DNA from: Yersinia nurmii
GTDB lineage: Bacteria > Pseudomonadota > Gammaproteobacteria > Enterobacterales > Enterobacteriaceae
Direction of reading: 5' to 3'
Length of the DNA stretch: 24,000 nucleotides
NCBI RefSeq assembly: GCF_001112925.1
Contig: NZ_CPYD01000016.1
Coordinates: forward strand, 35,882 to 59,881
This document shows, piece by piece, positions 1-24,000 of this stretch; position 1 is the first letter of the stretch; each line of letters starts with the position of its first letter. A program made the translations under genes and the position numbers. Below the pieces are notes generated by a model. It searched no databases and had not been told where the DNA came from. It saw only the letters and a program-made list of their open reading frames with translations.

Positions 1-106
1 TGTTCAGCCTATTCAGGGATTCTTTAAAAGATACGTTTGGTCGTTCACTATCATAAGCATGAGATTAACAGTTCAGGACACAAGCCAGTTAACCGCGACC
101 CGATTC

Positions 107-631
107 TCAGACAAAGTCGTCAAACAGACGGTCTTCCAACTGCTCAACCTGCTGCTGTAGTTTGTCCAGAAAACGGAGTTTTCGCACGGTATCCGCCGCA
201 TTGCTCCATTGCTGGTTATCCAGTTCCTGCACCATTTGCTCGCTACGTTTTTGGGTCATTACCGCCAAACGTGCGTTAAAAGCCGCTAATGCGCTTTCGG
301 CATCGGCCTGACGTTCAATGGCATCTAGCTCTTCCCGCAGTTCCAATTGTTCCATCAGAAACGCGGTATCACGCATGGTGTGCTGTTCATTGCTCAAATC
401 AAAACCCTGCAAAGATAACATATACTCTGCGCGTTTTAACGGATGCTTGAGAGTTTGATAGGCGTCGTTGATGGTCGCAGCCTGCTGCAAAGCCAGTAAA
501 CGCTCACGTTCTGGCTGACTAGCAAAGCGATCCGGATGGAATTGGCGTTGCAATTCCTGATAGCGGGAAGTGAGTTGGCTGGCGTCTACGAGATAGCGAG
601 CCGGCAGCCCGAATAAAGTAAAGTAATCCAT
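107..631 (-). CDS. hscB: Fe-S cluster assembly co-chaperone HscB (J-domain protein)
   Basis: 174-aa ORF with an N-terminal J-domain HPD motif ([10 protein letters not shown]). It is colinear with enterobacterial HscB as I recall it and lies downstream of iscA in the canonical isc order. Confidence 0.95.
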
Positions 632-766
632 AGCATGCTCGGAAGTTGTCGTGTGGCTGAGTGAGGGGTTTATGCAGCTCCCTTCCCCACCTCAACAGCA
701 TGGAAGAGAGCCGGATAAATCAGCAAACGTCAGTATAGCGCTACGATATAAGGCAAAAACTAACGA

Positions 767-1090
767 TTAAACGTTAAAACTTTCACCGCATCCGCATTCA
801 CCGGAGACGTTTGGATTGTTGAACTTAAAGCCTTCGTTCAGCCCTTCTTTGACGAAATCCAGTTCGGTACCGTCCAGATAGACCATGCTTTTACCGTCGA
901 TGATCACTTTCACGCCTTTGTCTTCAAAAACGATATCGTCATCGTTCATTTCGTCAACAAATTCTAGTACATACGCCATACCGGAGCAGCCGGAGGTTCT
1001 TACGCCTAGGCGCAAACCCAAACCTTTACCACGGTGTTCCAAGAAGGCGCTGACACGTTGCGCAGCACTGTCGCTGATAGATATCGACAT
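767..1090 (-). CDS. iscA: A-type iron-sulfur cluster carrier IscA
   Basis: 107-aa ORF with the C-terminal CGCGESF cysteine motif plus an upstream Cys (RTSGCSG). Sits between iscU and hscB. Confidence 0.95.
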
Positions 1091-1153
1091 ACAACAACCT
1101 CATCTCTGAGAACCTGCCCAAACCACAGACAGGTTATTTATACTGATTTACAA

Positions 1154-1540
1154 CTACTTAGCGTTATGTTTGCTTTTGTAGTCGGCGATCGCTGCTTTAA
1201 TGGCATCTTCAGCCAGAATTGAGCAGTGGATTTTAACCGGCGGTAACTCCAGTTCTTCAGCGATTTGAGTGTTTTTGATCGCTTCAGCCTGATCGAGAGA
1301 CTTGCCTTTCATCCATTCGGTCACCAGCGAGCTGGAAGCAATGGCGGAACCGCAGCCGTAAGTTTTAAAGCGGGCGTCTTCAATAATCCCAGCTTCGTTA
1401 ACTTTAATCTGCAATTTCATCACATCGCCACAGGCCGGCGCGCCGACCATGCCGCTACCAACGGTTGGATCTTCGTTATCGAAAGAACCAACGTTACGTG
1501 GGTTTTCGTAATGATCTATTACTTTTTCGCTATAAGCCAT
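1154..1540 (-). CDS. iscU: Fe-S cluster scaffold IscU
   Basis: 128-aa ORF with conserved scaffold cysteines (GAPACGD, YGCGSAIASSS, LPPVKIHCS) and the LPPVK HscA-binding motif. Confidence 0.97.
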   Translation of the reverse strand: MAYSEKVIDHYENPRNVGSFDNEDPTVGSGMVGAPACGDVMKLQIKVNEAGIIEDARFKTYGCGSAIASSSLVTEWMKGKSLDQAEAIKNTQIAEELELPPVKIHCSILAEDAIKAAIADYKSKHNAK

Positions 1541-1570
1541 TTGAGTGCTCCTGAATCTGAAAGTCTGGAA

Positions 1571-2800
1571 TTAGTGATGTGACCATTCGATGCTGTTGAT
1601 ATCCACGCCCTGCTTGAACATGTCCCACAGTGGAGACAGATCACGCAGGCGACCGATGGATTTACGAACCAGCGCAATGGTGTAGTCGATCTCTTCTTCA
1701 GTAGTAAAACGGCCCAGGGAGAAACGGATGGAACTGTGTGCCAGTTCATCGCTCATACCCAGCGCGCGCAGCACGTAAGAAGGTTCCAGGCTTGCGGAGG
1801 TACAGGCTGAGCCTGAAGAAACAGCCAGGTCTTTCAGCGCCATAATCAGCGATTCACCTTCAACATAGTTGAAGCTGACGTTAAGAATGTTAGGTGCGCC
1901 ATTCTCTAAATCGCCGTTCAGGTAAACTTCTTCGATATCTTTCAGGCCATCCCACAGACGTTTGCGCAGTGAGGATAAACGCTTAGATTCGCTTTCCATC
2001 TCTTCTTTGGCAATACGGTAAGCTTCACCCATACCAACAATTTGGTGCACAGGCAAAGTACCGGAACGCATACCGCGCTCGTGACCGCCGCCGTGCTGCT
2101 GTGCTTCAATACGAATACGCGGTTTACGGCGAACGAACAGTGCGCCAATGCCCATCGGACCATAGATTTTATGGGCAGAGAAGGACATCAGATCCACTTT
2201 CAGTTTGCTCAGGTCGATAGGCAGTTTGCCTACGCTTTGAGTCGCATCGACGTGGAAAATGATCCCGCGGCTACGGCACATTTCACCAATAGCGGCGATA
2301 TCCTGCACCACACCGATTTCATTATTCACATGCATGATGGAAACCAAAATGGTGTCCTCACGCATCGCAGCTTCAAGCTGTTTGAGATCGATAATACCGT
2401 TGCTTTGCGGCGCCAGATAGGTCACTTCGAAACCTTCACGCTCCAACTGACGGCAGGTATCCAGCACAGCTTTATGTTCGGTTTTACAGGTGATGATGTG
2501 CTTGCCTTTCTTCTGATAGAAGTTGGCGGCACCTTTAATGGCAAGGTTGTTTGATTCTGTGGCACCCGAAGTGAACACAATTTCACGTGGGTCAGCACCG
2601 ACCAGCGCTGCGATGTCGTTACGTGCGATATCAACGGCTTCCTCTGCCTGCCACCCAAAACGGTGGGAGCGGGAGGCCGGGTTGCCGAAGATACCGTCCA
2701 AAGTCAAATACTGCATCATCTTTTCAGCAACACGCGGATCGACTGGCGTTGTGGCTGAATAATCCAGATAGATCGGCGTTTTTACTTTTGATTCGGTCAT
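1571..2800 (-). CDS. iscS: Cysteine desulfurase IscS (PLP-dependent)
   Basis: 409-aa ORF with the PLP-lysine context [10 protein letters not shown] and the active-site Cys loop SSGSACTS. Near-identical in blocks to E. coli IscS, with a 5-residue longer N-terminus. Confidence 0.97.
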
Positions 2801-2854
2801 TGCTCTTATGCTCCGTACATCACTTCCAAAAACTGAAGATCCCGCAGACTCTGC

Positions 2855-3349
2855 TTATGCACGCAGATTGACGTTAATCGTCTCTTGCGGTCGGCCGTTG
2901 GCCGTACGACGCGTATCGTTGTTCTGACGATCCGCTACTTCCAAAATATCTTGATTATTGACCAGTTCCGCCAATGTGATGTTGTTCAGGAAGCTGCTGA
3001 TACGCTCGCTCAAATCGCGCCACAGCGTATGGGTCAGGCAACGATCGCCCCCCTGGCAGCCTTCTTTACCCTGACAACGGGTTGCATCGACAGATTCGTC
3101 TACGGCAGTAATGACCGCGCCTACGGCGATCTGGCCTGCGTCTTTACCCAGCAGGTAACCGCCGCCCGGACCACGTACGCTTGCAACCAAGCCATTCTTG
3201 CGCAGACGTGAAAAGAGTTGTTCCAGATAAGATAACGAGATTCCTTGACGTTCAGAAATATCTGCCAGAGGTACTGGCCCGTCCTGGGAATGTAATGCCA
3301 CGTCAAGCATGGCGGTCACGGCATAACGACCTTTGGATGTCAGTCTCAT
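2855..3349 (-). CDS. iscR: Rrf2-family Fe-S regulator IscR
   Basis: 164-aa ORF starting [20 protein letters not shown] (Rrf2 wHTH). Carries the cluster-ligand motif [16 protein letters not shown]. It is the first gene of the isc operon. Confidence 0.97.
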
Positions 3350-3391
3350 AGCTTAAAATTACCTGTTGGTGAAACGAGCTAGAATTCTGCC

Positions 3392-3441
3392 ATTCTTGAG
3401 TGTTTTAGTCAACTATTTAACCCAGTAATTCACTCAAGTAT
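3392..3441 (-). promoter_or_regulatory. Two abutting IscR type-1 operator sites in the iscR promoter
   Basis: Read on the minus strand, 3416..3392 is ATAGTTGACTAAAACACTCAAGAAT. It matches the type-1 consensus ATASYYGACTRWWWYAGTCRRSTAT at 23/25 positions by hand count. 3441..3417 is ATACTTGAGTGAATTACTGGGTTAA, about 20/25. The sites end 43 bp upstream of the iscR ATG, as in the autoregulated E. coli promoter. Confidence 0.7.
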
Positions 3442-3504
3442 TTTATGCCTCGTTATCCTTATATGTTGGTTCCATATACTCATATATAAATATGATATAT
3501 ATGA

Positions 3505-4278
3505 CTATTCTTTATCTTTCGCCATTTTGGCGTTGTTGGCGCTTTTCTGGTGTTTATCCTGTTTTTCGATCGATGTGAGCATTCCACGTAGGATATTAAG
3601 CTCTTGTGTTTCCGGCCTAGCGCGGGTAAACAGACGGCGTAATTTGCTCATAATCTGCCCCGGATGTGCCTGACGAATAAAGCCGGTGTGGGACAGAACC
3701 TGTTCCAAATGCTGGTAAAAACGCTCCAGATCGTCGACCAGCGGATAAGGCGCCTCTTCCTCTTCCTGCTTAGGTGCGATTTCTGCCTGACGATCGAGGA
3801 AGGCCACCCGAACTTCATAAGCCAGAATCTGCACAGCCATCGCCAGATTCAACGAGCTGTATTCTGGATTTGCCGGGATTGCCACGTGGTAATGACATTT
3901 CTGTAGCTCATCGTTAGTCAGCCCCACGCGTTCACGGCCAAACACCAGCGCCACTGGTGCATGCTCGGCTTCACGTGCGCTGCGAACGCCGCATTCGCGC
4001 GGTTCCAGCATCGGCCACGGCAAAGTACGAGAGCGAGCGCTAGTGCCAACGACTAGGCTGCAACCAGCCAGAGCCTCATCCAGAGTGTCAACGATGGTGG
4101 CATTGCCGATAACATCGCTGGCACCCGCAGATAGCGCTATGGCCTGAGAATCAGGTTTTACCAATGGATTGACCAAATACAAATTGGTTAAGCCCATGGT
4201 TTTCATGGCTCTGGCGGTGGAGCCCATGTTTCCGGTGTGAGAAGTTTCAACCAAAACAATGCGAATATTGTGCAACAT
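3505..4278 (-). CDS. trmJ: tRNA (cytidine/uridine-2'-O)-methyltransferase TrmJ (SpoU/TrmH family)
   Basis: The ORF track gives 3505..4311. Alignment to E. coli TrmJ ([20 protein letters not shown]...) supports the internal ATG at 4278 ([20 protein letters not shown]). High block identity throughout. Confidence 0.93.
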
Positions 4279-4397
4279 ACAAACTCTGAGGGTAGCGGGG
4301 TATCGCAACATCTTAACACAAACGTAGGCATTTATCAGATCCCCTGCTATACTATGCGCCGTTTCTCGTTCTTTAACATCCTAGTTGGAAGATACCC

Positions 4398-5201
4398 ATG
4401 CATCCGATGCTGACTATCGCCATACGCGCTGCGCGTAAGGCCGGTAACCTGATTGCCAAAAATTATGAAACCCCGGACGCTGTCGAAGCGAGCCAGAAAG
4501 GCAGTAATGACTTTGTTACTAACGTTGACCGTGACGCAGAACATCTGATCATTGACGTTATCCGTAAATCTTATCCAAAACACACCATTATTAGTGAAGA
4601 ATGTGGTGAATTACTTGGTGAAGAGTACGAAACTCAATGGGTTATCGATCCACTGGATGGCACCTCAAATTTCATCAAACGTTTCCCACATTTCGCTGTT
4701 TCCATTGCTGTGCGCATCAAAGGCCGCACTGAAGTGGCTGTGGTTTACGATCCAATGCGTAATGAACTGTTCACCGCCACTCGCGGTCAAGGCGCTCAGC
4801 TGAACGGTTACCGCCTGCGTGGTACTAACGCGAAAGAACTGGATGGCACCATTCTGGCGACCGGTTTCCCGTTCAAAGTAAAACAACACGCACCGGCCTA
4901 CATTAATGTATTAGGTAAGCTATTTACCCAATGTGCTGATATTCGTCGCACGGGTTCTGCCGCGCTGGATCTGGCTTACGTTGCCGCTGGCCGCGTAGAC
5001 GGTTTCTTCGAAATTGGCCTGAAACCTTGGGATTTCGCCGGTGGCGAACTGCTGGTTCGTGAAGCAGGTGGTATCGTGACCGACTTCGTTGGCGGCCATA
5101 ACCATTTCAGCTCTGGTAACATTGTTGCCGGTAACCCGCGCGTAGTGAAATCTATGTTGCAGGCAATGAGCGATGAATTGAGTGAAGCGCTGAAGCGTTA
5201 A
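4398..5201 (+). CDS. suhB: Inositol monophosphatase family protein SuhB
   Basis: 267-aa ORF with IMPase motifs (WVIDPLDGTSNF, WDFAGGELLVREAGG). Divergent from trmJ, as in E. coli. Confidence 0.95.
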   Translation: MHPMLTIAIRAARKAGNLIAKNYETPDAVEASQKGSNDFVTNVDRDAEHLIIDVIRKSYPKHTIISEECGELLGEEYETQWVIDPLDGTSNFIKRFPHFAVSIAVRIKGRTEVAVVYDPMRNELFTATRGQGAQLNGYRLRGTNAKELDGTILATGFPFKVKQHAPAYINVLGKLFTQCADIRRTGSAALDLAYVAAGRVDGFFEIGLKPWDFAGGELLVREAGGIVTDFVGGHNHFSSGNIVAGNPRVVKSMLQAMSDELSEALKR

Positions 5202-5225
5202 TTTTCAGCCCTCATTAAGAATTGT

Positions 5226-5259
5226 AATGCCAGTCGGTTAACGCTGACTGGCATTTTTT
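5226..5259 (+). terminator. Rho-independent terminator of suhB
   Basis: Perfect 10-bp stem AATGCCAGTC (5226-5235) / GACTGGCATT (5246-5255), followed by a T-run to 5259. Lies 25 bp after the suhB stop. Confidence 0.75.
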
Positions 5260-5270
5260 ATGGTTAGAAT

Positions 5271-6290
5271 TCAGCGACCAAATGGACGAACGCCTCCCAT
5301 CATGGACGGCTGGCTGGAAAGATAAAGCAATACTCCAGCGAAGAGTAAAATAATTCCTCCAGCCAATGCTAAAGTGGCCCAAGCGATGCTTCCCCACGCT
5401 GCCGGTGCGCGATCCCGACTCAAACGCACCGCTAACTGACGGGCGTAGTGAACAAACAGCGCCAACAGCGAAATTGTTAGTGAAGTTCCTAACGCCATCG
5501 CCAGCGCCGACGCAATTCCCCAAACATATACCCCGATAACTTTAGCAAACAGCAATATCATAATCGCCCCGGAACAGGGTCGCATGCCCATCGCCAGTAT
5601 CACCGCCAAACGGGTGCGCCAATCGTTACCCGCCTGCAATTCCTCATCGCTGGGAAGATGTCGATGCCCGCAGCCGCAGTTTTCATTATGTACATGATCG
5701 GCGGGTAAAGGTTGCAGACGCTGGATAGAGATTTTCTTCGGTTTTAGTCGAGTGACTTGGCGATAAAGCCGTCTTAAGGCGCGGAAACACAGTAACAACC
5801 CCAACAGGATAACCAGTAAAAAGCTGCCCTTTTCCATCCAGTAACTGCTTTGATGTAAATAACGGGAGGATAATTGGAACACGCCTAATATCAGCGAGAC
5901 CAAAGCTATTGCCACTCCGCCCTGTAATAGTGAGGCTAAAAATGTCAGTTTCAGGCTGCTTTTCAGCCGCGCTGGATGCGTAGCCAGATAAGTCACAATG
6001 ACCACTTTTCCGTGACCGGGGCCAACCGCATGCAACACACCGTAAATCAGGCTGAAAAACATCAGCCCTAACCCCATTTGATGCGGATTAGCTTTTACCT
6101 GTTGCAATAGCTGCGCCATTTGCTGGTGCATGGTTTTTTGCCATACCACGCTTTTAAACAGCAACTCAGGCCAGTACGACCAAGCCAGTTGTGCTGCCAG
6201 CGCCAAACACAACAGGAACAATACCAAGGGCCAAAGATGAACGAACCAGTGCTTTTGACGGCGGGTTGCCGGGGTAAAACTTACTGACAT
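5271..6290 (-). CDS. NicO/RcnA-like (COG2215) metal-ion transporter permease
   Basis: 339-aa polytopic membrane ORF with the signature HAVGPGHGK in an early TM segment. A central His/Cys-rich loop (PADHVHNENCGCGHRH) is present. The start overlaps the upstream DUF1007 gene by 10 nt. Confidence 0.85.
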   Translation of the reverse strand: MSVSFTPATRRQKHWFVHLWPLVLFLLCLALAAQLAWSYWPELLFKSVVWQKTMHQQMAQLLQQVKANPHQMGLGLMFFSLIYGVLHAVGPGHGKVVIVTYLATHPARLKSSLKLTFLASLLQGGVAIALVSLILGVFQLSSRYLHQSSYWMEKGSFLLVILLGLLLCFRALRRLYRQVTRLKPKKISIQRLQPLPADHVHNENCGCGHRHLPSDEELQAGNDWRTRLAVILAMGMRPCSGAIMILLFAKVIGVYVWGIASALAMALGTSLTISLLALFVHYARQLAVRLSRDRAPAAWGSIAWATLALAGGIILLFAGVLLYLSSQPSMMGGVRPFGR

Positions 6291-6955
6291 TGTAGAGTTA
6301 TCCGTTGGGCAAATTGTTTTCCTAAAGCCATATCCTCCCCAGGGGAGTCTTCCTTATCTAGCGACAAGGCGTAGGCCTGTAACGATGCGTCCGGATTTGG
6401 GGTAAATAAAGTGGCCTGACAACTCTTCGTCCATTCAATTGGTAAATGAACTGCGGCCTGATCCGGGTAAGTCATGTCGACAAAATACGTTGGATCGTAA
6501 GTCAAAATTGTAAAAGGCTTACCGATCATCGGCTGCGGCTCGGCTAAAGGCATCACGAATTCTAATACCGCCTGATGCCCTTTGCGGGACAAATGGTATT
6601 CCGTCGGTAAATTCAGGTATTTCACCGGCTTTCCATCGCGGTAAATATCGGTGAAATAGTGCTGTCCCAAGACGTTAGCCATGACTTCTGCCGCCAGTTT
6701 CTTCCAGATTTCCGAGTCACTTTTGGCATTTTCTGCGTCATAAAGTAAATCGGCGGAGGTAATTTCATCCATCGTCCACACCATTTTCATGCCGGTCAGT
6801 TTCTGGTTATCCACCACAAAAGTGGTTTCCATCTCGATAAAACTGTGTGGATGAGCCAGCCCTGACGCGCTATACAGTAACGCCGCCAAGCCAATAAATA
6901 GTCCCCGAATATATTTACACGGCGCATGATTGTTATAACATAACATATTGAACAT
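6281..6955 (-). CDS. DUF1007 (COG3683) periplasmic metal-binding partner protein
   Basis: 224-aa ORF with a signal-peptide-like N-terminus (KYIRGLFIGLAALLYSASGLA) and a predicted mature N-terminus HPHSF. Paired with a NicO-like permease, which is typical for this family. The start codon is ambiguous (6955 or 6946). AAGGG lies 7 nt upstream of 6955. Confidence 0.8.
   Translation of the reverse strand: MFNMLCYNNHAPCKYIRGLFIGLAALLYSASGLAHPHSFIEMETTFVVDNQKLTGMKMVWTMDEITSADLLYDAENAKSDSEIWKKLAAEVMANVLGQHYFTDIYRDGKPVKYLNLPTEYHLSRKGHQAVLEFVMPLAEPQPMIGKPFTILTYDPTYFVDMTYPDQAAVHLPIEWTKSCQATLFTPNPDASLQAYALSLDKEDSPGEDMALGKQFAQRITLQCQ
6928..6949. promoter_or_regulatory. Zur-box-like palindrome TGTTAT-N3-ATAACA
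   Basis: 6931-6945 reads TGTTATAACATAACA. These are perfect 6-bp inverted arms with a 3-nt spacer. There is one mismatch to the core of the gammaproteobacterial Zur consensus (GAAATGTTATAWTATAACATTTC). It lies over codons 4-9 of the longest DUF1007 ORF. Confidence 0.5.
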
Positions 6956-7097
6956 CTATCAACCCTTGGATTTACAGCAATTATTGTGATGTAAGTTGTA
7001 ACCCGATGTAAAAGCTATCGCGGCAAGCGCGCTGGTTTTCCCACTTTTGCTATGCTTAGCCTGATAAATACCAATCAAACTTACTTCAGAAGGTTTT

Positions 7098-8369
7098 ATG
7101 AGCCTAGACACTACACCAGTGCCTGAGCTCTCCGGTCAACAGCGCCGTTGTCATGCGTTATTGCTGCTGTTTACTCCGACATTGCCGGTAAAACTGGAGA
7201 CTATCAGTCAATTAAATGGCGTCGGGCTTCCGACCACCCGGCAAGATATAGCCGAGGTGGCGAACGAAATCCAGCGTTTCTATCATCTGGATATTCGTAC
7301 CAATCCGGCTGAGGACTGCCAACTACAAGGAACGTTACTGAATAAACGGCTGTGCCTGATTCATTGGCTACGCCGAGGGCTACGCTATTGTCCCGAGTTT
7401 ATCGATAATAACTTTGTGCCTGCGTTACATCAGGCGCTGCAATGGCAAGGTGAAAATGCCGTATTACCGCCGCTACAAGCTATCGTTGAACAATGTGAAC
7501 ATCATTTGCCTCGCCCGTTGGACGAACGTGACCGCTATTTTTTGCAGATTTACCTGGCCTACGCGGTTTGGGAAAATCAACAACAAAGCTACCCACAGTT
7601 AGAACAGCAGCAGGTGACATGGTTGAGCCAAAAGGTAGAACTGACCGCCGCCGAGAGCCTGTTTTACACCCTGAATAATCAGCTTCCCCAACCATTAGCC
7701 AGCAGCGAGCGGGATGTGTTTATCCTGACGTTGACCATGATTAAAGCGCATAGCTACAGCAGCAACCATTCCCCGGAAGACGCTCGCCTGATGGATTCCA
7801 TTCATCGATTGATTGAACGCTTTCAACAGATTTCCGGAATGGTATTCAGCAGTGACGATGAGTTAATTAGCCAACTATTTGCTCATTTGGCTCCAGCAAT
7901 CGAGCGCTGCCGTTTTCATATTGGCGTGGATAATATTTTACTGGATGAAATTAGCAGCAAGTATCCGCGCTTGTTACGGACGACTCGCGAAGCTTTAACC
8001 GATTTTGAACGGGAATATCAGATTGAATTTTCGGCCGATGAGCTAGGGCTGATAGCCATTAGCTTTGGTGCCTGGCTGATGCAGGGCAATGCGTTACAAG
8101 AAAAACAGATTTTACTGCTAACCGACGGGAATCCTGAGTTGGAGCAGCGCGTAGAACAGCAACTACGTGAACTAACGCTACTCCCCCTGTATATCAAATA
8201 CTTATCTTATTCTGAATACCTAAAATCTGGCGCTCCGCCCGGTGCTAATCTAGTAATTTCCCCCTATAAAAGAGAAGCACCCGAGCCAACGCCGCCGTTA
8301 ATTCAGGTGCTTTTACCGCTAACAAAAGCAGATCAGATCGCTATTCGTCGTTGGCTGGAAACGCCTTAA
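7098..8369 (+). CDS. csiE: Stationary-phase inducible protein CsiE (PRD-domain protein)
   Basis: 423-aa ORF sharing blocks with E. coli CsiE as recalled (QRRC...LL, RLCLxHWLRRG, YPRLxRTTR, FGAWLMQ, QQLRELTLLPL). GAAGG RBS upstream. Confidence 0.85.
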   Translation: MSLDTTPVPELSGQQRRCHALLLLFTPTLPVKLETISQLNGVGLPTTRQDIAEVANEIQRFYHLDIRTNPAEDCQLQGTLLNKRLCLIHWLRRGLRYCPEFIDNNFVPALHQALQWQGENAVLPPLQAIVEQCEHHLPRPLDERDRYFLQIYLAYAVWENQQQSYPQLEQQQVTWLSQKVELTAAESLFYTLNNQLPQPLASSERDVFILTLTMIKAHSYSSNHSPEDARLMDSIHRLIERFQQISGMVFSSDDELISQLFAHLAPAIERCRFHIGVDNILLDEISSKYPRLLRTTREALTDFEREYQIEFSADELGLIAISFGAWLMQGNALQEKQILLLTDGNPELEQRVEQQLRELTLLPLYIKYLSYSEYLKSGAPPGANLVISPYKREAPEPTPPLIQVLLPLTKADQIAIRRWLETP

Positions 8370-9523
8370 TCCGCCAGATCTTCTGGGTTAGCCACCACTT
8401 TTGGCCGGATAAATAGAGCCGGTACGGCCACCAGCGCCATCACCCAGAATACGCCGCCCTGAATATGTTCAAACAGGAAGCCGGAAATCACCGTCATCAC
8501 CGCAATCCCTCCTCCCATCGCCAACCCAGAGTAAACGGATTGCAGACGAATCACGTCCGCGCCACGGCGAGCGGCGATAAAGCGCATTGCCGCTAGGTGG
8601 CAAACGGTAAAGGAGCCGCAGTGTAAAATCTGAATCAGCAACAGCCAATGCAGCTCGGTAGTCGATGCCATCAGGCCCCAGCGAATAATCCCGCTGATAG
8701 CGGAAAGCAACAGCAGGCCGCGCGCCGTCCAGCGGCGGAATAGCACATTACTGAAAGCGAAGACCAGAATCTCGGCCACCACGCCCAACGACCACAGATA
8801 ACCGATAGTCGCCGCCGAATAACCGGCTTCTTTCCAGTAAATTGCGCTAAAGCTGTAGTAACCCGCATGAGCGCCTTGCAACAGCGTCACGCACAGCAAA
8901 AATCGCCAGACCGGCCCTTCAGACAGCAAGGTTTTCCACTTAGTCGCCGGTACTGTATTGCTACGAATCTCGCCTTTAGGCATCACGCTCGGACGTAATA
9001 AGACGCCCAGAAGCATCGCTGCTACCGCGACGGTCAGGCTATAAAGAATCGCGTTATGTCCCCAAACAGATACCAGTTTGCCGGTCAACGCTGAACCAAT
9101 GACAAACGCCAGCGACCCCCACAGACGTACCTTGCCATAATCCATTGAGATCTGTTTTTGCCAGGTCGCTGCCAGCGCATCGGTCAGAGGAACCAGCGGG
9201 CCGAAAAACAGGTTAAAACCGGCAATAACTATCATCAACCATGCCCAGCCGCTGCCAAACCAAAAACCAATGGCAAATGCCAGCGTCAGCAAAGCCAGAA
9301 TTCTTAGTGCAGTAACCAGATGGGAGGGATTTTTCACGCTAGGGGCAATAATTAAACTGCCGAGAAAGCGAGAAACCAGACCCGCACCTAACAAGATACC
9401 GATGGTTTCCGGCGGAATGCCTTCACCTTGTAACCACACACTCCAAAAAGGCAGGAAAATACCGTAAGAAAAGAAGTAGGTGAAATAACTGAGCGCCAGC
9501 CAGCGTGTTGATTGCAATACCAT
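8366..9523 (-). CDS. hcaT: MFS transporter HcaT (3-phenylpropionate transporter family)
   Basis: 385-aa ORF. The N-terminus MVLQSTRWLALSYFTYFFSYGIFLPFWSVWL is nearly identical to E. coli HcaT, and the rest is colinear. Confidence 0.9.
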   Translation of the reverse strand: MVLQSTRWLALSYFTYFFSYGIFLPFWSVWLQGEGIPPETIGILLGAGLVSRFLGSLIIAPSVKNPSHLVTALRILALLTLAFAIGFWFGSGWAWLMIVIAGFNLFFGPLVPLTDALAATWQKQISMDYGKVRLWGSLAFVIGSALTGKLVSVWGHNAILYSLTVAVAAMLLGVLLRPSVMPKGEIRSNTVPATKWKTLLSEGPVWRFLLCVTLLQGAHAGYYSFSAIYWKEAGYSAATIGYLWSLGVVAEILVFAFSNVLFRRWTARGLLLLSAISGIIRWGLMASTTELHWLLLIQILHCGSFTVCHLAAMRFIAARRGADVIRLQSVYSGLAMGGGIAVMTVISGFLFEHIQGGVFWVMALVAVPALFIRPKVVANPEDLAD

Positions 9524-9680
9524 AATCCCTCCGGAGTCAGCCAGATACTGTGACAGAGCCCTTCTTCGCTAGCAACCGAGTAATCATCCAAACAACTAGT
9601 TTGCAAGCCATCTCACATCACGAATGAAAAAATTCTCTTTTATCTGGCGTTTCCGCTTTATTCATTACCGGATATCTGAT

Positions 9681-9706
9681 GAAAAAAAACCCGCCGAAGC
9701 GGGTTT
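9681..9706 (-). terminator. Rho-independent terminator of glyA
   Basis: Stem AAACCCGC / GCGGGTTT with a 4-nt CGAA loop on the + strand (9687-9706, TTCG on the minus strand). On the minus strand it is followed by a run of 8 T (9682-9689). Lies 28 bp after the glyA stop. Confidence 0.85.
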
Positions 9707-9733
9707 GATGACAACAATATAAATTCGCTGAAA

Positions 9734-10987
9734 TTATGCATAAACCGGGAAACGGGCGCAAATTTCCAGAACTTTTTGTTTAGTTCGTTCGATAGTCGCT
9801 TCGTCGTTGATGTCATCCAATACATCACACATCCAGCCAGCCAGCTTGATGGATTCCGCTTCTTTGAAACCGCGACGAGTGATAGCCGGGGAACCAATAC
9901 GCACGCCGGAAGTTACAAACGGGCTCTTAGGATCGTTAGGCACGCTGTTTTTGTTCACAGTGATATTGGCACGACCCAAAGCGGCATCCGCATCTTTACC
10001 GGTGATATCTTTGTCCACCAGATCCAGCAGGAACAGATGGTTTTCAGTACCGCCAGAAACCACTTTGTAGCCGCGTTCCAAGAAGACAGACACCATCGCT
10101 TTCGCGTTTTTGGCAACCTGCTGCTGGTAAACCTTAAATTCAGGCTCCATTGCTTCTTTCAGCGCTACGGCTTTACCGGCGATAACATGCATCAACGGGC
10201 CACCCTGGTTTGCAGGGAATACGGAAGAATTCAGTTTCTTATACAGTTCTTCGTCGCCGCCTTTCGCCAAAATCAGACCGCCACGTGGGCCAGCCAGAGT
10301 TTTGTGAGTGGTCGTGGTGACGATGTGCGCGTGAGGCACCGGGTTAGGGTAAACGCCCGCAGCAACCAAACCCGCCACATGAGCCATGTCCACAAACAAC
10401 CATGCGCCAATGCTATCAGCGATTTCACGCATTTTTGCCCAATCAACAATACCTGAATAGGCAGAAAAGCCGCCGATGATCATTTTGGGTTTATGAAGTT
10501 CAGCCTGACGCGCCATGTCGTCATAGTCGATCTTGCCAGACTCATCGATGCCGTAAGGAACGATGTTGTACAGTTTACCGGAGAAGTTTACCGGAGAGCC
10601 GTGAGTCAGATGGCCGCCATGGGCCAGATTCATACCCAATACGGTGTCGCCTGGCTGCAGCAGCGCGGAATAAACCGCAACGTTAGCCTGTGAGCCTGAG
10701 TGCGGCTGAACGTTGGCATAATCTGCGCCAAACAACTCTTTCGCGCGGTCGATAGCCAGTTGCTCAACCACATCGACATACTCACAGCCACCGTAGTAAC
10801 GCTTGCCCGGATAACCTTCAGCATATTTGTTCGTCAACTGGGAACCCTGCGCCTGCATAACACGCGGGCTGGTATAGTTCTCAGACGCAATCAGCTCGAT
10901 GTGCTCTTCCTGGCGCACCACTTCTTGCTCCATTGCACGCCATAATTCTGCATCATAATCGGCAATGTTCATTTCACGCTTTAACAT
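9734..10987 (-). CDS. glyA: Serine hydroxymethyltransferase
   Basis: 417-aa ORF with the PLP-lysine motif [14 protein letters not shown]. Very high similarity to E. coli GlyA. Confidence 0.98.
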
Positions 10988-11100
10988 CCGGCTCTCCTGA
11001 CTCAGCTAACTAAATACACCTAGTGGACCACCCGTTTGGGTTCTGCTCCACAGTGTAAACTGTTTTCACCTCGTTAAGATAGGTCTTGACAGAGGTTTTT

Positions 11101-11116
11101 ACGCAAACGATTGGCT
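11101..11116. promoter_or_regulatory. Candidate PurR (PUR box) operator upstream of glyA
   Basis: ACGCAAACGATTGGCT. The left half, ACGCAAACG, matches the PUR box consensus (ACGCAAACGTTTTCNT) perfectly, while the right half is degenerate. glyA is a known PurR target in E. coli. Confidence 0.4.
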
Positions 11117-11272
11117 TCAAGCCACATAAGGCTTTTCACTGCTCAGAGTTCACACAAATCAACGGATTTATCCTCATGTTGAGTATGCGGTTTTTTCATA
11201 AGTGTGAACTGGAGCGTAACGATAAGCGCCCTAACTACTGAATGTGTATTTACAAGCCAGGTTGTTTTTTAT

Positions 11273-11295
11273 AAGATGTATTTAAAATACATGTA
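11273..11295. promoter_or_regulatory. NsrR operator (11-1-11 inverted repeat) in the hmp promoter
   Basis: AAGATGTATTT-A-AAATACATGTA. This has the geometry and sequence of the AAGATGCYTTT-type NsrR half-sites known at E. coli hmp. It lies 44 bp upstream of the hmp ATG. Confidence 0.65.
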
Positions 11296-11338
11296 TTGAT
11301 TTGCACATTATTATTCGAAAAATTATAGGAGCCTCACC

Positions 11339-12529
11339 ATGCTGGATAGCCAAACCATCGCCACTGTAAAATCAACCATTCCTTTGCTGGTTGAAACCGG
11401 TTCGAAACTCACAGAGCATTTTTACGATCGTATGTTTGCTCATAACCCTGAGCTGAAAGATACCTTTAATATGAGCAATCAGTTCAGCGGCGATCAGCGT
11501 GAAGCTTTGTTTAATGCTATCTGCACCTACGCGGCCAACATTGAAAACCTTGCGACTCTGCTGCCTGCGGTTGAACGTATTGCTCAAAAACACACCAGCC
11601 TGAGTATTCAACCGGCTGATTATCAAATCGTAGGCAAACATTTAATTGCAACGCTGGATGAATTATTCAGCCCCGGTCAGGAAGTGTTGGATGCGTGGGC
11701 CAAAGCTTACGGTGTGCTGGCAGACGTGTTTATTCAACGCGAAGAGCAAATTTATCGTGAAGTGGAAGAAAATATCGGCGGCTGGAGAACCCTGCGTCGT
11801 TTCCGCATTGCGAAAAAAGAGATGCAAAGCGACGTTATTTGCAGCTTCTTGCTGGAGCCGGAAGACGGCGGCAGCGTAGTGAACTTCAAGCCGGGTCAAT
11901 ATTTGGGTATTTACATCGAAGATAGCCGGTTAGAAAACCGTCAAATTCGCCAATATTCCCTGACCGCTGCGCCTAACGGTAAATCCTACCGTATTGCGGT
12001 AAAACGCGAAGAAAAAGGTACGGTATCCAACTACTTGCATAACATCGCGCAGGAAGGCGACATCGTGCGCATTGCACCACCGCGCGGCGATTTCTTCCTC
12101 GATATTTCACCGGAAACCCCAGTAGCACTGATTTCTGCTGGCGTGGGCCAAACGCCAATGTTGAGCATGTTGCATACGCTTTACGCTCAACAACATAGCG
12201 CCGAAGTGCACTGGTTCCATGCGGCGGAAAATGGCCGGGTTCACGCCTTTGCCGATGAAGTCGCTGAAATAGCAAAAAATATGCCGAACCTGAATCGCCA
12301 CGTTTGGTATCGCCGGCCGGAAGAACAGGATATCCCTGGTCAGCATTACCATAGCGAAGGCTTTATGAATCTGGCTGAGTTGCAGTCATTGATTACGCAT
12401 CCTGGTATGCATTACTACTTCTGCGGCCCCTTGGTCTTCATGCAGTTTGTTGGTAAGCAATTACTGGAAATAGGCGTCCCGGCAGAACATATTCACTATG
12501 AATGTTTCGGTCCACACAAAGTGATTTAA
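11339..12529 (+). CDS. hmp: Flavohemoprotein (nitric oxide dioxygenase) Hmp
   Basis: 396-aa ORF with an N-terminal globin domain and a C-terminal FNR-like reductase (RQYSL FAD motif, GVGQTPM NAD motif). Divergent from glyA, as in E. coli. Confidence 0.97.
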
Positions 12530-12554
12530 TTGATAAGTTTTTCTGCATTTTTTT

Positions 12555-12587
12555 ACCGGCCAGTCTGCATTGTTGGCCGGTTTTTGT
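12555..12587 (+). terminator. Rho-independent terminator of hmp
   Basis: Stem ACCGGCCA (12555-12562) / TGGCCGGT (12574-12581), followed by TTTTTGTTG. Confidence 0.8.
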
Positions 12588-12659
12588 TGTATTGAATCTG
12601 CACTTTCCTCAGATAATTATTGTACTTATATTGTGATCAATAACGCCCCCGCTCGCTTT

Positions 12660-12731
12660 TATCATTGCAAACATCTATTATTTATATGAATGTTTAAATG
12701 TTCATATAATTGAAAATTAATATCATTGTAA
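12660..12731. promoter_or_regulatory. Ordered repeat-palindrome-repeat array upstream of yhfZ (candidate operator/promoter region)
   Basis: TATCATTGCAA (12660-12670), a 12-bp gap, the palindrome TATATGAA-N10-TTCATATA (12683-12708), a 12-bp gap, then TATCATTGTAA (12721-12731). The array lies 59-130 bp upstream of the yhfZ ATG in an AT-rich spacer. Confidence 0.3.
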
Positions 12732-12789
12732 TCAATAGTATTAAAGTCACTATCTGCACCCAGATAACATAAGGCTAAATACACCCAGC

Positions 12790-13689
12790 ATGAGTAGAAA
12801 ATTCATAAAAAAAGAAGGGTTGGCTCTGGTATCCATGGCGCGCTATTTAATTGGCGAACGCCCAGGAAATCGACTGAAAACCATCGACGAGTTATCGGAG
12901 AATTTCGCGATTTCCGTAGGCGTGGTTCAACACGCCTTGAAGGTATTGGAACAAGAAGGCGCTATCGTCGTAGAGCGCCGTGGCCGCAACGGAACGCAGC
13001 TTATGGATCTCAATATGTCTTGCCTGCTACAACAGGCGGATTTGGGTAATATGGTTTGCGCTATGCCGCTGCCCTATACCAAGCTGTACGAAGGGCTAGC
13101 CAGCGGATTAAAGGAGCAATTTACCATTTTACCGCTGTATTTTGCCCATATGCGTGGTGCAGAAGTGCGAGTCGAGTGTTTGATCGACGGCATCTACGAT
13201 ATGGCGGTAGTTTCTCGTTTGGCAGCGCAGGATTATGTTGATCAGGGTAAAGTTACCGTTGCGCTAAATTTAGGCACGGGCTCCTACGTTGACGGCCACC
13301 AACTGATTTGCCGCCGAGGCGAAGAACATAATATTCGCCGCGTCGGGCTGGATCCGCGCTCTCCGGACCAATGTCTGTTAACGGAAATTAAATTTGCCAA
13401 TCAAAATATAGAACGGGTCGATGTGCCTTACAGCGACTGCGTCGCGCAAATTAGCCGCGGTGAAATTGACGCAGCAATATGGAACCTGACTGACGATGTT
13501 TCCCATGATAATTTACAGGCCACCAAACTGCGTGGGGACGAACGCTATATTCAAGCCTCTCAGGCCGTGATATTAATTAGACCAGATAATCACCCAATAA
13601 AACTATTATTGGAGAATGGTATTAACTCACAGCAATTATTACAGCACCAAAGTGATGTACAACTCGGTAAAGTTGACCCACGTTATTAA
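12790..13689 (+). CDS. yhfZ: YhfZ-family transcriptional regulator (GntR-like wHTH plus C-terminal ligand-binding-like domain)
   Basis: 299-aa ORF. The N-terminal wHTH (IDELSENFAISVGVVQHALKVLEQEGAIVVERRGRNGT) is GntR-like. Length and the start MSRKFIKKEG match E. coli YhfZ as recalled. It is the first gene of the cassette. Confidence 0.85.
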   Translation: MSRKFIKKEGLALVSMARYLIGERPGNRLKTIDELSENFAISVGVVQHALKVLEQEGAIVVERRGRNGTQLMDLNMSCLLQQADLGNMVCAMPLPYTKLYEGLASGLKEQFTILPLYFAHMRGAEVRVECLIDGIYDMAVVSRLAAQDYVDQGKVTVALNLGTGSYVDGHQLICRRGEEHNIRRVGLDPRSPDQCLLTEIKFANQNIERVDVPYSDCVAQISRGEIDAAIWNLTDDVSHDNLQATKLRGDERYIQASQAVILIRPDNHPIKLLLENGINSQQLLQHQSDVQLGKVDPRY

Positions 13690-13708
13690 TGAATAGTCCG
13701 GAGATATT

Positions 13709-14077
13709 ATGGATCCGCGCCTCAGTATTTTATATCAGGCTGGGGTAATTGATGAAGAGGTATTCCTTGGAATGAATAAAGTTATCAATAGATTAGCTAA
13801 TTTTTGGCAAATATCCGTTGATAACGTTCAGGGGGAAATGGCGGTGACGCATATGGCTAATGCCCTGATGCGAACCCGCCGTGGCGAACTGATTAAGGGA
13901 ATGGATGCGGATTTGTTGTCCGAAATAATCCAAAGCGAAGATATTCAATATATTCGAGATATTAATCAAGATTTGCTGGCCTACTTTGATATTAAGCCTG
14001 ATGATAATGAGCAGGGTTACTTGCTGTCTAATTTGTACAGCCTCTACCTTGCCAGTAACCTACCACCTTTGAGATAA
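13709..14077 (+). CDS. yhfY: YhfY, small PRD-domain-only protein
   Basis: 122-aa ORF, about the size of E. coli YhfY (about 120 aa). Contains a PRD-like His context (MAVTHMANALMRTRRGE). GGAG RBS upstream, and 19 bp after yhfZ. Confidence 0.8.
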   Translation: MDPRLSILYQAGVIDEEVFLGMNKVINRLANFWQISVDNVQGEMAVTHMANALMRTRRGELIKGMDADLLSEIIQSEDIQYIRDINQDLLAYFDIKPDDNEQGYLLSNLYSLYLASNLPPLR

Positions 14078-14185
14078 GCAGCTACACTGAAGAACGCACC
14101 AACGCTGGTTCATTGCATAATAAATATTCAAAAAAATAATAATTTAAATTAATAAAATGACGCCTGAAAGCGTCCAGGAAACAGC

Positions 14186-15340
14186 ATGTTTTTGAATGCC
14201 TTAAGAAAACAGAACCCAGCTCTGATTGATACAGCGATTATGCTGTGGCAACAGGGTAAAATAGGCCCGGATACTTACGTTATCGATGTAGATCAAACGT
14301 TATCCAATGCCCAGAGTCTGCTGGACGAAGCCAGACGTTGCAATATCAAGCTATACCTGATGAGTAAGCAATTCGGACGCAATCCCGAACTCTGCAAACG
14401 CCTGTTGGCATGCGGTTATCAGGGCGTGGTGGCGGTGGATTTTAAAGAGGTCAGGCAACTCTATCAGCACGGAATTCCGGTGGCTCACGTTGGGCATTTG
14501 GTCCAGCCACCGTCGGGTATGGTGGACGAAATTGTCAGTCAGCAACCTGAAGTCATCACCATTTTCTCGCTGGAGAAAGCACAGCAAATTTCTGAAGCCG
14601 CTCAAAAGCAAGGCAAAAATCAGCCAATCATGCTGAAAGTCAACCAGGTAGGCGATCTGCTCTATGCCGGTCAGGAAGGCGGCTTTGAACTCAATCAACT
14701 GCCAGAAGTCATTCAGGCTATTGCTGCTATGCCTGCGATCAAACTGGTTGGCGTGACCCATTTCCCGTGCATGCTGTTTAATCCTCAGGAACAGCGAACC
14801 CTGCCAACCACCAATATGTTTACGCTGCTAGCAGCGAAAGAGATTCTGGAAAAACAAGGCATTAATGTTGAACAAGTCAACGCGCCTTCTGCCGCCTGCA
14901 TTCAAGCTATGCCCGAACTGGCACAGTTAGGCGTTACCCATACCGAACCGGGCCATGCGCTAACCGGCACGATTCCAGCCAACCAAAACGGCTCTCAGCC
15001 GGAAAAAGTCTCGCTGCTGTATCTCTCCGAAATCTCGCATCATGTCGGAGAGACCAGCTACTTCTTCGGCGGCGGTTACTACCGTCGTGGCCACCTGAAC
15101 AATGCACTGATATGGCACAACCAGGCTTACCACAACAGTCAGGTATTGCCTGTGGATGACAGCAGCATCGATTATTGCCTGCGTTTAAGCGATAAATTCC
15201 CGATCGACAGCCCGCTGGTAATGAGTTTCCGCACCCAAATATTTGTCACTCGCAGCGACGTCGCATTGGTGGAGGGAATCCAAAGCGGAGAACCAAAATT
15301 AATCGGCCGCTATGACAGTCAGGGGAATAGCCTGGACTAA
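14186..15340 (+). CDS. yhfX: YhfX, fold-type III PLP enzyme (alanine racemase N-terminal domain-like; putative amino-acid racemase/lyase)
   Basis: 384-aa ORF. The start [14 protein letters not shown] parallels E. coli YhfX, and the position in the yhf cassette fits. AGGAA RBS at 14176-14180. Confidence 0.85.
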
Positions 15341-15350
15341 GGAGATTGCC

Positions 15351-16589
15351 ATGAGTAAATTCATGGTATTGGTCATTGATAGTTTTGGTATTGGAGAAAT
15401 GCCGGATGTTCCTCTCGTCCGGCCGCAGGATATCGGTGCCAATACCTGCGGGCACATTCTTGAAACCCTTCCCGAATTATATTTACCCACGCTGGAAAAA
15501 CTCGGTCTTATCAACACATTAGGCTACACACCAAATTTAATGCAGCCCAATCCCTCCGCCGCCTTTGGTCGGATGTTATTGCAACATGAAGGTGGCGATA
15601 CCTTTATCGGCCATCAGGAAATTATGGGCACTTTACCTTTGCCACCACTTTCTATGCCTTTCTCTGCCGTGATTGATAACGTCGCAGCCCAACTTACCAA
15701 CAACGGCTATCAGGTAGAACGCATAACTTTAAATAACCTGAGCTATTTATGGGTGAATCAGGGAGCGGCGATCGGCGATAATCTGGAGGCCGATTTAGGT
15801 CAGGTGTATAACATCAGCGCTGATTTTAATCGATTATCCTTCGAGCAAGTGCTAGCCATCGGTCAATTGGTCCGTGAAACCGTTAAAGTCGGACGAGTTA
15901 TCGCTTTTGGGGGCGATTTGCCGGATACCGCCGATCTGCTGCGGGCGGCGGAAAGTCGTGAAGGGAAATATATTGGTATCAATGCGCCTAATTCCGGTGT
16001 CTATCGACACAATTTTCGCGTAGCGCATTTGGGTTATGGCGTCGATGAACGGGTGCAGGCTCCAGCCATGTTATGGCAGCGACATATTCCTACTGTACTG
16101 ATCGGTAAGGTTGCCGATATAGTAAGTAACGCTAATGGAATCAATTACGCGGGGATTGTCGATTCTCAGACCATTCTTGATATTATGCGCGACGAATTGC
16201 TCAAACCCGGAGACTGTTTTATCTGTACCAACATTCAGGAAACCGATCTGGCTGGTCATCAACAAGACACCCTGCGTTACGCCGACCGGCTGCAACTGGT
16301 AGACAGCGCACTCAATCAGATAATGGCCGCAATGCAACCCGATGACATTCTGGTTGTCATTGCCGACCACGGTAACGACCCCACCATCGGCCACGGTAAA
16401 CACACGCGAGAGCAAGTGCCACTGCTGGTTTATCAGCGCGGGCTTTCCGCCGTCGATCTAGGCACTCGCCGTACGTTATCCGACGTAGGTGCGACCGCCT
16501 GCGCGTTTTTCTCGGCGCCTATGCCGCAAAATGGCCAATCTTTTCTCACTCTGCTACGCCCATCGGTTTCCCGGAGCCATTCCCAATGA
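15351..16589 (+). CDS. yhfW: YhfW, phosphopentomutase-like metalloenzyme (alkaline-phosphatase superfamily)
   Basis: The ORF track starts at 15312. The ATG at 15351 has an AAGGAG RBS and gives [19 protein letters not shown], the DeoB-like N-terminal metal-ligand motif. ADHGNDPT is the C-terminal metal-ligand motif. The stop overlaps the php start (ATGA). Confidence 0.85.
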
Positions 16590-17473
16590 TTAACCCCAAT
16601 GGTTATACCTACGCTCACGAACATCTGCATATTGATTTATCTGGTTTTAAAGACAACATCGACTGTCGTTTGGATCAATACGAGCCGATATGTCAGGAAA
16701 TGCGCGAGCTGGTGAGCAAAGGCGTCAACAATATTGTTGAAGTCACCAATAAATACATGGGGCGTAACCCGCAGTTCTTATTGAATCTGATGCGAGATAG
16801 TGGCATAAACATCATCGCTTCAACAGGTTACTACACCGACCATTTCTATCCTCAATTGGTGCGTGACAGCTCGGCACAACAATTGGCACAGACCATGATC
16901 GATGAAATCGAAGTGGGCATTGATGGCACCGACCTGAAAGCCGGAGTTATCGCCGAGATTGGTACCAGCGAAAACTGTGTCACGGACGACGAAGCAAAAG
17001 TGTTTCACGCCGCCGCACTAGCGCACCATGCCACCGGTCTCGCCATTTCGACCCATACCAGCTTTAGCACTATGGGACTGCAGCAAATCGCGCTGCTGGA
17101 GCAATATGGCGTACCGCTGGATCGGGTGGTTATCGGCCACTGCGATTTAAAAGAACAGCCGGATTTGATTTTGCAGATGATCGATAAGGGCGTGTATGTC
17201 CAGTTCGATACCATTGGTAAAAACAGCTATTTCCCGGATGAACGACGCATCGCCATGCTGGTTTATCTGGCTGAGCGCGGTGTGCTAGATAAAGTCATGC
17301 TTTCGATGGATATTACCCGCCGTTCTCATTTAAAAGCCAACGGTGGCACAGGTTTCAGTTATCTGGTTGATTCATTTATTCCAATGCTTTTGGCCGCAGG
17401 TATTTCACACCATCAGGTGGAAATGATGCTGCGCCATAATCCAAATACATTCTTCTCTACGCAAGGACAGTGA
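16586..17473 (+). CDS. php: Phosphotriesterase homology protein (amidohydrolase superfamily, binuclear metal centre)
   Basis: 295-aa ORF with the HxH motif [12 protein letters not shown]. Long blocks are identical to E. coli Php ([39 protein letters not shown]). Confidence 0.92.
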
Positions 17474-17475
17474 CT

Positions 17476-17829
17476 ATGAAAAAGATCGGCATCGTCGGGT
17501 TACAACGTGAGCTGATACGAGAACTGATCGATAAAACTGCGCCCGCCAGCTTTGAAACTTTTATTCTGACCGATATGGATGCAGCGGTAAAAGTGAAAGA
17601 TGGGCAGCTGGATTATTATATTGGCGCATGTAATACCGGTGCAGGTGCAGCATTATCCATGGCGATAGCCATTATTGGTTATAACAAAAGCGCCACCATT
17701 GCCAAACCGGGTATCAAAGCCAAACCGGAACAGATCGAGAAATTCATTGCCGAAGGCAAAGTCGCCTTTGGTTTATCCGTGGAGCATATTGAACACGCCA
17801 TTCCGCTGCTGATCACTCAGCTGCGCTAA
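17476..17829 (+). CDS. yhfU: YhfU (DUF2620) small soluble protein
   Basis: The ATG at 17476 gives MKKIGIVGLQ..., matching the E. coli YhfU N-terminus (MKKIG...). The track GTG at 17470 overlaps the php stop. The conserved block is GQLDYYIGACNTGAGAALS. 117 aa. Confidence 0.85.
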   Translation: MKKIGIVGLQRELIRELIDKTAPASFETFILTDMDAAVKVKDGQLDYYIGACNTGAGAALSMAIAIIGYNKSATIAKPGIKAKPEQIEKFIAEGKVAFGLSVEHIEHAIPLLITQLR

Positions 17830-17839
17830 GGGGATAACC

Positions 17840-19138
17840 GTGGATTACATTCATATCATCGTGGTTGCTTTGCTAACCGGGATGACCGCCCTGCTTTCTC
17901 ACCGCTCCGTCGCCGTATTTCATGACGGTATCCGCCCGATTTTACCGCAGTTGGTAGAAGGCAATATGAGCCGCAGAGAAGCGGGCAGTATCGCTTTCGG
18001 CCTCAGCGTCGGTTTTATCGCTTCAGTCGGGATTTCCTTTACACTTTCCACCGGTTTACTGAACTCCTGGCTACTGTTCCTGCCAACTGACATCATCGGC
18101 GTGCTGGCGATCAACAGCTATCTAGCATTTGCTCTCGGCGCCGCCTGGGGCATTCTGGCGCTGACCTCACTGCCTGCAGTCAACACAGCGTTAACCTCTC
18201 TGCCAGTCAACTTTATCGGTTCGCTGGGTGAACTGAGCAGCCCCGTTATCTCTGCCTTTGCGCTGTTCCCACTGGTCGCTATTTTCTATCAGTTTGGCTG
18301 GAAAACTGCGGTAGTTTCAGCAATTATCGTGCTGATGACCCGTTTGGTTATCACTCGTTTCACCGGCTTGTTCCCTGAATCCATCGAAATCTTTGTCGGC
18401 ATGGTATTGCTCATCGGTATAGCTATTGCTCAGGATCTTCGCGCCAAAACCCACCTCGGCGGTGGTGGAGGACATTCAGTATTTGAGGAGCGAACCCAGA
18501 GGATAATTAAGAACCTGCCGCTATTGGCTATTGTCGGCGGGCTGATTTCCGCCGTTGCCAGTATGAAACTGTTTGCCGGTAGCGAAGTATCAATTTATAC
18601 GCTGGCAAAAGCCTATGCGCCGGGGATTACGCCGGAAGAGTCACTGTCACTGGTTCATCAGGCTTCATTGGCCGAATTTATGCGTGGCTTAGGCTTTGTG
18701 CCACTGATTGCCACCACAGCGCTAGCGACTGGCGTGTATGCGGTAGCCGGTTTCACCTTCGTCTTTGTCGTCGGTTACCTGATTCCAAACCCGCTGCTGG
18801 CGGCGTTGGTCGGTGCCGTAGTGATCTCGCTAGAAGTGCTGCTGCTACGCACTATTGGTAAATGGCTTGGCCGCTTCCCATCAGTGCGTAACGCTTCGGA
18901 TAATATCCGTAACGCTATGAATTTGTTGATGGAATATGCGTTACTGATCGGCGCTATTTTTGCTTCCATCAAAATGGCTGGCTATACCGGTTTCACTATT
19001 ACCACGGCGTTATACTTCCTGAATGAAGCTATTGGCCGCCCGGTAATGAAAATTGCAGCGCCTGTCGTTGCAGTGATTCTAGCGGGTATCTTGCTTAACC
19101 TGTTCTATTGGCTTGGATTGTTCGTCGTTCCGGTCTGA
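17840..19138 (+). CDS. yhfT: YhfT, polytopic inner-membrane protein (putative transporter)
   Basis: 432-aa highly hydrophobic ORF with a GTG start and an AAGGGGA RBS. Long blocks match E. coli YhfT (AVFHDGIRPILPQL, FLPTDI, FMRGLGFVPLIATTALATGVYAVAGFTF, SVRNASDNIRNAMN). Confidence 0.85.
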   Translation: MDYIHIIVVALLTGMTALLSHRSVAVFHDGIRPILPQLVEGNMSRREAGSIAFGLSVGFIASVGISFTLSTGLLNSWLLFLPTDIIGVLAINSYLAFALGAAWGILALTSLPAVNTALTSLPVNFIGSLGELSSPVISAFALFPLVAIFYQFGWKTAVVSAIIVLMTRLVITRFTGLFPESIEIFVGMVLLIGIAIAQDLRAKTHLGGGGGHSVFEERTQRIIKNLPLLAIVGGLISAVASMKLFAGSEVSIYTLAKAYAPGITPEESLSLVHQASLAEFMRGLGFVPLIATTALATGVYAVAGFTFVFVVGYLIPNPLLAALVGAVVISLEVLLLRTIGKWLGRFPSVRNASDNIRNAMNLLMEYALLIGAIFASIKMAGYTGFTITTALYFLNEAIGRPVMKIAAPVVAVILAGILLNLFYWLGLFVVPV

Positions 19139-19222
19139 TGGAAAAACGCAGTGTTCAGCGGATAAATGCCAGACAATCGACAGCAAGCTAGTAGCAACGT
19201 CGATTAGCATTCAATTAGCGGT

Positions 19223-19255
19223 AAAAAAAGAACCCCATAAATGGGGTTCTTTTCT
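19223..19255. terminator. Bidirectional rho-independent terminator shared by yhfT (+) and glnB (-)
   Basis: Stem AAAGAACCCCA (19227-19237) / TGGGGTTCTTT (19242-19252) with a TAAA loop. An A-run on the 5' side and a T-run on the 3' side mean it can terminate transcription from both directions. Confidence 0.8.
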
Positions 19256-19295
19256 ATGATACGATCTGATTTTTATGTTTTCGATTTAGTATCAG

Positions 19296-21271
<1,976 letters not shown>

Positions 21272-21384
21272 ATTGGTTTCAATTCTGCCATGCCACAACA
21301 AAGACCGAAGTGTAAATCATTCCCGGTCATTTGTTTAGAACCCGCCGAACGCCTTTTCCAATCGGGTTCCAAGGAAAGAAAGCA

Positions 21385-22722
21385 CTATTCTTTGAAATCG
21401 TTGGCGTCCAATTCATGACGCGACAACAATTTATAGAATTCAGTGCGGTTACGGCCTGCCATTCGCGCCGCTTGGGTGACGTTACCCTTGGTAATTTGCA
21501 GCAGTTTGCGCAAATAATTCAGCTCAAACTGGTTACGCGCTTCAACAAACGTTGGTAAAGCGGTGTTTTCCCCTTCCAGCGCCTGCTCGACCAACGCTTC
21601 GCTGATAACCGGCGCCGAAGTCAAAGCAACACACTGCTCAATTACGTTAACCAATTGGCGCACATTGCCCGGCCAGCTGGCGGCCATCAGCCGTTTCATC
21701 GCATCGGTGGAGAAACTGCGCACAAAAGGTTTATGCCGTTTGGCGGATTCACGCAGCAGATGATTAGCCAGTAACGGAATATCTTCCGCTCGCTCATTCA
21801 GTGCCGGAATTTTTAGATTCACTACATTTAAACGGTAGTAAAGATCTTCACGGAATTCATTTTTTGCCATCGCCTTCGGCAAATCACGGTGAGTTGCCGA
21901 GATAATCCGCACATTGATATCCAAATCTCGGTTACTGCCCAAAGGGCGAACCTTGCGTTCTTGCAGCACTCGCAGCAACTTTACCTGCAATGACAAGGGC
22001 ATATCGCCGATTTCGTCGAGGAACAGCGTCCCACCTTCCGCTGCCTGAAATAGGCCTTCCCGGCTGCTTACCGCGCCGGTAAATGCCCCTTTAGCATGGC
22101 CAAAGAGTTCAGACTCCAATAATTGCTCCGGTAAAGCACCGCAGTTAATGGCAATAAAGGCTTTTTTAGCGCGCGGACTGGCACCGTGGATTGCCTGGGC
22201 CAACACTTCCTTACCGGTACCGCTTTGCCCGTTAATCAACACACTAACGTCAGATTGGGCCACCATTTTAGCCTGTTCCAATAAGCGCAGCATCAGCGGA
22301 CTGCGGGTCACTATGGCTTCTCGCCAGCTATCATCACCGGCAGGAATGGAAAGTTCGAGCGCGGCATCAATAGCTTTATACAGTGCATCGCGATCGACTG
22401 GCTTGGTTAGGAAGCTGAATACGCCCTGCTGAGTGGCGGCAACGGCGTCAGGAATAGAACCGTGCGCGGTCAGGATAATCACCGGCATACCCGGCTGATA
22501 TTTTTGGATTTCGGCAAATAATGCCATGCCATCCATTTCATCCATACGTAAATCACTGATCACCAAGTCGATTTTTTCGCGCATCAATAAGCGCAAGGCT
22601 TCCTGACCGCTTTCAGCCGTGGTGACATGGAAACCTTCACTTGTCAGACGCATTCCCAACAGCTTGAGCAGGCTGGGATCATCGTCAACCAGCAGTAGAT
22701 TGGCCGGTTTGCGTGGTGTCAT
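21385..22722 (-). CDS. glrR: Sigma-54-dependent two-component response regulator GlrR (QseF/YfhA)
   Basis: 445 aa from the ATG at 22722 (MTPRKPANLLLVDDDP, cf. E. coli MSHKPAHLLLVDDDP). Receiver domain, AAA+ domain with Walker A GQSGTGKE and the GAFTGA motif (HAKGAFTGA), and a C-terminal HTH. The C-terminus is identical to E. coli GlrR (RHELDANDFKE). Confidence 0.94.
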   Translation of the reverse strand: MTPRKPANLLLVDDDPSLLKLLGMRLTSEGFHVTTAESGQEALRLLMREKIDLVISDLRMDEMDGMALFAEIQKYQPGMPVIILTAHGSIPDAVAATQQGVFSFLTKPVDRDALYKAIDAALELSIPAGDDSWREAIVTRSPLMLRLLEQAKMVAQSDVSVLINGQSGTGKEVLAQAIHGASPRAKKAFIAINCGALPEQLLESELFGHAKGAFTGAVSSREGLFQAAEGGTLFLDEIGDMPLSLQVKLLRVLQERKVRPLGSNRDLDINVRIISATHRDLPKAMAKNEFREDLYYRLNVVNLKIPALNERAEDIPLLANHLLRESAKRHKPFVRSFSTDAMKRLMAASWPGNVRQLVNVIEQCVALTSAPVISEALVEQALEGENTALPTFVEARNQFELNYLRKLLQITKGNVTQAARMAGRNRTEFYKLLSRHELDANDFKE

Positions 22723-23749
22723 GTGGCTCGGACTCCTTTTGGGAAGCGGGTGACGGCTGGGTGGCCGGAGGCGAGTAGGTCTCTGCCGGTTTGGCATCCG
22801 GCGCTTTTACCGGAGTGGTCGGCTGAGCCGCGGGTTCCACTGGCTTCGCCGCTTTTTCTGCCGCAGGTTTGGGTTCTACTGGCTTTGTTTCCACCGGTTT
22901 AGTTTCCACCGGTTTCGTCTCTACCGGTTTCGTCTCTACCGGCTTTTTCTCTGCCGCTTTCTCTTCTTTCATTTCAGCCGCTTTTGTTGGCTCTGGTTTA
23001 GGCGCAGCGGCGGCTTTGATCTCAGCCTCTGGCTCAGAAATTTCATTTTGCAGTTGTTTACGTGAAGAAAGCTGACGTTCGATATCAGTCAGGTTTTCCA
23101 GCTTACGGGTGGTATCCTGTAAATGATATTGCAAACGCACCTGACTTTCCCGTAGGCGATCAATCTGGCTGTCTGATTCATCCTGTAAACGCTGATAACG
23201 GGCACGCTCTTCGGATAGGGAAATACGCAGCACTTGCTGTTCCCGCCATAGCTGAATCAGCGGTCGCAGAGAGCCGGGGAAAGTCTGGCTATAGCTATTT
23301 AGACGCTCAACGATCTGGCGACGCTCAGCCATCGACGGATCGGCGCTGCCGATCAAAATGCCCTGCTTAAACGCCGTTGACCAGGATAGGGTTTGCATAG
23401 ATTTGGCCAAGGCCCTGGACTGCGCTGTGCTTAAACGCTCAGCACAATCCATTGCTCTCAGCCAATAAAGCGAATTCTCCAGAACTTCTTTATCTTCGAT
23501 ACCCCACAGCGTGTCACATTGAGCGGTGCGGTAATCTACAATTTTGCTTTCGGGAATCACCAACTGCACCGCCTGGGAAAAGCGTCCGTTGGCGGAACGA
23601 TCGATACATCCACTCAATAGTAGTGGGGCAAGTAACAGCGTCCCCAAAAAAGCGGCCTTACGATAAGATGGCGTTGCGACCGCCTCCACGGAGGATCGCG
23701 GCAAAGATTCGGTCTTTTCGAAAAAGCGACTGACAGACCACTTGTACAT
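22685..23749 (-). CDS. qseG: Outer-membrane lipoprotein QseG/YfhG with an extended low-complexity C-terminal tail
   Basis: 354-aa ORF with lipobox LLSGC and core blocks shared with E. coli YfhG (LYWLRAMDCA, FKQGIL, RKLENLTDIERQLS). It lies between glrK and glrR. The ATG is 3 nt after the glrK stop. The N-terminal 20 residues are uncertain, with an alternative GTG at 23689. Confidence 0.8.
   Translation of the reverse strand: MYKWSVSRFFEKTESLPRSSVEAVATPSYRKAAFLGTLLLAPLLLSGCIDRSANGRFSQAVQLVIPESKIVDYRTAQCDTLWGIEDKEVLENSLYWLRAMDCAERLSTAQSRALAKSMQTLSWSTAFKQGILIGSADPSMAERRQIVERLNSYSQTFPGSLRPLIQLWREQQVLRISLSEERARYQRLQDESDSQIDRLRESQVRLQYHLQDTTRKLENLTDIERQLSSRKQLQNEISEPEAEIKAAAAPKPEPTKAAEMKEEKAAEKKPVETKPVETKPVETKPVETKPVEPKPAAEKAAKPVEPAAQPTTPVKAPDAKPAETYSPPATQPSPASQKESEPHDTTQTGQSTAG
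22863..22952. repeat. In-frame 15-bp tandem repeat (about 5-6 units) encoding (KPVET)n in the qseG tail
   Basis: The + strand units are ACTGGCTTTGTTTCC, ACCGGTTTAGTTTCC, ACCGGTTTCGTCTCT, ACCGGTTTCGTCTCT and ACCGGCTTTTTCTCT. The protein reads KPVETKPVETKPVETKPVETKPVEPKP. Confidence 0.9.
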
Positions 23750-23752
23750 TAT

Positions 23753-24000
23753 TTATTCATTCTCGGCGGTTAATGGCAATTCAATGCGGAAACAGACAGC
23801 TGCATCATCCTGTTCTACCAGATGCAGTTCGCCCTGCATACGTCTGATGCAATCCTGAGCAATGCTCAGTCCCAGTCCACTTCCCTTAACGGCCCCTTTT
23901 CGCTGATGGCTTCCCTGGAAAAAAGGCTCAAATATCATGGTTTCTTCGGCTAGTGGAATCGGAGTGCCAGTATTAGCGACATCAATTTGCACCCGATTTC
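23753..24000 (-). CDS. glrK: Sensor histidine kinase GlrK (QseE/YfhK), C-terminal part only; the gene continues beyond the window
   Basis: The C-terminal HATPase_c region has a G-box (GSGLGLSIA). It sits immediately upstream of qseG-glrR, as in E. coli. The frame is open to the window edge. Confidence 0.9.
   Translation of the reverse strand, partial: NRVQIDVANTGTPIPLAEETMIFEPFFQGSHQRKGAVKGSGLGLSIAQDCIRRMQGELHLVEQDDAAVCFRIELPLTAENE

Follow-up and report, generated by a model that had tools for sequence, protein, structure and literature searches.

The locus raises the question of what seven yhf-type genes are doing between hmp and glnB in Yersinia nurmii, and how long they have been there. 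A sequence-only reading of the window (the whole 24-kb stretch of DNA that was analysed) had described the block as yhfZYXW-php-yhfUT, which was borne out by the open reading frames and by Pfam and NCBIfam. All seven genes (yhfZ, yhfY, yhfX, yhfW, php, yhfU and yhfT) are located on the + strand at 12790–19138. The block lies between the hmp terminator on the left and a glnB-side hairpin on the right, with AT-rich, non-coding borders:

11339–12529, + strand: hmp, left flank
12555–12587, + strand: hmp intrinsic terminator, left border of the block (10-bp stem at 12555–12581 with six G-C pairs, T run; terminator scan)
~19223–19255, no strand assigned: bidirectional terminator-like hairpin common to glnB, right border (AAAAAAAGAACCCCATAAATGGGGTTCTTTTCT, recognised by eye)
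19296–19634, − strand: glnB, right flank, with a glutamine-dependent nadE beyond it

The arms of the glnB-side hairpin are GAACCCCAT and ATGGGGTTC, with A and T runs on either side; the terminator scan made no call at this position.

The sequence-only reading had taken the block for an islet which was inserted horizontally and recently in this lineage, and which should be present in some relatives and absent from others. This is consistent with the AT-rich, non-coding borders, with the occurrence of the cassette at four different sites across the Enterobacterales, and with its statements on E. coli, which were confirmed: hmpA and glnB are only 44 bp apart and the K-12 yhf genes lie between trpS and frlR. 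However, no such variation in presence was found among the Yersinia relatives. We compared Yersinia loci from ten species representatives, one MAG and ten Y. ruckeri genomes, together with eight loci retrieved via a YhfU named for Y. enterocolitica and one further contig. In all of these the cassette is located at glyA-hmp | glnB-nadE, so that more than 10 species share the identical junction. Within the genus the junction is thus essentially ancestral, and the composition is that of the flanks (GC 0.482 for the block versus 0.495 for the remainder of the window; GC3 flank-like). No tRNA, integrase or flanking direct repeats were found in the block or at its borders. Nucleotide identity to Y. 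ruckeri is 80–82% for the cassette and about 85% for the flanks, and dN/dS values of 0.010 (yhfT) to 0.06 (yhfX), compared with 0.003–0.028 in glyA, hmp and nadE, show that the cassette genes are under strong purifying selection like their housekeeping neighbours. Decayed yhfW fragments in other species, described below, also indicate long residence of the cassette at this site. The common junction, the flank-like composition and the yhfW remnants largely refute a recent insertion, which we regard as very improbable. The comparison shows that the cassette has occupied the junction since before the divergence of the sampled Yersinia species. Only on a longer timescale can the site be called derived: elsewhere, the cassette is found at trpS|cysG in Enterobacteriaceae, at speB|OEP in Ewingella/Rouxiella and at metH-iclR|gnt in Serratia, and its four chromosomal sites imply that the cassette was at some point relocated as a whole.

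The notable polymorphism, overlooked in the earlier reading, is not the presence of the cassette: it is the loss of yhfW. This gene is gone from every other sampled Yersinia and is intact only in the Y. nurmii window, which is the sole unusual feature of this cassette. Remnants of yhfW persist in the yhfX–php spacers (133 bp in Y. ruckeri, 21–36 bp in four other species). As these species carry fragments in place of the gene, the window retains the ancestral seven-gene state. The loss of yhfW might suggest that in Yersinia the cassette is cryptic or in decay and no longer functions, as might a yhfX pseudogene in Y. aldovae, the reported truncation of yhfZ in Y. pestis (PMC12445494) and the degenerate second operator in the window. 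We give this view hardly any credence, since the window has all seven genes intact, their catalytic motifs being complete and their catalytic residues conserved, since the six genes retained in the yhfW-less species have dN/dS values of 0.01–0.06, and since YhfT is 95–97% identical across species in which the DNA is about 82% identical.

The seven genes of the block are as follows:

12790–13689, + strand: yhfZ, GntR-type HTH regulator (HTH_41, PF14502) with YhfZ_C effector domain (PF14503)
13709–14077, + strand: yhfY, PRD-only protein (PF00874)
14186–15340, + strand: yhfX, fold-type III PLP enzyme of the YhfX family (Ala_racemase_N, PF01168; YhfX-like_C, PF21279)
15351–16589, + strand: yhfW, phosphopentomutase-like metalloenzyme, intact (Pfam Metalloenzyme; NF009049, 617 bits, cut-off 254)
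16586–17473, + strand: php, binuclear-metal amidohydrolase of the phosphotriesterase family (PTE, PF02126; NF007373, 536 bits, cut-off 486)
17476–17829, + strand: yhfU, DUF2620 protein (PF10941) with an RpiB/LacAB-like fold and an invariant Cys52-Asn-Thr loop
17840–19138, + strand: yhfT, polytopic membrane protein (YhfT family, PF10797, 548 bits)

Taken together, matches in Pfam, NCBIfam and PDB account for all seven proteins. The start of yhfW was set at 15351 because the NCBIfam match begins at residue 14 of the longest open reading frame. The translational couplings claimed in the earlier reading were confirmed, with the spacings as described: 10 nt between yhfX and yhfW, a 4-nt ATGA overlap of yhfW and php, 2 nt between php and yhfU, and 10 nt between yhfU and yhfT.

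Candidate regulatory sites were found upstream of yhfZ and in the yhfY–yhfX spacer:

12681–12710, + strand: sigma-70-like promoter candidate for yhfZ (TTTATA, 18-nt spacer, TATAAT), a consensus match at 10 of 12 positions
12701–12714, no strand assigned: candidate YhfZ operator TTCATATAATTGAA (TTCA-N6-TGAA), overlapping the −10 hexamer
14127–14140, no strand assigned: degenerate second operator-like site TTCAAAAAAATAAT in the yhfY–yhfX spacer (two mismatches in the right half-site; recognised by eye)
14159–14174, no strand assigned: hairpin GACGCCTGAAAGCGTC directly 5′ of the yhfX ribosome-binding site (minus-strand terminator-like site in the scan)

The promoter candidate is the best promoter-like match of the region. 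The candidate operator is one of only two exact TTCA-N6-TGAA matches in the window, and of 74 related loci, 62 carry the palindrome no more than 150 nt 5′ of yhfZ (background 0.127 per kb). An exact copy is also found in the yhfY–yhfX spacer of 24 related loci; the site at 14127–14140 may be a faint counterpart. The Firmicute loci have a variant, TACA-N6-TGTA, at equivalent places (background 0.0076 per kb), and there the half-sites co-vary. From this distribution we infer that YhfZ binds the palindrome. YhfZ belongs to the equivalog NF041241 (358 bits, cut-off 260), and its C-terminal domain matches PDB 2OZZ (E 5e-75). A YhfY profile built from eight orthologues matches the PRDs of LicT and GlcT (E 1e-8); the PRD histidine His48 and Arg55 are invariant from Yersinia to Clostridium.

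Among the enzymes, YhfX matches the E. coli YhfX structure (PDB 4KBX, E 6e-143). YhfW retains all catalytic motifs of phosphopentomutase: DS.GIGE, GDT with the nucleophile Thr, GH..D, ADHGNDP and HTRE align with the Bacillus cereus enzyme (3M8W), whereas the cap region (approximately residues 97–247) does not. Php matches PDB 1BF6/4LEF (E 7e-131), and its metal ligands (H11, H13, E124, H157, H185, D242) are invariant across phyla. Phospho-furanose lactonase is its nearest characterised NCBIfam relative. The AlphaFold2 model of YhfU (pLDDT 96.7) has RpiB structures as its top Foldseek matches in PDB (TM 0.66–0.71, probability 1.0). It resembles RpiB in its Cys-x-Thr loop; however, the Asp-His pair of RpiB is missing, and the chain is shorter by about 30 residues. 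The AlphaFold2 model of YhfT has a pLDDT of 82.9 and a pTM of 0.82. For YhfT, no relative by sequence was found, nor any fold relative or solved transporter in PDB; it is presumed to be a permease only from its topology and gene position. In every locus examined, yhfT is located directly 3′ of yhfU with tight spacing.

The seven-gene core is found conserved in bacteria ranging from Gammaproteobacteria to Bacillales and Clostridium. The seven families are clustered, with shuffled gene order, in Vibrionaceae, Aeromonas, Salibacterium, Neobacillus, Clostridium and a metagenomic contig. Genes for Lac/Cel (lactose/cellobiose-family) EIIC, with or without IIB and IIA, adjoin the cassette in 6 of 16 Vibrionaceae loci, in locus L101 and in Clostridium. 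The operator motif is located directly upstream of the adjacent PTS genes in L080, L082, L087, L088, L101 and L104, loci that represent several lineages. In one lineage only, a Salibacterium genome (Bacillales), nagB comes after the cassette, 12 nt 3′ of yhfX.

We consider it probable that the block is a vertically inherited orthologue of the E. coli operon and forms a self-contained module that is inducible and serves the uptake and catabolism of a phosphorylated, amino-sugar-like substrate. Our best reading is a YhfZ-controlled, PTS-linked catabolic module, the most likely substrate class being an amino-aldonate or its lactone, or a hexosamine derivative. A substrate of this type had been proposed from the sequence; it is still a proposal, strengthened by the Lac/Cel PTS genes that share the operator motif, the nagB adjacency, the invariant PRD histidine and the RpiB-like YhfU. 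YhfZ would bind TTCA-N6-TGAA across the −10 element of its own promoter, and the substrate or a pathway intermediate on its C-terminal effector domain would release or activate transcription. YhfY may signal to this switch, via its one invariant histidine, how far the PTS is phosphorylated. YhfT, with YhfU as obligate partner, would carry out transport or the first conversion. Php might open a lactone or ester, YhfW shift a phosphate, YhfU as an RpiB-like Cys enzyme interconvert aldose and ketose, and YhfX perform PLP chemistry at an amino-bearing carbon. In some bacteria, a Lac/Cel-family PTS encoded downstream of the same operator motif would hand over the substrate already phosphorylated. 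Several observations speak against this reading. The window contains neither a PTS gene nor a kinase, which leaves the phosphate source unaccounted for, and YhfW cannot be indispensable to the pathway, as the six other genes are under selection without it. The degenerate second operator, the missing RpiB features of YhfU, the lack of similarity of YhfT to PTS EIIC or to any solved transporter, and the restriction of the nagB adjacency to one lineage also count against it, as do scores far under the cut-offs for YhfW with the DeoB model (141, cut-off 341) and for Php with the phospho-furanose lactonase model (86, cut-off 630).

The same operon might instead act on a substrate other than a sugar phosphate. 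Examples would be lactones or lactams of amino acids, phosphonates or organophosphate esters, and derivatives of D-amino acids; Php would then serve as esterase or lactamase, YhfX as racemase and YhfW as phosphatase or phosphodiesterase. Such chemistry would suit the phosphotriesterase family of Php, the racemases nearest to YhfX (Ala_racemase_N, a weak ornithine racemase match, alanine racemase structures in PDB), the weak Phosphodiest match and divergent cap domain of YhfW, the lack of a kinase gene in the cassette, and the resemblance of the accessory YhfS to Cys/Met gamma-lyases. We regard it as unlikely, since the nearest characterised relatives of three of the enzymes act on pentose or hexose phosphates, and since the PRD protein, the Lac/Cel PTS genes preceded by the same operator motif and the nagB adjacency all point to a PTS carbohydrate; further, the organophosphate hydrolase model scores only 83 (cut-off 500). 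Another explanation holds that YhfT and YhfU are a new group-translocating permease, a PTS-like IIC/IIB pair with the phosphate carried on Cys52 of YhfU, which would supply a phosphorylated substrate without a kinase. The invariable pairing of the two genes, the Cys within an invariant glycine-rich loop, a PRD sensor in a cassette lacking a kinase, and occasional gene calls for a YhfU–YhfT fusion (P0030) would agree with it, but the fusion calls may be frameshift artefacts. The fold of YhfU matches RpiB isomerases and not EIIB proteins, its Cys is at the RpiB position after beta-3 and not in the N-terminal loop of EIIB, YhfT shows no detectable similarity to PTS EIIC (hhalign probability 0.1%), and in several loci canonical Lac/Cel PTS genes stand beside YhfT and YhfU. 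This makes the explanation distinctly improbable.

In agreement with the earlier reading, no substrate or pathway assignment for the cassette, and no experiment assigning one, was found in the literature consulted; all eight yhf genes are still putative or uncharacterized in the K-12 RefSeq record. The E. coli operon contains an eighth gene, yhfS, which the Y. nurmii block lacks and which was not found in any Yersiniaceae or Vibrionaceae locus examined; its absence had been overlooked. Judged by sequence comparison, with 69% nucleotide identity to the E. coli genes, the block is the Yersinia-type orthologue of a long-known operon, E. coli yhfZYXW-php-yhfUT(S), the genes of which were found in 5076 of 5426 E. 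coli genomes.

The seven-gene block that the sequence-only reading had placed between hmp and glnB was borne out by ORF, Pfam and NCBIfam analysis. Seven co-directional ORFs fill the interval:

11339–12529, plus strand: hmp, left flank of the cassette
12790–19138, plus strand: cassette with yhfZ, yhfY, yhfX, yhfW, php, yhfU and yhfT
19296–19634, minus strand: glnB, right flank of the cassette

YhfZ contains the HTH_41 and YhfZ_C domains (equivalog NF041241, 358 bits, cut-off 260), YhfY a PRD, YhfX the Ala_racemase_N and YhfX-like_C domains, YhfW a Metalloenzyme domain (NF009049, 617 bits, cut-off 254) and Php a PTE domain (NF007373, 536 bits, cut-off 486). YhfU matches DUF2620 and YhfT matches PF10797 with 548 bits; the YhfX-like_C, DUF2620, YhfT and PRD matches all exceed their Pfam gathering scores. 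All seven core families of the Enterobacterales yhfZYXW-php-yhfUT(S) operon are thus present, at equivalog level wherever a model exists, on one strand, tightly spaced and in the order Z-Y-X-W-php-U-T known from E. coli. As the NCBIfam alignment begins at residue 14 of the longest ORF, the true start of yhfW is at 15351, and with this start the spacings read earlier (10 nt, a 4-nt ATGA overlap, 2 nt and 10 nt) are exact. The hmp terminator was recovered by a terminator scan, and the hairpin on the glnB side is evident on reading the sequence. The gene yhfS, which encodes a YhfS-like_C PLP enzyme, was found neither in the window nor at the Yersiniaceae and Vibrionaceae loci examined, whereas Enterobacteriaceae and Bacillales loci carry it; yhfS is therefore an accessory gene.

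An Rfam search of the whole window gave no match inside the cassette. Elsewhere, an IscS-1 ICR thermometer (RF02783) was detected at 2771–2954 on the minus strand, scoring 189 bits (gathering score 58); the match covers the start of an iscS-like ORF (1571–2800) and overlaps the end of the upstream 164-aa ORF (2855–3349).

The proposal that the cassette was freshly inserted between hmp and glnB did not hold. A YhfT scan with one genome per species yielded 80 loci, which were annotated by tblastn with the proteins of the window. The cassette lies between glyA-hmp and glnB-nadE in ten Yersinia species and one MAG, in eight more loci found via a YhfU homologue filed by NCBI under Y. enterocolitica, and in one further contig. 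All Yersinia loci retrieved have the cassette at this junction, in searches seeded with cassette proteins or with a GlnB identical to that of the window, by which species with an empty site could be missed. The best DNA match is Yersinia ruckeri, at 80–85% nucleotide identity and with a GlnB identical to that of the window, whose source probably belongs to the Y. ruckeri clade. Composition shows no deviation either: GC is 0.482 in the cassette and 0.495 in the rest of the window, and GC3 ranges from 0.43 to 0.56 in the cassette and from 0.50 to 0.55 in the flanking genes, with overlapping ranges. A tRNA search at the cassette was negative, flanking direct repeats were not found at its borders, and there was no mobility gene (integrase, IS element) among the window ORFs and domain matches. 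The shared junction, the flank-like composition, the lack of mobility marks and the low dN/dS values given below show that the cassette has been resident since before these Yersinia species diverged.

The site differs in other families. In about 45 species of Enterobacteriaceae the cassette is found between trpS and cysG, together with yhfS; in Ewingella and Rouxiella it is placed after speB, in Serratia after metH-iclR. The ‘insertion’ is real only relative to such families. That the cassette is orthologous to the known operon and was inherited at this site is, in our judgement, practically certain; the block is an ordinary member of a known, uncharacterised operon family. On the far side of glnB, before glrR, lies a gene for a glutamine-dependent NAD synthetase (CN_hydrolase and NAD_synthase domains; 19649–21271, minus strand), which all Yersinia loci also have; E. 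coli does not have it at this site, where glrR comes directly after glnB.

The notable polymorphism concerns yhfW. This gene is full length in the window (15351–16589, 412 codons) and is missing from every other Yersinia locus, where a spacer of about 90–260 bp separates yhfX from php. The Y. ruckeri spacer keeps 133 bp of yhfW, corresponding to window positions 16084–16214 with 78% identity; the spacers of Y. frederiksenii, alsatica, massiliensis and vastinensis keep 21–36 bp, corresponding to 16091–16145. The last 26–34 bp of yhfW, bearing the php ribosome-binding site, persist in six of ten spacers examined. Remnants were located in these related cassette loci:

L012, 8500–8760: yhfW remnant
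L016, 8450–8760: yhfW remnant
L018 and L074, 8620–8760: yhfW remnant

Because pieces of yhfW persist in the other spacers, the seven-gene state is ancestral and has been preserved in the window. For hmp, dN between the window and Y. ruckeri is 0.073, compared with 0.156 to other Yersinia; on these flank distances the window groups with Y. ruckeri, so that at least two independent losses of yhfW are implied. The piece at 16110–16145 persists in several species despite these losses. No consensus promoter was found within the retained fragment 16084–16214. In pairwise comparisons within Yersinia, yhfT has a dN/dS of 0.010, yhfU and yhfZ have values of about 0.02, php one of about 0.03 and yhfX values of 0.05–0.06; the flanking glyA, hmp and nadE give 0.003–0.028. 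As strong purifying selection still acts on the other six genes, whatever maintains them does not require YhfW.

Outside the Gammaproteobacteria, loci were reached via more distant YhfT homologues, and the seven-gene core proved to be conserved across two phyla. The gene order is Z-(Y)-php-U-T-X-W in Vibrionaceae and Aeromonas, Z-Y-U-T-php-S-W-X-nagB in Salibacterium aidingense, Z-Y-U-T-php-S-X-W in Neobacillus pocheonensis, EIIC-Z-Y-U-T-php-X-W in Clostridium gasigenes and Z-Y-php-U-T-X-W-EIIC in a metagenomic contig. The pairs yhfU-yhfT and yhfX-yhfW lie side by side in every locus having both members, with X and W swapped in Salibacterium. A kinase gene was absent from all cassette versions examined. 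The YhfT family is small, with 303 representatives at 50% identity among 1.84 billion proteins.

Two Serratia-type loci, L027 and L030 (8630–11290), contain only php-yhfU-yhfT with the operator motif described below ahead of them, and in-frame stops make yhfX a pseudogene in Y. aldovae (locus L013, 7850–8760). These are signs of modular gain and decay. The contig of L030 is labelled Pseudomonas lundensis, and its YhfT is 78% identical to that of the window, as is that of Serratia proteamaculans, which points to mislabelling or contamination of the assembly.

Upstream of yhfZ, the window contains the palindrome TTCATATAATTGAA (12701–12714), overlapping the −10 element of the best promoter-like site. 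In 62 of 74 loci the 150 nt ahead of yhfZ contain the motif TTCA-N6-TGAA, which has a background frequency of 0.127 per kb. Each group has it at set distances from the gene: Enterobacteriaceae at −46 and −22, Vibrionaceae at about −25, and Yersinia, Ewingella and Rouxiella at about −90 to −105. The motif is found again between yhfY and yhfX in 24 loci, the spacer copy of the window being degenerate. At equivalent places, Firmicute loci have TACA-N6-TGTA (background 0.0076 per kb):

L102 (Salibacterium), 8197: palindrome
L103 (Firmicute), 7980, 8145 and 9122: palindromes
L104 (Firmicute), 6615: palindrome

One-mismatch matches in the window were not above chance (14 found, 12 expected), and the operator claim there is confined to the exact match at 12701. 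A palindrome that co-varies in this way before the gene of a GntR-type regulator is best read as a candidate operator, to which YhfZ is predicted to bind. No description of TTCA-N6-TGAA was found in the literature searched. The 108-nt yhfY-yhfX spacer of the window also holds a hairpin with a perfect 6-bp stem, GACGCCTGAAAGCGTC (14159–14174), directly upstream of the yhfX ribosome-binding site.

YhfY is a true PRD (PF00874), its profile matching the PRDs of LicT and GlcT with E-values of 1e-8. In eight sequences spanning both phyla His-48 and Arg-55 are invariant; only one of the two usual PRD histidines is conserved. The protein is PRD only, with no RNA- or DNA-binding output domain fused to it. 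A second PRD-containing protein of 423 aa, which by E. coli gene order we take to be csiE-like, is encoded at 7098–8369 on the plus strand and converges on an MFS_1_like transporter gene (8366–9523, minus strand), the ends overlapping by 4 nt. This pair is probably unrelated to the cassette.

PTS genes adjoin the cassette in a number of bacteria. Lac/Cel-family EIIC genes (TIGR00410; two of them score above the cellobiose IIC cut-off) were found beside it in six of 16 Vibrionaceae loci, and also in the metagenomic contig and in Clostridium. Two of the six, V. ezurae and V. halioticoli, and a Photobacterium locus additionally have IIB, IIA and a DUF7916 protein. The PTS make-up varies by locus, from IIC alone to IIB-IIC-IIA with the DUF7916 protein, and in most cases the operator motif lies ahead. 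The Lac/Cel PTS genes of the related loci are as follows:

L080, 16384–19340: Lac/Cel PTS genes
L087, 3067–6015: Lac/Cel PTS genes
L088: Lac/Cel PTS genes
L082: Lac/Cel PTS genes
L075 and L076, 14035–15360: Lac/Cel PTS genes
L101 (metagenomic contig), 6917–8296: Lac/Cel PTS genes
L104 (Firmicute), 6615–8046: Lac/Cel PTS genes

Measured from the first PTS gene, the motif is 50–95 nt upstream in L080, L087, L088, L101 and L104; in L082 it precedes the EIIC gene by about 155 nt. With the operator motif ahead of them, the adjoining PTS genes appear to share the regulon in those bacteria. In Salibacterium aidingense, nagB (glucosamine-6-phosphate deaminase; L102, 15772–16521; 270 bits, equivalog cut-off 237) follows yhfX on the same strand, at a distance of 12 nt. 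In some bacteria, Lac/Cel PTS genes and nagB thus appear to share a regulon or operon with the cassette, which narrows the substrate class.

Among the enzymes, the six residues that ligate the binuclear metal centre in the E. coli Php structure are all invariant across phyla. The phospho-furanose lactonases (NF045706; Lmo2620-type), its nearest characterised NCBIfam relative, share the phosphotriesterase fold family and the metal ligands; Php scores far below the cut-off of their model, with 86.5 bits against 630. The core of YhfW aligns with the B. cereus phosphopentomutase DeoB (3M8W), including all catalytic and Mn-binding motifs and the nucleophile Thr, whereas the cap (substrate) domain is not alignable. 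The DeoB equivalog models were sub-threshold (TIGR01696, 141 against 341; NF003766, 176 against 256), and YhfW is predicted to be a competent phosphomutase with a different substrate. YhfX is the orthologue of PDB entry 4KBX, a fold-type III PLP protein.

The YhfU model (pLDDT 96.7) has RpiB isomerases as best structural matches (3SDW, 6FXL, 3K7S and 2VVR; TM 0.66–0.71, Foldseek probability 1.0). An invariant loop, D-Y-Y-x-G-A-C-N-(T/S)-G, at the end of strand 3 puts Cys-52 at the position of the RpiB catalytic Cys; the equivalence of Cys-52 with RpiB Cys-66, and of residue 54 with Thr-68, is drawn from a weak sequence match to 3QD5/3SDW and from secondary-structure position. RpiB enzymes have an Asp-His pair and a C-terminal helix with phosphate-binding arginines, both of which YhfU lacks: it is 117 residues long compared with about 150, and G8-L9 is invariant where RpiB has the Asp-His pair after strand 1. 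Unlike rpiB and lacAB, yhfU is always encoded directly before a membrane protein. A cysteine-type EIIB was considered for YhfU and discarded, as none occurs among the top 50 structural matches and the Cys is at the RpiB position.

That membrane protein, YhfT, was modelled with a pTM of 0.82; in the PDB there was neither a match above TM 0.30 nor a sequence relative. It looks like a transporter fold without a solved relative. A PTS EIIC was rejected for YhfT, which shows neither profile similarity to Lac/Cel EIIC (hhalign) nor a fold match (Foldseek).

In general outline, the cassette is somewhat likely to be a YhfZ-controlled operon for uptake and breakdown of a phosphorylated amino-sugar-like compound, with the PTS sensed via YhfY. 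In such a pathway, Php would open a ring or ester, YhfW would then move the phosphate, YhfU would interconvert aldose and ketose, and YhfX, plus YhfS where present, would carry out PLP chemistry at the amino carbon. A more far-reaching view would see YhfT and its obligate minimal RpiB-like Cys partner YhfU as a structurally unprecedented uptake or first-step system, wired to the PTS via a split regulator (the free PRD YhfY and the GntR-type YhfZ at T(T/A)CA-N6-TG(A/T)A), and the whole as a new class of PTS-coupled carbohydrate utilisation locus reaching from Firmicutes to Gammaproteobacteria; this we consider rather improbable.

The yhf/php cluster is a long-standing orphan operon of E. coli, although Php, YhfX and the C-domain of YhfZ already have crystal structures in the PDB. 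Full-text searches on the operon returned incidental mentions only and no pathway. Three of these concern yhfZ (neighbouring BIME repeats, a weak upstream sigma-54 candidate and a Keio-collection hit), and another is a list of strain-variable genes in L. rhamnosus. The window presents no new kind of system, and its intrinsic interest is modest; as a comparative handle on an old question it is useful, and the comparison around it makes the orphan-operon problem more tractable. Most Yersinia form a natural knockout series in which yhfW is gone and the other six genes are selected, while the genome of the window still has it, and the sharply defined candidate operator gives a ready reporter for inducer screens.

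Among known systems, PRD-regulated PTS operons (LicT/BglG antiterminators, LevR/MtlR-type activators) have in common with YhfY a PRD with a conserved histidine, and, as in these operons, some relatives of the cassette have PTS permease genes behind the operator motif. They differ in that the PRD of YhfY is free-standing (122 residues) and devoid of an RNA- or DNA-binding domain, the DNA binder being a separate GntR-type protein, and in that the window has no PTS permease gene. The D-glucosaminate system dga of Salmonella is a PTS-regulated catabolic operon with a PRD regulator; by likeness to DgaE, the PLP enzyme of the cassette may act on an amino-sugar-type intermediate. The EF_0829/AHA_3910 clusters, according to their TIGRFAMs descriptions, combine a free-standing PRD protein with uncharacterised membrane proteins, a PLP enzyme and an amidohydrolase. 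They resemble the cassette in make-up, but the partner families differ. YhfY itself was not accepted as a member of TIGR03582, the model for these clusters (E-value 1e-6, but 29 bits against a cut-off of 69).

The closest systems are the cassettes of other enterobacteria. The six-gene Yersinia form (Y. ruckeri, Y. enterocolitica-type, Y. frederiksenii and others) has the same junction and flanks as the window and a YhfT 94–97% identical to it, and differs in having fragments of yhfW only where the window has a 412-codon gene. In E. coli K-12, yhfZ-yhfY-yhfX-yhfW-php-yhfU-yhfT-yhfS (b3383–b3376; all eight products still putative or uncharacterized in the RefSeq record) stands in the order trpS, yhfZ-Y-X-W-php-U-T-S, (frlRDCBA), yhfL-cysG. 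The site is therefore between trpS and frlR rather than between hmp and glnB, and there is an eighth gene, yhfS, which the window lacks. Only 44 bp separate hmpA from glnB in E. coli, and glrR comes next; the window has the cassette and the glutamine-dependent nadE at this site. The operator motif is upstream of yhfZ in both, with one copy at about −89 in the window and two, at −46 and −22, in E. coli. Of 5426 complete E. coli genomes, 5076 have a match to the php-yhfU-yhfT segment, with about 69% nucleotide identity, and the seven families, their order and the yhfW/php ATGA overlap are the same in E. coli K-12 and in the window, at 52–76% amino-acid identity.
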